Shown here: positions 1-64,000 of the stretch, one piece after another
Layout: each line of letters starts with the position of its first letter
How positions within the stretch are numbered: the stretch's first letter is position 1
Source: Vicinamibacterales bacterium
Lineage (GTDB): Bacteria; Acidobacteriota; Vicinamibacteria; Vicinamibacterales; SCN-69-37
Length of the DNA: 64,000 nucleotides
Reading direction: 5' to 3'
Assembly: GCA_036675475.1 (NCBI GenBank)
Contig: JAKFEY010000002.1
Coordinates: forward strand, 4,459-68,458
Notes under the pieces: generated by a model
The model's database searches: none
What the model saw: the letters and a program-made list of their open reading frames with translations, nothing else
What the model was told of the DNA's origin: nothing
Translations under genes and position numbers: made by a program

Positions 1-331
1 GCGCGTGGCGCCGCACCAGGGCTTCCGGCGCGACGGCCTCGATCTGCACCTCACGGTGCCGATCGGCGTGCACGAGGCAGCGCTGGGCGCGCGCGTCGAG
101 GTGCCGGCGCTCGACGGCACCGCGCGTTTGCGCGTGCCGGCGGGCACCCAGACAGGGCAGCGGTTCCGGTTGCGCGGCCGGGGCATCCCGTCGGCCACCG
201 GCGAGTCGGGGGATCTGGTGATTGAAGTGAAGCTCGTGCTGCCGCCCGCGCTCGATGAGCGATCGAAGAGCCTGCTCGAGGAGTTCGGGCGGCTCAATCC
301 CGCGGACGTGCGGAAGGACCTGTTCGCATGA
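1..331 (+). CDS. dnaJ: DnaJ/CbpA-family chaperone, C-terminal part (truncated by window edge)
   Basis: FRRDGLDL..VPI..HEAALG..VEVP.LDG...VPAGTQ.GQRFRLRGRG..GDL motif of the DnaJ C-terminal domain; followed by hspR. Confidence 0.85.
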   Translation, partial: RVAPHQGFRRDGLDLHLTVPIGVHEAALGARVEVPALDGTARLRVPAGTQTGQRFRLRGRGIPSATGESGDLVIEVKLVLPPALDERSKSLLEEFGRLNPADVRKDLFA

Positions 332-753
332 GCGACAGATCGCAGCGCGCGGGCAAGGCGTACTACATGATCAGCGTGGTGGCGCAGAAGTACAACATCC
401 ACCCGCAGACGCTCCGCCTCTACGAACGGGAAGGCCTGCTCAAGCCGTCGCGCACCGACGGCAACACGCGCCTGTACTCCGACGAGGATCTCGAACAGCT
501 CGAAACCATTCTCTCGCTCACGCGCGATCTCGGCGTGAACCTCGCGGGCGTGGAAATCATTCTCAACATGCGCCGCAAGATCGAGCGGATGCAGGGCGAA
601 GTCAACGAGTTCATGGACTACGTGCGCCGCGAGCTGTCGCGCGGCCTCGGCGACTGGGAGCAGCGCCTCAACACCGCCATCGTCAAGTCGCGTCCGGCCG
701 ATCTCGTCAAGCGCGAGGCGCCGCCGAAAGTCGAGAAGAGCGATCCGCGGTAG
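328..753 (+). CDS. hspR: MerR-family heat-shock repressor HspR
   Basis: YMISVVA..IHPQTLRLYER.GLL.PSRT.GNTRLYS...GVNLAGV signature; ATGA overlap with dnaJ. Confidence 0.9.
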   Translation: MSDRSQRAGKAYYMISVVAQKYNIHPQTLRLYEREGLLKPSRTDGNTRLYSDEDLEQLETILSLTRDLGVNLAGVEIILNMRRKIERMQGEVNEFMDYVRRELSRGLGDWEQRLNTAIVKSRPADLVKREAPPKVEKSDPR

Positions 754-760
754 ATCGTTT

Positions 761-1645
761 ATGATCGGGCGCGTGGCGTGCCCGATTTGCGACGACACTG
801 GCTGGAAGGCGCTCGAGGTCAAGGGTGTTCGGCGAGTCGTCAGATGTGATTGCTGGAAGTCGGCGGTAGCCGGCACGCTGCTCGCCGACGCGCGCATTCC
901 TTCCCGCTACAACAAGTGCGACTTCACGACGTTTGAAACCAACTTCGACAGCCACCGCGACGCCCACCGGCGTGCCGTCGAGTTCGCTGAGCGCTTTCCC
1001 GTCGTGGATCGGGGGTTATTGTTCTACGGCCCCCCCGGCGTCGGTAAGACGCACCTCGCGACCGCCATTCTCAAGGACGTCATCAGGACCAAGAACGCGC
1101 GCGGCAAGTTCTACGAGACGAGCGAGCTGCTGCGGCTGCTGCGCGAAACCTACGGCACCGGCACGCGCGTCAACGAGATGGACATCCTGCGGCCCGTCAT
1201 GGAAGCCGACCTGCTCGTCTTGGACGATCTCGGACAGGAAAAGACTTCCGACTGGGTGCAGGAGACCCTGGGGCTCGTCATCAATACGCGCTATGCCAGC
1301 CGCCGTCCGCTGATTATCACGACCAATCTGGACGACGGCCCCGACACGACGGACCCCAACTCGTTCGTTTATCGAATCGGACTGCGCAACAGGTCTCGTT
1401 TGAAAGAGATGTGCGATTGGGTGCAGATGTCCGGACACGACGTCCGTGAGATTGGCCCGCATCCGACAGCCGATGAGCTCGCGCGCTATCAGATGCGCTC
1501 GCCAGGCGGCCAGCCCGCGTCCGGCCGCAAGCCGTCGATGAAAGTGCAGGACGTCAAGCCGCGCGGCCAGCTCAAGTCACGCATCCCCACCGACAAGGAC
1601 CCACGCACCGAGTTAAAGTGGACGGGTGGGAAGGCCGGCACATAG
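761..1645 (+). CDS. DnaC/IstB-like AAA+ ATPase with N-terminal Cys (Zn) motif
   Basis: CPIC...CDC, Walker A GPPGVGKT, Walker B LLVLDDLG, ITTN, RSRL. Confidence 0.85.
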   Translation: MIGRVACPICDDTGWKALEVKGVRRVVRCDCWKSAVAGTLLADARIPSRYNKCDFTTFETNFDSHRDAHRRAVEFAERFPVVDRGLLFYGPPGVGKTHLATAILKDVIRTKNARGKFYETSELLRLLRETYGTGTRVNEMDILRPVMEADLLVLDDLGQEKTSDWVQETLGLVINTRYASRRPLIITTNLDDGPDTTDPNSFVYRIGLRNRSRLKEMCDWVQMSGHDVREIGPHPTADELARYQMRSPGGQPASGRKPSMKVQDVKPRGQLKSRIPTDKDPRTELKWTGGKAGT

Positions 1646-2879
1646 ATCACCAGATCACCAGATCACCAGATCGCCAGATCCCGCGGGCCTCTATCTTCAC
1701 ATCCCGTTCTGCGCCTCCATCTGCAACTACTGCAACTTCAATCGCGGGCTGCTCGATGAGGGCCTGAAGCGGGCGTACGTCTCGGCCCTCGAGCGCGAGG
1801 TCGCGCTGCGCGGACAAGGACGCGAGGGAGCGGAGCGGGGCATGGGGGCCCCGCGAGTAACCGAGCCAGGCGGGGTGCAGGGGTCCCCGCCGGAAAGCAT
1901 CGACACCATTTATTTCGGCGGCGGCACGCCGTCGCTGCTGTCGCCCGGCGAGGCGTCGCGGCTCATCCAGGCCTGCCGCGGCGCGTTCGACATCCGTTCC
2001 GATGTCGAAGTGACCTTCGAGGTCAATCCCGAAACCGTGGACCGCGCCAAGCTCGCCGCGTTTCGCGAGGCCGGCGTCAATCGCCTCAGCTTCGGCGTGC
2101 AGTCGTTCGACGATGAGGAATTGCAGCGCCTCGATCGGCGGCACGACGCGGCGCGCGCGCGCGCCGCGATGGCCGATGCCCGCGCGGCCGGCTTCGACAA
2201 CGTCAGCCTGGATCTGATGATGTGGCTGCCGGGTCAAACCATCGAGCGCTGGCGCGCGAACGTCGACGCGCTGATTGCGCTCGAGCCCGAACATGCATCG
2301 CTCTATCTGCTCGAGATCTATCCGAACGCGCCGTTGAAAGACGCGATGGCGCGCGCGGCCTGGTCGCGCGCGCCTGACGATGATGCGGCGGAGATGTATG
2401 AGCAGGCGATGGCCATGCTCGAGCTCGCGGGATACGAGCAGTACGAAATTTCAAATGTGGCGAGGCCCGGCCGCGAGTCGCGGCACAACGTCAAATATTG
2501 GACAGGGGGCGCGTGGCACGGGCTCGGCGCCGGCGCCCATGGCACGGTGGGCACGCGGCGCTGGCGGAACATCGCCGACACCCGCGCGTTCATTTCGGCG
2601 GTCGATCGCGGCCTTCTGCCCGAGGCCGAAACGGCCGCGCTCACGCGCGACGAGCAACTGCAGGAGGCCCTGTTCATGGGGCTGCGGCTGTCGCGCGGCA
2701 TCGACCTCGCGGAACTTGGCGCCGCGTTTGGTGTCGATCTTCGGGCCCGCTTTGGCGCGCGGCTCGAACCCTGTGTCGAAGCCGGCCTGATTGACCGGTT
2801 CCGCTATGATGCGGGGCGCCTCAGCCTGACCCGCCGGGGGCAGTTGCTGGCCAACGAGGTGCTGGCACTGTTCGTGTAA
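1626..2879 (+). CDS. hemW: Radical SAM heme chaperone HemW (HemN-like); start uncertain
   Basis: LYLHIPFCASICNYCNF, YFGGGTPS, RLSFGVQSF, YEISN, HN.KYW. Confidence 0.9.
   Translation: MGRPAHRSPDHQITRSPDPAGLYLHIPFCASICNYCNFNRGLLDEGLKRAYVSALEREVALRGQGREGAERGMGAPRVTEPGGVQGSPPESIDTIYFGGGTPSLLSPGEASRLIQACRGAFDIRSDVEVTFEVNPETVDRAKLAAFREAGVNRLSFGVQSFDDEELQRLDRRHDAARARAAMADARAAGFDNVSLDLMMWLPGQTIERWRANVDALIALEPEHASLYLLEIYPNAPLKDAMARAAWSRAPDDDAAEMYEQAMAMLELAGYEQYEISNVARPGRESRHNVKYWTGGAWHGLGAGAHGTVGTRRWRNIADTRAFISAVDRGLLPEAETAALTRDEQLQEALFMGLRLSRGIDLAELGAAFGVDLRARFGARLEPCVEAGLIDRFRYDAGRLSLTRRGQLLANEVLALFV
1644..1680. repeat. Octamer tandem array (AGATCACC) x about 4.5
   Basis: agatcacc agatcacc agatcacc agatcgcc agatc, read directly. 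Confidence 0.9.
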
Positions 2880-2921
2880 ACTATCGGTTCGCCTCGTCGC
2901 TATTGTTGTCCGCAGGAGGAG

Positions 2922-3428
2922 ATGTTGATGCGTTCGTTCGTGACGTTGCCGGTGACCCGGCTCATGATGGCCCTGGTGGCGGTGCTCGCGGTGTCGACCG
3001 TGGCGTCGGCGCAGGATCCGCAGACCCCGCCGCCGGCCGCAGCGCCGGCGCCCGCCGCCCAGCCCGACCAGCTGAAGTTCACGACGCCCACGGCGATCGT
3101 GTTCAATCTGATCAAGGCGGACAAGACGGCCGACTTCGAGGCCGTGTGGACCGAGATCAAGGCGGGCCTCGCGAAGAGCGCGAAACCCGAGCTGCAGCAG
3201 CAGGCCGCGAGCCTCAAGATGTACAAGCTCGCGCTGGAGCTGCCCGCCGGCCAGAATCCGATCTACGTGTTCTATATCGATCCGGTGCCGAACGCGACGT
3301 TCGACCCCACCAAGATCCTTTTCGAATCCGGCGCGTTCGAGCGGCCCAAGGCCGACGAGCTCTACGCCAAGTTGAAGGACTGCTACGCGCAGATCCAGCC
3401 GTGGCCGCTCGTCGCCTTCGGCGGCTAG
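2922..3428 (+). CDS. Secreted hypothetical protein (paralog 1)
   Basis: AGGAGGAG RBS, signal peptide ending ASA-Q, Pro/Ala linker; similar to the next gene. Confidence 0.75.
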   Translation: MLMRSFVTLPVTRLMMALVAVLAVSTVASAQDPQTPPPAAAPAPAAQPDQLKFTTPTAIVFNLIKADKTADFEAVWTEIKAGLAKSAKPELQQQAASLKMYKLALELPAGQNPIYVFYIDPVPNATFDPTKILFESGAFERPKADELYAKLKDCYAQIQPWPLVAFGG

Positions 3429-3459
3429 CCAAACTGCAGTGAGGACAACAGGTACTTCT

Positions 3460-3990
3460 ATGTCGAACCGAATCATCATCAGTGCACTCAGCGCGTCGAT
3501 CCTGCTCGGAACGGCCGCCGCCGCCCAGGCGCAGACGCAGCAGACGCCGCCGCCGACCACGCCGCCGGCGCAGCAGCCTGCCGCCCCCGCGCAGCCGACC
3601 GAGCCCGCGCTCGGCTTTACGAGCGATGCCGGCATGATCTTCAACGTCATCAAGGCGGCCGGCACGGCCGACTTCGAGATGGTGCTTGGCCGTCTGCGCG
3701 AGGCGCTGCAGAAGAGCGAGAACCCCGCCCGCAAGCAGCAGGCCGCCAGCTGGAAGGTGTACAAGTCCACCGACCCGTCAGCCGACGGCAACGTGCTCTA
3801 CATCTTCATGTTCGATAACGCCGTGAAGGGCGCCGACTACGACCCCGTCAAGATTCTCTCGGAGGCGTTCCCGACCGAGGTCAACGACCTCTACGAGAAG
3901 CTGAAGGCCGCGTACGCGACCATGAACAAGGCGGGCCTCGCCAAGATCATGGACATGAGCGCGATGGGCATGAAAGAAATTCAGAATTAG
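3460..3990 (+). CDS. Secreted hypothetical protein (paralog 2)
   Basis: Signal peptide ending AQA-Q; shares FN.IKA..TADFE, QQAAS.K.YK, DP.KIL.E and LY.KLK with the previous gene. Confidence 0.75.
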   Translation: MSNRIIISALSASILLGTAAAAQAQTQQTPPPTTPPAQQPAAPAQPTEPALGFTSDAGMIFNVIKAAGTADFEMVLGRLREALQKSENPARKQQAASWKVYKSTDPSADGNVLYIFMFDNAVKGADYDPVKILSEAFPTEVNDLYEKLKAAYATMNKAGLAKIMDMSAMGMKEIQN

Positions 3991-4097
3991 TGAGTTAAGA
4001 ATTAAGAATTGGTTCGCGAACGGGGGCGGCCTTACGGCTTGCCCCCGTTTTCGTTTAACACGCAACTCTTAACTCTTAACTCACCAACTCAGAATTT
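3977..4097. repeat. Inverted heptamer arms (GAGTTAA/GAATTAA vs AACTCTT) enclosing a terminator hairpin
   Basis: 3977-4010 is a near reverse complement of 4064-4097. Confidence 0.85.
4019..4056 (+). terminator. Intrinsic terminator-like hairpin between convergent genes
   Basis: aacgggggc...gcccccgtt followed by a T-rich tract. Confidence 0.7.
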
Positions 4098-4562
4098 CAG
4101 GTTTAGGCCCGCGTAGAAACGCTGAACGGTGGGGTGCAGCGGTTCGCCGCGCAGGTTGAAGATGCGGTAGTCCAGGCGCGCGCGGACGGGGCCGAGCAGG
4201 CCGAACTTCACGCCGCCGCCGATGTTGGTGCCGACGTTGGTTTCCTGCGCGTCGCCCAGCCGCTCGCGATACGCGCCGGCGCCCGCGGTCGCATAGAACT
4301 GCAGGCGGCTGAAGGGCGTCTGCACCAGAATGTTGCCCATGCCGGTCGTGAGCGACGGCCGCGCCTTCAGGGCATCCTCCGCCGAGTTCGCGTACTCGAA
4401 CTCGAAGGCGACCACCAGCAGCCCGATGCCGGCCGAGAACCCGCGCGTCATGTGGGCGTCCGGCTTGTTCAGAAAACCGAGAAACAGCGTCGCGTCGGCA
4501 AACGCCGGCGCCGGCACCGCGATGAGTCCTGCCACGAGCGCCGCACGAAGAAGTCTGCGCAT
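4089..4562 (-). CDS. Small outer-membrane beta-barrel protein
   Basis: Signal peptide ending AFA-D, alternating beta-strand pattern, C-terminal Phe (GLNLKF). Confidence 0.75.
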
Positions 4563-4585
4563 GGGCACAGGATACAATGCGTTCA
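4563..4585. promoter_or_regulatory. Overlapping divergent -10 elements (TATCCT on -, TACAAT on +)
   Basis: Each hexamer lies 6-7 nt from a start codon; no SD on either side. Confidence 0.6.
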
Positions 4586-5728
4586 GTGGATTTTCGCGTG
4601 TCAGACGAGCAGGCGCTGCTGCGGCGCACGGTGCGTGAGTTCGCCGAGGCCGAGATCCGGCCGCACGTCATGGAGTGGGACGAGGCGCAGCAGTTTCCCG
4701 CCTCGCTGCTGCCGAAGCTGGCCTCCCTCGGCCTGATGGGCATCCAGTTTCCCGAGGAGTTCGGCGGGGCCGGCATGTCGGCGCTCGACTACTGCATCTG
4801 CATCGAGGAGCTCGCGCGCGTCTGCCCCTCGATCGCGCTCAGCGTCGCGGCGCACAACGGCCTCTGCTCCGCGCACCTCTTCATGTTCGGCTCCGAGGAC
4901 CAGAAACGGAAATATGTCGTGCCGCTGGCCGAGGGCAGGCACCTCGGCGCGTGGGGCCTGACCGAATCGGGCGCCGGCTCCGACGCCGCCGGCATGCGCA
5001 CGGCCGCGCGCCGCGATGGCCGCGACTGGGTGATCGACGGATCCAAACAATTCATCACGCACGGCGCCACCGGCGGCGTGATGGTGGTGATGGCCGTCAC
5101 CGATCGCGCGAAGGGGCATCGCGGCATCTCGGCGTTCGTGGTGGAGCAGGGCACGCCGGGCATGCGCCCGGGCAAGAAGGAAAACAAGCTCGGGATGCGC
5201 GCGAGCGAAACCAGCGAAGTGATCTTCGAGGGGTGCCGCGTGCCGGCGAGCGCGATGGTGGGCGACGAGGGACAGGGCTTCATCAACACGCTGCAGGTGC
5301 TCGACGCCGGCCGCATCGGCATCGCGGCGCTCTCGGTGGGTCTTGCGCAGGGCGCCTACGACGCGGCGCGCGGCTACGCGAAAGAGCGCCGCCAGTTTGG
5401 CCAGCCCATCGCCACGTTCCAGGCCGTGCAGTGGAAGCTGGCCGACAACGCCAGCCGCATCGAAGCCGCGCGCCTGCTCACGTACCGCGCCGCGTGGATG
5501 AAGGACCAGGGCGCCCGCACGACGCGCGAATCGGCCATGGCCAAGCTGTACGCCAGCGAAATCGCCGTGCGCGCGGCCGAAGACGCCGTGCAGATTTTCG
5601 GCGGCTACGGCTTCGTGAAGGATTACCCGGCCGAGAAATATTTCCGCGACGTCAAACTCACCACCATCGGCGAAGGCACGAGCGAGATTCAGCGCCTCGT
5701 GATCGCGCGCCAGCTGCTGGCCGGATGA
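4586..5728 (+). CDS. Acyl-CoA dehydrogenase
   Basis: [45 protein letters not shown]; GTG 4586 preferred over ATG 4577. Confidence 0.93.
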
Positions 5729-7095
5729 CATTATCCGAGCGCGTCCTCGCCGGCGACGTGCGTGCCGTGGCGCGCGCCATCTCGCTCATCGAAAACGAGG
5801 CGCCCGAAGGCGCCGCGCTCATCGGCCGCGTCTTCGCGAAGACCGGCCGCGCTTATCTCATTGGCGTCACCGGCCCGCCCGGCGCGGGCAAGAGCACGCT
5901 GGTCGATCGCCTCACGACCGAATACCGCATCGCCGGGCACAAAGTCGGCATCATCGCGGTCGATCCGACCAGCCCCTACAGCGGCGGCGCCATCCTTGGC
6001 GATCGCGTCCGCATGCAGGCGCACGCGGGCGATGACGGCGTGTTCATCCGCAGCATGGCCACGCGCGGCAATCTCGGCGGCCTCAGCCGCGCCACCGCCG
6101 AAGCCGCCCTCGTCCTCGACGCCGCCGGCTTCGACATCGTCATCATCGAAACGGTGGGCGTGGGGCAGGACGAGGTCGACATCGTGCGCACCGCGGATGT
6201 GTCGATCGTCACGGTCGTGCCGGGGACGGGCGACGAGGTGCAGGCGCTGAAGGCCGGCATCATGGAAATTGCCGACATCTTCGTAGTCAACAAGGCCGAC
6301 CGCGAGGGCGCGGATCGCACCGCGGCGTCGGTGGAAGGCATGCTGGCGCTGCAGATGTGGGAGCCCGGCACGTGGCGGCCGCCCATCATGAAGACCGAAG
6401 CGACCACCGGCAAGGGCGTGCCGGAGCTGGTGGCGTCGATCGGCAGGTTCCGCGAGCACACGAAAGAGGAAGTCGGCCAGCGCCGGCGGACGCGCGCGGA
6501 GTTCCGGCTGCGCGAGCTGCTCGGCCGCGCGTTCATGCGGCATCTCGAGAAGGACGTGCTCGGCGAAGGCGAGTTCGAGCGCGAGCTGGGACGCATCGCG
6601 AAGCGCGAGACCGATCCGTATGCGGTGAGCGAGATGCTGATCGGCCGCGCGCTCGGCGGCCACACCTGGGCGCTCCGCATGGATCATCTCGGCATTGCGG
6701 TGACCGACATCGAGGCGGCGCTCGGCTTCTGGCGCGACGGCCTCGGCCTGAACGTCGAGCCGGCCGAAGACGTCGCGACGCAGCGCGTGCGCGCGCATTT
6801 CCTGCCGGCCGGCGGCGCCGCCATCGAGCTGCTCGAGGCGACATCGGACGATTCGCCCATCGCGAAGTTCGCGGCCAGGCGCGGCCCCGGCCTGCACCAC
6901 GTGACGTTCGAGGTGCCCGACATCGCCGCGTCGCTCGCCAAACTCAAAGCCGCCGGCGTGAAACTGATCGACGAAACCGCGCGCCCCGGCGCGCACGACT
7001 CGCTCGTGGCCTTCATCCACCCCTCGAGCACGCACGGGGTGTTGGTGGAGTTGAAACAGAGAGGCTCCAGGCCCCAGACTCCAGACTCCAGATAG
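5725..7095 (+). CDS. meaB: MeaB (methylmalonyl-CoA mutase GTPase chaperone) fused to methylmalonyl-CoA epimerase
   Basis: [41 protein letters not shown]; then VOC domain DHLGIAV, GPGLHHV.FEV, F.HP..T.GVLVEL. Confidence 0.9.
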
Positions 7096-7135
7096 CTGGA
7101 GCCTGCTGGAGTCTGAAGCCTGGAGTCTGGAGCCT
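7062..7135. repeat. Inverted heptamer hairpin (CCAGACT / AGTCTGG)
   Basis: aggctccag..ccagactccagactccag ... ctggagtctg..ctggagtctggagcct. Confidence 0.85.
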
Positions 7136-7136
7136 G

Positions 7137-7976
7137 ATGAAATTCGGTTCCCTCGAACTTGTAAGTCTCTCCGACGGCTGGTTCCGCCTCGATGGCGGCG
7201 CCATGTTTGGCGTCGTGCCGAAGCCGTTGTGGCAGAAGCGCGCGCCGTCGGACGATCGCAATCGCATCCGGCTTGGCCTGCGGCCGCTGCTCGTGCGCGG
7301 CGAGAAGCTGATGATCATCGACGGCGGCATCGGCGCGAAGATGAGCGCGAAGGAGACCGACATCTACGGCATCGATCGAAGCGTGACGCTCGACCAGAGC
7401 CTCGCGGCGGCCGGGCATGCGGCGGCCGACATCGAGATTGCGCTCGCCACCCACCTGCACTTCGATCACATCGGCGACTTCGTGGTGCGCGACGAGGATG
7501 GCACGCTGCGGCCGCACTTCGAGAACGCCCGCTACGTCATCAGGCGCGGAGACTGGGACGATGCGACGCATCCGCATGAGCGCAACCGCGCCAGCTATCT
7601 GCCCGACAATTTCCGGCCGCTCGAAGCGGCAGGGCAGATCGAGTTTCATGACGGCGACGTCGAGGTCATGCCCGGCGTGCGCGTGCGGCGCACCGGCGGG
7701 CACTGCATGCATCACGAGGTGGTGTTCATCGAGAGCGGCGGCCGCACGGCGGTCTTCACCGCCGACATGATTCCCACGACGGCGCACATCGACGAGCCGT
7801 GGATCATGGGCTACGACCTCTATCCGATGGACACGCTGGCGTTCAAGCGCGCGTTCGTGCGCGAGGCGATCGAGCGCGAGTATCTGATCCTGTTCGAGCA
7901 CGATCCCGACATTGCGGCCGGCTACATCCGCGAAAAAGACGGCCGGAAGTACGTCGAGCCGGTGCCGGTAAGCTAG
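7137..7976 (+). CDS. MBL-fold metallo-hydrolase (YtnP-like)
   Basis: LDGGAMFGVVPKPLW, THLHFDH.G, MGYDL.P. Confidence 0.88.
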   Translation: MKFGSLELVSLSDGWFRLDGGAMFGVVPKPLWQKRAPSDDRNRIRLGLRPLLVRGEKLMIIDGGIGAKMSAKETDIYGIDRSVTLDQSLAAAGHAAADIEIALATHLHFDHIGDFVVRDEDGTLRPHFENARYVIRRGDWDDATHPHERNRASYLPDNFRPLEAAGQIEFHDGDVEVMPGVRVRRTGGHCMHHEVVFIESGGRTAVFTADMIPTTAHIDEPWIMGYDLYPMDTLAFKRAFVREAIEREYLILFEHDPDIAAGYIREKDGRKYVEPVPVS

Positions 7977-7989
7977 AATTTCTCCGCAC

Positions 7990-8868
7990 ATGTCAGACAT
8001 CCGGATCGGCATCATCGGGGGCAGCGGCCTGTACGACATGGCCGAGCTCACCGATCGCGAAGAGCGCGTGATCAGCACGCCGTTCGGGGAGCCGTCGGGT
8101 CCGTACGTGATCGCCACGCTGCGCGGCCGGCGTGTGGCGTTTCTCGCGCGGCACGGCGCGGGCCACCGGCTGCTGCCGGGCGAGCTGAACTTCCGCGCCA
8201 ACATCTACGGCTTCAAGGTGCTCGGCGTCGAATGGATTCTGTCGGCGAGCGCCGTCGGCAGCCTGCGCGAAGACTACCGCCCGCTCGACATCGTGATTCC
8301 CGATCAGTTCTTCGATCGCACGAAGGGGCGCGTCAGCACGTTCTTCGGGCAGGGCCTGGTGGCGCACGTGGGCTTCGCGCATCCGTTCTGCGAGCCGCTC
8401 AGCGAGATTGCGTACGCCTCGGCGCAGCGCGCGCTCGCCGACGGCACCGGCCCGGCCGTGCACCGGGGCGGCACCTACGTGTGCATGGAAGGGCCGCAGT
8501 TCTCCACGCTCGCCGAATCGAACCTCTACCGCGCGTGGGGGTTCGACATCATCGGCATGACGAACCTGCAGGAGGCCAAGCTCGCGCGCGAAGCCGAGAT
8601 CTGCTACACCACGCTCGCGCTGGTCACCGACTACGACTGCTGGCATCCGGAGCACGACTCGGTGACCGTCGACATGATCATCGCCAACCTCGTGCAGAAC
8701 GCGAAGAACGCGCAGCAGGTGATCGCCAACGCCGTCGAGCGGCTGCCGATCGCGCGCACCTGCGAATGCCACCGCGCCCTCGCGCACGCCATCATCACCA
8801 GGCCCGACGCCGTTCCGGCGTCCGTCAAGCAGGCCCTGGCGCCCCTGGTGGGCAAGTATCTTTTATGA
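7990..8868 (+). CDS. mtnP: S-methyl-5'-thioadenosine phosphorylase
   Basis: IGIIGGSG, FLARHG, EGPQFST.AES, GMTN..EAKLAREAE, TDYDCW. Confidence 0.92.
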   Translation: MSDIRIGIIGGSGLYDMAELTDREERVISTPFGEPSGPYVIATLRGRRVAFLARHGAGHRLLPGELNFRANIYGFKVLGVEWILSASAVGSLREDYRPLDIVIPDQFFDRTKGRVSTFFGQGLVAHVGFAHPFCEPLSEIAYASAQRALADGTGPAVHRGGTYVCMEGPQFSTLAESNLYRAWGFDIIGMTNLQEAKLAREAEICYTTLALVTDYDCWHPEHDSVTVDMIIANLVQNAKNAQQVIANAVERLPIARTCECHRALAHAIITRPDAVPASVKQALAPLVGKYLL

Positions 8869-9800
8869 AAACAGTCATCACCGGTTCCATCGCCTACGAC
8901 TACCTGATGTCGTTCCCCGGCAAGTTCACCGAGCACTTCCTTGCCGAGCACATGGAGCGTGTCAGCCTCAGCTTCCTGGTCGACACGATGGACAAGCGGC
9001 GCGGCGGCTGCGCGCCGAACATCGCCTACACGCTGGCCCTGCTCGGCGAGACGCCGTACCTGATGGCGACGGCGGGGCAGGACTTCGAGGACTATCGTCA
9101 GTGGCTCGAAGCGGCGAAGGTCGACACGTCACTCGTGCGCGTGGTGCCCGACAAGTTCACGGCCTCTTTTTTCTGCAGCACCGACCAGCACAACAACCAG
9201 ATCGCGTCGTTCTACACCGGCGCCATGGCGCATGCGGCGGAGCTGTCGTTCCGCACGGTGAAGGACTGCGGCCTCGTGATCATCGCCCCGAACGATCCGG
9301 CGGCGATGACGCAGTACGCGGAGGAATGCCGCGCGCTGGGTGTGCGCTTCATCTTCGATCCCGGCCAGCAGTGCGCGCGCATGAGCGGCAGCGAGCTGCA
9401 GGACGGCATTACGGGCGCGTCGGTGCTGATCTGCAACGACTACGAGTTCGAGCTGATCCGGCAGAAGACCGGGCTCTCGGAGGCCGACGTGATTGCCGGC
9501 GCCGATGCGCTGATTGTCACGAAGGGCGAGAAGGGCTCCACGATTCTCACGAAGACCGGATCGATCGACGTGCCGGCCGTGCCGCCGTCGCGCGAAGCGG
9601 ATCCGACCGGTGTGGGTGATGCCTATCGCGGCGGCCTGATGCGCGGGCTCACGCTGGGTCTCGACTGGGAAGCCTGCGGGCGCATGGGCAGCGTGGCCGC
9701 TACGTACGCCCTCGAACATCTCGGCGGGCTCGCCCACGCGTACACGCTCGACGAGTTTCGTAAGCGCTACGCCAGCGCGTTTGGTAAGCCGGGCTTTTAG
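8865..9800 (+). CDS. PfkB-family carbohydrate/nucleoside kinase (adenosine kinase-like)
   Basis: GSIAYD, GGCAPNIAY, FDPGQ, DPTGVGDAYRGG. Confidence 0.88.
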   Translation: MKTVITGSIAYDYLMSFPGKFTEHFLAEHMERVSLSFLVDTMDKRRGGCAPNIAYTLALLGETPYLMATAGQDFEDYRQWLEAAKVDTSLVRVVPDKFTASFFCSTDQHNNQIASFYTGAMAHAAELSFRTVKDCGLVIIAPNDPAAMTQYAEECRALGVRFIFDPGQQCARMSGSELQDGITGASVLICNDYEFELIRQKTGLSEADVIAGADALIVTKGEKGSTILTKTGSIDVPAVPPSREADPTGVGDAYRGGLMRGLTLGLDWEACGRMGSVAATYALEHLGGLAHAYTLDEFRKRYASAFGKPGF

Positions 9801-9806
9801 CGACTC

Positions 9807-9821
9807 TGGCTTGCCGCTTGC
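9807..9821 (+). promoter_or_regulatory. Candidate sigma54 -24/-12 promoter
   Basis: TGGCTT-N5-TTGC upstream of the VWA gene. Confidence 0.4.
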
Positions 9822-9877
9822 ACAGTGCCCCGCCAGAGACCGCAAGCGCATCCGCTCGCGGCAATGGGGAGGCGGCC

Positions 9878-10909
9878 ATGGGGGGCAGGAAGTTCGGCGT
9901 GTTCGGAGCAGTAGTGGCGGCGTCGCTGGCCCTCGGTACGGCGCCGACAGGCGCCCAGGCGCCGCAGCAAAGCCCGCCGCAGCAGACTCCGCCACACCAA
10001 CTTCCGGCACAGCAGCCGCAATCCCCCGTGTTTCGCAGCAGCACCAGCCTCGTCGCGCTCAACGTCATCGTCACCAATCCCGAACAGCAGTACGCGACCG
10101 GCCTCAGCGCCGACGATTTCGAAGTGTTCGAAGATGGGGTGAGGCAGGACGTCCAGTTCTTCGCGGCGGCCGACGTGCCGCTCGATCTCATTCTGTTGAT
10201 TGACGCCAGCTCCAGCATGACCGACAAGGTGGCGGCCGTGCACAAGGCGGCAAGCGGGTTCATCGAGACCATGCGCCCCAGCGATCGCGCCGCCGTCGTG
10301 TCGTTTGCCGACGGCGTGCAGGTGCTGCAGCCGCTCACCGGCGACGCGGCGCTCGTGCGCGCCGCCATCCATCGCACCGGCGCCAAAGGCGCCACCGCGC
10401 TGCACAACGCGATCTACGTCGCGCTCAAGGAATTCGGCCGTCCCGCGACCGCGGCCGGCGAGGTGCGCCGCCAGGCCATTGCCGTGCTGTCTGACGGCGA
10501 AGACACCTCGAGCCTTCTGAGCTTCGACGATGTGCTGGAGATGGCGAAGCGCAGCGGCGTGTCGATTTATACGATCGGGCTGAAGAGCGACCTCGCCGAC
10601 GGCCGTGCCACGCGCGAGCGCCGCTATTTCTCGCAGTCCGATTTCGCGATGAAGCAGCTGGCCATGGAAACCGGCGCGAAGCCGTTCTTCCCCGAGAGCG
10701 TGCACGACCTGAACGGCGTCTACGAGGCGATCGCGACCGAGCTCGCCAGCCAGTATTCGATCGGTTACGTGCCCCGCAACGTGCGCGAAGACGGCAAGTA
10801 CCGCCGCGTCATCGTCCGCGTCACGGACCGGCCCGAGCTGAAGCCGCGCACGCGCACGGGTTACTTCCTGACGGTGGACACGGTCGCGTCGCGGTCGTCG
10901 GATCAGTAG
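9878..10909 (+). CDS. Secreted VWA-domain protein (Acidobacteria VWFA-related type)
   Basis: Signal peptide, FRS...V..NV.V, DF.VFEDGV.Q, MIDAS DASSS, LSDGED, QY.IGY.P. Confidence 0.85.
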   Translation: MGGRKFGVFGAVVAASLALGTAPTGAQAPQQSPPQQTPPHQLPAQQPQSPVFRSSTSLVALNVIVTNPEQQYATGLSADDFEVFEDGVRQDVQFFAAADVPLDLILLIDASSSMTDKVAAVHKAASGFIETMRPSDRAAVVSFADGVQVLQPLTGDAALVRAAIHRTGAKGATALHNAIYVALKEFGRPATAAGEVRRQAIAVLSDGEDTSSLLSFDDVLEMAKRSGVSIYTIGLKSDLADGRATRERRYFSQSDFAMKQLAMETGAKPFFPESVHDLNGVYEAIATELASQYSIGYVPRNVREDGKYRRVIVRVTDRPELKPRTRTGYFLTVDTVASRSSDQ

Positions 10910-10939
10910 GCGCGGCCCGCCGGCGGGTATCATTCGGCC

Positions 10940-11371
10940 GTGCTTTCACGGCTGCTCCTCGGCGCCTCGGTGGCGTGGCTTGCGCTGCTCACGGTCACCG
11001 TGCTCGCCGCGCATCCGGCGCTCACCGCCATCGTCGGCCGGTTCTCGTCCTTTATCTGTCATCAGGAACCCGATCGCACATTCCACATCGGCAACAGCGC
11101 GTGGGCGGTGTGCGCGCGGTGCCTCGGGCTCTACAGCGCCGCGCCGATCGGCGCGCTGATGGCGCTCACGATCGCGTGGCGGCCCGTCACGGCGCGCGGG
11201 AACTTTTTACTGCTGTGTATTGCGGGTGTACCTACGGGGGCCACCTGGCTGGCGGAGCACGCGCTCGGATGGCCGATGACGAACGTCATCCGCTTCGCGG
11301 CGGCGCTGCCGCTGGGCGCGGCTGTCGCATGGGTCATGGGGTACACTCTGTCGGATGCCCGCAGGGGTTGA
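10940..11371 (+). CDS. DUF2085-like membrane protein
   Basis: ICHQ.PDRTF...VCARCLGLY motif with TM helices. Confidence 0.75.
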   Translation: MLSRLLLGASVAWLALLTVTVLAAHPALTAIVGRFSSFICHQEPDRTFHIGNSAWAVCARCLGLYSAAPIGALMALTIAWRPVTARGNFLLLCIAGVPTGATWLAEHALGWPMTNVIRFAAALPLGAAVAWVMGYTLSDARRG

Positions 11372-11747
11372 TGCCGCCACGGTACGTCGCTCTCCGTTTC
11401 TTCTGATCCTGCTCGCCTGGCTCGTACCGGGCGCCGGCCATTTCACGTTGGGAAAACGGCAGAAGGCGTACGTCTTCGCGGGCGTGCTGCCCGTGATGTT
11501 CATCTGCGGGCTGCTGCTGCAGGGCCGGCTCTTCCCGTTCGTGCCGGGCGACCCGCTGGTGGCGCTCGCGTCGCTCGCCAACGTCATGGCGGGCGTGCCG
11601 TATCTCGTCGCGCGGCTGTTCGGCGCGGGCGACGGCGTGCCCACCGCCATCACGTATGAATACGGCAACACGTTCATGATTGCCGCCGGCCTGCTCAACA
11701 CGCTGGTCATGATCGACGCCTTCGACGTGTTCAAGGGGCGCAAGTGA
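11355..11747 (+). CDS. Membrane protein (DUF6677-like)
   Basis: AWLVPGAGHF, EYGNTF..AAGLLN.L..IDA.D. Confidence 0.7.
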   Translation: MPAGVDAATVRRSPFLLILLAWLVPGAGHFTLGKRQKAYVFAGVLPVMFICGLLLQGRLFPFVPGDPLVALASLANVMAGVPYLVARLFGAGDGVPTAITYEYGNTFMIAAGLLNTLVMIDAFDVFKGRK

Positions 11748-11917
11748 CGTCGCATCTTGGCCTGATGGTCGTGTTTGCGGCGATGACATCGGCGGTGTTT
11801 GCCGTGATTGCGAAAGAGACCGTGCGCGACCAGCTGCGCGCGGGGCTCCGGCTGTTTGCCGCCTTCGTCGGCGGCGCGTTCATTCTTGGCTGGCTGATGT
11901 ACTTCATTCCTCTTTAA
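11744..11917 (+). CDS. 57-aa two-TM small membrane protein (absent from the supplied ORF track)
   Basis: GTGA overlap with the upstream stop; MTSHLGLMVVFAAMTSAVFAVIAKETVRDQLRAGLRLFAAFVGGAFILGWLMYFIPL; fills the gap. Confidence 0.75.
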   Translation: MTSHLGLMVVFAAMTSAVFAVIAKETVRDQLRAGLRLFAAFVGGAFILGWLMYFIPL

Positions 11918-11926
11918 CAGGTCTCC

Positions 11927-12709
11927 ATGGCATTCGAGAATCTCATCGTCGACCGCGACGGCGCCGTCGCCATCGTCACCATCAACCGGCCCAAAGTCCT
12001 CAACGCGCTGAACACCGCGACGATGGAGGAGCTGACGAAGGCGTTTGCGGAACTCGGCGCGGACGATTCGGTGCGCGCGATCGTGCTGACCGGCGGCGGC
12101 GAGAAGTCGTTCGTGGCCGGGGCCGACATCAACGAGCTGGCGGTGCAGACGCCGGTGGGCGGACGCGATCACGCGCAGCGCGGGCAGCGCGTGCTCGACG
12201 CCATCGAGAGCCTGGGCAAGCCCGTGATTGCCGCGATCAACGGCTTTGCCTTCGGCGGCGGATGCGAGCTGGCCATGGCCTGCACGCTCCGCGTGGCGGC
12301 CGACACGGCCAAGCTGGGGCAGCCGGAGATCAATCTCGGACTCATTCCCGGCTACGCGGGCACGCAGCGCCTCACGCGTCTTGTCGGGCGCGGCGTCGCG
12401 ATGGAGATCCTGCTGACGGGCGATGCCATCAGCGCGGCCGAAGCGCATCGCATCGGTCTGGTGAACCGCGTCGTGCCTGCCGGCGATTTGATGACGGAAG
12501 CGAAGAAGCTGGCGCAGCAGCTGGCGTCGAAAGCGCCGGTGGCGGCGCGCTTCATCATCGACGCGGTCAACCGCGGCGCCGATCTGCCGCTGGCCCACGC
12601 GCAGGTGTATGAGACGACGCTGTTCGGGCTGGTGTCGACGACCGAGGACATGCGCGAAGGCACGCGCGCGTTTCTCGAGAAGCGCAAACCGGCATTCAAG
12701 GGCAAGTAA
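11927..12709 (+). CDS. Enoyl-CoA hydratase (crotonase)
   Basis: NRPKVLNALN, FVAGADI, GGGCELAMAC, GQPEINLG..PG..GTQRL. Confidence 0.92.
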   Translation: MAFENLIVDRDGAVAIVTINRPKVLNALNTATMEELTKAFAELGADDSVRAIVLTGGGEKSFVAGADINELAVQTPVGGRDHAQRGQRVLDAIESLGKPVIAAINGFAFGGGCELAMACTLRVAADTAKLGQPEINLGLIPGYAGTQRLTRLVGRGVAMEILLTGDAISAAEAHRIGLVNRVVPAGDLMTEAKKLAQQLASKAPVAARFIIDAVNRGADLPLAHAQVYETTLFGLVSTTEDMREGTRAFLEKRKPAFKGK

Positions 12710-12712
12710 CCC

Positions 12713-13144
12713 GTGCGCATTGCCGTGGTCGTCGCCCAGTTTCACGCGTTCGTGACCACGCGCCTTCGTGAGGGCGCGGTGGCGCAGCTGCGCGAGGCGG
12801 GCCTGAGCGACGCGGACATCGCCGTGATCGACGTTCCGGGCGCGTTCGAGGTGCCGCAGATGGCGCGGCGGCTTGCCGACACGGGGCAGTACGACGGGGT
12901 CGTGTGCCTGGGGTGCCTGATTCGCGGCGCGACGCCGCACTTCGACTACATCGCGTCGGCCGTGGCGCACGGCATTACGGCGGCGGCGCTCGAGTCGGGC
13001 GTGCCGATGTCGTTTGGCGTGCTGACGACCAACTCCGCCGAAGAGGCGCTCGAGCGCGCGGTGGACGGGCCGTCGAACAAGGGCCGCGAGGCCGCGCAGG
13101 CGGTGATCGACATGGCGCGCGCCTATGAAGGGCTGCGATCGTGA
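12713..13144 (+). CDS. ribH: 6,7-dimethyl-8-ribityllumazine synthase
   Basis: VPGAFEVP, LGCLIRGATPHFDY, FGVLT, NKG. Confidence 0.95.
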   Translation: MRIAVVVAQFHAFVTTRLREGAVAQLREAGLSDADIAVIDVPGAFEVPQMARRLADTGQYDGVVCLGCLIRGATPHFDYIASAVAHGITAAALESGVPMSFGVLTTNSAEEALERAVDGPSNKGREAAQAVIDMARAYEGLRS

Positions 13145-13578
13145 CGAGCGAGACGCAAGGCCGTCCCGAGCGCACCCGCGCGCGGGAAGCGGCGCTGCAG
13201 CTGCTCTATCGCGCGGAAGTGGGCCGCCTCGACGTTGAGGCGGCCGTGCGGGAGTACTGGGAAGAAGCGGGCGAGTATCTGGAGGGCGCGGTCGAGTACA
13301 GCGTGCGTGCGTTTGCCGAAGCGTTGTTTCACGGCGTGCGCGCGGAACAGGAGGCGCTCGACGCGCGCATTTCGGCGGCGCTCACGAACTGGCGGCTCGA
13401 GCGCGTGGCGCTGATCGATCGCCTCATTCTGCGCCTGGCGGCCTTCGAGCTGGGGCGCGCGAGCGATCCGCCGGCGGTCATCATCGACGAGGCGCTGGAA
13501 CTGGCGCGCCGCTTTGGCGGCGATGACTCGGTGCGGTTCGTCAACGGCGTCGCCGACGCCATCAGAAAAAGGTTGTAG
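13141..13578 (+). CDS. nusB: Transcription antitermination factor NusB
   Basis: R.RAREAALQ.LY, W.LER...DRLILR, IDEALELA..F, FVNGV; follows ribH. Confidence 0.93.
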   Translation: MTSETQGRPERTRAREAALQLLYRAEVGRLDVEAAVREYWEEAGEYLEGAVEYSVRAFAEALFHGVRAEQEALDARISAALTNWRLERVALIDRLILRLAAFELGRASDPPAVIIDEALELARRFGGDDSVRFVNGVADAIRKRL

Positions 13579-13619
13579 GCCGGAGCTTTAGCTCCGGCAT
13601 CAGAAGCTTTAGCTCCGGC
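13575..13619 (+). repeat. GTAG-REP-like palindrome plus a partial second copy
   Basis: GTAG gccggagct-tt-agctccggc, then agctttagctccggc. Confidence 0.75.
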
Positions 13620-13624
13620 ATTCC

Positions 13625-15150
<1,526 letters not shown>

Positions 15151-15151
<1 letters not shown>

Positions 15152-15213
15152 GCCAGAGGCCAGCGGCCAGAGGCCAGAGGCCAGGGGCCAGAGGCGAGAG
15201 GCCAGGGGCCAGA
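15151..15213. repeat. Heptamer array GGCCAGA x9 (left arm)
   Basis: Nine 7-nt units counted directly. Confidence 0.95.
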
Positions 15214-15233
15214 GGCGCGCAATCCCCGCTGCG

Positions 15234-15599
15234 TTAGTCACGAAGCTGTCGGAGCGATTTGATCAGTTTCTCCAACATGCGGCGAGCTTCGAGTGCGCAG
15301 TGTCTGCCTTCAGCCGCAGCGTCTGCGGTGAGGAAGCCGAGCCGCGCAGCGACGTGGAGCAAGTACTCCGTTTCGGCCGATGATCCAAACGCGATGTCCA
15401 GGAAGCGGATGTAGTCGCGACGGCTGTCGCGTGCGCATCCTTCGACGATATTTGTTGGTACAGAAAGACTTGCCCGCCGCAGTTGCGCGCGCAGGCCGAA
15501 CCGCTCGTCTGCCGGAAAAGTTCCGGTCAGACGATAGACTAGGACAGCGAGTTCGTCAGATTTGTGGAACACGGTGAGCTTCAAATGATCGCGACCCAT
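15234..15599 (-). CDS. Four-helix-bundle protein (23S rRNA-IVP / Avd-like family)
   Basis: L.VF.K...L...VY.LT..FP..ERFGL..QLRRA..SVP.NI.EG..R......FL.IA.GS..E; GGAGG RBS. Confidence 0.92.
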   Translation of the reverse strand: MGRDHLKLTVFHKSDELAVLVYRLTGTFPADERFGLRAQLRRASLSVPTNIVEGCARDSRRDYIRFLDIAFGSSAETEYLLHVAARLGFLTADAAAEGRHCALEARRMLEKLIKSLRQLRD

Positions 15600-15623
15600 G
15601 GAGACCTCCGGCGCCGGGCACAG

Positions 15624-15638
15624 GCATGCGCCGTACCA
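15624..15638 (-). promoter_or_regulatory. Candidate sigma54 promoter for the four-helix-bundle gene
   Basis: TGGTAC-N5-ATGC (GG-N10-GC) just upstream of the RBS on the - strand. Confidence 0.4.
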
Positions 15639-15645
15639 GCGGGCC

Positions 15646-15673
15646 CCTGGCCTCTGGCCTCTGGTCTCTGGCC
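15646..15673. repeat. Heptamer array TCTGGCC x4 (right arm, inverted relative to 15151)
   Basis: cctggcc tctggcc tctggtc tctggcc. Confidence 0.9.
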
Positions 15674-15685
15674 CGTCGGAGCCGG

Positions 15686-16912
15686 ATGTCGTTAGAACTC
15701 TTCATCGCCCTCCGCTATCTGCTCGCGCGGCGGAAGCAGGCGTTCATTTCGCTCATCTCCCTGATCTCCACGCTTGGTGTCGGCGTCGGTGTGATGGCGC
15801 TCATCATCGCGCTCGCGCTGATGACGGGGCTGCAGCAGGAGCTGCGCGATCGCATCGTCGGATCTACGGCGCACATTTATGCGTTCCGCATCGGCGGCGG
15901 AATTGAAGATCCTGCAGCGGAGTTGCAGAAACTGGAATCGCAGCCGGGCGTGCTTGGCGCGGCGCCGGTGGTGATGGGGAAGGCGATCCTGCAGAGCGCC
16001 GACGGATCGCAGTTCATTACGCTCAAAGGGATCGATCCGGCGCTCGAGCCGCGCGTCACTGAAGTGAGCCGGTCGATGCGGCAGGGCGAGCTCGCGGCGC
16101 TGTCGAACCGGTCTGAAGACGATCCCGACGGCATCGTCATCGGCGAAGATCTGGCGGCGGGATTGCGCGTGACGGTCGGCGACCACGTGAGCCTGCTCGT
16201 GCCGGAAGGCACGCTGACGCCCGGCGGGATGGTGAACCTGCCGCGCACGTTCAAGGTCGTCGGCATCTACCGGCTCGGCCTGTTCGAGTTCGACGCCGCG
16301 TACGGCTTCATCCACCTCGACGTCGCGACGCGCATCCTGAAGAAGTTCGGGCCCGACTACATCGAGCTGCGCGCGGCGGACATGTTCGAGGCGCCGTCGC
16401 TGGCCCGCCGGCTGGAGCAGACGCTCGGCCCGCAATATCAGCTGCAGGACTGGTCCGAGATGAACAGCTCGCTGTTCTCGGCGTTGTGGCTCGAGAAGAT
16501 GGCGATCTCGATCACGATCGGGCTGATCGTAATGGTCGCGGCGCTCAACATCATCGCGTCGCTGATTCTGCTGGTGATGGAAAAGAGCCGCGACATCGCG
16601 ATTCTGAAGACGATGGGGTGCTCGAAGCAGCGGATTCGCACCATCTTCATGCTGCAGGGGCTGGTGATCGGCGTCATCGGGACGGCGATCGGCGCGGCGC
16701 TCGGGCTCGCGGTGTGCTTCGTCGCCGACCGCTACAAGCTGATTCAGATTCCCATCGACGTCTACCAGATCTCCTACGTGCCGTTCACCGTCGAGGTATC
16801 GGACCTGCTTGCCGTGGTCGCCGCCTCGATCGTGATCTGCTTCGTCGCCACGATCTATCCGTCACGCCAGGCCGCGAAACTCGATCCGGCCCAGGCGTTG
16901 AGGTACCAGTGA
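15686..16912 (+). CDS. lolE: Lipoprotein-releasing ABC permease LolC/E
   Basis: FIALRYL, GV.ALII...M.G, VAALNII..L...V.EK..DIAILKTMG, YP..QAA.LDP..ALRY; a single LolC/E-type gene. Confidence 0.88.
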   Translation: MSLELFIALRYLLARRKQAFISLISLISTLGVGVGVMALIIALALMTGLQQELRDRIVGSTAHIYAFRIGGGIEDPAAELQKLESQPGVLGAAPVVMGKAILQSADGSQFITLKGIDPALEPRVTEVSRSMRQGELAALSNRSEDDPDGIVIGEDLAAGLRVTVGDHVSLLVPEGTLTPGGMVNLPRTFKVVGIYRLGLFEFDAAYGFIHLDVATRILKKFGPDYIELRAADMFEAPSLARRLEQTLGPQYQLQDWSEMNSSLFSALWLEKMAISITIGLIVMVAALNIIASLILLVMEKSRDIAILKTMGCSKQRIRTIFMLQGLVIGVIGTAIGAALGLAVCFVADRYKLIQIPIDVYQISYVPFTVEVSDLLAVVAASIVICFVATIYPSRQAAKLDPAQALRYQ

Positions 16913-16920
16913 CGGCAGTC

Positions 16921-16966
16921 AGGCCACAGGCCAGAGACCAGAGGCCAGGGGCCGGAGCCGGGGGCC
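16921..16966. repeat. Degenerate GGCCAGA heptamer array
   Basis: ggccaca ggccaga gaccaga ggccagg ggccgga. Confidence 0.8.
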
Positions 16967-16967
16967 T

Positions 16968-17638
<671 letters not shown>

Positions 17639-17660
<22 letters not shown>

Positions 17661-17722
17661 ATTTCCCCGGTTGAGAAACGGCCACCTCAACCGGGGAAAT
17701 TCAACCGGGAAGAATTTCGGGG
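17639..17722. repeat. Long palindrome with internal CCGGTTGA duplication
   Basis: 24-bp perfect arms 17652-17675 / 17686-17709; outer ccccgaaat/atttcgggg. Confidence 0.9.
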
Positions 17723-17727
17723 ATTTC

Positions 17728-17742
17728 TGGCACTACGCTTGC
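17728..17742 (+). promoter_or_regulatory. Sigma54 -24/-12 promoter
   Basis: TGGCAC-TACGC-TTGC, exact consensus spacing. Confidence 0.65.
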
Positions 17743-17760
17743 GCTAGCTGGGTGGCAGCT

Positions 17761-18285
17761 ATGCGTAAATGCCCCATCCGGCTCGCCGTACTTCCCGCGA
17801 TGCTCATTCTTGCCCTTGGGTCGGCTGCCTGCGGGTCGGCCGCCTCGCCAACCGGGCCGGGGCCCGTCCCCGCGTCGCTTGGCGCCGGCAACTACTCCCT
17901 CATTGTTTTCGGCACCTCCACGTGCCTCAGCGGCACGGGAGGCGTGGCGTCCACGTCATCGGCTGCGGTGCAGGTGACGCTCAGCTCCACCGCTGCCTCC
18001 GATGTGTGGCGCGTCTCGGTTCCGGGGCAGTCGCTGACGGGCGAGGTCGCGCTCGTCAACGGCCAGCTGCAGGGATGGCTGCGCGGCAGCGCGAGCGCCA
18101 ACACCGTGCGCCTGGTGACCGGCTCCACGGCAGACGCCGCGATTGCCGTCGAAAGCCGTGAGATGCACAACGGCCGCTATCAGGGGCCGGTGCTGGTGGG
18201 GACGCCGCGTTACGAAGGCGTTGGCGCGGCCAGCGGCGCCTACACGACCTGTTCGGCCAACGCGTTCACGCTGCAGGCGGCCTGA
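17761..18285 (+). CDS. Putative lipoprotein, hypothetical (paralog 1)
   Basis: Lipobox SAAC-G, SPT motif, G.YSL, C-terminal C.AN.F.L. Confidence 0.65.
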   Translation: MRKCPIRLAVLPAMLILALGSAACGSAASPTGPGPVPASLGAGNYSLIVFGTSTCLSGTGGVASTSSAAVQVTLSSTAASDVWRVSVPGQSLTGEVALVNGQLQGWLRGSASANTVRLVTGSTADAAIAVESREMHNGRYQGPVLVGTPRYEGVGAASGAYTTCSANAFTLQAA

Positions 18286-18340
18286 TCGCGGCGACTCGAG
18301 CCTGACCACCGGCGGCGCGCCGCCGCGCTACAATCGGTGC

Positions 18341-18844
18341 ATGCTCCGCCGGGCTGCGCCGATTGTTGCCGCCGCACTCGCGGCCGCCGCGTGCGGCGGA
18401 TCTCCAACCGCGCCGGCGCTCGTGGTCCCCGCACCGTACGTGCTCACGGCCGGCTCCTACACCCTCAACATCTTTCCGGCCGCATCGAGTCCCTCGGGAC
18501 CCGTCGTGTGCATGACCGCGGGCAGCGGCGCGGGCACGAGCATCGCGATTCCGGTAGAAGTACAGCAGGACGGCCGCACCTGGGCTGCGCGCCCGGCGGC
18601 CGGCACGCTCCAGTTGACGCTGGTCGACGTCAGCCCGGCGGCCTACTACGGCGGGCTGGAGGGATCGTTCACGCTCGGCGGCACGACGATCACCGCCGGA
18701 TCGAGCGGCGAACCGGCCTATGTATTCGCCCTCACCCTGGGCGCGTCGCTGCTCACCGGGCCCATCGACGGCGCCGTCGTCTACACCAGCGGCGGCTCCC
18801 AGTCGTCGTGCAATGCCAACAGCTGGTCGCTGGTCCGCCGCTGA
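18341..18844 (+). CDS. Putative lipoprotein, hypothetical (paralog 2)
   Basis: Lipobox AAAC-GGSPTAP, G.YTL, C-terminal C.AN.W.L. Confidence 0.7.
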   Translation: MLRRAAPIVAAALAAAACGGSPTAPALVVPAPYVLTAGSYTLNIFPAASSPSGPVVCMTAGSGAGTSIAIPVEVQQDGRTWAARPAAGTLQLTLVDVSPAAYYGGLEGSFTLGGTTITAGSSGEPAYVFALTLGASLLTGPIDGAVVYTSGGSQSSCNANSWSLVRR

Positions 18845-18899
18845 GGCACCTCAGCCGCCGGGGCATGCGTCGTAGTGCCTGTATAATCAGGTGTATCGC

Positions 18900-21344
<2,445 letters not shown>

Positions 21345-21368
21345 CAACCTGTAAACTTGGACGTTTTG

Positions 21369-21412
21369 CGGGCTGAAGTCCCGGTGCTGCCGGGACTGAA
21401 GTCCCGGCCTAC
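21369..21412 (-). repeat. GTAG-REP-like palindrome plus a partial copy
   Basis: - strand GTAG gccgggact-tc-agtcccggc (21389-21412). Confidence 0.75.
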
Positions 21413-21418
21413 AACCAC

Positions 21419-23971
21419 ATGAAATATCGATTTGTCCTCGCGGCCGCCGTGCTCGTGGCGCTGCCTCCGGCAGTGTCCGCACAAACCACGCCGCCGCCCG
21501 CCGCGGCCCAGGCGCCTGCTGTCCAGCAGCAGCCGGCCGCGATGCCGCCGGCCGGATCGGGCCCGACCTTCCGGAACCTGTTTCCGCGATGCGAGCCCGA
21601 CAACGTGTGCCTCGTCGATCCGATGACGTATCTCTATTACATCGAGACGCGTCCGAGCGTGCCCAGCCAGAACCGCTGGGTGCCGTGGAGCAACGAGGTG
21701 GCCGAGTCGCTGCGGCGCGACTTCAACCGCCTGTGGGCCACCAACTTCCTCGAAGATCTGTCCATCGAAGTCGTCGACAGCACCTATCCGAATGGCGTGG
21801 TCGCCAAAGACGTCATCATCCACATGACCGAGCGTCAGCGGGTGAAGATCGTCGACTACCAGGGATCGAAGCAGGTCGAGACGAGCGCGATTGAAGAAAA
21901 ACTGCAGCAGGAGAACATCGTCCTGCGCATCGACACGTTCATCGACCCGCCGACGATTCGCCGCGTCGCCGGCATCGTGCGCGATCTCTACGCCGAGAAG
22001 GGCTATCAGTACGCCGAGGTCACGCCGGAGATCAAGCCGGTGGCGGGCGGCCCGAAGCTGGTGCACCTGACGTTCAACGTCACGGAAGGCCCGAAGGTCA
22101 AGATTCGCGAGGTCGACTTCGTCGGCAACAGCGCGATCAAGGACGGCAAGCTGCGCGGCAAGATGAAGGAGAACAAGGCCAAGGGCTGGCTCTCGTTCGT
22201 CACCGGCGGCGGCACCTATCAGGAAGCGAAGTTTGCCGAGGACGCGGAGCTGGTCACCGGGTACTACCTGGAGCAGGGCTACATCCGCGCGCGCGTCGGC
22301 CAGCCGCAGATTGAAATTCTCGAGGACTCGGAAGACGGCGCCACGCGCTGGGTGCGCCTGCGCGTGCCGGTCGACGAGGGCCCGCGCTATCGGGTCGGCC
22401 AGTTGTCGTTCGAAGGCAACACGATCATCAGCGACGAGAACTTCGCCACGCTGTTCAAGCTGAAGCCGGGCGACTGGTACAGCCACAAGAAGTTCATGAA
22501 GGGCCGCGAGAAGGCGCAGGAGGCGTATGGCGCCAACGGCTACATGGAATTCAACGCCTATCCGGACTTCCCGGATCTGACGGCCGAGGCGACGGCGCCG
22601 GCCGCCGCTGTCGAGGGTCAGCCTGCGGCTGCACCGAAGCCTGCGATGCCGCCCGGCACCGACGTCACCGACGTCATCGTGCGCGTCGAGGAAGGGCCGC
22701 AGTACTTCGTCAACCGCATCACCTTCGTCGGGAACACGACGACGCGCGACAGCGTCATCCGGCGCGACCTGCGGATCTACGAAGCCGGTGTGTTCAACAC
22801 CGAGGGCCTCAAGCAGAGCATCCGCCGCATCAATCAGCTCGGGTACTTCAAGCCGATTGAGGGCAACGAAGGCGTCAACATCGAGAAGGCGCCGGGCGCC
22901 GACAACAAGGTCGACGTCACGCTGCGCGTCGAGGAGCAGAACCGCAACCAGCTGACGTTCGGCGCCGGCGTGTCGCAGTTCGAGGGCTTCTTCGGCAACC
23001 TGTCGTTCCAGACGGCCAACTTCATGGGCCGCGGCGAGACGCTGTCGATTTCGCTGCAGCAGGGATCGCGCGCCAAGAACTATCAGATTGCGTTCAGCGA
23101 GCCGTATCTGTTCGACCGGCCGATCACGGCCGGGGTGGACATCTATGTGCGCGAAGTGCGCTACATCGGCCAGTTCACGCAGGCGTCGAAGGGCGGCAAC
23201 ACGGTGTGGGGCTTCCCGGTGGCGAACTTCACGCGCATGTTCGCCGGCTACAGCTACGAAGACACGGAGCTGAAGGACGTCGATCCGTTCTTCGATCCGA
23301 AGGTGCTGGCGCAGTACCTGCTGCTCGGCGACGAGGGCCGCCGCGTGGTCAGCAAGATCTCGCCGAGCATCGTGCACAACACGGTGGACAATCCGATCTT
23401 CGCGAGCCAGGGCAAGCGCTACAGCGCGTCGTTCGATCTGGCCGGCATCGGCGGCACCGAAAGCTTCTGGAGCACGCGGCTCGAGGGCATCCAGTACGTG
23501 CCGCTGTCGCGCCGCATCTCGCTCGGCTTCCGCGTGCAGGGCGAGTACATCCGCCCGTACGGCGACACCGTGGCGACGGGGCTGCCGATTTACGAAAAGC
23601 TGTTCCTCGGCGGCGAGTACAGCGTGCGCGGCTTCGACATCCGCACCATCTCGCCGCGCGACGCGAGCGGCTTCATCATCGGCGGCAACAAGAGCCTGCT
23701 GTTCAACGGCGAGTTCCTGGTGAACGTCGGCGGCCCGGTGCGGGCGCTGCTGTTCTACGACGCCGGCCAGGTGCAGCCGTCGGGCACGCGGCTGCGGTTC
23801 CCCGACTTCAAGACGTCCACCGGCGCGGAAGTCCGCTTCTTCATGCCGGTGCTCAACGTGCCGTTCCGGCTGATTTTTGCCTATAACCCGCAGCGCGACG
23901 GGATTTTTGACAACCAGCTGCTGCCGCAGAAGAAATTCACGTTCAAGTTCGCAGTAGGATCAACGTTCTAA
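21419..23971 (+). CDS. bamA: Outer membrane protein assembly factor BamA
   Basis: POTRA repeats (GN.TTRD.VIRR), NF.GRG, FLGGEYSVRGF, C-terminal GSTF. Confidence 0.95.
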   Translation: MKYRFVLAAAVLVALPPAVSAQTTPPPAAAQAPAVQQQPAAMPPAGSGPTFRNLFPRCEPDNVCLVDPMTYLYYIETRPSVPSQNRWVPWSNEVAESLRRDFNRLWATNFLEDLSIEVVDSTYPNGVVAKDVIIHMTERQRVKIVDYQGSKQVETSAIEEKLQQENIVLRIDTFIDPPTIRRVAGIVRDLYAEKGYQYAEVTPEIKPVAGGPKLVHLTFNVTEGPKVKIREVDFVGNSAIKDGKLRGKMKENKAKGWLSFVTGGGTYQEAKFAEDAELVTGYYLEQGYIRARVGQPQIEILEDSEDGATRWVRLRVPVDEGPRYRVGQLSFEGNTIISDENFATLFKLKPGDWYSHKKFMKGREKAQEAYGANGYMEFNAYPDFPDLTAEATAPAAAVEGQPAAAPKPAMPPGTDVTDVIVRVEEGPQYFVNRITFVGNTTTRDSVIRRDLRIYEAGVFNTEGLKQSIRRINQLGYFKPIEGNEGVNIEKAPGADNKVDVTLRVEEQNRNQLTFGAGVSQFEGFFGNLSFQTANFMGRGETLSISLQQGSRAKNYQIAFSEPYLFDRPITAGVDIYVREVRYIGQFTQASKGGNTVWGFPVANFTRMFAGYSYEDTELKDVDPFFDPKVLAQYLLLGDEGRRVVSKISPSIVHNTVDNPIFASQGKRYSASFDLAGIGGTESFWSTRLEGIQYVPLSRRISLGFRVQGEYIRPYGDTVATGLPIYEKLFLGGEYSVRGFDIRTISPRDASGFIIGGNKSLLFNGEFLVNVGGPVRALLFYDAGQVQPSGTRLRFPDFKTSTGAEVRFFMPVLNVPFRLIFAYNPQRDGIFDNQLLPQKKFTFKFAVGSTF

Positions 23972-23995
23972 GACTGAAGACCGAAGACTGAAGAC
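23970..23995. repeat. Heptamer array AAGACTG x about 3.7
   Basis: aagactg aagaccg aagactg aagac. Confidence 0.8.
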
Positions 23996-24011
23996 ACAAG
24001 GACTTGTAGAT

Positions 24012-24617
24012 ATGAAGCTCAGAGCAGGTACTTTCGTGCTGGCGGCCGTCATCATGGCGGCCCCGGCATTCGCGCAGACTCAGACCCAGACGCCGCCGCC
24101 GCCGAAGCCGGCCACGCCGGCCGCGCCCGCCCCGCAGGCGCCGGCGCCCGTGCCGTTCCCGGAGGGTGCGAAGGTCGCGTTCATCGACTTCCAGCGCATC
24201 GCGTCGGAGTCCGAGCTCGGCAAGGCCGCCGCCGGCAAGATTCTGGACTTCCAGAAGAAGAAGCAGGCGGAGGGCCAGGAGAAGAACAAGCAGCTGCAGG
24301 CCATGCTCGACAAGCAGAAGACGCAGGCGTCGGTGCTGAGCGAGGCGGCCATGAAGCAGCTCGAGCTCGACATCGCGAAGCAGCAGCGCGATCTGCAGTA
24401 CTTCCAGAACGAGGCGCAGGCCGAGGCCGAAACGCTCAACGCCGACCTCATGCGCGAGTTCCAGCAGAAGGTGCTGCCGCTCGTGCAGGCCCTGGCCACC
24501 GAGCGCGGCCTGCACCTCGTGCTCGACGCGCAGAACTCGGGTCTCGTGTTCGCGAACCCGGGCCTCGACCTGACGCGCGAAGTCATCACGCGCGCCAACG
24601 CGACGCTCAAGAAATAG
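24012..24617 (+). CDS. skp: Skp/OmpH periplasmic chaperone
   Basis: Signal peptide, KVAFID.QRI..S..GK, coiled coil, DLT.EVI; follows bamA. Confidence 0.9.
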   Translation: MKLRAGTFVLAAVIMAAPAFAQTQTQTPPPPKPATPAAPAPQAPAPVPFPEGAKVAFIDFQRIASESELGKAAAGKILDFQKKKQAEGQEKNKQLQAMLDKQKTQASVLSEAAMKQLELDIAKQQRDLQYFQNEAQAEAETLNADLMREFQQKVLPLVQALATERGLHLVLDAQNSGLVFANPGLDLTREVITRANATLKK

Positions 24618-24718
24618 ACCAGAGGCCAGAGGCCAGAGACCAGAGGCCTGAAGATGAGCCGCGCGAGCGTTGTCTCGCGCGGCTGAGCCCTAGGGCCTAT
24701 GGCCCCTGGCCCCTGGCC
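24617..24718. repeat. Inverted GGCCAGA heptamer arms around a GC-rich hairpin
   Basis: 5 units at 24617-24651, hairpin agccgcgcgag/ctcgcgcggct at 24657-24684, 4 inverted units at 24691-24718. Confidence 0.85.
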
Positions 24719-24735
24719 TGATAAAGTCACTCCCA

Positions 24736-25995
24736 GTGTCACCCTCCATCCACGCCACCCTCGACCGCCTCAGCTATCGCTATCCGTCGCTGCTGGTCGA
24801 TGCCGTGACCGAGCACGAACCGGGCAAGCGCCTGGTGGCCGTCAAGAACGTCACGGTCAACGAAGATTTTTTTCAGGGACATTTCCCGGGCACGCCGGTC
24901 ATGCCGGGCGTGCTGATGATCGAGTCGCTGACGCAGGTGGCGACGCTGCTGCTGCTGTCGACCGGCACGCCATCGGGCGGCGCCGGTAATGTCGGCCGGG
25001 CGTTCCTGCGCGGCGTCGAGAACGCGAAGTTCCGCCGCCAGGTCGTGCCGGGCGATCGCGTGCGCCTCGAGGTCTCGCTCGGGCGCCGCCGCGGGCGCAT
25101 CGCGCGCGCGTCGGGCATCGCCTACGTCGGCGAGCACATCGTCGCCGAAGCCGATCTGATTCTCGCGATCACGCGGCACGCCTCGATTCATCCGACGGCC
25201 ATCATCGGCGAGGGCGCCGAGGTGGGCGAGGGCACCGTCATCGGCCCGTACGCCGTGGTCGGCCCGCACGTGAAGATCGGCCGCGATTGCCATATCGACT
25301 CGGGCGCCGTGATCGACGGCTGGACGTCGGTGGGCGACGGCACGCGCATCTTCCCGTACGCGTCGGTGGGCCTGATTCCGCAGGACCTGAAGTTCAAGGG
25401 CGAGATGACGCGCCTCGAGATCGGGGCGCGCAACCTCATTCGCGAGTTCGTCACCATCCACCGCGGCACGCAGGGTGGCGGCGGCGTGACGACCATCGGC
25501 GACGACAACGTGTTCATGGCGTATGCGCACGTGGCGCACGACTGCCACGTCGGCCACCAGACGATCTTCGGCAACGGCGCCACGCTCGGCGGCCACGTCA
25601 CCGTCGAGGACTTCGCCACCATCAGCGCGTTCTCGGGCATCCACCAGTTCTGCCGCGTCGGCCGCCACGCCTTCATCGGCGGCTTCTCGGTGGTCACGAA
25701 AGACGCGCTGCCGTACGCGAAGACCGTGGGCAACCGCGCGCGCATCTACGGCTTGAACACCATCGGTCTCGCGCGCCGCGGTTTCTCGAACGAGCTGCTG
25801 GCGAAGCTGAAGAAGACCTACCGGTACCTGCTGACCTCGAAGCTGAACACCAGCCGCGCCCTCGAAAAGATCGAGCGCGACCCGGCCCTCAGCTGCCCGG
25901 AGGTTCAGTACCTCGTCGACTTCATCCGCGACTCACAGCGCGGCGTCATCCTCCGGCGCCCCGTGCGCAAGGTGGAGGAGATGGTTGAAGACTAA
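24736..25995 (+). CDS. lpxA: FabZ-LpxA fusion (3-hydroxyacyl-ACP dehydratase / UDP-GlcNAc acyltransferase)
   Basis: RYP.LLVD, KNVTVNE.FF.GHFPG.PVMPGVL.IE; then IHPTAII hexapeptide repeats, PQDLKF, HVAHDC, HQF in one frame. Confidence 0.92.
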   Translation: MSPSIHATLDRLSYRYPSLLVDAVTEHEPGKRLVAVKNVTVNEDFFQGHFPGTPVMPGVLMIESLTQVATLLLLSTGTPSGGAGNVGRAFLRGVENAKFRRQVVPGDRVRLEVSLGRRRGRIARASGIAYVGEHIVAEADLILAITRHASIHPTAIIGEGAEVGEGTVIGPYAVVGPHVKIGRDCHIDSGAVIDGWTSVGDGTRIFPYASVGLIPQDLKFKGEMTRLEIGARNLIREFVTIHRGTQGGGGVTTIGDDNVFMAYAHVAHDCHVGHQTIFGNGATLGGHVTVEDFATISAFSGIHQFCRVGRHAFIGGFSVVTKDALPYAKTVGNRARIYGLNTIGLARRGFSNELLAKLKKTYRYLLTSKLNTSRALEKIERDPALSCPEVQYLVDFIRDSQRGVILRRPVRKVEEMVED

Positions 25996-26057
25996 TGGAA
26001 AGTGGAAAATGGAAAATGGAAAATGCTATTTCCAGTTTCCACTTTCCAATTTCCATT
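25994..26057. repeat. Inverted heptamer hairpin (AATGGAA x4 / TTCCAnT x4)
   Basis: AT-rich arms read directly. Confidence 0.9.
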
Positions 26058-26065
26058 GATCTGTT

Positions 26066-26881
26066 ATGCGCCTGGGTTTGATCGCCGGCAACGGCCGATT
26101 CCCCTTCCTCATCGTCGAGGCTGCCCGCCAGATGGGCCGGCCGCTCAGTGTCGTGGCCATCAAGGACGAGGCGTTTCCCGAGCTCGAGGCCGAGATTGGG
26201 AAGGGTGACGGGCGCGTCGAGTGGATTGCGCTCGGGCAGCTGGGCAAGGCGATCAAGTTCCTGAAAAGCGAAGGCGTCACCGAGGCCGTCATGGCCGGGC
26301 AGGTGAAGCACGTGAAGATCTTCGGTGACGTGATGCCGGACTTCACGCTGCTGTCGGTGCTGATGAAGCTCAAGTCGAAGAACACCGACGCGCTGATTTC
26401 CGCGGTCGCGGAAGTGATGCAGGAGCAGGGCATCAGCCTGATCGATTCGACCGCGCTCCTCGCGCCGATGCTGGCGGGCGCGGGCGTGCTGACCGCGCGC
26501 GCGCCGAGTGACGCCGAGCGGGCCGACATCGACTTCGGCTACGCCGCCGCCGATGCCATCGCGGGGCTCGACATCGGCCAGACGATCGTCGTGAAGGACA
26601 AGGCGGTCGTCGCCGTCGAGGCCATGGAAGGCACCGACGCGGCCATCGCCCGCGCGGGCGGTCTCGCGGGCACCGGCTGTTCGGTGGTCAAAGTGGCGAA
26701 GCCGAATCAGGACATGCGCTTCGACGTGCCCGTCGTCGGCATGGCCACGATCGACGCGATGCGCGCCGCGGGCGCCACGGCCCTGTCGCTCGACGCAGGC
26801 AAGGCCCTGATTTTCGACCGCGCCGCATTCGTTGCGGCCGCCGACGCCGCCGGCATTGCGGTGATCGGGAGGCAGAAATGA
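26066..26881 (+). CDS. lpxI: UDP-2,3-diacylglucosamine pyrophosphatase LpxI
   Basis: [38 protein letters not shown]. Confidence 0.92.
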
Positions 26882-27813
26882 GCGACCTGCGCGCCGCCGT
26901 GATTGGGGCGGGGCACCTGGGGCGCCATCATGCGCGCATTCTCGGCTCCACGCCCGGCGTGAAGCTGGTCGCCGTCGTCGATCGCGACAGGGCGCGCGCC
27001 GAGCAGCATGCCGGGGCGTCAGGCGCCGCGGTGTTGACCGACGCCGGTGAGCTGGCGGCGATGGCGCTCGATGCCGTCTGCGTGGCCGTGCCTACCGAAG
27101 CGCACCTCGAAGTCGCGCTGCCGCTGCTCGCGCGCGGCATCGGCGTGCTGGTCGAGAAGCCGATGACGCGCTCGCTCGACGAGGCGGATCGCATGATCGA
27201 GGCGGCGAAGGCCGGCGGGGCCGTGCTGGCCGTCGGGCACACCGAACGCTTCAATCCCGCTGTCGAAGCCGCGCTGCCGCACGTCACCGCGCCGAAATTC
27301 ATCGAAGTCCATCGCCTCTCGCCGTTTCCGGAGCGCAGCCTCGACATCGACGTGATTTTCGACCTGATGATTCACGACCTCGACATCGTCCGTGCCATGG
27401 TGCGGTCGGAGGTCGCTGACCTCGAGGCGGTCGGCGTGCCGGTGCTGAGTCCGCGCTTCGACATCGCCAACGTGCGCCTGCGCTTCGAGTCGGGCTGCAT
27501 CGCGAATCTCACCGCGAGCCGCATCAGCAAGGACCGCGTCCGCAAGCTGCGCGTCTTTCAGCGCGACGCCTACATCTCGATCGACTACGCCGAGCAGCAG
27601 GTCGAGGCGTATCGGCTCGATCGCCGCGGCGGGCGTCCGGCCATCGGCGGCGGAACGCTGCCGATCGAAAAGGAAGAGCCGCTGCGGCGCGAAATCGAGG
27701 ACTTCCTGGGCGCCGTGCGCGAGAAGCGCGCGCCCCGCGTGACGGGCGAGGACGGCCGGGCGGCACTTGCGCTGGCCGGCCGCATCGCCGGGGCCATGGT
27801 TGCAGTAACCTAG
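26878..27813 (+). CDS. Gfo/Idh/MocA oxidoreductase (GnnA-like, UDP-GlcNAc 3-dehydrogenase candidate)
   Basis: [32 protein letters not shown]; lipid A operon context. Confidence 0.8.
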
Positions 27814-27821
27814 ACAGTTGG

Positions 27822-29279
27822 ATGTCCTACGCAGACCTCAATTCCTTCATAGCTGACCTCGAGAAGCGCCAGGAGCTCGCGCGCGTCGCTGAGCCCGTCG
27901 ATCCGAATCTCGAGATCGCCGCCATTACCGACCGCGTGTCGAAGTCGCCGGGCGGCGGTCCCGCGCTGTTGTTCGAAAACCCGCGCGGGTATGACGTGCC
28001 CGTCGCCATCAACATGTTCGGGTCGCTCCGCCGCACCTGCCTGGCGCTGGGCGTCGAGAAGCTCGACGACCTCGCGCATCAGATCGAGGAGCTGACCAGC
28101 CCGAAGCTGCCGTCCGGCCTCTTCGACGCGATGAAGATGCTGCCGATGCTCGGCCGCCTCAAGGACGCCGCCCCGAAGACGGTTTCGGATGGCCCCTGCC
28201 AGGAAGTCGTGAAAGAGAACGGCACGCTCGACGAGCTGCCGATCCTGACGTGCTGGCCCGAGGACGGCGGCAAGTACATCACGTGGCCGCTCGTGTTCAC
28301 GCGCGATCCCGAAACGGGCATGCGCAACATCGGCACCTACCGCATGCAGGTGTACGACGGCCGCACCACCGGTATGCACTGGCAGCGGCACAAGGGCGGC
28401 GCGCAGCACCACCGCGTGGCCGAGCGCATGGGGAAGCGGCTCGAAGTCGCCGTCGCCATCGGGCCCGACCCCGTGCTGTCGTACTGCTCCACGGCGCCGA
28501 TGCCCGAAGGGCTCGACGAGCTGATGCTCGCCGGCATTCTCGGCCGCCGCCGCGTCGAGCTCGTGAAGTGCCGCACCGTGAACCTCGAGGTGCCGGCGAA
28601 CTCGCAGTACGTGCTCGAGGGCTACGTCGAACCCGGCGAGCGCCGGCGCGAAGGGCCGTTCGGCGATCACACCGGCTTCTATTCATTGGCCGACGACTTC
28701 CCGGTGTTCCACCTCACGTGCATCACGCACCGGAAGAAGCCGATCTACCACACCACCGTCGTCGGCATTCCGCCGATGGAGGACTACTACGTCGGCCTTG
28801 CGAGCGAGCGCATCTTCCTGCCGCTCATCAAGAAGACGCTGCCCGAAATCGTCGACATGCATTTCCCGGCGGCCGGCATCTTCCACAACATCGTGCTCAT
28901 CTCGATCGACAAGCGCTATCCCGGGCACGCGCGCAAGATCATGAACGCCGTGTGGGGACTCGGACAGCTGATGTTCTCCAAGTGCGTCATCGTCGTCGAC
29001 AAGGACGTCGACGTCCAGAACGAGGCGGAAGTCGCCTGGATCGTGGGCACGCACTTCGACGCCGCGCGCGACGTCGTCATCACCACCGGCCCGGTGGATG
29101 ACCTGGACGATGCGGCGCTGATGCCGGCGTTCGGCGGCAAGATGGGTATCGACGCCACGCGCACGTGGCCGTCGGAAGGCTTCACGCGCGAATGGCCGAA
29201 GCGGTTGACGACCACGGAAGCGGCCGGAAGGAAGGCGGCGGAAGTGTGGAGCCGCATCAGTCAGGGGTGGAAGCCATGA
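27822..29279 (+). CDS. UbiD-family menaquinone biosynthesis decarboxylase (MqnL-like)
   Basis: GPALLFEN, EGPFGDHTGFY, IDKRYPGHA, KMGIDAT; mqn context. Confidence 0.92.
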   Translation: MSYADLNSFIADLEKRQELARVAEPVDPNLEIAAITDRVSKSPGGGPALLFENPRGYDVPVAINMFGSLRRTCLALGVEKLDDLAHQIEELTSPKLPSGLFDAMKMLPMLGRLKDAAPKTVSDGPCQEVVKENGTLDELPILTCWPEDGGKYITWPLVFTRDPETGMRNIGTYRMQVYDGRTTGMHWQRHKGGAQHHRVAERMGKRLEVAVAIGPDPVLSYCSTAPMPEGLDELMLAGILGRRRVELVKCRTVNLEVPANSQYVLEGYVEPGERRREGPFGDHTGFYSLADDFPVFHLTCITHRKKPIYHTTVVGIPPMEDYYVGLASERIFLPLIKKTLPEIVDMHFPAAGIFHNIVLISIDKRYPGHARKIMNAVWGLGQLMFSKCVIVVDKDVDVQNEAEVAWIVGTHFDAARDVVITTGPVDDLDDAALMPAFGGKMGIDATRTWPSEGFTREWPKRLTTTEAAGRKAAEVWSRISQGWKP

Positions 29280-30112
29280 CCCGGGCGGAGGTCGACAAGC
29301 TGCTCGCGTCATCGAATCTGCTCGAGATCGGTCAGCGCGCCGACGAGGCGCGGCGCCAGCGCCACGGCAACCGGTCGACGTATGTGACCGTGTTCGAAAT
29401 CCGCGTCGACGCCGACGAGCCGCGCGCGCAGGAAGTGCCCGAGGGGGCAAAGGAAGTACGCCTGGTGGGACGGCCGCGCTCGGTCGACGAGGCGGAAGCG
29501 GCCGTCGTCGGCGCGAAGGCGATTGCCGGCGATCGCGCGCTGACTGGATTTTCACTGGCGGACCTCGTGTCGCTGGCGGCCGACGCGCGGCTGACGCTGC
29601 GCGACATCGCGGGCCGCCTGTTGTCCGCCGGCCTCGAATCGGTCGCGGAAGTGCCGGTCGATCTGCTCGTCGATCCGCTGCGCGCGGTTGGCGATCTGCT
29701 GGCCGGCGGGCTTCCCGCCTGGCGCGTCGTCGTGAGCCGCGCGCCCTGGGACGATCGGCTGGCGCTCATCGAGCGTGTGCGCGATCTGCAGCAGGCCACG
29801 GGCGCCGTGAAGGCGTTCGCGCCGCTGCCGCGGGTCGACGATCGCGCGGCGCCGTCCACCGGCTTCGATGACGTGCGTACGATTGCCGCGGCGCGCCTGC
29901 TGTGCGACGTCGCGCACATCCAGGTGGACTGGCCGCTCTATGGCCCGAAGCTGGCGCAGGTCGCGCTGACCTATGGCGCCGACGATGTGGACGGCGTGTC
30001 GGCCGTGGATGCGCTCGGCCTCGGGTGGCGCCGCGCGCCGGTGGAGGACGTCGAGCGCAACATCATCGCGGCCGGCCACGAAGCGGTGCTCCGATCGGGC
30101 CGGTTGGCGTGA
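29276..30112 (+). CDS. MqnE/CofH-like protein lacking the radical-SAM CxxxCxxC motif
   Basis: LLEIG..AD..R...HG N-terminus and DD.RTIA.ARL...HI...W..G.KLAQVAL.YGADD.DG C-terminus; only one Cys. Confidence 0.75.
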   Translation: MTRAEVDKLLASSNLLEIGQRADEARRQRHGNRSTYVTVFEIRVDADEPRAQEVPEGAKEVRLVGRPRSVDEAEAAVVGAKAIAGDRALTGFSLADLVSLAADARLTLRDIAGRLLSAGLESVAEVPVDLLVDPLRAVGDLLAGGLPAWRVVVSRAPWDDRLALIERVRDLQQATGAVKAFAPLPRVDDRAAPSTGFDDVRTIAAARLLCDVAHIQVDWPLYGPKLAQVALTYGADDVDGVSAVDALGLGWRRAPVEDVERNIIAAGHEAVLRSGRLA

Positions 30113-30915
30113 CGCCGGTTCGCCTCGGCGCGGTCGACTATCTGAACGTGCGCCCGCTCGTCGCGGGGCTCGATCAGGAGCCGATGTTCGCGCTGCGCTT
30201 CGATCCGCCGTCGCTGTGCGCGCGGCTGCTGCACGACGGCGACATCGATCTGGGCATGATTCCCACGATTGCGTACCAGCATCGCGAGGGCTACCGCGTG
30301 GTGCCCGGCGCGGCGATTGCGTCGGAAGGCCCGGTAGCGTCGGTCGCACTCTTCACGAAAGTGCCGCTCGAAAAGATCACGCGCGTGGCGGCAGACACCA
30401 GTTCCAACACGTCGGTGGCACTGCTGCGGGTGCTGTCGGCGGAGCGCTTCGGCATTGGTCCCGAGCTCGTGCCCGCGGCGCCAGATCTCAAGGCGATGAC
30501 GGAGCAGGCGGAGGCCGCGCTGCTCATCGGCGATCCCGCGCTCTTCACCGATCACGCGGCGCTCGGACTCGAGAAGATCGATCTCGGCACGGAGTGGACC
30601 GCCATGACCGGCCTGCCGTTCGTGTGGGCGTTCTGGGCGGGCAGGGAAGGCGCGGTTGACGCGGCCGGCGTGGCGCGGCTGCAGCAGGCGCGGCGCGAGG
30701 GTGAGGCCCGTTCGGATGGGCTCGCCGCGGACTATGCCGAGGCCTACTCCCGCCGGAGCGGAATCCCGGCCGACCCGCAGCTGGCGGCGCGCTATCTGAG
30801 GGAGAATATCAAGTACGATCTGGGCGAGCGGGAGGTTGCCGCCGTCGAGCGCTTTCACGCGAGCGCGCTCGCACTCGGCGTGGTGACCCGCGCCGAGCCC
30901 ATTCGCTTCTTTTAA
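30109..30915 (+). CDS. mqnA: Chorismate dehydratase MqnA
   Basis: G.V.YLN..PL, G.V.SV, S.TSV.L, LLIGD.AL, DLG.EW...TGLPFV.A.W. Confidence 0.9.
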   Translation: MTPVRLGAVDYLNVRPLVAGLDQEPMFALRFDPPSLCARLLHDGDIDLGMIPTIAYQHREGYRVVPGAAIASEGPVASVALFTKVPLEKITRVAADTSSNTSVALLRVLSAERFGIGPELVPAAPDLKAMTEQAEAALLIGDPALFTDHAALGLEKIDLGTEWTAMTGLPFVWAFWAGREGAVDAAGVARLQQARREGEARSDGLAADYAEAYSRRSGIPADPQLAARYLRENIKYDLGEREVAAVERFHASALALGVVTRAEPIRFF

Positions 30916-30917
30916 TC

Positions 30918-32144
30918 ATGTCTCTGCTGTCGCAGGCCGTATCGAAAGTCCGGGAAGGCGCGCGCATCGACGCCGCCGAGGCGCGCGCGCTGATGCACGA
31001 GGCGCCGCTGCCGCTGCTCGGCGAGCTGGCCAACGCCATCCGCCTGCGCAAGCACCCCGAGCCGGTCGTCACCTACATCATCGACCGCAACGTCAACTAC
31101 ACGAACGTCTGCGTGGCGCGCTGCAACTTCTGCGCGTTCTACCGCACGGTCGGCTCGAGCGACGGCTACGTGCTCGGGTCCGACGAGATTCACCGCAAGA
31201 TCGAAGAGACCATCGAGCTCGGCGGCGGCCAGCTGCTGCTGCAGGGTGGGCACAATCCCGACGTGCCGCTCGAGTGGTACGAGGACCTGTTCCGCAGCGT
31301 GAAGCAGCGCTGGCCGTCGTTCCGCCTGCACGCGCTCTCGCCGCCTGAAGTGCTGCACATCTCGCGGTTGTCGAAGCTGCCGGTGCCGGCGGTGATCGCG
31401 CGCCTCATCGCGGCCGGCCTCGACAGCATTCCCGGCGGCGGCGCCGAAATTCTCGTCGACCGCTGCCGCAAGCTGATGAACTGCTACTCGAAGGCCACGG
31501 CCGACGAGTGGATCAGCACCATGCGCCACGCGCATCTCGCCGGCCTGCGGACGACCGCCACGATGATGTACGGCAGCGTCGAGACGCTGGACGAGCGCAT
31601 CGAGCACATGATGCGCCTGCGCGCGCTGCAGGACGAGACCGGCGGCTTCACGGCCTTCATCACGTGGAGCTTCCAGCCGCCGAACACCGAGCTCGGCGCG
31701 AACGAGGCCACAAGCGTCGAGGCCACCGGCCTCGACTACCTGCGCACGCTCGCCGTCGCGCGCCTTGTGCTCGACAACTTCGAGAACCTGCAGTCCTCGT
31801 GGGTCACCCAGGGCGGCAAGGTGGGGCAGCTCAGCCTGTTCTACGGCGCGAACGACATGGGCAGCGTCATGATCGAAGAGAACGTCGTGCGCGCGGCCGG
31901 CGCGTCGTACTGCATGGACGAAGTCGAGATCGTGCGCAACGTCGAGAACGCGGGCTTCACCGCGAAGCGCCGCAACATGCACTACGACATCCTGGGCGAT
32001 CCGATCTTCCGCGAGCGCGCCGTGCCGCGCATGCTGGAGCTGGCCGTCGCGCGCGCCGACGGGGCAGGCGGCGAGGCCGACGAGATGAAGCAGTACCAGG
32101 CCCGCACGCCGGCGGCGAAGCAGCAGCGCGACCAGCGGCCCTGA
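30918..32144 (+). CDS. mqnC: Cyclic dehypoxanthinyl futalosine synthase MqnC
   Basis: DRNVNYTNVCVARCNFCAF, LLQGG, PGGGAEIL, FI.W.FQ, QSSWVTQG, GS.MIEENVV. Confidence 0.92.
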   Translation: MSLLSQAVSKVREGARIDAAEARALMHEAPLPLLGELANAIRLRKHPEPVVTYIIDRNVNYTNVCVARCNFCAFYRTVGSSDGYVLGSDEIHRKIEETIELGGGQLLLQGGHNPDVPLEWYEDLFRSVKQRWPSFRLHALSPPEVLHISRLSKLPVPAVIARLIAAGLDSIPGGGAEILVDRCRKLMNCYSKATADEWISTMRHAHLAGLRTTATMMYGSVETLDERIEHMMRLRALQDETGGFTAFITWSFQPPNTELGANEATSVEATGLDYLRTLAVARLVLDNFENLQSSWVTQGGKVGQLSLFYGANDMGSVMIEENVVRAAGASYCMDEVEIVRNVENAGFTAKRRNMHYDILGDPIFRERAVPRMLELAVARADGAGGEADEMKQYQARTPAAKQQRDQRP

Positions 32145-32166
32145 AGGTTGACGGCAGGGCCGGCTG

Positions 32167-32185
32167 TGTACAAGAATGTTGTACA
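32167..32185. promoter_or_regulatory. Palindromic operator upstream of the TA pair
   Basis: TGTACAA-N5-TTGTACA, downstream of TTGACG (32148). Confidence 0.65.
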
Positions 32186-32201
32186 TAGGCAGGTGACGGC
32201 C

Positions 32202-32561
32202 ATGGCCAGGCGGGTCAAAGTTCCCATCTCCACCGCGCGGGCGAAACTCTTCCAGCTCACCGATCTCGTGCGCGCCGGCGACGACACCGTGGTCGTGCTC
32301 GAGCAGCGGGGCGGCAAAGACAACGTGGCGCTCGTGCGCGAAGCGCGGCTGGCCTATCTCGAGGCCCGGACGGCCGAGGCCGAGAAGCGCGAGCAGAAGC
32401 CGGCGAAGCCGTGGCGGCTGGCGGGAAGCCTGAAGCTGCTCGTGTCGCCGGAGGAGCTCGAGGCCTCGCTCAAGGCAAGCAGGCGTGAGTGGGACAGGCC
32501 CTTGAAGGAGCTGGATGACGCCGGCGATCCGGACAAACGCCGTGGCGCTCGCCGTCGCTGA
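32202..32561 (+). CDS. Antitoxin, Phd/YefM-like
   Basis: VPISTARAKLFQL.D.V...D.VV N-terminus; upstream of and overlapping the PIN toxin. Confidence 0.7.
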   Translation: MARRVKVPISTARAKLFQLTDLVRAGDDTVVVLEQRGGKDNVALVREARLAYLEARTAEAEKREQKPAKPWRLAGSLKLLVSPEELEASLKASRREWDRPLKELDDAGDPDKRRGARRR

Positions 32562-32943
32562 TACGCACGCGCTCATCTGGTTCGCGATCGGGCCGCAGCG
32601 CAAACTCGGCCGGCGCGCGCGGGAGTTCTTTGGTCGGGTGGAGAAGGGCGCCGCGGCCGTCTACATCTCGACCATGGTGCTGGTCGAAGTGTCGCGAGAG
32701 TTCCGGCACGGGACGCTCACCACGCCCGGAGGCTTTTCGCAGTGGGTCTCCCAGCTGCTTGCGCAACCGGGCTACATCGCGACTGATCTCACTGTGGATA
32801 TCGTTCTCGCCGGCGAGGCTCTACACGCGATTCCCGAGCGCAGCGACCGCCTCATCGCGGCCACGGCCGCGCATCTCGACTGCCCCCTCATCACACGGGA
32901 TCCGAGGCTCGCGCGCGTGGCCGGCCTCGAGACCATCTGGTGA
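32542..32943 (+). CDS. vapC: VapC-family PIN-domain toxin
   Basis: DTHALIW, S...L.E, DRLIAATA, LITRD. Confidence 0.85.
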   Translation: MALAVADTHALIWFAIGPQRKLGRRAREFFGRVEKGAAAVYISTMVLVEVSREFRHGTLTTPGGFSQWVSQLLAQPGYIATDLTVDIVLAGEALHAIPERSDRLIAATAAHLDCPLITRDPRLARVAGLETIW

Positions 32944-34130
32944 TGGCCACCTTCCGCGCGCGATGGGTGCTGCCCATCGACGGGCCGCCTCTCGAAAATG
33001 CCTGGGTCCGTATCGATGGCGGCATGATCCGCGCGGTCGGCCGCGGACGTCCCGCCGAAAGCCACGAGGATCTGGGCGACACCGCGATCCTACCCGGCGT
33101 GATCAACGCGCACACGCATCTCGAGCTGTCGTGGATGAAGGGGCGCAATCCGCCGTCGGACTCGATGAACGCGTGGATACGCCGCCTGATGTCTCTGCGC
33201 AAACAGGAGCCCCCGCCGGCGGACGAACAGGCGGCGCGCGCCGATGCAGCGCTGACCGAGGCGCGCGGCCTCGGCACCCTGGCGTTCGGCGACATCAGCA
33301 ACACGCTGGTGTCGGCGCGGGTGTTCGCGCGGCAGGACGTGCCGGCGGTGCTCTTTCACGAGTTGCTCGGATTCGCGCCTCACGATTACGACGCGCGAGC
33401 GCGCGACGGCGCAAACGCGGTGCAGGACGCCGTGACGGGGCAGACGCGCGCGGGCATCGCGCCGCACGCGCCCTACTCAACGGCCCCCGAGTTGTTTCAG
33501 GCGATCGCGCGCGAAGCCGCCACGCGCCACATGCCGATGTCGGTCCACCTGGGCGAATCCCCAGAGGAGATCGAATTCCTGATGACCGGGGCCGGTCCCC
33601 TCGCCGAGATGCTGAAGACGTTGGGCGTGTGGCGCGACGACTGGAAGGCGCCGGGATGCGATCCTGTCACGTATCTCGATCGCCTCGGCGTGCTGACGCC
33701 CGGCCTGCTTGCCGTGCATGCGACGCAGCTCAAGCCCGATGCGCTGGCGATCCTTGCCGCGCGCAAGTGCGTCATCGTCAGCTGCCCGGGCGCGAACTGG
33801 TGGATTGGCAACGGTCCCCCGCCGATTGACGACTTCTACGCCTCGGGATGCACCGTTGCGTTCGGTACCGACAGCCTGGCCAGCGCCGACGCGCTCGACA
33901 TGTTCGCCGAACTCGCGCTGGCGCGGGCCATTTCCACGGTGCCCCACGCGCGCCTGCTGGAAAGCGCCACGCGCGGGGGAGCGGTGGCGCTCGGGCTCGA
34001 CGAGTCCTACGGCCGCATCGCGCCCGGCTTGCGAGGCCCGCTGCTGGCCGTTCGTGTGCCGGCCCGCATCACCGATGTGGAAGAATATCTGGTGAGTGAA
34101 ACGCCGAGAGTCATGCAATGGGTAGGCTAG
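32940..34130 (+). CDS. Amidohydrolase; likely aminofutalosine deaminase
   Basis: PG.INAHTHLELS, PHAPYS, HLGES.EE, GTDSLAS; mqn context. Confidence 0.8.
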   Translation: MMATFRARWVLPIDGPPLENAWVRIDGGMIRAVGRGRPAESHEDLGDTAILPGVINAHTHLELSWMKGRNPPSDSMNAWIRRLMSLRKQEPPPADEQAARADAALTEARGLGTLAFGDISNTLVSARVFARQDVPAVLFHELLGFAPHDYDARARDGANAVQDAVTGQTRAGIAPHAPYSTAPELFQAIAREAATRHMPMSVHLGESPEEIEFLMTGAGPLAEMLKTLGVWRDDWKAPGCDPVTYLDRLGVLTPGLLAVHATQLKPDALAILAARKCVIVSCPGANWWIGNGPPPIDDFYASGCTVAFGTDSLASADALDMFAELALARAISTVPHARLLESATRGGAVALGLDESYGRIAPGLRGPLLAVRVPARITDVEEYLVSETPRVMQWVG

Positions 34131-34975
34131 CCACCTACGCCTCGTTCGTGCGCATCAGCCACACCATCTTCGCGCTGCCGTTCGCGCTGGTCGGTGCCGT
34201 GCTGGCTGCGCGCGAGGCGCCGCTCACGTGGACGCGCGTGGCGTGGATCATCGGCGCGATGATCACGGCGCGCAGCGCCGCCATGGGTTTCAACCGCCTG
34301 GCCGACGCGCGCCACGACGCGCTCAACCCGCGCACCGCGATGCGCGAGCTGCCGCGCGGCGCCATGACCCGCACCGAAGCCGCGCTCTTCGTGGCCGTGG
34401 CCAGCGCGCTGTTCATCGTCTGCGCCTGGCAGCTGGGGCCCGTGACCTTCGCCTTGTCGCCGGTCGCGCTCGCGATCGTCTTCTGGTATTCGCTGGCCAA
34501 ACGCGTCACCAGTTACACGCAGTTTTTCCTCGGCCTCGCCATGGCCGTTGCGCCGGTGGGCGGCTGGCTCGCCGCCGGCGGGCCGTTCTTCGCGGCCGAA
34601 CCGTGGCTGCTCGCCGTCGCCATCGGCACCTGGGTGGGCGGCTTCGACATCCTCTATGCCTGTCAGGATCTGGCCTTCGACCGCGCGAACGGCCTGCACT
34701 CGATTCCGGTGCGCTTCGGCGTGCGCGCCTCGCTGCTGATTTCGCGCGCGTGCCACGTGGTGACGGTGGCCGCGTTGATCGCGATTGGCATCGCGGCCGC
34801 GCTCGGCCCGATCTATCTCGCGGGGGCCGCCGGCGTCGCGCTGCTGCTCGTCTACGAGCAGTCGCTCGTGCGCGAGCACGACCTGTCGCAGGTCAAGCGC
34901 GCCTTCGACATGAACGGCTACGTGGGCATTCTCTACATGGCAACGACCATGGTGGCGGTGTATGTCGCACGCTGA
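34118..34975 (+). CDS. UbiA-family prenyltransferase (MqnP-like)
   Basis: HTIFALPFA, ARSAAMGFNRL.D...D..NPRT..R, GFDILYACQD..FD. Confidence 0.9.
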   Translation: MGRLATYASFVRISHTIFALPFALVGAVLAAREAPLTWTRVAWIIGAMITARSAAMGFNRLADARHDALNPRTAMRELPRGAMTRTEAALFVAVASALFIVCAWQLGPVTFALSPVALAIVFWYSLAKRVTSYTQFFLGLAMAVAPVGGWLAAGGPFFAAEPWLLAVAIGTWVGGFDILYACQDLAFDRANGLHSIPVRFGVRASLLISRACHVVTVAALIAIGIAAALGPIYLAGAAGVALLLVYEQSLVREHDLSQVKRAFDMNGYVGILYMATTMVAVYVAR

Positions 34976-35618
34976 TCCGGCACTCGTGAATCGGCCACGG
35001 CAAATCACGATCGGCGTGACGGGCGCCAGCGGCGCGGCGTACGCGACGCGCACGATCGCGGCGCTGCTCGAGCAGGGGATCACGCTGGAGCTGGTTTTCA
35101 GCGACTTCGGCCGGCGCCTGCTGAAGGACGAACTTGGCGCGTCTGCCTCGGTGGATCGCCTGGGCGACTTCCTGCGCGACAAGTACGGCGACGGCGTGAA
35201 GAACGGCACGTTCGTCGTGCACAGCAATCGCGACCTGGGCGCCACCATCGCGAGCGGCAGCCACCGGTCGAGCGGCATGGTGGTGGTGCCGTGCTCGATG
35301 AAGACGCTGGCCGGCATCGCGCACGGCCTGTCGCGCAATCTCGTCGAGCGGGCCGCCGACGTCATGCTCAAGGAAAAGCGGCCGCTGGTCATCGTGCCGC
35401 GCGAAACGCCGATGAGTCTGCCGCAGTTGAAGAACATGGTGCTGGCCGCCGAAGCCGGCGCGCACATGCTGCCGGCCATGCCGGCGTTCTACCAGATGCC
35501 GAAGACGCTCGACGACCTCGCCGACTTCCTGGCGGGCAAGATTCTGGCGGCGCTCGGCATCGAACATTCGTTGTATCCAGAGTGGCAACCGAACAACCCG
35601 CCGGCCAATCCGAACTAG
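34962..35618 (+). CDS. ubiX: Flavin prenyltransferase UbiX
   Basis: TGASGA.Y, ASGS, PCSMKTL, RAADV.LKE.R.L..VPRETP, P.FY. Confidence 0.93.
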   Translation: MSHADPALVNRPRQITIGVTGASGAAYATRTIAALLEQGITLELVFSDFGRRLLKDELGASASVDRLGDFLRDKYGDGVKNGTFVVHSNRDLGATIASGSHRSSGMVVVPCSMKTLAGIAHGLSRNLVERAADVMLKEKRPLVIVPRETPMSLPQLKNMVLAAEAGAHMLPAMPAFYQMPKTLDDLADFLAGKILAALGIEHSLYPEWQPNNPPANPN

Positions 35619-36331
35619 AGCCGCTGCTCGCGAAGCCGGGAGCCGACATCGCCGGGATGTTCGATTCCATCGCGCGGCGGTACGACACGCTCAACCATCT
35701 GCTGAGCGCCGGCCTCGATCGGCGCTGGCGCGCGCGGGCCGTGCGCGAGCTGCATCTCACGGGACGCGAGCGCGCGCTCGACGTGTGCACCGGCACCGGC
35801 GATCTGGGCTTCGCGCTGCTCGGGGCGAAAGGGCAGGGCGCCAGGGAAGTGCTCGGCGTCGACTTCGCGCACGAGATGTTGAAGATTGGCGTCGCGAAGG
35901 TGCGCGCGTCGGCGTTTGCCGGCCGCTTCCAGATCGCGCGCGGCGATGCCATGAACATGCCGGTGCCCGGCGCCGCCTTCGACGCCGCCACCATCGGCTT
36001 CGGCATCCGCAACGTCGAGCGGCCCGATGCCGCGCTTCGCGAAATCGCGCGCGCGCTGAAGCCGGGCGGCCGCCTTGCGATCCTCGAGTTCGGCTTCCCG
36101 CGCATCCCCGGCATCCGCGCCGCGTACAAGTGGTACTTCCGCGCCGTCCTGCCGCGCGTCGGCCGCGCCATCTCGAAGCACGGCAAGGCCTATTCCTATC
36201 TGCCCGCCTCGGTCGAACGCTTCCCGACGCCGGAAGCCTTCGCCGACGAACTCCGCAAAGCCGGCTTCCGCCAGGTGCGAACCGTCCCTCTGGCGCTCGG
36301 CATCGTCTATCTGTATATCGCTGAGCTGTGA
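35582..36331 (+). CDS. menG: Demethylmenaquinone methyltransferase MenG/UbiE; start approximate
   Basis: MFDSIA.RYD.LN.LLS.G.D..WR, LDVCTGTGD, FGIRNV, LKPGG, Y.YLP.SV. Confidence 0.9.
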   Translation: MATEQPAGQSELEPLLAKPGADIAGMFDSIARRYDTLNHLLSAGLDRRWRARAVRELHLTGRERALDVCTGTGDLGFALLGAKGQGAREVLGVDFAHEMLKIGVAKVRASAFAGRFQIARGDAMNMPVPGAAFDAATIGFGIRNVERPDAALREIARALKPGGRLAILEFGFPRIPGIRAAYKWYFRAVLPRVGRAISKHGKAYSYLPASVERFPTPEAFADELRKAGFRQVRTVPLALGIVYLYIAEL

Positions 36332-36333
36332 CC

Positions 36334-36404
36334 GGTTGCTGGTAGCTGGTTGCTGGTTCTTGGTGCGTGACGGACCAGCCACCAGCAACCAACAACCAGC
36401 AACC
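36334..36404. repeat. Inverted heptamer hairpin (GGTTGCT x4 / AGCAACC x4)
   Basis: Arms read directly. Confidence 0.9.
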
Positions 36405-36424
36405 TGTTAGACTCGTACAACCCC

Positions 36425-37345
36425 TTGTCCTTCTTTGATTTCGACGGCCGCTTCGATGAGTCAGGCGGCGTCGGGAGCGCGATCTCCCGCCGCGAGGCTG
36501 TCCTTGTGTCGCTGCTCGCGCATGCGATCTTCGTCATCGTGATGCTGCTGACGCCGGATGCGCCGTGGCTGGTGGCGCAGGCGGACGTCATTCCCGTGAT
36601 GCCTGCGCAGGATCAGCAGTCGCTGCCGTTCATGCTCGTGGAATCGGCCGCGAAGCCCACCGCGCCGCCCGAGCGTCCGCGCGTGGCCTCGGATCTCGAT
36701 CGCCGCGCGGCCTCGGCCGAGCGCGCGCCGCAGCCGTCGAACGACATGCCGTTCTCGCGCGGCAACAGCGCCGACATGCTCGACGGCGCGCCCGCGAAGC
36801 CCGCGCGCGGGCCCGTCACGCCGGCGCCGCCATCGCCCACGCCGCCCGCGCCGCCGCTGTCGACGTCACCCGGCATGACCGCGCCCGTCCGCAGGCCGGC
36901 TGAAACCACGCCGGCGTCGGGCGGCCTCGGCGAATCGCTGCGCAACATCGATCAGCTGATCAAGCGCGAGCGCTTCGACAACCCCACCGGCGGGCCCAAC
37001 ATCAACGACGCCACCATCAGCTTCGACAGCAAGGGCGTGGATTTCGGGCCGTGGCTCACGCGCTTTGTCGCGCAGGTCAAGCGCAACTGGCTCATCCCGT
37101 ACGCGGCGATGACGATGCACGGGCGGGTGGTGGTGACGTTTTACGTGCACCGCGACGGGCGCATCAGCGAGCTGACGGTGATCAAGCCGTCGAGCATCAA
37201 CGCCTTCAACACCGCCGCGTTCCAGGCGCTCGTGCAGTCGAACCCCACGCTGCGGCTGCCGCCGGAATATCCGGACGACAAGGTGCTGTTTACCGTCACG
37301 TTCTTCTATAACGAGCGGCCGGGCGGCGGACGTGACGAGTTGTGA
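36425..37345 (+). CDS. TonB/TolA-like energy transducer
   Basis: S...H TM anchor, Pro-rich linker, TonB_C-like end (VKRNW, G.V.V.F....DG.I, SS...F..AA). Confidence 0.82.
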   Translation: MSFFDFDGRFDESGGVGSAISRREAVLVSLLAHAIFVIVMLLTPDAPWLVAQADVIPVMPAQDQQSLPFMLVESAAKPTAPPERPRVASDLDRRAASAERAPQPSNDMPFSRGNSADMLDGAPAKPARGPVTPAPPSPTPPAPPLSTSPGMTAPVRRPAETTPASGGLGESLRNIDQLIKRERFDNPTGGPNINDATISFDSKGVDFGPWLTRFVAQVKRNWLIPYAAMTMHGRVVVTFYVHRDGRISELTVIKPSSINAFNTAAFQALVQSNPTLRLPPEYPDDKVLFTVTFFYNERPGGGRDEL

Positions 37346-37365
37346 TCTGTTGATCTGGTGAGGGT

Positions 37366-37449
37366 ATGTTCACGCGTGCGCAGCAGCGCGGCCTGTTCCT
37401 GCTGGCGACCCTCGTGCTCGTCGTCACGCTGGTGCGCCTGTTCGGATAG
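37366..37449 (+). CDS. 27-aa single-TM small protein (absent from the supplied ORF track)
   Basis: MFTRAQQRGLFLLATLVLVVTLVRLFG; host-like codons; fills the tonB-miaA gap. Confidence 0.5.
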   Translation: MFTRAQQRGLFLLATLVLVVTLVRLFG

Positions 37450-37458
37450 CGGCGCGCG

Positions 37459-38391
37459 ATGAAGTCCTTTCTCGCGGTGCTCGGCCCGACGGCGTCGGGA
37501 AAAAGCGCGCTGGGCATCGCGCTGGCGGCGCGGCTGGGCGGCGAAATCGTCAACTGCGACTCGACGGCCGTGTACCGGGGCCTCGACATCGGCACCGACA
37601 AAGTGCTGCCCGCCGAACAGCAGGGCATCCCCCACCATCTGATCGACGTCGTCGAACCCACCGACACGTATACGGCGGCGCGCTTTGCGGGCGACGCCGC
37701 GCGCGTGATTCGCGACATCGAGGCCCGCGGCCGCGTGCCGATCGTGGTGGGCGGCACCGGTTTTTACTACCGCGCGCTGACGCGCGGCCTGTTTCCCGGA
37801 CCGGCGCGGGACACCGCCGTGCGCGACCGCCTTCACCGGATTGCCGAGGCGCGCGGCCCGGAGCGGTTGCACCGCTGGCTCGCGCGCGTGGATCCGGCCT
37901 CCGCGGCGCGCATCCAGCCGCGCGACGCCAAGCGCATGGTGCGTGCCCTCGAGGTTTATCTGCTCACCGGCCGCCCGCTGACCGCGCACTTCGACGCCAC
38001 CGAAAGGCCGCTGCCCGAGTTCGAGCCGATCGCCTTCGGGCTGGAGCCGACCCGCGCGCTCATCGCCGAGCGCGTGGCGCGGCGTGTGGAGCAGCAATTC
38101 GCTCGCGGCATCGTGCAGGAGATCGAACGGCTGCTGGCCGCGGGCGTGCCGCGCACGGCGCACGCCTTCAGCGGCCTCGTGTACCGGCAGGTGATGGAGA
38201 TGCTCGCGGGCGTGCGCGGCGAGACGGAAACGAAGGCGCTCATCGTGCAGGAGAACCTGCGCTATGCGCGGCGGCAGTTGATCTGGTTCCGTAAAGAGCC
38301 TAACCTGAAGTGGATTCCGGCACCCGGCGAGCGCGACGACACGCTGCAGACCGTTCTCGCAGATATCGCCGTGCGAACCAGCCGCCCCTGA
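37459..38391 (+). CDS. miaA: tRNA dimethylallyltransferase
   Basis: GPTASGKS, DS..VYRGLDIGT.K, VGGTGFY, YARRQ..WFR. Confidence 0.95.
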   Translation: MKSFLAVLGPTASGKSALGIALAARLGGEIVNCDSTAVYRGLDIGTDKVLPAEQQGIPHHLIDVVEPTDTYTAARFAGDAARVIRDIEARGRVPIVVGGTGFYYRALTRGLFPGPARDTAVRDRLHRIAEARGPERLHRWLARVDPASAARIQPRDAKRMVRALEVYLLTGRPLTAHFDATERPLPEFEPIAFGLEPTRALIAERVARRVEQQFARGIVQEIERLLAAGVPRTAHAFSGLVYRQVMEMLAGVRGETETKALIVQENLRYARRQLIWFRKEPNLKWIPAPGERDDTLQTVLADIAVRTSRP

Positions 38392-39569
38392 TGGCACCGT
38401 CACCCTTCTCACGCGTCATTCTCATCGTCATGGACAGCGTCGGCATCGGCGAGCTTCCGGATGCGCGCACGTATGGCGACGAGGGCAGCAACACCGTCGG
38501 CAACATCGCGCGGGTGCGGCCGCTCAACGTGCCGACGCTGCGGTCGTTCGGGCTGGGACGTCTCGTCACGCTCGACGATCGCGAGCCGCCCGCCATCGCC
38601 GCGTCGTACGGGCGCATGGCGGAACGGTCGCCCGGCAAGGATTCCGTGACGGGGCACTGGGAGATGGCGGGGCTGGTGCTCGACAAGCCGTTTCCCACGT
38701 TTCCCAACGGGTTCCCGCGCGAGCTGCTCGACGCCTTCGAGGCGCGCGTCGGCAGAAAGGTGCTCGCCAACAAGGCCGCGTCGGGCACCGAGATCATCGA
38801 GGAGCTGGGCGCCGAGCACGTCGCGAGCGGCCGTCCGATTGTCTACACATCGGCCGACAGCGTGTTTCAGATCGCCGCGCACGAAGACGTCGTGCCGATT
38901 GCGCAGCTGTATGAGTGGTGCGAGGTCGCGTACGAGCTGGCCGGTAAGGGTATGGGCATCGGCCGCGTCATCGCGCGCCCATTCAAGGGCGGGCCCGGCG
39001 CGTGGGTGCGCACGTCGAACCGCAGGGACTACGCGCTGACGCCGCATGCGCCGACGCTGCTCGACCGGCTGCACGACGCCGGCGTACCGGTAATGGCGAT
39101 CGGCAAGATTCAGGATCTGTTCGCGGGCCGCGGCGTCTGGGGCGCCGTGCACACGTCATCCGATCAGGAAGGCATGGATGCCGTCGAGCACGAGGCCGGC
39201 ACGCTCGATCGCGGCCTGATCTTCGTGAACCTCGTCGACTTCGACACGCTCTACGGCCACCGCAACGACGTGGAGGGCTACGCCGCGAATCTCGAGCGCT
39301 TCGACGCGCGCCTCACGCGGCTGCTGCCGCTGCTGCACGGCGACGACCTTCTCCTGGTCACCGCCGATCACGGCAACGACCCGACGACGCCGGGCACCGA
39401 TCACTCGCGGGAGTATGTGCCGGTGTTCGCGTGGGGCGAGCATGTGAAGCGCGGCGAAGATCTCGGCACGCGCGCCACCTTCGCGGATCTCGGCCAGACC
39501 ATTGCCGACGTCTTCGGCGTGGGCCCGCTCGATCACGGCACCAGCTTCCTCAGGCAGATCATCCAGTGA
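38391..39569 (+). CDS. deoB: Phosphopentomutase
   Basis: DSVGIG..PDA..YGD.G, GKDS.TGHWE, YTSADSVFQIAAHE, NLVDFD..YGHR, TADHGNDP. Confidence 0.95.
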   Translation: MAPSPFSRVILIVMDSVGIGELPDARTYGDEGSNTVGNIARVRPLNVPTLRSFGLGRLVTLDDREPPAIAASYGRMAERSPGKDSVTGHWEMAGLVLDKPFPTFPNGFPRELLDAFEARVGRKVLANKAASGTEIIEELGAEHVASGRPIVYTSADSVFQIAAHEDVVPIAQLYEWCEVAYELAGKGMGIGRVIARPFKGGPGAWVRTSNRRDYALTPHAPTLLDRLHDAGVPVMAIGKIQDLFAGRGVWGAVHTSSDQEGMDAVEHEAGTLDRGLIFVNLVDFDTLYGHRNDVEGYAANLERFDARLTRLLPLLHGDDLLLVTADHGNDPTTPGTDHSREYVPVFAWGEHVKRGEDLGTRATFADLGQTIADVFGVGPLDHGTSFLRQIIQ

Positions 39570-40603
39570 GCCATTCCATCCGCGAACAACTCGAAGCGCG
39601 CGAGCGCGAGGCCCTGGCGCCGCAGGCCGCGCAGAGCGCGTCCACGCGCGGCCGCCTTCGCCCGGAGCCGCAGGATCCGATTCGCCCCGCGTTTCAGCGC
39701 GATCGGGATCGCATCATCCACACGAAAGCCTTTCGGCGGCTCAAGCACAAGACGCAGGTCTTCTTCGCGCCGGCCGGCGATCATTACCGCACGCGGCTCA
39801 CGCACACGCTCGAGGTGTCGCAGATCGCGCGCAGCATCGCGAAGGTGCTGCGGCTGCACGAGGAGCTGACCGAAGCCATCGCGCTCGGCCACGATGTGGG
39901 GCACACCCCGTTCGGCCATGCGGGCGAGCGCGTGCTCGACGAGCTCGTGCCGGGCGGCTTTTCCCATCACGCGCAGAGCCTGCGCATCGTCGACGTGCTC
40001 GAAAACGATCGCCAGGGCCTGAACCTCACGTTCGAGGTGCGCGACGGCATTGCGCGCCATTCGAAGGGCAAGCACGGCCTGCCGGTGGGCGCGCCGCCGG
40101 AGCATCGCGCCAGCACGGTCGAAGGGCAGGTCGCGCGCGTGGCCGACATCATTGCCTACGTCAATCACGACATTGACGATGCCGTGCGGGCGGGGGTGCT
40201 GCAGACGTCGGATCTGCCGGCGGCGGCCGTGCAGGTGCTGGGCGCCTCGTCGGCTGAGCGCATCGGCCGCATGGTCACCGACGTGGTGATGCGGACGCTC
40301 GAGGGCGGGCTCACCGAAATCCGCATGAGCGACGAAATTCTCGAGGCGACGCTCGCCATGCGCGAGTTCCTGTTCGGGGCCGTGTATGAAAACGACGCCG
40401 CCACCGCCGAATTCGCCAAAGCCGCCGGCATTCTCGGCGGCATCTGGGAACGGGTCAGGCAGCGGCCGGAGCAATTCCTGGACCTCCGGACGGTCGAGGC
40501 GGAAGGCCTGGACACGGCCGCCCAGGACTTCGTGGCCGGCATGACCGACCGCTATGCCGTGAGCCTCTACGAGGAGCTGTTCATCCCGAAGCCCTGGGCG
40601 TGA
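39566..40603 (+). CDS. dgt: Deoxyguanosinetriphosphate triphosphohydrolase
   Basis: FQRDRDRI.H..AFRRLKHKTQVF, RTRLTHTLEV, HD.GH.PFGH.GE, AGMTD. Confidence 0.93.
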   Translation: MSHSIREQLEAREREALAPQAAQSASTRGRLRPEPQDPIRPAFQRDRDRIIHTKAFRRLKHKTQVFFAPAGDHYRTRLTHTLEVSQIARSIAKVLRLHEELTEAIALGHDVGHTPFGHAGERVLDELVPGGFSHHAQSLRIVDVLENDRQGLNLTFEVRDGIARHSKGKHGLPVGAPPEHRASTVEGQVARVADIIAYVNHDIDDAVRAGVLQTSDLPAAAVQVLGASSAERIGRMVTDVVMRTLEGGLTEIRMSDEILEATLAMREFLFGAVYENDAATAEFAKAAGILGGIWERVRQRPEQFLDLRTVEAEGLDTAAQDFVAGMTDRYAVSLYEELFIPKPWA

Positions 40604-40606
40604 TCG

Positions 40607-40655
40607 GAACCTGCCGAACCCGTCGAACCTGAGAACCCCGGAACCCCGGAACCCG
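40607..40655. repeat. GAACC-core 8/9-nt tandem array x6
   Basis: gaacctgcc gaacccgtc gaacctga gaaccccg gaaccccg gaacccg, followed directly by TATAAT. Confidence 0.8.
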
Positions 40656-40697
40656 TTATAATGTCCTCTTGGCCCGGGCTCTGCAGGGGCCAGCAGT

Positions 40698-41258
40698 GTG
40701 ACTGATATGCAGCTCGATCTGACCCGATTCCGCGAAGCGGAGACCCCGTTCGCCCGGCAGCTCGAGCCCGGGGAGCTGGCCGCCGAAGGCGATCCGTTCC
40801 GCATCGTGGAGCCGGTCGCGCTCGTCATGACCGTCCGCAAGGACGATGACATGTACAAGCTCGAGGGGCGGATTCGTGCGTCGCTCGAGCTGGCGTGCAG
40901 CCGGTGTCTCGAGCCGTTCACGTTCAGCGTCGACGCGCCGTTCGATCTGCGGTATCTGCCGCAGCACATGAACATGAGCGCCGGCGGCGGCGAGGACGGC
41001 GGCGAGGACGACTCGGAAGGCGCCGAGGTGGGCGGCGACGATTTGACGACCGCGTTCTACCGCGACGATCAGATCGATCTGTCTCACCTGGTGCGCGAGC
41101 AGCTGTATCTCGCGCTGCCCATGAAACCGCTGCACCGTGACGACTGCAAGGGCCTGTGCCCGAGCTGCGGCGCGAATTTGAACGAGACGACGTGCGGCTG
41201 CCAGGCCGAGTGGGAAGACCCCCGGCTGGCGCCGCTCAAGGCCCTGAAAAAGACGTAG
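40698..41258 (+). CDS. yceD: DUF177/YceD protein
   Basis: C.RCL, REQ..L..P.KPL...DCKGLCP.CG.NLN, DPRLA.L; precedes rpmF. Confidence 0.9.
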   Translation: MTDMQLDLTRFREAETPFARQLEPGELAAEGDPFRIVEPVALVMTVRKDDDMYKLEGRIRASLELACSRCLEPFTFSVDAPFDLRYLPQHMNMSAGGGEDGGEDDSEGAEVGGDDLTTAFYRDDQIDLSHLVREQLYLALPMKPLHRDDCKGLCPSCGANLNETTCGCQAEWEDPRLAPLKALKKT

Positions 41259-41267
41259 AAGACAATC

Positions 41268-41450
41268 ATGCCGAATCCCAAGAGACGCCATTCCAAGACG
41301 CGCACGGCCAAGCGCCGCACGCACGATGCCCTGACGGCGCAGTCGATGAGCGAGTGCCCGCAGTGTCACGAGCGCAAGCTCCCGCATCAGGTCTGCCCGC
41401 ACTGCGGTTTCTACCGCGGGCGGCAGGTGCGAGCGACCAGCGAAGACTAG
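41268..41450 (+). CDS. rpmF: 50S ribosomal protein L32
   Basis: PKRRHSK.R...RR.H, CPQC..KLPH.VC..CG.Y. Confidence 0.96.
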   Translation: MPNPKRRHSKTRTAKRRTHDALTAQSMSECPQCHERKLPHQVCPHCGFYRGRQVRATSED

Positions 41451-42482
41451 GTGGTCACCCGAATCGCCGTTGACGCGATGGGCGGCGATCTGGCGCCGCG
41501 CACGGTCGTTGACGGCGCGGTGCTGGCGGCGCGGCGGCTCGACGCGGGCGTGACGCTCGTGGGCGACGAGGCGGCGATCGAGCGCGAGCTCGAGCGGCAC
41601 CTCGATCGCGCGGCGCTCGACCTGACGGTGGTGCACACGCCCGACCGCGTGGCGATGGACGAGTCGCCGATGCAGGCGCTCAGACGCAAGCCGCGGGCCT
41701 CGGTGAAGGTGGCGGCGGAGCTGGTCGCGGCCGGCGAGGCGGCGGCGCTCTTCAGCGCCGGGCATACCGGCGCGACGGTGATGGCGGCGCATGGCGCGTT
41801 CGGCATGTTGCCGGGGATCGATCGGCCGGCGCTGGCGGCCACGCTGCCGGCGCAGGGCGCGCGGCGCGACGGCTCGCCGTCACGCGGCGTGATCCTGCTC
41901 GACTCGGGCGCCAGCGTCGAATGCCGGCCCCAGCACCTGGTGCAGTTCGCGCTGATGGGCGCGGCGTTCGCGCGCGCGGCCCTCGACGTGGCGAACCCGC
42001 GGGTGGGCCTGCTGTCGATTGGCGAGGAAGCGGGGAAGGGCAACGAGCTGACGCGCGAGGCGCACCAGCTGCTGCTGGCGGCCCCGGTGGCGTTTGCCGG
42101 CAACATCGAGGCGGGCGAGCTCTATTCGGGATCGGCCGACGTGGTCGTCTGCGACGGGTTTACGGGCAACATCGCGCTGAAAGTGAGCGAAGGGCTCGTC
42201 GAGACGGTTGAAGGGATGCTGCGCGAGGAATTGTCGCAGACGCTCGGCACGCGGCTTGGATGGCTGCTGTCGCGGCGCGCGTTTCGCAATTTCCGGCGCC
42301 GGGTCGACTACGCCGAATATGGCGGCGCGCCGCTGCTGGGCGTGGCGGGCCTGACCGTGGTGGGACATGGACGCTCGTCGGCCAAGGCCGTGCGCAGCGC
42401 GATTCTGATGGCGGCCCGGTTGGCCTCCGCGGGATTCATCGAGAAGCTGAAGGTGGAGGCGAGTGCCCGACAGGCGTCCTGA
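41451..42482 (+). CDS. plsX: Phosphate acyltransferase PlsX
   Basis: IAVDAMGGD, SAG.TGA, DRPAL, GEE..KG, VCDGF.GN..LK..EG, GGA.LLG, HG.S. Confidence 0.95.
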   Translation: MVTRIAVDAMGGDLAPRTVVDGAVLAARRLDAGVTLVGDEAAIERELERHLDRAALDLTVVHTPDRVAMDESPMQALRRKPRASVKVAAELVAAGEAAALFSAGHTGATVMAAHGAFGMLPGIDRPALAATLPAQGARRDGSPSRGVILLDSGASVECRPQHLVQFALMGAAFARAALDVANPRVGLLSIGEEAGKGNELTREAHQLLLAAPVAFAGNIEAGELYSGSADVVVCDGFTGNIALKVSEGLVETVEGMLREELSQTLGTRLGWLLSRRAFRNFRRRVDYAEYGGAPLLGVAGLTVVGHGRSSAKAVRSAILMAARLASAGFIEKLKVEASARQAS

Positions 42483-42492
42483 CAGCGGGTTG

Positions 42493-43224
42493 ATGCTGAC
42501 CGATCGCGTGGCGATCGTGACCGGCGCGTCGCGCGGCATCGGGCGCGCGGTGGCGATGATGCTGGCCTCGCGCGGCGCGCACGTGATTGCGGCGGCCCGC
42601 GGCGACAACGCGCGCGAGACGGCCGACGCCATTGCGGCGGCCGGCGGCACGGTCACGGCCGTGAGCGTCGACGTGACGGACGCGGCCGCGGTGGACGGCA
42701 TGGTTGCGGCGGCTCAGCAGGCCGGCGGTGTGGACATTCTCGTCAACAATGCCGGCATTACGCGCGATCAGCTTATGCTTCGTATGAAGCGTGAGGACTG
42801 GGACGCCGTGCTGGCCACCAACCTCACGGCGGCGTTCACGACGTCGCAGGCCGTGCTGCGGCCCATGATCAAGCAGCGGCGCGGGCGCATCGTGAACATC
42901 ACCTCGGTGGTGGGGCAGTCGGGCAACGCGGGCCAGGCGAACTATGCGGCCTCGAAAGCGGGGCTGATCGGGTTCACCAAGGCGCTGGCGCAGGAAGTGG
43001 CGTCGCGCAACGTCACGGTGAACGCGGTGGCGCCGGGCCTGATCGAGACGGACATGACGCGCGCGATTGCCGGCGGCGCGCATCAGGCCTGGGCGGAGAA
43101 GATTCCCCTGGGCCGGCTGGGGACGCCGGACGACATCGCCGCGGCAGTGTGCTTTCTTGCCTCGGACGAGGCAGCGTATATTACGGGACACGTGCTCGCC
43201 GTCAACGGCGGCATGTACATGTAG
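42493..43224 (+). CDS. fabG: 3-oxoacyl-ACP reductase
   Basis: [29 protein letters not shown]. Confidence 0.95.
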
Positions 43225-43235
43225 GGGGAGATGAC

Positions 43236-43478
43236 ATGGCGGTAGCGGACAAGGTCAAGAGCATCATCGTCGAGCAGCTCGGCGTGGACGAAGAAGAAGT
43301 CACGCCGGATGCGTCGTTTGTCGACGATCTCGGCGCGGATTCTCTGGACACCGTCGAGCTGGTGATGGCGTTCGAAGAGGAGTTCGGCATCGAAATTCCG
43401 GACGAGGACGCCGAGAAGATCACCCGCGTGAAGGAAGCCGTCGAGTACATCGAGGCGCACGCGAAGAACAAGAAGTAG
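43236..43478 (+). CDS. acpP: Acyl carrier protein
   Basis: [20 protein letters not shown]. Confidence 0.97.
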
Positions 43479-43500
43479 CCCGGCTCGCGGAATCGCATTG

Positions 43501-44742
43501 ATGTCCAGGCGAGTTGTTCTGACCGGCGTCGGGCTCGTGAGCCCGCTCGGCGTCGGCACGCGGGCCAATTGGGAGGCGCTGCTGGCGGGCCGCAGCGGTA
43601 TCGGCCCCATCACGCGCTTCGATGCGTCGCAGTTCGCGGCGCGCATCGCCGGCGAGGTGAAGGGCTTCGATCCGCTGCAGTTCATGGAGAAGAAAGATGT
43701 CAAGAAGATGGACATCTTCATCCAGTTCGCGGTGGCGGCCTCGCAGTTTGCCATGGATGATGCCGGGCTGACCGTCACGCCCGACATCGCCGATCACGTC
43801 GGCGTGTTCATCGCGTCGGGCATCGGCGGCTTCACGACCATCGAGCGCGAGCACCACGAGCTGATCAAGGGCGGCCCGCGCCGCATTTCTCCGTTCTTCA
43901 TCCCCGCGTCCATCATCAATCTCGCGGCCGGGCAGGTGTCGATCCGCTTCGGCGCGCGCGGCCCGAACCTGGCCACGTGCACGGCCTGCACGGCGTCGGC
44001 GCACGCGGTGGGCGAGGCCTACGAAATCATCAAGCGCGGCGACGCCGACGTGATGATCGCCGGCGGATCCGAGGCGGCCATCACCGAGATGGGCGTGGGC
44101 GGCTTCGCGGCCATGCGCGCGCTGTCGACGCGCAACGACGAACCCGAGCGCGCCAGCCGGCCGTTCGACAAGGACCGCGACGGCTTCGTCATGGGCGAAG
44201 GATCCGGCATCGTCATTCTCGAGGAGCTCGAGATGGCGAAAACGCGCGGCGCCACGATCTACGCGGAGCTGGTGGGCTACGGCCTGACTTCCGACGCGTA
44301 CCACCTGACCGGCCAGCCCGAAGAGGCGCATGGCGCCGTGCGATCGATGCGCATGGCCATCCGCAAGGCGGGCATCGACGCGGGGCAGATCGATTACATC
44401 AACGCGCACGGCACCTCGACGCCGATCAACGACCCCACCGAGACGCTGGCGGTCAAGACGGTGATGGGCGACCACGCGACACAGGTGGCGATGTCGTCGA
44501 CCAAGTCGATGACCGGGCACCTGCTCGGCGCCGCCGGCGGCCTCGAGGCGGGCATCGTCGCGCTGGCGGTAAAACATCAGATCGCGCCGCCGACCATCAA
44601 CCTCGAGCATCCGGACGAGCTCTGCGACCTGGATTACGTGCCCAATGCGAGCCGCGCGATGAAGATCGACTACGCGCTGTCGAACTCCTTCGGCTTCGGC
44701 GGCACCAACGGCACCCTGTTGCTGAAGAAGTACGACGCATGA
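43501..44742 (+). CDS. fabF: 3-oxoacyl-ACP synthase II
   Basis: TACT, NAHGTST, KSMTGHLLGAAG, SNSFGFGG. Confidence 0.96.
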   Translation: MSRRVVLTGVGLVSPLGVGTRANWEALLAGRSGIGPITRFDASQFAARIAGEVKGFDPLQFMEKKDVKKMDIFIQFAVAASQFAMDDAGLTVTPDIADHVGVFIASGIGGFTTIEREHHELIKGGPRRISPFFIPASIINLAAGQVSIRFGARGPNLATCTACTASAHAVGEAYEIIKRGDADVMIAGGSEAAITEMGVGGFAAMRALSTRNDEPERASRPFDKDRDGFVMGEGSGIVILEELEMAKTRGATIYAELVGYGLTSDAYHLTGQPEEAHGAVRSMRMAIRKAGIDAGQIDYINAHGTSTPINDPTETLAVKTVMGDHATQVAMSSTKSMTGHLLGAAGGLEAGIVALAVKHQIAPPTINLEHPDELCDLDYVPNASRAMKIDYALSNSFGFGGTNGTLLLKKYDA

Positions 44743-45500
44743 AAATCGCCGTGTGCATCAAGCAGGTCGTCACGCGCGAGTGGCAGTTGCGCGTCAATGA
44801 CAACAAGACCTGGATTCGCGATCAGGACGCGAGCTGGGAGCCCAACGAGCCCGACGCCTATGCGCTCGAGGAGGCGCTGCGCCTCAAGGAGAAGCACGGC
44901 GGCGAAGTGATCGTGGTGTCGGCCGGGCCGGCGCGCGTGCAGCAGGCGATTCGCGACGCGCTCGCGCGCGGCGCCGACCGCGCGCTGCACATCGAAGACG
45001 ACCACCTCGCGGTGGCTGACGCGTTCGGCGTGGCCGGCGCGCTGGCGGCGGCGTTGAAGGATGAGCAGGTGGACCTGGTGCTCACGGGCCTGCAGTCCGA
45101 CGATCAGGGCTTCGCGTCGGTCGGCGTGATTCTGGCCGAGAAGCTGGGCCTGCCGCACGCGACCATCATCATGGAGGTGGAGGCGACCGGACCCGCGCTG
45201 CGCGTGAAGCGCGAGCTCGAGGCCGGCTGGTTCCAGTGGGTGTCCATGCCGCTGCCCGCGGTGCTGACGATTCAGAGCGGCATCAATCAGCTGCGGTACG
45301 CCACGCTCAAGGGCATCATGGCGGCCAAGAAGAAGGAAATCAGGAAGATCGCGTCGCCCGGCGCCGGCGAAGGCAAGCAGGAAGTCGTCAGCGTGTACTT
45401 TCCCGAGAAGGGCAAGAAGACGCAGATGATTCCGGGCAGCCCGGCCGAAGCCGCCGCGGAGCTCGTCAAGAAGCTGCGCGAGGACGCCCGTGTTATCTAG
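44739..45500 (+). CDS. etfB: Electron transfer flavoprotein beta subunit
   Basis: MKI.VCIKQV, D.YALEEALRL, RELE.G, RYATLKGIM.AKKK. Confidence 0.92.
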   Translation: MKIAVCIKQVVTREWQLRVNDNKTWIRDQDASWEPNEPDAYALEEALRLKEKHGGEVIVVSAGPARVQQAIRDALARGADRALHIEDDHLAVADAFGVAGALAAALKDEQVDLVLTGLQSDDQGFASVGVILAEKLGLPHATIIMEVEATGPALRVKRELEAGWFQWVSMPLPAVLTIQSGINQLRYATLKGIMAAKKKEIRKIASPGAGEGKQEVVSVYFPEKGKKTQMIPGSPAEAAAELVKKLREDARVI

Positions 45501-45534
45501 ATTAGCCGCGAGGGCCTCGGCCCGAGTGGCTCAT

Positions 45535-45566
45535 GCCTGTGGCCTGGGGCCTGGGGCCTGGAGCCT
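45535..45566. repeat. Heptamer array GCCTGGG x about 4.5
   Basis: gcctgtg gcctggg gcctggg gcctgga gcct. Confidence 0.8.
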
Positions 45567-45569
45567 GTC

Positions 45570-46526
45570 ATGATTCTGGTCGTTGCGGAACAGCGCGAGG
45601 GCGCGCTCAATCGGGCGAGCTGGGAAGCCATTGCGGCCGCGCAGGCCGTGGGCGAGCCCGTCACGGGTGTCGTCGTGGGCGCGGGCGTCGCCGGCGCGGC
45701 GCAGGAGCTCGCGGCGGCCGATGTCGCCGAAGTGATCGCGCTCGAGCACGACGCGCTCGGCATGTACACGCCCGACGGCTTCGTCGCCGCGCTCGAGGCA
45801 CTGGTCGCGGCCGAGCAGCCGTCGCTCGTGTTCTTCGCGCACACCTATCAGACGCGCGATTTCGCGCCGAAACTTGCCGCCCGCCTCGATCGCGCGCTCA
45901 TCGTCGACGTCACGGGCGTCAAGGGCAGCGGCGCGGATCGGCTGTACGTGCGGCCGGTGTTCCAGGGCAAGCTCACGGCCGACGTGCGCGCCACGGGCCC
46001 GGCGCCGCACCTGATCTCGTTCCAGATTGGCGCCTATCGCGGCGACGCCGTGAAGAAGGGCAGCGGCGCGCCGGTGCGCCGCGTGGCCGCCGCGATCGAC
46101 GCGCCGGCGATCCGGCAGAAGCCGGAAGCGCCGTTCAAGGAAGCGAAGCAGGCCGTGGATCTGTCGCAGGCCGAGCGGATCGTCGCCGTCGGGCGCGGCA
46201 TCAAGGGGCAGGAGCATCTCGCCGTGGCCGAAGGGCTCGCGACAGCGCTCGGCGCCGAAATCGCCGCGTCGCGCCCCATCTGCGACAACGGCTGGCTGCC
46301 GATGGACCGGCAGATCGGCAGCTCGGGCCAGACTGTCGCGCCGAAGCTCTACGTCGCGCTCGGCATCTCCGGCGCGATTCAGCATCTGGTCGGCATGAAG
46401 GGATCGCGCACCATCGTCGCCATCAACAAGGATCCGGAAGCGCCGATCTTCGAGGTGGCCGACTACGGCATTGCCGGCGATCTGTTCGAGGTCGTGCCGG
46501 CGCTGGTCGCGGAGCTCCAGAAGTAG
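45570..46526 (+). CDS. etfA: Electron transfer flavoprotein alpha subunit
   Basis: QIGSSG.TVAPKLY.A.GISGAIQH..GM, AINKD..APIF..ADYG. Confidence 0.95.
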   Translation: MILVVAEQREGALNRASWEAIAAAQAVGEPVTGVVVGAGVAGAAQELAAADVAEVIALEHDALGMYTPDGFVAALEALVAAEQPSLVFFAHTYQTRDFAPKLAARLDRALIVDVTGVKGSGADRLYVRPVFQGKLTADVRATGPAPHLISFQIGAYRGDAVKKGSGAPVRRVAAAIDAPAIRQKPEAPFKEAKQAVDLSQAERIVAVGRGIKGQEHLAVAEGLATALGAEIAASRPICDNGWLPMDRQIGSSGQTVAPKLYVALGISGAIQHLVGMKGSRTIVAINKDPEAPIFEVADYGIAGDLFEVVPALVAELQK

Positions 46527-48188
46527 ATGCGTGAAACCCTCGACGTCGACATTCTGATCGTCGGCGGCGGGCCGGCGGGGATGTCGGCGGCGCTGCGGCT
46601 CTCGCAGCTGCAGCAGCAGACGGGCGGCGAGCCGCTCGCGATTGCCGTGCTCGACAAGGCGCGCGAGGCCGGCGCGCACATGCTGTCGGGCGCCGTGCTC
46701 GATCCGTCCGCGCTCAGGCAGCTCATTCCCGACTTCGAGGCCAAGGGCGCGCCGCTGGCCTCGCCCGTGCTGCGCGACGAAGTGTACTTCCTCACCGAGT
46801 CCTCGAAACTCAAGTTCCCGATCACGCCGCCGCCGATGAACAATCACGGCAACTACATCATCTCGCTCAGCAAGTTCGTGAAGTGGCTGGGCGCGGAGGT
46901 GGAGGCCGCGGGCGTCGATGTCTTCGCGGGCTTCGCGGCGTCGGAAGTGCTCTACGACGGCGCCACCGTGGTGGGCGTGCGCACGGGCGATCGCGGCGTG
47001 GGCCGGCACGGCGAGAAGAAGGCGACCTTCGAGCCGGGCGTCGACATCCGCGCGAAGGTCACCATCTTCTGCGACGGCGTGCGCGGCAATCTCACGAAGT
47101 CGCTGATCCGCGCGCTGGCGCTCGACGAGGGCCGGCAGCCGCAGATGTACGCCATCGGCATCAAGGAGCTGTGGGAGGTGCCGAGCGGCCGTCTCAAGGC
47201 CGGCACCGTCATTCACACGATGGGCTACCCGCTGCGCCAGGAGGAATTCGGCGGCATGTTCCTCTATGCGCTCGAAGACGGCCTCGTGTCGACCGGGCTG
47301 GTGACGGGTCTCGACTACAAGGACCCGATGTTCGATCCGCATCTGGCCTTCCAGCGCGCGAAGCAGCATGCGCTGTTCGCGGACATCCTGCAGGGCGGCA
47401 CGCTCGTGCGCTACGGCGCGAAGGCGCTGCCCGAAGGCGGCTGGCACACGGTGCCGCGCGTGCACATGGACGGCGCGCTGATCGCGGGCGACGCGGGCGC
47501 CTTCGTCAACTCGATGCGCCTGAAGGGCATTCACCTGGCGATGCGCACGGGCATGCTCGCGGCCGAGACGGCGTTCGATGCCGTGCGCGCCGGCGACGTG
47601 TCGGCAGGGAAGCTGGCCGCGTATCAGCAGAAGATTGATGCGAGCGAGGTGCGCACCGAGCTCTATCCGGTGCGCAACGTGCACCAGTCGTTCGAACACG
47701 GCCTGCTGCCCGGCCTGATGTACTCGGGCCTGTCGCTCGTCACCAACGGCTGGTGGGTGAACGATCCGATGCCCTCGCATCCCGGCTACGAGCGGATGCA
47801 GACGCTGGCCGGCTACTACGGCGCCGCGACGCCCGATCCCGACACGCCGGTGCGTCCGGTGAAGATCGACCGCGCGCTCACGTTCGACAAGCTCACCAAC
47901 GTGCACTACTCGGGCACGCGCCACGCCGAAGATCAGCCGTCGCACCTCATCGTGCACGACACGGACATCTGCCGCACGCGCTGCCGCGAGGAGTACGGCA
48001 ACCCCTGCACGAAATTCTGCCCGGCCAACGTCTACGAGATGGTGGACGATGGGCAGAAGGGGAAGAAGCTGCAGATCAACGCGTCGAACTGCGTGCACTG
48101 CAAGACGTGCGACATCATGGATCCCTACCAGGTGATCGACTGGGTGCCGCCCGAAGGCGGCGAAGGACCCTCCTACGAAGGAATGTAG
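46527..48188 (+). CDS. ETF:quinone oxidoreductase
   Basis: GGGPAG, LSGA, GIKELW, KGIH.AM..G, CPA.VYE, NC.HCKTCDI. Confidence 0.93.
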   Translation: MRETLDVDILIVGGGPAGMSAALRLSQLQQQTGGEPLAIAVLDKAREAGAHMLSGAVLDPSALRQLIPDFEAKGAPLASPVLRDEVYFLTESSKLKFPITPPPMNNHGNYIISLSKFVKWLGAEVEAAGVDVFAGFAASEVLYDGATVVGVRTGDRGVGRHGEKKATFEPGVDIRAKVTIFCDGVRGNLTKSLIRALALDEGRQPQMYAIGIKELWEVPSGRLKAGTVIHTMGYPLRQEEFGGMFLYALEDGLVSTGLVTGLDYKDPMFDPHLAFQRAKQHALFADILQGGTLVRYGAKALPEGGWHTVPRVHMDGALIAGDAGAFVNSMRLKGIHLAMRTGMLAAETAFDAVRAGDVSAGKLAAYQQKIDASEVRTELYPVRNVHQSFEHGLLPGLMYSGLSLVTNGWWVNDPMPSHPGYERMQTLAGYYGAATPDPDTPVRPVKIDRALTFDKLTNVHYSGTRHAEDQPSHLIVHDTDICRTRCREEYGNPCTKFCPANVYEMVDDGQKGKKLQINASNCVHCKTCDIMDPYQVIDWVPPEGGEGPSYEGM

Positions 48189-48854
48189 GTGTTGAGTCGC
48201 GGCGACCGGCTCAAGGCCGCGGCAATAGCGGCGTTCGCCGCTCCGGTCGTCGGCGCGCTGGGGCGCACGTATCGCTGGGTTGAAGACGGCGCCGAACATC
48301 TGAAGGCGCTCGACGCTGCGGGCACCGCGCCCATCCTCGCCTTGTGGCACGGCCGCATTCTTCCCGCCACCCTCTACTTCCGCGATCGCGGCGTCGTCGC
48401 GATGACCTCGCAGAACTTCGACGGCGAATGGATCGCGCGGCTGATGCGGCGGTTCGGATACGCGCAGGCGCGCGGATCGACGTCGCGCGGCGGATCGCGC
48501 GCATTGATCGCGATGAAGCGCGCGATCGACGAGGGCCGCACCGTGGCGTTCACGGTGGACGGACCGCGCGGGCCCGCGAAGGTGGCGCAGCCGGGCGCGG
48601 TGTGGCTCGCCGGCGCGACAGGCCATCCGATTCTGCCGTTCCACATCGAGGCCTCGTCGCACTGGACGGCCCGCAGCTGGGACGCCACGCAGGTGCCGAA
48701 GCCGCGCGCGACGTTGGCGATCGCGATCGGCGCGCCGCTGCACGTGCCGCCGGAGCTGGACGCACAGGCGCTCGAAGCACATCGAGAGGCGTTGCAGGCG
48801 GCGCTTTCCGGCCTGGAAATGCGCGCATTGCAGATTCTGCAACACCCACATTGA
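48189..48854 (+). CDS. DUF374 / lysophospholipid acyltransferase-family protein
   Basis: WH.R, S...DGE, RGS.SRGG, DGPRGP, SWD....P.P. Confidence 0.85.
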   Translation: MLSRGDRLKAAAIAAFAAPVVGALGRTYRWVEDGAEHLKALDAAGTAPILALWHGRILPATLYFRDRGVVAMTSQNFDGEWIARLMRRFGYAQARGSTSRGGSRALIAMKRAIDEGRTVAFTVDGPRGPAKVAQPGAVWLAGATGHPILPFHIEASSHWTARSWDATQVPKPRATLAIAIGAPLHVPPELDAQALEAHREALQAALSGLEMRALQILQHPH

Positions 48855-48904
48855 CCCGCTAAAGGTGCTGCTTTATTCTCTGGAAGAACTTTAGGTTCCA
48901 GAGA
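48851..48904 (+). promoter_or_regulatory. Sigma70 promoter with overlapping inverted-repeat operator
   Basis: TTGACC-N17-TATTCT; TCTCTGGAA-N10-TTCCAGAGA at 48877-48904. Confidence 0.65.
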
Positions 48905-48907
48905 CAT

Positions 48908-49789
48908 ATGCGCCATGCTGTGTCGTTCGGCTTCGGGCCGTCAGGCGCGCGTTCGGGATCGCTGGTGGTGTGCGAGCCCGACGAGTACTTCGTTCCTCAT
49001 TTCAATCCCCGTGTGCTGCTGGTCGACGATGATGTGGCGTCGCTCGAGACGTGGGCGCTGCTGCTGGCGGATGCGGGGGTGCGGGTGCAGGTGGCGCCTG
49101 GCGCTGATGCGTGCCTGCGCGCGCTGGGCGAGAGCGCGTATGATCTGGTCGTCATCGACCTGCGGCTGGGCGGCGACAATGGCCTCGACGTCATGCGGCG
49201 GCTGCGCGCGCGTGGCGATCTGACGCCGTTCATTCTGGCCACCGGGCACGCGTCGGTGTCGGTGACGGTGGAGGCCATGCGGCTGGGCGCGCGTACCGTG
49301 CTCGAGAAGCCGCTGATTGGCGACGATTTCCTGGCGCCGGTGCTGCGCGAATTGCGGGCGATGGATGCGGCCGCGCGCGCGCCGGTGGATCCGGGTGCGG
49401 GGTTGTCGGCGGGGCATCGCTGGGCGCGCTATGTGCTCGACGCGTCGCGCGCGGCCGACGACCCGCGGACGCTGGCCGACTGGGCACGTGCGGCGGGCAC
49501 GAGCCGGTCGGCGCTGATTGAAGTGTGCGCGCGGCTCGACATCAATCCGCGCGACGCGCGGGATCTTGCGCGCGTGCTGCGCCTCGTGCGCCGTGTGTCG
49601 GAGCGCTGGGATCCGGAGGCGTCGCTCGACGTCGCCGATCGCCGCACCCTTCGCCGTCTTCTTGTTCGTGCCGGGCTTGGCGCCACTCCCCAGGGCGCCC
49701 GGCCCACGCCGGAGCAGTTTCTCGCGATGCAGCGGTTCGTTCCCCAGACGAACGCGGCGCTCGCGATACTCCGGCAGCTGGTGGGGTAG
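48908..49789 (+). CDS. Response regulator: REC domain plus unclassified HTH-like output domain; start uncertain
   Basis: VLLVDDD, VIDLRL..NGLD, .TG, KP; C-terminal LADWARAAGTSRSAL. Confidence 0.8.
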   Translation: MRHAVSFGFGPSGARSGSLVVCEPDEYFVPHFNPRVLLVDDDVASLETWALLLADAGVRVQVAPGADACLRALGESAYDLVVIDLRLGGDNGLDVMRRLRARGDLTPFILATGHASVSVTVEAMRLGARTVLEKPLIGDDFLAPVLRELRAMDAAARAPVDPGAGLSAGHRWARYVLDASRAADDPRTLADWARAAGTSRSALIEVCARLDINPRDARDLARVLRLVRRVSERWDPEASLDVADRRTLRRLLVRAGLGATPQGARPTPEQFLAMQRFVPQTNAALAILRQLVG

Positions 49790-49809
49790 CGCAGGCCTTC
49801 AGGCCTGCG
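49786..49809 (+). repeat. GTAG-REP-like palindrome
   Basis: GTAG cgcaggcct-tc-aggcctgcg. Confidence 0.75.
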
Positions 49810-49944
49810 GCGGGTAGAGACTACCCCACATTTTTCCGCGCGATTTTACGTACGAAATTACGGGCGATTTTGTCTGTGCTCAACCACGGTGGCGCCGTAG
49901 GCTCTCTGCGAAGCGATGACGCTTCACCCTGATGGGAGAGTGCG

Positions 49945-50172
49945 ATGAATAGAAGGAAAGTCCTGGCAGCCGTGACGCTGGCCGCGATTCTGTCATTCCC
50001 GGCCGCCACCACGGAGATCAAGGCTCTGCACGGGATGCCCGCCGCGCAGTGGACGTATTTCCTCGAAATGGACGCCGAGGAAGCGCTCATCGTCGGTGTC
50101 GGTGGAGCGGTGATGTGCAGCTTCATTCCGGGCATCGGCAGCGTCGCCTGCGGCGTCGCGGGCGCGTTCTAG
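49945..50172 (+). CDS. 75-aa candidate bacteriocin/RiPP precursor
   Basis: GGGAGAG RBS; signal-like leader; Gly/Ala-rich hydrophobic core with 2 Cys ending in Phe; first gene of a SpoIIM/ABC/Yip1 operon. Confidence 0.7.
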   Translation: MNRRKVLAAVTLAAILSFPAATTEIKALHGMPAAQWTYFLEMDAEEALIVGVGGAVMCSFIPGIGSVACGVAGAF

Positions 50173-50194
50173 CGCACATGGGAGGGAGCGCGAC

Positions 50195-50755
50195 ATGAAG
50201 CTGCCGTCATGGAGCGTTCCCTCCTTTCCGACGACATTGCGGCAATTGTGCGCCGTCAATGTGGTCATGCTCGCTTTGTCTGCAGGCGCCGGTTGGTCAG
50301 TCGCCTCGTCGCGAGGCGCGGCCGTTGAAGTGGCCAGAAGCAGCAGCGGGGCTGCCGGAGGCTCGGATGTCATGGACGATGCGCGCGTGATCTTCGTGGC
50401 CAACGTCCGTGTCGCAGCCCTTCTGGTGCTGGGAGCGTGCACGCTGGGAGTCCTCACCGTGGCCGTGTTCCTGTGGAATGGCTACCTCCTCGGCTTTGGT
50501 CTTGCCGCGCTTTATGGCACTCAGCCGGGGAACCTGCTCTACGTTCTGGCATACGCGCCTGTCGAATTCGCCGCGTTCACTCTGGCGTCGGCCGGATCGA
50601 TGCATCTTGCGGTCCGAGTGATGCGGGCGCTTATCGCACGGGAACCGCTCTCTCTGAGGTCGTCGACGGCAGCCTTCGCGCTGTCGCTGCTGTTGCTCGC
50701 CATCGGCGCCGGTATTGAATCCTGTCTGAAAGCCCGCGTGTCGCATCCCTTATGA
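50195..50755 (+). CDS. SpoIIM/DUF95-family membrane protein
   Basis: IF.AN..VA, NG..LG, YAP.E, LL.IGA.IE pattern. Confidence 0.8.
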   Translation: MKLPSWSVPSFPTTLRQLCAVNVVMLALSAGAGWSVASSRGAAVEVARSSSGAAGGSDVMDDARVIFVANVRVAALLVLGACTLGVLTVAVFLWNGYLLGFGLAALYGTQPGNLLYVLAYAPVEFAAFTLASAGSMHLAVRVMRALIAREPLSLRSSTAAFALSLLLLAIGAGIESCLKARVSHPL

Positions 50756-51639
50756 GCGAGGTTCTGAAATTGATCGCGGTCGAGCGCGACTTTCCGGGTT
50801 TCCGGTTTGGCCCCGTAACGCTGGCGTTCGCGCCTGGCGTGGTCCACGGCCTGCTCGGCCCCAACGGTGCGGGCAAGACGACGATGTTGAACCTTATGGC
50901 GCTGCAGTCGCGCCCGGCGTCGGGCTCGATGACCTATGGATCGAGGGTTGTCCCGTGGGCGGATCTGCGATGGAAGCAAACCCTCGCGTATGTGCGTGAA
51001 ACGCCCGCGTTCTATGACGAATTTACCGTCGCCGACACGCTTCGGTTCGCCGGCGCGCTTCACGATCGTTGGGACCTGGCATTGGCCACACGCCTGGCGA
51101 ATCGTTTCGGTCTTGACGGTCGCAAGAGTGTGCGGGCGCTGTCGAAAGGGACCAGAGTCAAGCTCGGGCTCGTCCTGGCGCTGGCGCAGGGTGCTCGCCT
51201 GCTGCTGCTCGACGAGCCTACGGCCGGCGTTGATCCGACGTCCCGAGAGGAACTGCACGACGCCATCAAAGAGCTGCGCCTGGAGAGACCGGACCTCTGC
51301 GTGATCTTGTCGTCTCACCTCTTCGAGGACGTCAATGAGCTGGCCGACCAGTTCCTGATCCTGCGCGATGGCCAGGTCGCCTTCGCCGCGTCTCGGACGG
51401 AACTGGCGGTCATGTCTCTGTATCGGTTGCCCGAGCAGGCCGTCGTCCCGTCCTCCGACGACATTCGGCTGACCTGGGTATCGAAGGGGGAGCGATGGAT
51501 TCTGCTGCCGCGACAGTCCAGGCTCATCGCCACGCTTCGGTCGCTTTCCGGCTGCGTCGAGGACAGGGCCGATGGCTTGATCGCTGCGGCTTATCGCGGT
51601 ACCGTCCAGGCGCACGCCACCGGGAGTACGCCGTGGTGA
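50752..51639 (+). CDS. ABC transporter ATP-binding protein
   Basis: GPNGAGKTT, LSKG, LLLDEPTAGVDP, SSH. Confidence 0.92.
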   Translation: MSEVLKLIAVERDFPGFRFGPVTLAFAPGVVHGLLGPNGAGKTTMLNLMALQSRPASGSMTYGSRVVPWADLRWKQTLAYVRETPAFYDEFTVADTLRFAGALHDRWDLALATRLANRFGLDGRKSVRALSKGTRVKLGLVLALAQGARLLLLDEPTAGVDPTSREELHDAIKELRLERPDLCVILSSHLFEDVNELADQFLILRDGQVAFAASRTELAVMSLYRLPEQAVVPSSDDIRLTWVSKGERWILLPRQSRLIATLRSLSGCVEDRADGLIAAAYRGTVQAHATGSTPW

Positions 51640-52292
51640 ACCATCGCGTGCGAGTGCTGCTGCTCAAGGATCTCAGGCTGCATGGCCGCGGCGTGGCGCT
51701 CATCCAGGCCGCGGCCGTTGCCCTTGTCTGGGTCATGCTTGTCCTTCACCCGAGCGACATGCGACGCCAGGCCAGCTTGCTGTTCAACGTGAACTTCCTG
51801 TTGACCGGCCTCTGGGGAGAATGGCTCGTCTCGCGGGAGAAAACCAAGGGCACCTTCGGGTGGCTTCGCTCGCTGCCAATTGCCGATCGAGACCTCGTCG
51901 CCGCGAAATTTGCCGGCGCCGCGCTCTATGCCGTCGTACTCTGGGCCGTGATGTCGGGGATCCTCGCGGCTTCCTACTTCATGGAGCGCCCGATGGAATG
52001 GCTGCTGCGGGCGATGGCGTTGGTCACATTCGGAGGCATCACACTTGCCGCCCGTTGGCGTTTCACCCAGAAGGTAGGCCAGACCCTGCCCTTTGCTCTG
52101 GTCCTCGTCCTGCTGTTGGGCGTGGCCGCCGCCCAGCGGGGCGGCCGCTGGCCGGCCGGCGCGGTTGCGCTCATTCAAGGCAGTGGAGGACAGGTTGCCG
52201 TCGCTGTCGGACTCCTCACCTGCTATCTCTTCACCGTAGGCGCAACAGCCGTGTGGGTCCGAAGGTCGGATACCTCACGGCTGGTGGAATGA
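51636..52292 (+). CDS. ABC-2-type permease
   Basis: LLLKDLR, EK.KGT...L.SLP....LV.AKF; about 6 TM helices. Confidence 0.8.
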   Translation: MNHRVRVLLLKDLRLHGRGVALIQAAAVALVWVMLVLHPSDMRRQASLLFNVNFLLTGLWGEWLVSREKTKGTFGWLRSLPIADRDLVAAKFAGAALYAVVLWAVMSGILAASYFMERPMEWLLRAMALVTFGGITLAARWRFTQKVGQTLPFALVLVLLLGVAAAQRGGRWPAGAVALIQGSGGQVAVAVGLLTCYLFTVGATAVWVRRSDTSRLVE

Positions 52293-52319
52293 GCACGGGG
52301 CCTGGTCGCGAGTTGCGCC

Positions 52320-52970
52320 ATGCTGATGTTCGTCTGGAGTCCCGTTCGGTTTTTCCACCGCCGTATGCAGAGCAGGCCGGCGTGGACGGCGGCGATAGCA
52401 GCGCCCCTGGCGTGTGCACTGCTCGAGTTGACGGCCACGACCATCTTTGCCGCCAAGAATGAGGCGATGCTCGACCGTCTGGCGGTGGTCACGAACGCGT
52501 CCGTCGGGAGCCTGACCGCAGCCAGATTGTCGACGTTGTCGACCGTCTTCGGATACCCGATGCTTTACGGCATTGTGACGTTCGCAATGATCTGCTTCGA
52601 CATTCTCGGCAGGGATTCGCGCCACGCGCGCCGCATCGCCGAGTTTACGGGCATCGCATTCGCTGCTTGCGTACCGGCGTGCCTCTTCATGTGCCTTGTC
52701 GCGGTAGTGTGGGTGCCTCCTCCGCTCGATCTGCAGCTTCAGGCATCGATGTCGCAGATTGAGCATGCCATCGACGTTTACCGCCAGGCGCTCGCCAGCG
52801 ACCCCTTGATATCTACCGGCCGCACTCTCTACTATGCGTCGCTGGCGTGGCTCGTTGCGCTGCTGGCATGCATCCTCAAGGTGGCAGCCGGGTACACGAC
52901 TCGGGCAGCAGCCGCGGCTGCGTGCGTGCTGTTCGCGGCTTTCGGAGGTGCGTATCTGCTCGTGGCATGA
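52320..52970 (+). CDS. Yip1-like multi-pass membrane protein
   Basis: SP..FF..M...P.W N-terminal motif; about 5 TM helices. Confidence 0.6.
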   Translation: MLMFVWSPVRFFHRRMQSRPAWTAAIAAPLACALLELTATTIFAAKNEAMLDRLAVVTNASVGSLTAARLSTLSTVFGYPMLYGIVTFAMICFDILGRDSRHARRIAEFTGIAFAACVPACLFMCLVAVVWVPPPLDLQLQASMSQIEHAIDVYRQALASDPLISTGRTLYYASLAWLVALLACILKVAAGYTTRAAAAAACVLFAAFGGAYLLVA

Positions 52971-53062
52971 ATGCCTCGCGTCCGAGAGTCGCTCCACAGC
53001 CGGTCGCGCCAGGTGACGAAGCCGAGTTCGTGAAAGCGCTCGCTCGACTCGCGCGCTCATAA
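52967..53062 (+). CDS. Possible 31-aa peptide
   Basis: ATGA-coupled to the Yip1 stop; its TAA abuts the GGAGG RBS of the next gene. Confidence 0.3.
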   Translation: MNASRPRVAPQPVAPGDEAEFVKALARLARS

Positions 53063-53073
53063 GGAGGAACGTG

Positions 53074-53565
53074 ATGCCAGGAATGTCGTGTGTGATGGCG
53101 GTGGCAGTTACCACGCTCGTTGCCATGTTCCTGCCCGCGAGGGCGACGCTCGAGCCGCAGCAGGGTGGAAACCCTCTCGCCGGGCCGTATGACACCAAGC
53201 AGCTTGGTCTCGGCACGCGCGCCACCGTTGTCGTGGCGTTCGCCGCGGATGACTGCAAGGCCTGCGCTGAGGCGATCCCGTTCTACAAGACACTGCTCAA
53301 GGTGCCAGGCATGGACGGAAGCACGCGGCGGCTCATCGTTGTGGCCATGGATGGCGTCTGGCCGGTGAAGGACATCACAGACAAACAGGCGTTCGAGCCA
53401 CATCGGCTGACGTCAGGGCCATATCCGGCCGGCCGGCTCCCCGGTGTGACCAAAGCGCCGACGGTACTCGTCCTCGATGAAAATGGAGCTCCGGTCGGGA
53501 AGTGGGAAGGCCCGCTGACGGATGTGCAGCAGAAGGAAGTCATCGCGGCCGCCAGCAGGCGCTGA
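53074..53565 (+). CDS. Exported thioredoxin-fold (redoxin) protein
   Basis: Signal peptide, VVVAFAADDCKAC, cis-Pro-like APT.LVLDENG, W.G. Confidence 0.75.
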   Translation: MPGMSCVMAVAVTTLVAMFLPARATLEPQQGGNPLAGPYDTKQLGLGTRATVVVAFAADDCKACAEAIPFYKTLLKVPGMDGSTRRLIVVAMDGVWPVKDITDKQAFEPHRLTSGPYPAGRLPGVTKAPTVLVLDENGAPVGKWEGPLTDVQQKEVIAAASRR

Positions 53566-53634
53566 CGGCCCAGCGGGCTCCGCAGCCTCGCGCGCGCCGC
53601 CGCGATGCTCTCGGCCGCGGGACATAATTGTCCC

Positions 53635-54558
53635 GTGGCCGTCACCATCTTCACCTCACCTCGCTTCAGCGAGCACGTCACGCCGCCGGGACATCCCGAG
53701 CGGCCCGAGCGCGCCAAGGCCATGGAGGGCGTCGCCAACCGCTGGCGCATGAAGGGCGGCGACGTCCGCGACGCCCGGCCCGCGACGCGCGGAGAGCTCG
53801 CCCGCGTGCACACGCCCGAATACCTCGATCTCGTCGAATCGGTGCGGGGACGGCCCGCGCAGCTCGACCCCGACACCTACACAAGCCCCGAGTCGGTCGA
53901 GATTGCGGCACTCGCCGCCGGCGCCGCCATCGAGGCCGCCCGCCTCGCGCGCGACGGCACGCCGGCCTTTGCGTTCGTCCGTCCGCCCGGCCATCACGCC
54001 GAGCCCGACAAAGCAATGGGCTTCTGCCTCTACAACAACATCGCCGTCGCAGCCGCCGATCTGCTCGCCACCGGCACGCGCACAGTCGCCATCGTCGACA
54101 TCGACGTCCACCACGGCAACGGCACGCAGTGGGCGTTCTACGCAGATCCGCGGGTGCTGTTCATCTCGAGCCATCAGTTTCCGTTTTATCCGGGCACTGG
54201 CGCCGCCGGGGAGACCGGCAGCGGGGAAGGCGCCGGCTTCACGCTCAACATTCCGCTCGCTGCGGGCGCCGGGGACGACGAGTACGACAAGGCCTACGCG
54301 GAGATTGTTCAGCCGGCGCTCCAGACGTTTGCGCCTGAAGTGCTGCTGATCTCCGCCGGCTTCGACACCTGGATTCATGACCCGCTCGCGGGCATGCGGG
54401 TCACGGCGGACGGGTTCCGCCGCATCTTTGCGCGCCTCCGCGCTGCCGCCGATGCCACATGCGGCAGCCGGGTCATGCTGGTCACCGAGGGCGGTTACGA
54501 TCTGGCCGGGCTCGAAGCGGGACTGCAGGCCGGATTGGCGGCGTTCGGCGCGATATAA
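53635..54558 (+). CDS. Histone deacetylase-family amidohydrolase
   Basis: [38 protein letters not shown]. Confidence 0.93.
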
Positions 54559-54565
54559 TTCACGT

Positions 54566-57049
54566 TTGGCCGACTACAACCCGCAGACCATCGAAACGAA
54601 ATGGCAGGACACCTGGGCGCGCACGCGCGCGTTCGAGGTCACTGAAGATCCGTCACGCCCCAAGTTCTACTGCCTCGAAATGTTCGCGTACCCCTCGGGG
54701 CACGCCCACGTGGGCCACGTCCGCAACTACATGATCGGCGACGTGATGGCCCGGCTCAAGCGGATGCGCGGCTTCAACGTGCTGCATCCCTTCGGCTGGG
54801 ACGCCTTCGGCCTGCCCGCCGAGAACGCCGCCATCAAGAACGGCACGCATCCCGAAACGTGGACGCTCGAGAACATCGCGCACATGAAGGGGCAGCTGCA
54901 GCGGCTCGGCATCAGCTACGCCTGGGAGCGCGAGTTCGCCACGTGCCAGCCCGAGTACTACCGCTGGAACCAGTGGCTCTTCACGCGCATGTTCGAGAAG
55001 GGCCTCGCCTACAAGCGCCGGTCAACGGTGAACTGGTGCGAGAGCTGCCAGACGGTGCTGGCCAACGAGCAGGTCGTCGACGGCGGCTGCTGGCGCTGCG
55101 GCACGCCCGTCACGCTGCGCGATCTCGAGCAGTGGTTCCTGCGCATCACCGCCTACGCCGACGAGCTGCTCGAAGCGGCCGACGGTCTCGAGGCGTGGCC
55201 CGACAAGGTGCTCACGATGCAGCGCAACTGGATCGGGCGCAGCGAAGGCGCGCGCGTGAAGTTTCAGATTGCGGGCGCGGCAGCGGACGAGCAGATCGAA
55301 GTGTTCACCACGCGCATCGACACGATCTACGGCGCAACGTTCATGACGCTTGCGCCGGAGCATGCGCTGGTCGAGCGATTCGCCGCCGAGTCGGACGACC
55401 CCGCCGCGTTCCGCGCGCGCGCGCAGAAGTTCCGCTCGCAGGACCGCACGGCACGCATGACCGGCGATCTCGAGAAGGAAGGCTTCGACACGGGCCGCCG
55501 CGTCATCAATCCGTTCACGCACGAAGAGATCCCCGTCTGGATCGCGAACTTCGTCCTCGGCGAATACGGCACGGGTGCCGTCATGGGCGTGCCGGCGCAC
55601 GACGATCGCGACCGAGAGTTCGCCACCAAATACGGCCTGCCCATTCGCACGGTCGTGAGCGACGATGATGTGCTCGTTGAGTCGGGACCGTTCAGCGGTC
55701 TGAAGGCTGACGAGGGCGTTCGGAAGATCACGGCCGAAGCCGAGGCTCGGGGAGTCGGCACGGCGACGGTGCAGTACCGGCTCAAGGACTGGGGCATCAG
55801 CCGCCAGCGCTACTGGGGCACGCCGATCCCAATCATTTACTGCGACAAAGACGGCATGGTGCCGGTGCCCGACGACCAGCTGCCGGTGACGCTGCCGAAG
55901 ATCGACGTCTTCAGCGGCCGCGGCGATTCGCCGCTGGCCAGCGTGCCGGAGTTCGTGAACGTGGCGTGCCCGAAGTGCGGCGGGCCGGCGCGGCGCGAAA
56001 CCGACACCATGGACACGTTCGTCGACTCGTCCTGGTACTTCTACCGGTTCTGCGATCCGTCGAATGTGAATCTGCCGTTCGATCGCGCCAAGGTCGAATA
56101 CTGGGGCCCGGTCGATTTCTACAGCGGCGGCGTCGAGCACGCCATCCTGCACCTGATCTACTCGCGCTTCTTCGCGAAGGTCTTCCGCGATCTCGGCATG
56201 AGCACCATCAGCGAGCCGTTTTCGCGCCTCCTCACGCAGGGCATGGTGTTGAAGAACGGCGCAGTCATGTCCAAGTCGAAGGGCAATGTCGTGGACCCCG
56301 ACGACATGATCGCCAAATACGGCGCCGACGCGCTGCGCCTCTACGTGATGTTCGTGGCGCCGCCTGAAAAGGAAGTGGAGTGGAGCGACGCGGGCCTCGA
56401 CGGCAGCTTCCGCTTCCTGCTGCGCGTCTGGCGACTCGTGTGGCGGCTTGCCGAGACGATCGGCGGCGAAGGCATCCCGGCGCCGGCCACGCTCGCGCTC
56501 AACGACGCCGAGCGCGCGATGCGCCGCAAGACGCACGAGACCATCCGCAAGGTCACGCTCGACCTCGATCCGCGCGTGCATCTGAACACCGCGGTGTCGG
56601 GCCTCATGGAGCTGGTCAACGAGCTCTATACCTTCTGCCAGGGCATCAACTGCTTCCGCGGCGTCGACAAGGACGATGTGGGCGTGATGGACCGCATCGA
56701 ATCCATCGCGGTGGCGAAGGAAGCGGTCGAGGCCCTGGTGCTGATGCTGTCGCCATTCGCGCCGCACATGGCCGAGGAGCTGTGGGAGATGCTCGACCAC
56801 GCGGGCGGCGTCGTCGCCGCGGGCTGGCCGGCGTTCGATCCGGAAGCCGCGAAGGCGGATGAGATCGTGATCCCCGTGCAGGTCAACGGCAAGCTGCGCG
56901 GCCGGGTGACCGTGCCAGCCGACGCGACCGAAGCCGTCATTCAGGCCGCCGCCCTGACCGACCCGCAGGTGCAGATCCACACGGCAGGCAAGACGGTGGT
57001 GAAGGTGATCGTCGCAAAGGGTAAGCTGGTCAGCGTGGTGGTCAAATGA
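54566..57049 (+). CDS. leuS: Leucine--tRNA ligase
   Basis: [46 protein letters not shown]; TTG start. Confidence 0.97.
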
Positions 57050-57591
57050 AAAGGGTAGCGCAGGCCTTTAGGCCTGCGGTGGTCGCGATGGTGGTCCTGC
57101 TCACCGCAGGTTGCGGCTACGCGCTCGCCGGCCGCGGATCGTCGCTGCCCGACTATATCCGCGTGATTGGCGTGCCGAACTTCAAGAACGGCACGCCGGT
57201 GTTCGAGATCGATCGCGTGATTTCCGATCGCGTGCGGCAGGAGCTGATCGGGCGCGGCAAGTACGAAGTCAGGCCCACCACCACCGGCGTCGACGCGCTC
57301 GTGGACGGCACCGTCACGTCCGTCACGCTTGCGCCGGCGACGTTCGACCAGAACCGCCAGGCCTCGCGCTACACGATCACCATCACGGCCTCGGTGACCT
57401 TCCGCGACATCAAGACCGGCAAGGAAATCTGGGCCAACCCGGCCATCTCGTTCCGCGACGAGTATCAGATCAGCGATCCCTCGAGCGGCGCCAACATCGC
57501 GGCCTTCTTCGGCAACGAGACGAACGCCGTCACGCGCCTCGCCAACGACTTCGCGCGCACCGTCGTCAGCGCCATGCTGGAAGCCTTCTAG
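57046..57591 (+). CDS. lptE: LPS assembly lipoprotein LptE
   Basis: Lipobox TAGC-GY; position in leuS-lptE-holA. Confidence 0.85.
57055..57078 (+). repeat. GTAG-REP-like palindrome inside the 5' coding region of lptE
   Basis: GTAG cgcaggcct-tt-aggcctgcg; one mismatch to the 49786 copy. Confidence 0.8.
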
Positions 57592-57594
57592 GCC

Positions 57595-58605
57595 GTGCCG
57601 TCTGTCGCCGCCGACGCCTTCGTTCAGCAGATTCGCAAACGCAAGCCAGAGCCCGTCTACGTCATCATCGGCGACGACGATCAGGAGAAGTCGGGGCTGT
57701 CGCAGCTCGCCTCCGAGCTGGTCGAGGACGAGCTGCGCGCCTTCAACGTCGAACGGCTCTACGGCACCGACAAGACCACCAGTGCCGACGCCATCGTCGA
57801 AGCCGCGCGCGTGTTGCCGATGCTCGGCGACCGCCGCGTCATCGTGGTGCTTCGCGCCGATCGGCTGCTGAAGCCGCCGCGCAAGAAGGCGGACGATGAC
57901 GAGAGCGACGAACCGGCAGACGCGAGCGACGGCGCGCCGGTGTCGGCGGATGCGCTGACGGCGTACGTCACGAAGCCCGAGCCGATGACCACGCTGGTGC
58001 TGGTGGCCGACGACATCGATCGATCGCGCAAGCTGGGCAAGGCCCTCATCAAGCATGCGGCTATCGTCGAGTGCTGGGGGCTGAAGGGCGGCAAGGAGGT
58101 CAAGGGCTGGGAGCTGCCGCAGGTGGCGCGCGCGGCGCAGGCGTGGGTGAAGAAGCAGGCGGCCGAGGCGGGCAAGCAGGTGGACGCGCAGGGCGCGATG
58201 CTGCTGGCCGAGCGCGCGGGCACCGATATCTCGCGGCTGCGAGGCGACTGGCAGCGCGTGCTGTTGTACGTGGGGGAGCGCGCGAAGATCACGCGCGAGG
58301 ATGTCGCCGAAGTGGTGTCGCCGGAGACCTCGCAGGACGACTGGGCGGTGACCAACGCGATCGAGCGCGGCGACGCGGCCACGGCCCTGCGTCAGCTGGG
58401 CCTGGCGTTCGATGCCGGCGCGGCGCCGCAGATGATGGTGGGGCAGCTCGGATGGTGGGTGCGATCGAAGCTGCCAGGGCTGGCGTCCGGCCGTGTGAAG
58501 GCGGCGGTGGACGCGCTGCTCAGAACTGATCTGGAGTTGAAAAGCTCGACGGGCGAGCCGCGCGTGCTGCTCGAGCGGCTCGTCGTCGAATTGTGCGGGC
58601 GGTAG
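57595..58605 (+). CDS. holA: DNA polymerase III subunit delta
   Basis: PVY.I.G.D, FN....G, LPM.G.RR, D..LKS; synteny after lptE. Confidence 0.88.
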   Translation: MPSVAADAFVQQIRKRKPEPVYVIIGDDDQEKSGLSQLASELVEDELRAFNVERLYGTDKTTSADAIVEAARVLPMLGDRRVIVVLRADRLLKPPRKKADDDESDEPADASDGAPVSADALTAYVTKPEPMTTLVLVADDIDRSRKLGKALIKHAAIVECWGLKGGKEVKGWELPQVARAAQAWVKKQAAEAGKQVDAQGAMLLAERAGTDISRLRGDWQRVLLYVGERAKITREDVAEVVSPETSQDDWAVTNAIERGDAATALRQLGLAFDAGAAPQMMVGQLGWWVRSKLPGLASGRVKAAVDALLRTDLELKSSTGEPRVLLERLVVELCGR

Positions 58606-58625
58606 GCCGGGACGTCAGTCCCGGC
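58602..58625 (+). repeat. GTAG-REP-like palindrome
   Basis: GTAG gccgggac-gtca-gtcccggc. Confidence 0.75.
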
Positions 58626-58634
58626 GCCGTCAGA

Positions 58635-58913
58635 TCAGGCCTTGGCGGCCTTGCTCTTCTTCGACGCGCGCTTGACCAGCCGCGACTTGTAGCGGCCCGC
58701 GGCGTTGGCGTGGATGATGCCCTTGCCGGCCATCTTGTCGATCAGCGAGAAGGCCTCGTTGAGCGCGCCCTTGGCGGCGTCGGTGTCGCCGGCGTCGAGG
58801 GCGGTGCGGATCTTCTTGAGACCGGTGCGCAGGCGCGAGCGCATCTCACGGTTGCGGGTCTGCTTCTTCTCGGACTGGCGGTGGGCTTTTACCGCCGACT
58901 TGTGCTTCGCCAA
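58635..58913 (-). CDS. rpsT: 30S ribosomal protein S20
   Basis: HKSA.K..RQ, S.LRT..KK, DK...KGIIH.N.A.R.KSRL. Confidence 0.96.
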   Translation of the reverse strand: MAKHKSAVKAHRQSEKKQTRNREMRSRLRTGLKKIRTALDAGDTDAAKGALNEAFSLIDKMAGKGIIHANAAGRYKSRLVKRASKKSKAAKA

Positions 58914-58972
58914 ACTGGATTCCTTTGCTTCGGGCGGCGTCCGGCCGCGCTTTCAAACCCCTGATTTTAGCA

Positions 58973-59365
58973 TTACCAGTCCTCGCGGGCCCGGTATTTC
59001 GCCTTTCGGGCCTCGCGGCGGCTCCGGCCGTCGGTGGCCTGATCGATGGCCAGGTTGACCCGGGCGGCCCGGCGGATGGCCGCCTCCTCGGGGGTGGGCG
59101 GCGGGGTCGTGTCGTCGTACATCTTGCGCGCCTGCGCCTTGGGCAGGTGCATGTCGGTGACCGCGCGTACCGTGAGGGTCTGGCGGCGGCCGAACGGCCG
59201 GGTGATGCTCAGGCGGTCGCCGACACGGAGCTGGCGGTTGGGCCGCGCGTTGTCGCCGTTGACCTCGACCTTGCCGCCCGCGCAGGCCCGCTGGGCCTCC
59301 GACCGCGTCTTGAACACGCACGAGACGTCGAGCCACACGTCGAGGCGGACGCTCTCGTCACTCAT
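58973..59365 (-). CDS. hslR: S4-domain RNA-binding protein (Hsp15-like)
   Basis: RLD.WL....FKTRS.A..AC..GKV.VNG, A..MY.D.T. Confidence 0.82.
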   Translation of the reverse strand: MSDESVRLDVWLDVSCVFKTRSEAQRACAGGKVEVNGDNARPNRQLRVGDRLSITRPFGRRQTLTVRAVTDMHLPKAQARKMYDDTTPPPTPEEAAIRRAARVNLAIDQATDGRSRREARKAKYRAREDW

Positions 59366-59380
59366 GAGACCATCTTAAAC

Positions 59381-59914
59381 GTGATTGGCCGATCCCTGCT
59401 CAAGTGGATAGGCGCCGACCGCGGAGCCATCGAGCCCGGCGCGCTCGACCGCACCGCCGCGGCGCTCGACACGATGCCGCCCGACCGGGCCCGCTACGTG
59501 GCCGCCTTCGCCTATCTGCTGGCGCGCGTGGCGAACGTGGACTCGCACGTCTCGCCGGACGAACTGGATCTGATGCATCGCGCGGTGCAGAAGGAAGCGG
59601 ATCTCACCGACGATGAGGCGGCCGTCATCGTGGGGCTCGCGCTGGGCGACACGCGGCGTTTTGCCGGCACGCACAACCTCGATGTCACGCGCGAGTTCAT
59701 GACGCTGTCGACGCCTGGCCAGCGGCTCGGCCTGCTGCGATGCCTGTTCGCGGTGTCGGCCGCCGACGACAGCGTGGCCACGGCGGAAGACAACGAGATC
59801 CGCCGTATCACGCGCGAGTTGAAGATCGAGCACGCCGACTTCATCGAGGCGCGCGCCGAGGTCAAGGCGCACTTGGCGGTATTGAAAAATGTAAAAAATG
59901 GGGACGGGTCTTAA
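59381..59914 (+). CDS. TerB-family protein
   Basis: RVA.VD..VS..E, LF.V.AAD......E...IR.I. Confidence 0.75.
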   Translation: MIGRSLLKWIGADRGAIEPGALDRTAAALDTMPPDRARYVAAFAYLLARVANVDSHVSPDELDLMHRAVQKEADLTDDEAAVIVGLALGDTRRFAGTHNLDVTREFMTLSTPGQRLGLLRCLFAVSAADDSVATAEDNEIRRITRELKIEHADFIEARAEVKAHLAVLKNVKNGDGS

Positions 59915-59964
59915 TTATTCATCGCGTGCATCACGCGATGAATAATTAAGACCCGTCCCCATTT
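59896..59964. repeat. Perfect 33-bp-arm palindrome
   Basis: aaatggggacgggtcttaattattcatcgcgtg-cat-exact reverse complement. Confidence 0.95.
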
Positions 59965-60802
59965 AAATTACTATCGACCGCGCGGCGAACAGCGGCTCGG
60001 CGAGCGCGGCGTCGCCGGTCACCCGCACCGCCGCGCGCGCCCGGTCGCCCGGCAGGCCATTGAACAGCAGGCGCCGGGCGGTGTCGTCGCTCAGGGCGAT
60101 ACGGGCGGCCGGCGCGTTGGTCGCGCCGGCCATCAGGCGCCATGCGCCGGCGCTGCGCTCGAGCGCCCACGTGCCGCCGGCCGGTCCCGCAATGTCGAGT
60201 GCCACCACCGTGCCGTCCGCGGCGTCGCTGGCCCGCCAGGCGTGCGGCAGGCCGCGCAGCGCGATGAGCAGCGTCGCATGCAGCCAGGCCGGATCGGCCA
60301 TCGGCTCCGCGCCCACCGCCTCGCGAATCTGCGCCTGGTGATGCCACTGCTCGGTGAGCTCGCGGCCGATGTCGAACCAGCCGGCCGACTCCATCTCGCC
60401 CGCCCACGACACGCCAAACAGGCCCGGCGCGTCGAACGGCATCATCTCGAAGAAGTCAGCCAGCTCGCGAATACTCTTCTCGTACAGATCGGCGAGCGCC
60501 CGCGTGCTGAGCCGCCGCGACGCGCCCACCCATTCGGCGTTGATGTGATTGATGAACCGCGCGAAATCCCGATCGCTCTCGATGGGGAAGGGCGGCGGAG
60601 GCGGCGTGTGCAGGTCGCGGTGAAACGACAGCCGCCGGAACCCGATGTCGGTCAGGTGCGCCACGACGTCGCGCACCTGCCACGAGCCCACGGCCGTGCG
60701 CGTCCACGCCGTGTCGGGCAGCGCGCGCAGCAGCGCGATCAGGCTCTCGCCGATCGGGCGGAACAGGAAACGGGTATCGGTCGGAGGAAGGGGCGTGATC
60801 AC
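59963..60802 (-). CDS. Maleylpyruvate-isomerase N-terminal (MDMPI/DinB-like) domain protein
   Basis: W.VRDVVAHL, E.WHH..QIR; SCP2-like C-terminus. Confidence 0.8.
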   Translation of the reverse strand: MITPLPPTDTRFLFRPIGESLIALLRALPDTAWTRTAVGSWQVRDVVAHLTDIGFRRLSFHRDLHTPPPPPFPIESDRDFARFINHINAEWVGASRRLSTRALADLYEKSIRELADFFEMMPFDAPGLFGVSWAGEMESAGWFDIGRELTEQWHHQAQIREAVGAEPMADPAWLHATLLIALRGLPHAWRASDAADGTVVALDIAGPAGGTWALERSAGAWRLMAGATNAPAARIALSDDTARRLLFNGLPGDRARAAVRVTGDAALAEPLFAARSIVI

Positions 60803-60812
60803 GCCCGCCAGT

Positions 60813-61517
60813 TTATCGCGCTCGGAGCGAGACGACGGTGCCGCCGGTTTCGGGCTTCTTGTCGGTATAGCGCACGACTTCGCGGCCCTCTGGCGTGAGC
60901 TCGGTGACCTGATAGATGGTCAGCGAGCCGCGCGTGACGGCCTTGACGTCCTTGATCCGGTTGCCGATCTTCGCCACGTAGTTGCGCGTCTCGCGATACG
61001 GCGGCACGCCGTCGTAGCGCTCCACCGCGCCCGGGCCGGCGTTGTACGCCGCAAGCGCAAGCTCCACGTTGTTGTCGAACCGATCGAGCAGCGCACGCAG
61101 ATATTTCGTGCCCCCGCGGATGTTGTCGGCGGGATCGAACGGATCGACGACGCCGAGGTCGCGCGCCGTGCCCGGCATCAGCTGCATCAGGCCCATCGCC
61201 CCCACGCTCGACACCGCGCGCGGGTTGAAGGCGGATTCCGTTTCGATGACGGCGCGCACCAGCACGGGATTGAGACCGTTCGATTCGGCGTGCTGCGCGA
61301 TCAGCGAATCGAACTCGGTGCCGCGCGGCGCGCGCTGCCGCGCCACGGGCGCGACCGACCGGAACCCGGCATCCACGATGCGCGGCGTGCCGCTGTCCGT
61401 GCGCACGTATGAAAAGTTGGCGGGAAGCTCCTGCGCCGATACCTGCGGCGCAAGCACGGGCATGAGCCCGGCGCAGGCCGAAAGCAGAACCACGCGCGAC
61501 GAGAGGCGCTCGAACAT
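60813..61517 (-). CDS. Lytic transglycosylase (SLT domain)
   Basis: AVI..ESAFNPRAVS..GA.GLMQLMP.TA, ALAAYNAG, PPY.ET..YV. Confidence 0.92.
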   Translation of the reverse strand: MFERLSSRVVLLSACAGLMPVLAPQVSAQELPANFSYVRTDSGTPRIVDAGFRSVAPVARQRAPRGTEFDSLIAQHAESNGLNPVLVRAVIETESAFNPRAVSSVGAMGLMQLMPGTARDLGVVDPFDPADNIRGGTKYLRALLDRFDNNVELALAAYNAGPGAVERYDGVPPYRETRNYVAKIGNRIKDVKAVTRGSLTIYQVTELTPEGREVVRYTDKKPETGGTVVSLRAR

Positions 61518-61569
61518 AAAAGTCTTTTGGAAGCCCTAGTTTAGGGGGCGCAAGCCCCACCCGGCAAGG

Positions 61570-61583
61570 GCAACGTGCGTACC
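61570..61583 (-). promoter_or_regulatory. Candidate sigma54 promoter for the SLT gene
   Basis: GGTAC-N5-TTGC on the - strand. Confidence 0.35.
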
Positions 61584-61636
61584 CGGTGCTATCGGCCGAA
61601 ACAGGCCTGATCTGCAGCCGGGTTTAGGCGGAGGGC

Positions 61637-63322
61637 TTACAGGTCTGGCAGGTCGATTTCAGATTTGTCGGTGGCGCGCATGAGGGTGTCGTCGGTGCCG
61701 CCGGCCCGGAACCATCGCCAGCCATGGGCTTCCAGGCGCACGCGATGCGTGCCGTTGGCCAGCGCGCGGCTCGGCTTGCGCCCGAACAGCTCCGCCAGCA
61801 AGCCGTCGCGCTCCGAGCCTGGCGTGAACGTCACCGTCGCCGGGCGTCCGGAAAAGTTGTGCAGGGTCACCAGCGACGTGCCGCGCCAGTCGTATCGCAG
61901 CGCGAGCACTTCGGGCACGCTTGTGCGCAGCACTTCCACCTCGCCCCAGCTGATTTCCGGGCACTCCTTGCGCATGCGAATCATCCGCTCGGTGCGATTG
62001 AGCAGCGACTGCGGATCGTTGCGCTGCGCGGCGACGTTCACCTTCTCATACCCGAACTGCTCATCGTCAATCACCGGACGCACGACGCGCCTGGCGCGTG
62101 AGAAGCCGGCGTGCGGCGCGCTGCTCCACTGCATGGGCGTACGCGCGCACTCGCGCTCGGGCAGTTTCAGGTTTTCGCCGATGCCAATCTCGTCGCCGTA
62201 CTGCATCATCGGCGTGCCGGGCAGCGAGAACAGGAGGCTGAACGCGAGGTCGAGTTTCTGCGCGTGCCCGCCAAGCATGGGCGCCAGGCGGCGGCGGATG
62301 CCACGGTCGTACAGCTGCATCCGCTTCTCGGGCGCGAAGGCGTCGAACACGCGCTGTCGCTGTTCCTCAGTGAGGCGCCCGAGGTCGAGCTCGTCGTGAC
62401 TGCGAAGGAACTGCACCCACTGCGCGTGCGCCGGCCGCTTCTTGGTCTGCTCGATCGCCCACACGAGTGGGCCGAGGTCTTCGGTCGCCAGCGCGTAGAA
62501 CAGCCGCTGATTGACGGGGAAGTTCAGCATCATCTGCAGGTGATCGCCCTCGTCGCCGAAGTACTTCAGGCTTTCGTCTGGCGGCACGTTCGCCTCGGCC
62601 AGCAGAATGGCGTCGCCCGTGCGCCACTGCAGGAAGTCGCGCATTTCCTTGAGCAGGCCGAAGTCCTGCTGATGCTCGACGTTCGCGCCCTTCTTCTCAA
62701 TCAGGAAAGGCACCGCGTCCATACGGAATCCCGAGACGCCGAGCTCCAGCCAGAAGCCCATGATCTTCTGAATCTCCGCGCGCACTTCGGGATTCCACGT
62801 GTTCAGGTCGGCCTGATGCTCGTAGAAGCGGTGGAAGTAGTACATCTTCGCCTTGCGATCCAGCGTCCACGTCGTCGTCTGCTGGCCGGGGAAGACGATG
62901 CCTTCCTTGTGATTCTTCGGGCGCTCCTTCGACCAGACGTACCAGTCGCGGAACGGCGACTTCGGACTCGAGCGCGCGGACTGAAACCACGGATGATCGA
63001 TCGACGTGTGGCTGACCACCAGATCGACGATGACGCGCATGCCGAGCGCGCGCGCGTGGTTCATGAAGTTGGCGTAGTCGCCGAGCGAGCCGTGCTTCTC
63101 GTGGACGCTGTAGTAGTCAGTGACGTCGTACCCGTTGTCGCGGTTCGGCGACCTGTAGAACGGCTGCAGCCAGACGCACGTGACGCCGAGGCCCGCCAGA
63201 TAGTCGAGGCGGCGCATGAGCCCCTCGAAGTCGCCGACGCCGTCGCCGTTGGCGTCCTGAAACTTCTCGACGTCGAGGCAATAGATGATCGCGTTGCGGT
63301 ACCAGAGATCGTCAATCGACAT
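61637..63322 (-). CDS. GH13 trehalose synthase-like / alpha-amylase family protein
   Basis: D.NGDG.GDF.GL, DNGYD, GFRMDAV, AEAN, FLRSHDELDL, YGDEIG. Confidence 0.9.
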   Translation of the reverse strand: MSIDDLWYRNAIIYCLDVEKFQDANGDGVGDFEGLMRRLDYLAGLGVTCVWLQPFYRSPNRDNGYDVTDYYSVHEKHGSLGDYANFMNHARALGMRVIVDLVVSHTSIDHPWFQSARSSPKSPFRDWYVWSKERPKNHKEGIVFPGQQTTTWTLDRKAKMYYFHRFYEHQADLNTWNPEVRAEIQKIMGFWLELGVSGFRMDAVPFLIEKKGANVEHQQDFGLLKEMRDFLQWRTGDAILLAEANVPPDESLKYFGDEGDHLQMMLNFPVNQRLFYALATEDLGPLVWAIEQTKKRPAHAQWVQFLRSHDELDLGRLTEEQRQRVFDAFAPEKRMQLYDRGIRRRLAPMLGGHAQKLDLAFSLLFSLPGTPMMQYGDEIGIGENLKLPERECARTPMQWSSAPHAGFSRARRVVRPVIDDEQFGYEKVNVAAQRNDPQSLLNRTERMIRMRKECPEISWGEVEVLRTSVPEVLALRYDWRGTSLVTLHNFSGRPATVTFTPGSERDGLLAELFGRKPSRALANGTHRVRLEAHGWRWFRAGGTDDTLMRATDKSEIDLPDL

Positions 63323-64000
63323 GGGTCAGGGCCGGGAGAAGGCGTTCGCCGCACGCTGTGAGGAATCGTTCCTGGTGATCGCGCGCGACGTTGTGCAGGT
63401 AAATGCGATCGAAGCCCATGGCGGCGTCCTCGTACAGCCACTCGGCGTGACGCTCGATGTCGGCCGACACGCGCACGCGGGCGGCGATGTCCTCGGGCGT
63501 GAGATGCGCGGATGCGCGATCGAACTCGAGCGGCGTGGCGAGATCGCTCAGTTGATCGCGCGTGAGCCCTGCGTGGCGCCATTGTTCGTGCGCCGCGGCC
63601 CGTGACTCGTCCTCGGTCGGCGCGAACGACAACGCCACCTGGAGATACGCGGGCTTCGCGCCGCCGCGCTCGCGGAAGGCCTCGAGGATGGCGCGCATGT
63701 CGTCGCGCGGCCCAGACACGGTAATCAGCGCGTCGGCCCATTCGCCGGCCCAGCGCGCGGTTTCGGCCGACAGCGCCGCCGCCACCAGCATCGGCGGGCG
63801 CGCGGGCACGTCGTAGATGCGCGCGCGCGACACCATGACGCCGTCACGCGTCATGGTGACCGGCTCGCCCGTCCAGAGCGCGCGCATCGCATCCACCGAC
63901 GCCTTCAGGCGCAGCTGGCGTTTCTCGCGCGGCGGCCACCCGGTGCCCGTGATTTTCTCGTTGAGCGCCTCGCCGCTGCCCACGGCAATCCAGAAACGGT
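63312..64000 (-). CDS. LLM-class (luciferase-like) oxidoreductase, 3' part (truncated by window edge)
   Basis: GSGEALNE..TG..WP, AA....TARWAG.WAD. Confidence 0.85.
   Translation of the reverse strand, partial: RFWIAVGSGEALNEKITGTGWPPREKRQLRLKASVDAMRALWTGEPVTMTRDGVMVSRARIYDVPARPPMLVAAALSAETARWAGEWADALITVSGPRDDMRAILEAFRERGGAKPAYLQVALSFAPTEDESRAAAHEQWRHAGLTRDQLSDLATPLEFDRASAHLTPEDIAARVRVSADIERHAEWLYEDAAMGFDRIYLHNVARDHQERFLTACGERLLPALTHVD

Follow-up and report, generated by a model that had tools for sequence, protein, structure and literature searches.

A four-helix-bundle gene between inverted heptamer arrays at the lysS-lolE junction of a Vicinamibacterales genome: a candidate intervening-sequence-type cassette in an mRNA operon

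The window that we analyzed is a 64,000-nt stretch of contig JAKFEY010000002.1 (assembly GCA_036675475.1) from a Vicinamibacterales bacterium. Between lysS and a lolE-type permease gene it carries a compact cassette at 15150-15673, in which a small four-helix-bundle gene is bracketed by two heptamer arrays of opposite orientation (Table 1). The cassette fills the spacer from the lysS stop to the lolE start exactly, and its gene is antisense to the operon. The initial annotation had described this arrangement and our analysis confirmed it. The array reported directly after the lysS stop was recovered by TRF and begins inside the stop codon, which its first repeat unit overlaps; the inverted array reported just before lolE ends 12 nt ahead of the lolE ATG (15686); and the minus-strand gene was recovered as an ORF with matches to PF05635 and TIGR02436 and with a ribosome-binding site of its own, the GGAGG of which recurs in the copies of G001 and G003. 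The lysS gene adjoins lolE in all 30 of the relatives' loci.

Table 1. Features of the lysS-lolE-lolD region, with positions in the window
Feature	Position	Strand	Remarks
lysS (lysyl-tRNA synthetase)	13625..15151	+	Upstream host gene; ORF; PF00152 (E 6e-93) and PF01336
Left arm, (AGGCCAG)x9.6	15150..15216	.	TRF score 106, 86% matches; ten GGCC cores at 7-nt spacing
Four-helix-bundle gene, 121 aa	15234..15599	-	Antisense to lysS-lolE; PF05635, TIGR02436
Shine-Dalgarno GGAGG	15605..15609	-	5 nt upstream of the four-helix-bundle ATG
Sigma54-type -24/-12 motif, TGGTACGGCGCATGCC	15623..15638	-	23 nt before the four-helix-bundle ATG, inside the arms
Right arm, (GGCCTCT)x4.6	15642..15673	.	TRF score 50, 88% matches; five GGCC cores; reverse complement of the left arm
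lolE-type permease (MacB_PCD and FtsX)	15686..16912	+	Downstream host gene; profile match, synteny with relatives
Third array, (AGGCCAG)x5.3	16921..16957	.	TRF; between lolE and lolD; five GGCC cores; left-arm orientation
lolD-type ABC ATPase	16968..17660	+	PF00005 (E 1.2e-34); context

The assembly of the region was checked against a 3042-nt contig from run X6, a DNA metagenome of another study, which covers 14390-17100 with one difference. Contigs from run X20 cover lysS only, with many differences. Runs X16 and X17 are labelled metatranscriptomic and are flagged as probably DNA, and their contigs give no information on transcript ends or strand; a 375-nt contig of X17 matches 15433-15807 with no difference but is not assignable to RNA. 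No Rfam family, rRNA included, matched 14900-17100 at E values up to 1. A sigma70 promoter scan of 15000-17100 found none, and a terminator scan placed no terminator in the cassette and a single site inside lolE (16588-16601).

A repeat search of the locus paired the left and right arrays in nine registers, the best of which joins 15158-15189 with 15642-15673 (32 nt, 94% complementary, 452 nt apart). On both strands the predicted MFE and centroid folds have the cassette closed by its arms (z -5.3 and -7.1), in agreement with the complementarity in several registers that had been noted, and the inner half of the left arm is the paired part in the MFE folds. We also scored the inverted repeat (IR score) by ungapped +1/-2 scoring of the 260-nt flanks, which gave 26 for the lysS-lolE cassette of this genome. 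The arms are complementary in each of seven lysS-lolE cassettes despite differing units (GGCCAGA in G000; GGCTCCA in G001, G031 and G125; GGCCCTA in G003; CGGGCTA in G049; CAGGCTG in G198), with IR scores of 16-29 for six cassettes representing at least four different units and a score of 24 for G003, which was scored separately. Since the unit drifts among cassettes at the same site while the arms stay complementary, it is the pairing that is conserved and not the sequence. Arm mismatches in 111 loci comprised 157 of the G:U type and 155 of the A:C type and showed no strand asymmetry; RNA-level selection on one strand is thus not demonstrated, and homogenisation of the arms at the DNA level would give the same picture. 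The 5' arm is G-rich in 91 of the 111 loci, an inverted-repeat property that is identical on both strands and is therefore uninformative on gene orientation.

The 121-aa protein matched PF05635 with an E value of 8.2e-31 (106.8 bits, cut-off 33.8; residues 7-110 aligned to positions 2-105 of the 106-position model) and TIGR02436 with an E value of 1.1e-31 (109.2 bits against a cut-off of 24). Its sequence matches in the PDB included 2gsc_A (E 1.5e-23) and 2rld_A (E 1.8e-7), with five chains per entry. PF05635/TIGR02436 is a very large protein family for which we know of no function, and since the 1990s it has been known only from the ORFs of 23S rRNA intervening sequences (IVS) and through a distant relationship to DGR Avd. 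The protein resembles DGR Avd in belonging to a distantly related four-helix-bundle family with pentameric homologues, and we rejected an assignment to Avd on the basis of the NF033474 score (20.1 bits against a cut-off of 80) and of the neighbours, which are lysS, lolE and lolD with no reverse transcriptase. PADLOC, run on three of the proteins, returned no family. The cassette protein is under purifying selection, with dN/dS of 0.12-0.24 in five of six pairs (0.24 for the lysS-lolE copy against the G001 copy); synonymous sites were saturated in the sixth pair. Its gene has a GC3 of 0.63, compared to 0.88-0.89 in the neighbouring genes, and the ten family genes of the genome range from 0.63 to 0.80 against a genome median of 0.88. 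Paralogues of the family inside this genome are 20-36% identical. Between G000 and G001, dS is higher for the cassette gene (1.3) than for the adjacent lysS (0.54), so the cassette may have been replaced rather than co-inherited.

The sigma54 promoter consensus is GG-N10-GC at -24/-12, and we counted a motif when it reached a score of at least 13 against this consensus. Among the 33 cassettes of three congeneric genomes 18 had such a motif, as did 24 of 30 homologues at the order level, compared to 110 of 4000 random windows (2.8%) and 115 of 2522 gene upstream regions. The 3' end of the motif lies 11-13 nt upstream of the ATG in most cases. The sigma54-like promoter that had been proposed for the gene is thus a conserved feature. 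The match to the consensus, the fixed distance from the start and the presence of rpoN in the genome (C92:40415-40888) together point to a sigma54-dependent promoter, which predicts co-regulation of all paralogues. The four-helix-bundle gene would then be transcribed, under the control of sigma54, from a start between the arms, and the position of the promoter implies that the gene's own mRNA would bear the 3' arm only. At the same score the motif was found in none of 72 loci in other phyla, indicating that the promoter type is restricted to the lineage and does not belong to the universal cassette.

To see the cassette in the context of its protein family, we turned to the flanks of related genes, as the initial annotation had suggested. 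Long-loop inverted repeats (arms of at least 22 nt, loops of 150-900 nt) number 59 in this genome, and nine of them enclose eight of the ten PF05635 genes above cut-off and one pseudogene. One decayed gene copy retains intact arms. Of 600 random 310-nt windows drawn from this genome, one had an IR score of at least 18, and so did one of the 343 small ORFs in a crude gene map, that ORF being a four-helix-bundle gene; the score was reached in 21 of 30 relatives when the best locus of each was taken. A search for related loci, in which the query was a three-sequence alignment, extended the comparison to other phyla, where an IR score of at least 15 was found in 42 of 72 testable loci compared to 0 of 132 displaced controls. 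Tandem arrays lie on both sides in 100 of 132 loci across phyla. The enrichment around the family is strong, and the combination of the gene with inverted arrays is a general property of the protein family and not of the lysS-lolE locus. These counts bear directly on the possibility that the arrays are generic intergenic repeats or terminator-like hairpins, with a small gene lying between two of them by chance. Such a coincidence would draw on a rich background, given that period-7 arrays are abundant genome-wide (199 with at least 3.5 copies and a score of at least 40), that the genome holds 46 gene-less heptamer hairpins, that one long-loop pair (C6:489-971) encloses an EutN/CcmL-like ORF and not a four-helix-bundle gene, and that many relatives have arrays without a gene in the lysS-lolE spacer. 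It is nevertheless contradicted by the occupation of nine of the 59 repeats by one small family, by the family membership of the only small ORF to reach the score, by the layout shared with phyla that lack such a repeat background, and by the absence of arrays at empty sites, and we consider it highly improbable.

The comparison of the lysS-lolE junction among relatives, which had also been suggested, revealed a variable site: the gene is present in 3 of 30 loci, and in the 27 gene-less loci the spacer measures 0-192 nt (at most 84 nt in 24 of them). At four G000 sites, the orthologues of which hold a cassette in G001 or G003, there is neither a gene nor an array. Comparisons of filled and empty sites show cassettes of 533-735 nt, reaching the flanking coding sequences, in place of spacers of 0-46 nt, and cassette-free sites among relatives are mostly array-free. 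The arms are part of the cassette, and they come and go together with the gene, filling the whole spacer. Related cassettes of 70-77% identity, among them some with proteins 75-77% identical, occur with a common arm family at non-orthologous sites in congeners. The cassette may be mobile through its arms.

This mobility might reside in the DNA, the inverted arrays serving as terminal repeats (hairpin or cruciform substrates) for a host or trans-acting enzyme or for replication-template switching, with gene-less hairpins and solo arrays as deletion derivatives or relics. The presence and absence of cassettes as units, the array-free empty sites and the related cassettes at non-orthologous sites are all consistent with such an element, as are the low GC3 of the family genes and the symmetric arm mismatches, which fit DNA-level homogenisation. 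Further indications come from apparent derivatives. A gene-less hairpin of this genome (C81:30977-31070) lies exactly at a site that holds a cassette in G001 and G003. The inner-junction word AAATAGCA is paired with its own reverse complement at six sites, one of which has a gene, and these sites are mostly beside heptamer arrays resembling those of C30/C45-type cassettes. In addition, 185 of 264 period-7 arrays differ by at most one mismatch from a cassette-flanking unit, where about 15% would be expected for random units. We nevertheless regard a DNA-level element as unlikely, as neither the cassettes nor their immediate surroundings contain a transposase or recombinase, the six filled/empty junctions compared showed no target-site duplication, the divergence of the paralogues argues against a recent burst, and the variation of the arms between copies argues against a sequence-specific enzyme. 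The same three properties (no transposase, variable arm units, no duplication in six comparisons) led us to reject an insertion sequence or MITE. The two Y1-transposase genes of the genome were likewise rejected as cassette mobilisers, their flanks holding other, non-heptamer repeats. A single contig joint in run X6 (15195 to 15642, with 25 nt on the shorter side) skips the gene; it was not counted as an excised form because this genome has 31 other arrays of the same unit, and it most likely represents another hairpin locus with that unit.

We favor the proposal that the element at 15150-15673 belongs to a widespread IVS-type cassette, in which pairing of the arms within the host transcript loops out the insert, a reading to which we assign roughly even odds (a probability of about 0.5). 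On a lysS-lolE read-through transcript, the arms would form a stem of about 32 bp with the 425-nt insert looped out, placing the lysS stop beside the lolE ribosome-binding site. The arm stem could act as an RNase III substrate, as in the excision of the homologous ORF-bearing intervening sequences from 23S rRNA, and looping or processing would let the insertion be tolerated between otherwise adjacent genes. Pairing and cleavage in vivo, like the means of mobility, are inferred.

The parallel with rRNA is drawn from one report (PMC4990558), according to which ORF-bearing 23S rRNA IVS are known in Coxiella burnetii and Leptospira. The Coxiella IVS is 428 nt long with a 28-bp terminal stem and has three tandem GACAGAT units and one degenerate unit ahead of its S23p ORF; RNase III cleaves within the stem, where the first repeat begins, and the heptamer copy number differs between strains (PMC4990558). 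By analogy, the paired arms of the lysS-lolE cassette probably offer an RNase III site as well. Both systems have an S23p/PF05635 ORF looped by terminal inverted repeats (here within 524 nt and with a 32-bp stem), a sporadic distribution, an atypical base composition and tandem heptamers, which in Coxiella lie at the 5' end and here make up both arms as pure tandem arrays. The description of the locus as an IVS-like cassette holds, given the enrichment of flanking inverted short-period arrays and the heptamers of the Coxiella IVS (PMC4990558). Unlike the 23S IVS of that account, the cassette occupies an mRNA operon spacer and not 23S rRNA helix 9, 25 or 45, and its gene runs antisense to the host transcript and has a sigma54-type promoter and a Shine-Dalgarno sequence of its own. 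The Coxiella authors consider their IVS ORF to be decaying, in contrast to the purifying selection on the protein here, and there is an old proposal that the ORF serves mobility (PMC4990558).

Several observations weigh against the stem model. RNA pairing leaves unexplained why the arms are tandem 7-nt arrays in all phyla and why their length peaks at 30-33 nt. An RNase III cut in an mRNA, unlike one in rRNA, would separate two cistrons, so that its benefit or neutrality has to be assumed. The symmetric arm mismatches are equally expected from DNA-level homogenisation, and the dS values of cassette and lysS may point to replacement over co-inheritance.

The period and length of the arrays could instead reflect the protein. 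By analogy with a ring protein binding to spaced RNA repeats, a pentameric ring with one repeat core per subunit would have five cores at 7-nt spacing, in RNA or DNA, as its cognate site, and the arms would act in autoregulation, protection or propagation of the cassette instead of simply pairing; such recognition is compatible with the stem model. The Xanthomonas S23p is described as a homopentameric toroid (PMC4990558), in line with the five chains of the solved homologues. Period-7 arrays of at least 25 nt in this genome show a sharp length peak at 30-33 nt (133 of 267), and arrays beside four-helix-bundle genes across phyla peak at 29-32 nt (41 of 103), both matching the length that five cores occupy. 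The right arm and the third array have five GGCC cores each, compared to ten in the left arm, and several arrays have 8-10 units, which does not favor a five-core site. Across phyla the sequence varies freely but the period is maintained, being 7 in 160 of 227 array-bearing flanks. Arrays of other periods give a divided answer: period-9 arrays, with a median of 4.8 units and 43 nt (n=15), favor a fixed count, whereas those of period 6 (n=5) and period 8 (n=14) are better fitted by a fixed length of about 31-34 nt. The arm unit family tracks the protein subfamily at non-orthologous sites, as recognition would require, but this is equally expected if gene and arms merely travel together, and same-site cassettes whose proteins are 57-62% identical have different units. 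We therefore hold recognition of the arrays by the protein to be possible but doubtful. A bolder combination, which we put forward as speculation and consider unlikely, is that the pentamer reads five-core arrays and that gene and arms form a transposase-free selfish cassette invading operon stop/start junctions and rRNA helices, with gene-less hairpins and solo arrays, possibly including cyanobacterial heptamers, as relics or non-autonomous derivatives.

Two other repeat systems invite comparison. In REPIN-RAYT systems a short repeat flanks a gene in inverted orientation, and hairpin forms of the repeat that lack the gene are dispersed intergenically. The cassette shares the inverted short repeats around a gene and the dispersed gene-less hairpins; unlike REPIN-RAYT, its gene is PF05635 and not a Y1 transposase, and its arms are tandem heptamers with locus-specific units. 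We rejected this identity, as the two PF01797 (Y1_Tnp) genes of the genome (C54:109599 and C89:6167) are without flanking heptamer arrays. Cyanobacterial STRR are tandem 7-nt intergenic repeats whose function is unexplained, and the arrays here are likewise tandem 7-nt repeats in intergenic DNA; the literature that we searched contained no link of STRR heptamers to any protein family. Our full-text literature search found no description of inverted heptamer arrays around the PF05635 family outside rRNA. A figure legend names '23S rRNA IVP' among CRISPR-array-associated genes (PMC10910872).

Should the intervening sequences of rRNA prove to be just a single habitat of a more general cassette, found at operon junctions of many phyla as well, then the question shifts from why some rRNAs are fragmented to what the gene-plus-heptamer module does and how it spreads. 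The cassette is also a candidate origin for the abundant intergenic heptamer arrays of this lineage. The lysS-lolE locus amounts to a natural experiment in which the repeat unit has changed several times at the same site with the arms still complementary and in which close relatives provide empty sites. These features make arm pairing, RNase III processing, binding of the arrays by the protein and mobility directly testable.

The third array, between lolE and lolD, was absent from the initial annotation. It is able to pair with the right arm across lolE in three registers. The corresponding site has no array in G001 and, in G003, an array of that species' own unit.

The lysS-lolE junction of the draft genome G000 (3.73 Mb, 68% G+C, 102 contigs) holds a cassette in which two mutually inverted heptamer arrays, the arms, enclose a gene of PF05635/TIGR02436, the four-helix-bundle family encoded by 23S rRNA intervening sequences (IVS). 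Among named relatives, a Vicinamibacterales MAG has the closest four-helix-bundle proteins, which makes G000 a probable acidobacterium of this order. The arms can pair in nine registers, the best of which covers 32 nt at 94%, and the array between lolE and lolD is also able to pair with the right arm. An array after lolE is found in G003 (CAGGGCC, locus L173) and is absent in G001, both of the same genus; in G000 and G003 this array carries the unit of the species' own cassette, a pattern that suggests homogenisation or co-selection among neighbouring arrays. An independent metagenome study yielded a DNA contig that matched positions 14390-17100 with one difference, confirming that the cassette structure is not an assembly artefact.

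Table. Features of the lysS-lolE cassette and of related elements in G000; positions without a contig prefix (C) are those of the window.
Feature	Position	Strand	Remark
lysS	13625-15151	+	stop codon TAG
Left array, AGGCCAG, period 7, 9.6 copies	15150-15216		first unit begins within lysS TAG
Four-helix-bundle ORF, 121 aa	15234-15599	minus	PF05635 E 8.2e-31; TIGR02436 E 1.1e-31
GGAGG (SD) of four-helix-bundle gene	5 nt upstream of ATG	minus	
Sigma54-type word TGGTACGGCGCATGCC	23 nt upstream of four-helix-bundle ATG	minus	
Right array, GGCCTCT, 4.6 copies	15642-15673		reverse complement of left array
lolE-type permease	ATG 12 nt past right array		followed by lolD
Third array	16921-16957		AGGCCAG, shared with cassette arms; between lolE and lolD
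Gene-less heptamer hairpins, loops 2-53 nt	7065-7136, 25994-26055, 36334-36404, 3978-4082		units CTCCAGA/CTGGAGC, AATGGAA/ATTTCCA, GGTTGCT/ACCAGCA, AATTAAG/AACTCTT
Solo arrays	23970-23995, 24619-24648, 45535-45567		24619-24648 has the cassette-arm unit
Long-loop pair	C6:489-971		EutN/CcmL-like ORF inside instead of PF05635
Sites with neither gene nor array	C42:52810-52857, C30:8945, C46:31070-31105, C63:7245-7278		cassettes in relatives
Gene-less ATTGGAA hairpin	C81:30977-31070		cassettes with GAGTAAGG-type arms at same spot in G001 and G003
Decayed four-helix-bundle gene	C69:45470-45751		internal TAA
Hairpins with inner G+C-rich hairpins	C38:9462-9568, C44:33144-33277, C85:29195-29323		
Nested palindrome (L072)	C33:83113-84016		four concentric inverted-repeat pairs, 30-41 nt, around AGGCCAG heptamer hairpin
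Palindromes centred on CGTAGTTTCAAAACTACG	C8:57510, C9:25005, C35:17325, C38:146383, C39:10385, C50:2215, C50:41591, C85:39889, C92:27151, C97:20862		about 50 nt
Y1-transposase (RAYT-like) gene	C89:6167-6660		followed by GCAGGCCTGAAGGCCTGC hairpins

Period 7 was the dominant tandem-repeat class in G000, with 199 arrays (at least 3.5 copies, score at least 40), followed by period 9 with 79. Looser limits (at least 2.8 copies, score at least 36) gave 267 arrays with 62 different units, and array length peaked at 30-33 nt (133 of the 267 arrays of at least 25 nt). We scanned G000 for inverted repeats with arms of at least 22 nt and loops of 150-900 nt and obtained 59 loci, nine of which enclosed a PF05635 match. 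G000 has ten PF05635 genes above the cut-off and two weaker matches; the nine repeats enclosed eight of the ten genes and one pseudogene with an internal stop, and each had its own unit (GGTTGCT, AGGCCAG, the 9-nt GGTTCGGNN, TTGATTT, ATTGGAA, AATTGTA, GAATTAA, GGGGAAA and AAGCCGG). Of the remaining two genes, one is at the end of a contig and the other is flanked by no more than a 12-nt inverted repeat that is not tandem. By chance, a flanking inverted-repeat score of at least 18 was reached in 1 of 600 random windows; among small ORFs it was reached by 1 of 343, itself a PF05635 member. Most period-7 arrays of G000 (185/264) are within one mismatch of a cassette-flanking unit, and the largest orphan family, AGCCTGG, has 27 arrays. 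There are also 46 gene-less heptamer hairpins with loops below 150 nt. Many heptamer hairpins contain one or two inner G+C-rich hairpins with variable stems and loops that retain GACAACG or CGTTGTC, often paired face to face across a T-rich centre and resembling bidirectional terminators. The nested palindrome L072 may represent a large inverted duplication or an artefact of assembly.

The association extends beyond G000. At the level of the order, a flank score of at least 18 was found in 21 of 30 loci (the best PF05635 locus per genome, G000 included). We collected 80 loci across phyla, of which 72 had flanks long enough to score, including loci from Nitrospira, Desulfobacterales, Planctomycetota, Verrucomicrobiota, Bacteroidota, Proteobacteria, Clostridia, Chloroflexota and CPR; 42 scored at least 15 and 28 at least 18, compared to 0/132 at 15 or above for controls shifted 850 nt within the same loci. 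A tandem array was present in 227/264 flanks of 132 oriented loci, on both sides in 100, and its period was 7 in 160 of the 227 flanks (multiples collapsed). Period-7 arrays beside family genes across phyla measured 29-32 nt in 41/103 cases. Of the 111 cassettes whose arms could be scored, 91 had more G than C in the 5' arm (11/11 in G000), a bias that holds for both strands because the arms are inverted repeats.

The adjacency of lysS and lolE was retained at all 30 loci examined, and a four-helix-bundle gene was present at three (G000, G001 and G003, one genus). The 27 gene-free loci have spacers of 0-192 nt (at most 84 nt in 24), several with solo short-period arrays and two with inverted arrays; one of the 27 is G002 (flagged as unpublished), the single example among them of an empty site within the genus. 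When 401 genomes of the order were searched with the 121-aa protein, 62 had a match, and six of the 30 best loci were at lysS-lolE (G000, G001 and, from another family, G031, G125, G198 and G049), all antisense to the operon. The arm sequence turns over at this site while complementarity is kept: the units are GGCCAGA in G000, GGCTCCA in G001, G031 and G125, CAGGCTG in G198, CGGGCTA in G049 and GGCCCTA in G003, and the arms are complementary within each cassette, G003 included. The four-helix-bundle protein of G031 shows 57% identity to its G000 and G001 counterparts, and these two share 62%; LysS identity to G000 is 69% for G031 and 90% for G001. The cassette may have been present at this common site since early on and lost many times, or have arrived there repeatedly.

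Gene and arms behave as a unit. We mapped the flanks of the listed G001 and G003 PF05635 loci onto G000 and found syntenic partners with related arms for five G000 cassettes (contigs C41, C44, C45, C57 and C2); further cassettes occupy sites that are gene-free in G000. At the four array-free sites the G000 spacer is 0-46 nt, versus cassettes of 533-735 nt in the relatives, whose arms extend up to the flanking coding sequences, and no target-site duplication was visible at the filled and G000-empty sites compared. Proteins 75-77% identical to the C51, C30 and C45 copies occur at non-orthologous sites with the arm family retained. The inner-junction word AAATAGCA is paired with its own reverse complement at six sites, one of which has the gene, and these pairs mostly adjoin heptamer arrays resembling the C30/C45-type cassettes. 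The G000 paralogues are only 20-36% identical, which counts against a recent burst. Two decayed genes were noted, on C69 and in the G003 lysS-lolE copy (L003; frame break or deletion), and the inverted heptamer arms are intact around both.

Selection maintains the four-helix-bundle protein, as dN/dS of syntenic copies was 0.12-0.24 in all computable pairs, five of six; the sixth (C44 versus locus L033) had saturated synonymous sites. GC3 of the ten PF05635 genes is 0.63-0.80 versus a genome median of 0.88, and that of lysS, lolE and lolD is 0.88-0.90. Between G000 and G001, dS is 1.3 for the cassette gene and 0.54 for the adjacent lysS; the higher value may reflect weaker codon bias or cassette replacement. 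PADLOC returned no family match for three of the proteins.

The sigma54 -24/-12 consensus was used for motif scoring. A word near it lies upstream of the start codon, with a score of at least 13 in 18 of 33 G000, G001 and G003 cassettes and in 24 of 30 homologues at the level of the order, against a background of 110/4000 random 110-nt windows and 115/2522 upstream regions. A strict regex, written after the data had been seen, occurs 57 times on both strands of G000 and 4 times in ten 60-nt upstream windows (0.005 expected), and rpoN was found in G000. No locus from other phyla (0/72) reached 13; sigma54-type expression of the family is lineage-specific. In most copies the motif ends 11-13 nt from the ATG, which predicts nearly leaderless mRNAs; in SD-bearing copies, including the lysS-lolE cassette, it ends 22-24 nt upstream. 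Transcripts of the gene from this promoter, which lies between the arms, would include the 3' arm only, and the full stem would thus be possible only on transcripts entering from outside.

On a lysS-lolE transcript the arms would pair and loop out the 425-nt insert between otherwise adjacent genes; the predicted folds of either strand close the cassette by its arms (z -5.3 and -7.1). RNase III would then probably cut the stem, by analogy with the Coxiella 23S IVS, a precedent for both stem and cleavage. As described in PMC4990558, this IVS is 428 nt long with a 28-bp terminal stem, carries three tandem GACAGAT units and a degenerate one ahead of the S23p ORF, and differs in repeat number among strains. 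The same paper places the RNase III cut in the stem, where the first repeat begins; its passages on these repeats mention them without generalising them. Pairing and cleavage do not account for the universal 7-nt tandem arms or the 30-33-nt length peak. Five cores spaced 7 nt apart span this length, and the solved homologues of the protein, 2gsc (E 1.5e-23) and 2rld, are pentamers with five chains per entry, keeping alive the possibility that a pentameric protein reads a five-core array. Arrays of other periods point both ways, with period 9 favouring a constant number of units and periods 6 and 8 a constant length.

Our full-text literature search found no description of the cassette architecture outside rRNA, and, judged against the literature searched, the cassette is an IVS-type element in operon junctions. 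A figure legend in PMC10910872 names '23S rRNA IVP' among CRISPR-array-associated genes, an association that, going by that legend, might be due to the flanking arrays. The window adds same-site cassettes with altered arm units, empty sites without arrays in close relatives, a sigma54-type promoter and the array-length peak.

Two other repeat types were observed in G000. The ten CGTAGTTTCAAAACTACG palindromes form a family distinct from the heptamer arrays, and two of them sit where G001 and G003 have four-helix-bundle cassettes. The hairpin type that follows the Y1 gene recurs elsewhere (cf. C63:7245-7278), and gene and hairpins together resemble a standard REP/RAYT-like system that is not related to the heptamers.

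Follow-up and report, generated by a model that had tools for sequence, protein, structure and literature searches.

The locus described here raises two questions: whether a short open reading frame in the genome of a Vicinamibacterales bacterium encodes the precursor of a secreted peptide and, if so, what form the mature product would take. The frame occupies positions 49945..50172 (+) of the window, by which we mean the whole 64,000-nucleotide stretch of DNA that was analysed, and it encodes 75 amino acids followed by a stop. Our reading of the frame and its translation is identical to that of an initial annotation of the same DNA, which had gone on to propose a 48-residue bicyclic peptide in which Ala27 would be the last residue removed, Leu28 and Phe75 would be ligated, and Cys58 and Cys69 would form a disulfide. 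Our analysis leads to a different outline. We consider, with a probability of approximately 0.6, that the frame specifies a precursor from which a bacteriocin-like peptide of about 40 amino acids is derived, and that this peptide would be secreted, stapled by a disulfide, and handled by machinery of the circular-bacteriocin type.

The peptide gene and its family

The peptide gene (49945..50172, +) was defined by its open reading frame, by membership in a protein family detected with HMMER, and by its codon composition. A Shine─Dalgarno site, GGGAG (49934..49938, +), lies six bases 5' of the ATG, and the GC3 of 0.81, set against a GC2 of 0.51, is the pattern expected for coding DNA of the host genome. 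The HMMER search of 1.84 billion representatives returned 17 matches at E ≤ 1e-3, 16 of which belong to the peptide family, the window protein included. Fifteen of the family matches are proteins of 73-89 residues (the window's own among them), while P0007 is the same peptide, mis-called as a fusion behind a SpoIIM ORF. One further match, P0003, was dropped as an unrelated repeat protein. Fifteen family members were aligned, and this alignment (A1) underlies the comparisons that follow.

In a word-indexed protein search, the window protein itself was the sole match. The precursor matched none of the Pfam families and no bacteriocin model of NCBIfam at E ≤ 0.1, and the circular-bacteriocin models of Pfam and NCBIfam likewise gave no match at this threshold. 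Its feature likeness to a cluster that is 44% PF12173 was 0.76, below the lead threshold of 0.9. The peptide is outside every described peptide family. With A1 as a profile, we found it in 22 of the 401 genomes of the order, namely in 20 of the 49 genomes of family f10, in one of the seven of f9, and in none of the 50 other genomes of f1, the window's own family. A phylum-wide sample yielded matches in eight of 401 genomes, one alone of which falls outside the order. Two unpublished genomes, G002 and G304, contributed to these tallies as counts alone.

Lack of translation would, by its own account, have told against the initial annotation, and translation of the frame is supported by the pattern of substitution. 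In pairwise comparisons of diverged homologues, the core showed a dN/dS of 0.23-0.63 in 11 of 14 pairs, and values below 1 between diverged homologues indicate that the reading frame is translated. The contrary explanation is a chance open frame that is never translated, and short ORFs are indeed common at 65-70% G+C, with 115 ORFs of at least 30 amino acids in 12 kb. However, chance does not agree with a protein family that is detectable by HMMER and has invariant residues and a fixed stop position, with the presence of a Shine─Dalgarno site and a coding-like GC3, with the dN/dS values below 1, or with the fixed place of a precursor-like ORF 0-244 nt 5' of a SpoIIM gene in 22 of 23 loci. We regard the probability of a chance frame as negligible. 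Judged by its sequence conservation, the precursor ORF is a real, conserved, and translated gene.

The locus is present in soil, rhizosphere, and groundwater metagenomes from ten studies. None of the sequencing runs that hold it is recorded as RNA; short, low-depth contigs from four libraries labelled as metatranscriptomic or RNA-Seq, which are possibly DNA, cover parts of the gene cassette to which the peptide gene belongs, including 50034-50482.

Leader, linker, and core

The precursor begins with a segment that resembles a Sec signal (residues 1-23; 49945..50013, +), in which MNRRK, with an n-region charge of +3, is followed by an h-region of 18 uncharged residues spanning positions 6-23 (VLAAVTLAAILSFPAATT). 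All 15 members of A1 exhibit the same layout, in which the n-region carries a charge of +1 to +3 and is followed by 14-27 uncharged residues and then by at least one site fitting the −3/−1 rule, which is established for signal peptidase I. The layout was judged by rule of thumb, and each sequence offers several candidate cleavage sites. Any cut of the signal type would leave at most 54 residues.

The leader is followed by a linker (residues 24-33; 50014..50043, +), which is weakly conserved and varies in both sequence and length, including 14-residue inserts in two members of A1. Conservation sets in at A34-Q35 (50044..50049, +), a [P/A]-Q pair in front of the invariant Trp, and the remainder of the precursor forms a hydrophobic, Gly/Ala-rich core, W36-F75 (50050..50169, +), of 40 residues with a GRAVY of 1.18. 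The onset of conservation was determined from 29 distinct canonical tails, obtained from 55 sequences (the 15 of A1 and 40 ORFs matched in the loci). Relative to the Trp, the information content is approximately 1-1.7 bits at positions −12 to −3, and reaches 2.6 bits at −2 (P in 13 and A in 11 of the 29 tails) and 2.7 bits at −1 (Q in 20/29), with Trp itself, at +1, in 29/29. Since conservation rises first at −2/−1/+1 ([P/A]-Q-W), a family-wide processing site is expected beside W36. Based on these alignments, the A34-Q35/W36 boundary is most likely the family-wide processing point, which would give a product of 40-41 residues.

The other end of the module is fixed. A1 shows no variation at M1, A8, L12, W36, C58, G65, or C69, and each of its 15 members stops exactly six residues past the second Cys. 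Counted from the end, all 29 canonical tails have W at −40 and Cys at −18 and −7, and the canonical module from Trp to the stop comprises 40 residues with Cys at positions 23 and 34. In the window, the two Cys residues, both invariant in the 15-member alignment, are encoded by TGC codons at 50116..50118 (+) and 50149..50151 (+). The conservation of this pair, which the initial annotation had proposed for checking by alignment, therefore holds in 15/15 members, and it extends to a wider set of 50 distinct tails, each of 30 residues, among which 34 combine C-x10-C with six residues between the second Cys and the stop, 40 have Cys at −7, and 45 contain a Cys pair of some kind. The last residue of the 29 canonical tails is L, A, F, G, T, or W. 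Variant modules were also observed, one of 47 residues with C-x20-C in genus g33 and one of 43 residues in G558.

These results bear directly on the 48-residue bicyclic model. In the window peptide, I-K-A|L fits the −3/−1 rule at the proposed site, as does T-E-A|L in P0002; the Cys pair on which the model relies is conserved, and the SpoIIM/ATPase context that it presupposes is present. However, cleavage after Ala27 would fall within residues 24-33, which are unconserved in sequence and length and are interrupted by the 14-residue inserts, and conservation begins no earlier than −2/−1 before W36. Leu is found at the proposed site in only three of the 15 members (P0001, P0002, and P0005, judged by eye). 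Leu28 thus lies inside an unconserved linker, and a core of 40-41 residues is expected in place of one of 48. Of the two termini whose conservation the initial annotation required, the C-terminal end is retained and the N-terminal Leu28 is not. We consider the model very improbable in the form proposed.

The composition reported for the region L28-F75 (48 residues with no Lys or Arg, four acidic residues, a net charge of −4, and Cys58/Cys69) is correct for the window member. As a family trait, the anionic character does not carry over, as the net charge from the Trp to the end ranges from −4, in the window, to +1 among the 15 members of A1; it is peculiar to the window member. An AF2 model based on A1 places helices at residues 3-29, 35-39, 44-59, and 64-74, with a weak pLDDT of 66, and a Foldseek search with this weak model gave no matches in the PDB. 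The hydrophobic C-terminal 29 residues could equally well be a membrane anchor.

The cassette and its resident flanks

The peptide gene is the first of a cassette of approximately 3.3 kb, in the order peptide, divergent SpoIIM/DUF95, ABC ATPase, ABC-2 permease, and Yip1-family membrane protein. Consecutive stops and starts in the window overlap or lie 22-27 nt apart. The gene for the divergent SpoIIM/DUF95 membrane protein (50195..50755, +; 186 aa) starts 22 nt past the peptide stop, and its product matches PF01944 with an E of 4.1e-10 (40.3 bits). It is the sole SpoIIM match in the host genome, and N22, N70, N95, E124, F125, and E175 are invariant in 17 homologues. The ATG of the ABC transporter ATP-binding protein (50752..51639, +; 295 aa; Pfam ABC_tran, E 8.3e-22) overlaps the SpoIIM stop (ATGA). 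These two genes bear out the circular-bacteriocin context to which the initial annotation had compared the peptide. The third protein is an ABC-2 type permease (51633..52292, +; about 219 aa; ABC2_membrane_5, 2.7e-7; ABC2_membrane_4, 4.3e-6), whose gene probably starts at GTG 51633 or 51636 and would thereby overlap the ATPase stop; an ORF of maximal length begins at 51495, and homology to the G044 permease runs from residue 41 of this long ORF.

The last gene of the cassette (52320..52970, +) encodes a membrane protein of 216 aa, which was assigned to the Yip1 family from the Pfam matches of its homologues and from a protein atlas. The window protein itself has no Pfam match at E ≤ 1, PF04893 included; the Pfam Yip1 model recognises 16 of the 18 homologues in the alignment, with a best value of 1.1e-9, and the atlas places the window protein beside Yip1 clusters with a score of 0.91. 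Because no polar residue is invariant among the aligned homologues, the Yip1-family protein is unlikely to be an enzyme.

The same set of genes recurs elsewhere. All 21 loci examined by tblastn gave matches to SpoIIM, to the ATPase, and to the Yip1-like gene, and 19 of them also matched the permease; in L090, the Yip1-like gene lies between the precursor and SpoIIM. The SpoIIM matches of the order form two classes, in which the 49 best places score 98-147 bits and are followed by a gap down to ≤55 bits. All 22 peptide-bearing genomes of the order carry the low-scoring subclass (24-55 bits), and one of them alone, G090, also has a high-scoring place, with that copy 2.9 Mb from its cassette. As judged from these sequence scores, the low-scoring SpoIIM subclass is found in the order only alongside the peptide. 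A complex prediction for SpoIIM and the precursor gave an uninformative score of 0.01. The cassette contains no protease, cyclase, or outer-membrane exit component, which counts against the preferred reading of a product released from a diderm cell.

A gene of 407-410 aa is located 3' of Yip1 in 15 loci and is absent from the window. It gave no sequence match in Pfam, NCBIfam, or the PDB, and its AF2 model has a pLDDT of 34.

On both sides, the cassette is bordered by resident genes. The left neighbour encodes a response regulator with a receiver domain (48908..49789, +; Response_reg, 1.4e-21), with 73% identity in the congener G003. Just 3' of it, a terminator-like hairpin with a T-run marks the left cassette edge (49812..49836, +; stem 49812-49826, tail CACATTTTTC). 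The right neighbour encodes a periplasmic thioredoxin-fold protein with C-K-A-C (53071..53565, +; Thioredoxin_2, 0.011; PDB 3kcm, 'thioredoxin family protein', 7e-4). In G003, the gene order is ETF genes, DUF374, response regulator, two thioredoxin-like genes, HDAC, and LeuS, and the cassette is absent. Nucleotide homology between the window and G003 ends at 49788 and resumes at 53251. The response regulator and the thioredoxin-like gene had been considered as cassette members and were ruled out, as they are adjacent in G003 without the cassette.

The cassette was not found in three congeners or in 50 other genomes of the window's family, and its genes have a GC3 of 0.72-0.78, compared with 0.82-0.92 in the flanks. 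A search of the cassette edges for flanking direct repeats or mobile-element marks yielded none that were convincing, and by eye no good match to a sigma-54 promoter was seen 5' of the peptide gene. On this comparative evidence, the cassette is a horizontally acquired insertion between two resident genes.

The resident status of the flanks is relevant to the idea that the peptide is a secreted, pheromone-like signal, sensed via a regulator, and not an antimicrobial. A response regulator gene just 5' of the peptide gene in the window and a sigma-54 activator gene 5' of it in G044 are the kind of neighbours that would suit such a signal. The window regulator is, however, resident and occurs in G003 without the cassette, and in four syntenic f10 loci the precursor side is flanked by MsrB-like (Pfam-confirmed) and ilvD-like ORFs, with no regulators. 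A sensor kinase is also absent from the cassette, and a signalling role appears improbable to us.

Genes for thiol oxidation accompany the cassette in some other lineages. In L071 and L072, a VKOR─DsbA fusion (VKOR, 1.2e-24; Thioredoxin_4, 9e-12) is located between the Yip1 and ABC genes. L090 belongs to a distant acidobacterial family, and its cassette stands out as a low-GC island (29-34% G+C, versus 44-56% in the flanks); here, a gene for a membrane-anchored, CxxC-containing Trx-like protein (a weak match, 0.0046) lies between SpoIIM and the permease. A TlpA/ResA-like gene was found 1-2 kb past the cassette in 15 syntenic loci of f10 (14 genomes); since they belong to one common syntenic block, these 15 neighbours were counted as one event. 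No oxidoreductase was found among the ORFs scanned around L023, L054, L059, and L067. Elsewhere, the window genome encodes VKOR, and it also gives six Omp85 matches; together, these indicate a diderm with a periplasmic oxidising system. The invariant Cys pair, the cassette oxidoreductase genes of other lineages, and the oxidising system of the host point to a periplasmic Cys58─Cys69 disulfide, which is the best-supported modification of the peptide and, in our judgement, a probable one. This part of the initial annotation was well founded as regards the conserved pair and its genomic company, and from these we infer the oxidation itself.

Circular bacteriocins and the form of the product

In the available text of two mining reports, a precursor together with SpoIIM and an ATP-binding protein constitutes the working definition of a circular-bacteriocin cluster, and such clusters are found almost only in Firmicutes (PMC8534725, PMC8659200); the mined producers given there are Firmicutes, two Actinobacteria, and one Thermotogae. 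As far as this text extends, the clusters often contain Yip1 genes and more than one copy of the precursor (PMC8659200), and the cerecyclin cluster includes a YIP1 gene (PMC8534725). We compared the window locus with the circular bacteriocins of Bacillota (AS-48, circularin A, carnocyclin A, gassericin A, cerecyclin, and pumicyclin A types). It shares with them a small hydrophobic precursor that has an N-terminal leader, no C-terminal extension, and a hydrophobic or aromatic last residue. At the level of the cluster, the peptide gene adjoins genes for SpoIIM/DUF95 and an ABC-type ATP-binding protein, which is the combination named in the working definition, and the accessory ABC permease, the Yip1 protein, and, in some loci, several precursor copies are also held in common.

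The peptide itself departs from the circular bacteriocins in several respects. Its core comprises 40 residues, compared with 58-70, and its AF2 model (pLDDT 66) displays two or three helices past the leader, compared with the four or five of the saposin-like circular bacteriocins. The Cys pair is invariant here, whereas the accessible portions of two articles describe known circular bacteriocins as having no Cys pairs (PMC7132975) and neither disulfides nor C-terminal extensions (PMC13463998). Unlike the circular bacteriocins, the peptide lacks a polybasic patch, and its leader is Sec-signal-like and followed by a variable linker. The text available of PMC13463998 lists a large membrane protein as one of the key components; none is present here, where the cassette products between the resident flanks measure 75, 186, 295, about 219, and 216 aa. 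Finally, the producer is a diderm acidobacterium, unlike the Bacillota that produce circular bacteriocins. The cluster is thus within the operational definition of circular-bacteriocin clusters, whereas the peptide-level features (length, Cys pair, and sequence models) are not.

For circular bacteriocins in general, the available text of one report states that the enzyme for leader removal or ring closure had yet to be identified (PMC8659200), and DUF95 has been proposed as a cyclisation candidate in that of another (PMC13463998). A limited check of article text, supplementary tables aside, found no literature that ties Acidobacteria or Vicinamibacter to circular bacteriocins or DUF95. By analogy, the cassette may work like the circular-bacteriocin systems, perhaps as a reduced relative of them.

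Two linear peptide classes offer further likenesses. Sec-dependent or glycine-rich class II bacteriocins are small, unmodified, and Gly/Ala-rich, and some of them are Sec-exported and disulfide-stabilised. The window peptide resembles the lactobin A/cerein 7B type of this class in being a small, unmodified-looking, Gly/Ala-rich hydrophobic peptide; its precursor did not match the NCBIfam model of that type at E ≤ 0.1, and we know of no SpoIIM linkage in these families. As for SDP, the cannibalism toxin that Bacillus subtilis derives from SdpC, it is reportedly released from a much longer precursor, with Sec-dependent export of SdpC and cleavage at either side of the peptide. In the available text of PMC4887032, SDP of Bacillus has 42 residues and one disulfide, and protection against it is afforded by an ABC pump, YknWXYZ, whose function requires YknW, a Yip1 protein. 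By this published description alone, the window product would be SDP-like in its approximately 40 residues, its disulfide, and the association of a Yip1 protein with an ABC transporter; however, the pump partners named there are YknX and YknYZ, with no SpoIIM, unlike the cassette described here (PMC4887032).

Under the preferred reading of a secreted, disulfide-stapled peptide, the N-terminal segment would carry the precursor across the inner membrane of the diderm, or anchor it there. On the periplasmic side, Cys58 and Cys69 would be oxidised to a disulfide, by the general VKOR system in this host and by a cassette-encoded oxidoreductase in other lineages. Removal of the leader and linker beside the [P/A]-Q-W boundary would leave approximately 40-41 residues. 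The SpoIIM─ATPase pair, together with the ABC-2 permease and the Yip1 protein, might then mature the membrane-active product, expel it, or protect against it, as in circular-bacteriocin clusters.

A putative head-to-tail ring, joining W36 (or Q35) to F75, is plausible, though we lean against it. Ring closure is favoured by the machinery, the fixed 40-residue length, and the fixed hydrophobic C-terminus, and disfavoured by the small size, the Sec-type leader with its variable linker, and the missing large membrane protein. The complete bicyclic product of 40 or 41 residues, arising from Sec export, the Cys58─Cys69 disulfide, and head-to-tail closure by the divergent SpoIIM with its coupled ABC ATPase, is a tentative and rather unlikely proposal. 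If it were true, no circular bacteriocin would be smaller, and none before it would have had a native disulfide or come from a diderm phylum; its minimal five-gene system would confine the cyclising activity to one of four proteins, namely SpoIIM, the ATPase, the permease, and Yip1. More generally, with a cyclic product, the class would come to include diderm bacteria from soil and far smaller scaffolds braced by a disulfide. A cyclic product would also sharply narrow the search for a cyclase, with four proteins in the cassette besides the peptide. Acidobacteriota are abundant in soil and rarely cultured; even a linear product would add to this phylum a hitherto undescribed family of hydrophobic peptides that are Sec-led and stapled by a disulfide.

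Instead of being released, the peptide might remain inserted in the inner membrane, where it would serve a SpoIIM/ABC-2/Yip1 transporter with another substrate, either as a small subunit or as a regulator. The tight coupling of the peptide gene to the transporter genes would agree with such a role, as would the lack of an outer-membrane exit or protease gene in the cassette and a core that is hydrophobic like a membrane helix hairpin (GRAVY 1.18, Gly/Ala-rich). However, the precursors vary in a manner that is difficult to reconcile with a subunit. In G244 and G090, each locus contains three or four precursors that have a common leader and PQW boundary but very different cores, some of them non-hydrophobic; one core is without Cys, and two have other Cys spacings at the same 39-40-residue length. 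Additional short precursors are present in L066, L068, and L070, and a precursor in L066 has a 19-residue cationic tail. Orphan precursors (L091-L093), which combine this leader with a C-x2-C tail, are situated far from any cassette. The differing cores, the orphan copies, and the fast change of the core fit a cargo better than a subunit, and we consider the subunit reading unlikely.

The fast change of the core was observed between close genomes, where it exceeds that of the machinery. In one close genome pair, the core has a dN/dS of 1.72 (12.5 nonsynonymous versus 2.5 synonymous changes over 40 codons), compared with 0.43 for the leader, 0.23 for SpoIIM, and 0.32 for Yip1. In a second pair, the core has a dN/dS of 0.76, compared with 0.31-0.32 for the machinery. 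The numbers of changes are small, and the direction of the divergence fits a diversifying secreted product over a transporter subunit.

Edges of the insertion in the window

A nested long palindrome, comprising GGTGGGGTAG ... CTACCCCAC around an inner GCAGGCCT/AGGCCTGC and then a T-run, occupies positions 49781-49829 of the window. Its location coincides with the end of the homology between the window and G003, the congener lacking the cassette at the same site, and it may represent the terminator of the response regulator gene or a scar of the insertion. G003 carries a tandem pair of thioredoxin-like genes (L099:10017-10337 and 9553-9927), and the window carries one (53071-53565), beside the inserted cassette. 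Within this gene, one low-depth contig from run X19 skips 63 bases in frame (window 53469-53533; 21 codons), which is probably a strain variant.

Elaborated clusters in family f10

In 15 loci of family f10, a gene for a conserved protein of 406-410 residues directly follows the Yip1 gene on its 3' side and overlaps its stop codon (L055:7839-9062; also L053, L056-L058, L060-L066, and L068-L070). The gene is absent from the window. The protein contains numerous invariant Cys, His, Asp, and Trp residues, and could be an additional maturation enzyme of the f10 branch. Sequence searches of Pfam, NCBIfam, and PDB returned no match to it, and its AF2 model (pLDDT 34) provided no usable fold.

The complete genome G244 harbors its entire multi-precursor cluster in two copies, ~110 kb apart across the start of the record (L056, G244:C1:6330000-6349900; L058, G244:C1:17000-36900), each with four precursors. 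Several residue differences separate the canonical cores of one copy from those of the other, with a dN/dS of 1.21.

SpoIIM classes, orphan precursors, and an outlying cassette

The order-wide search separated the SpoIIM proteins of Vicinamibacterales into two classes by score: a high-scoring class (98-147 bits), located where the peptide is absent and with open frames that span 176-669 aa (mostly 320-450), and the divergent cassette type (24-55 bits). The divergent type lacked a peptide match at E<=1e-3 in 11 genomes, seven of them from genus g33, whose version of the peptide has diverged further.

Orphan precursors (L091:8141-8632, L092:9026-9532, and L093:8437-9280) retain the family leader and have a P-R-W boundary, and their differing tail ends in G-C-R-x-C-P. 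PSD/DUF1552-type and FG-GAP genes adjoin them, and neither a SpoIIM nor an ABC gene lies within 9 kb.

The sole cassette found beyond the order (genome G558, L090:8000-11000) forms an island of 29-34% G+C between flanks of 44-56%, and its gene order differs: peptide, Yip1-like, SpoIIM, Trx-like, permease, ATPase, and permease.
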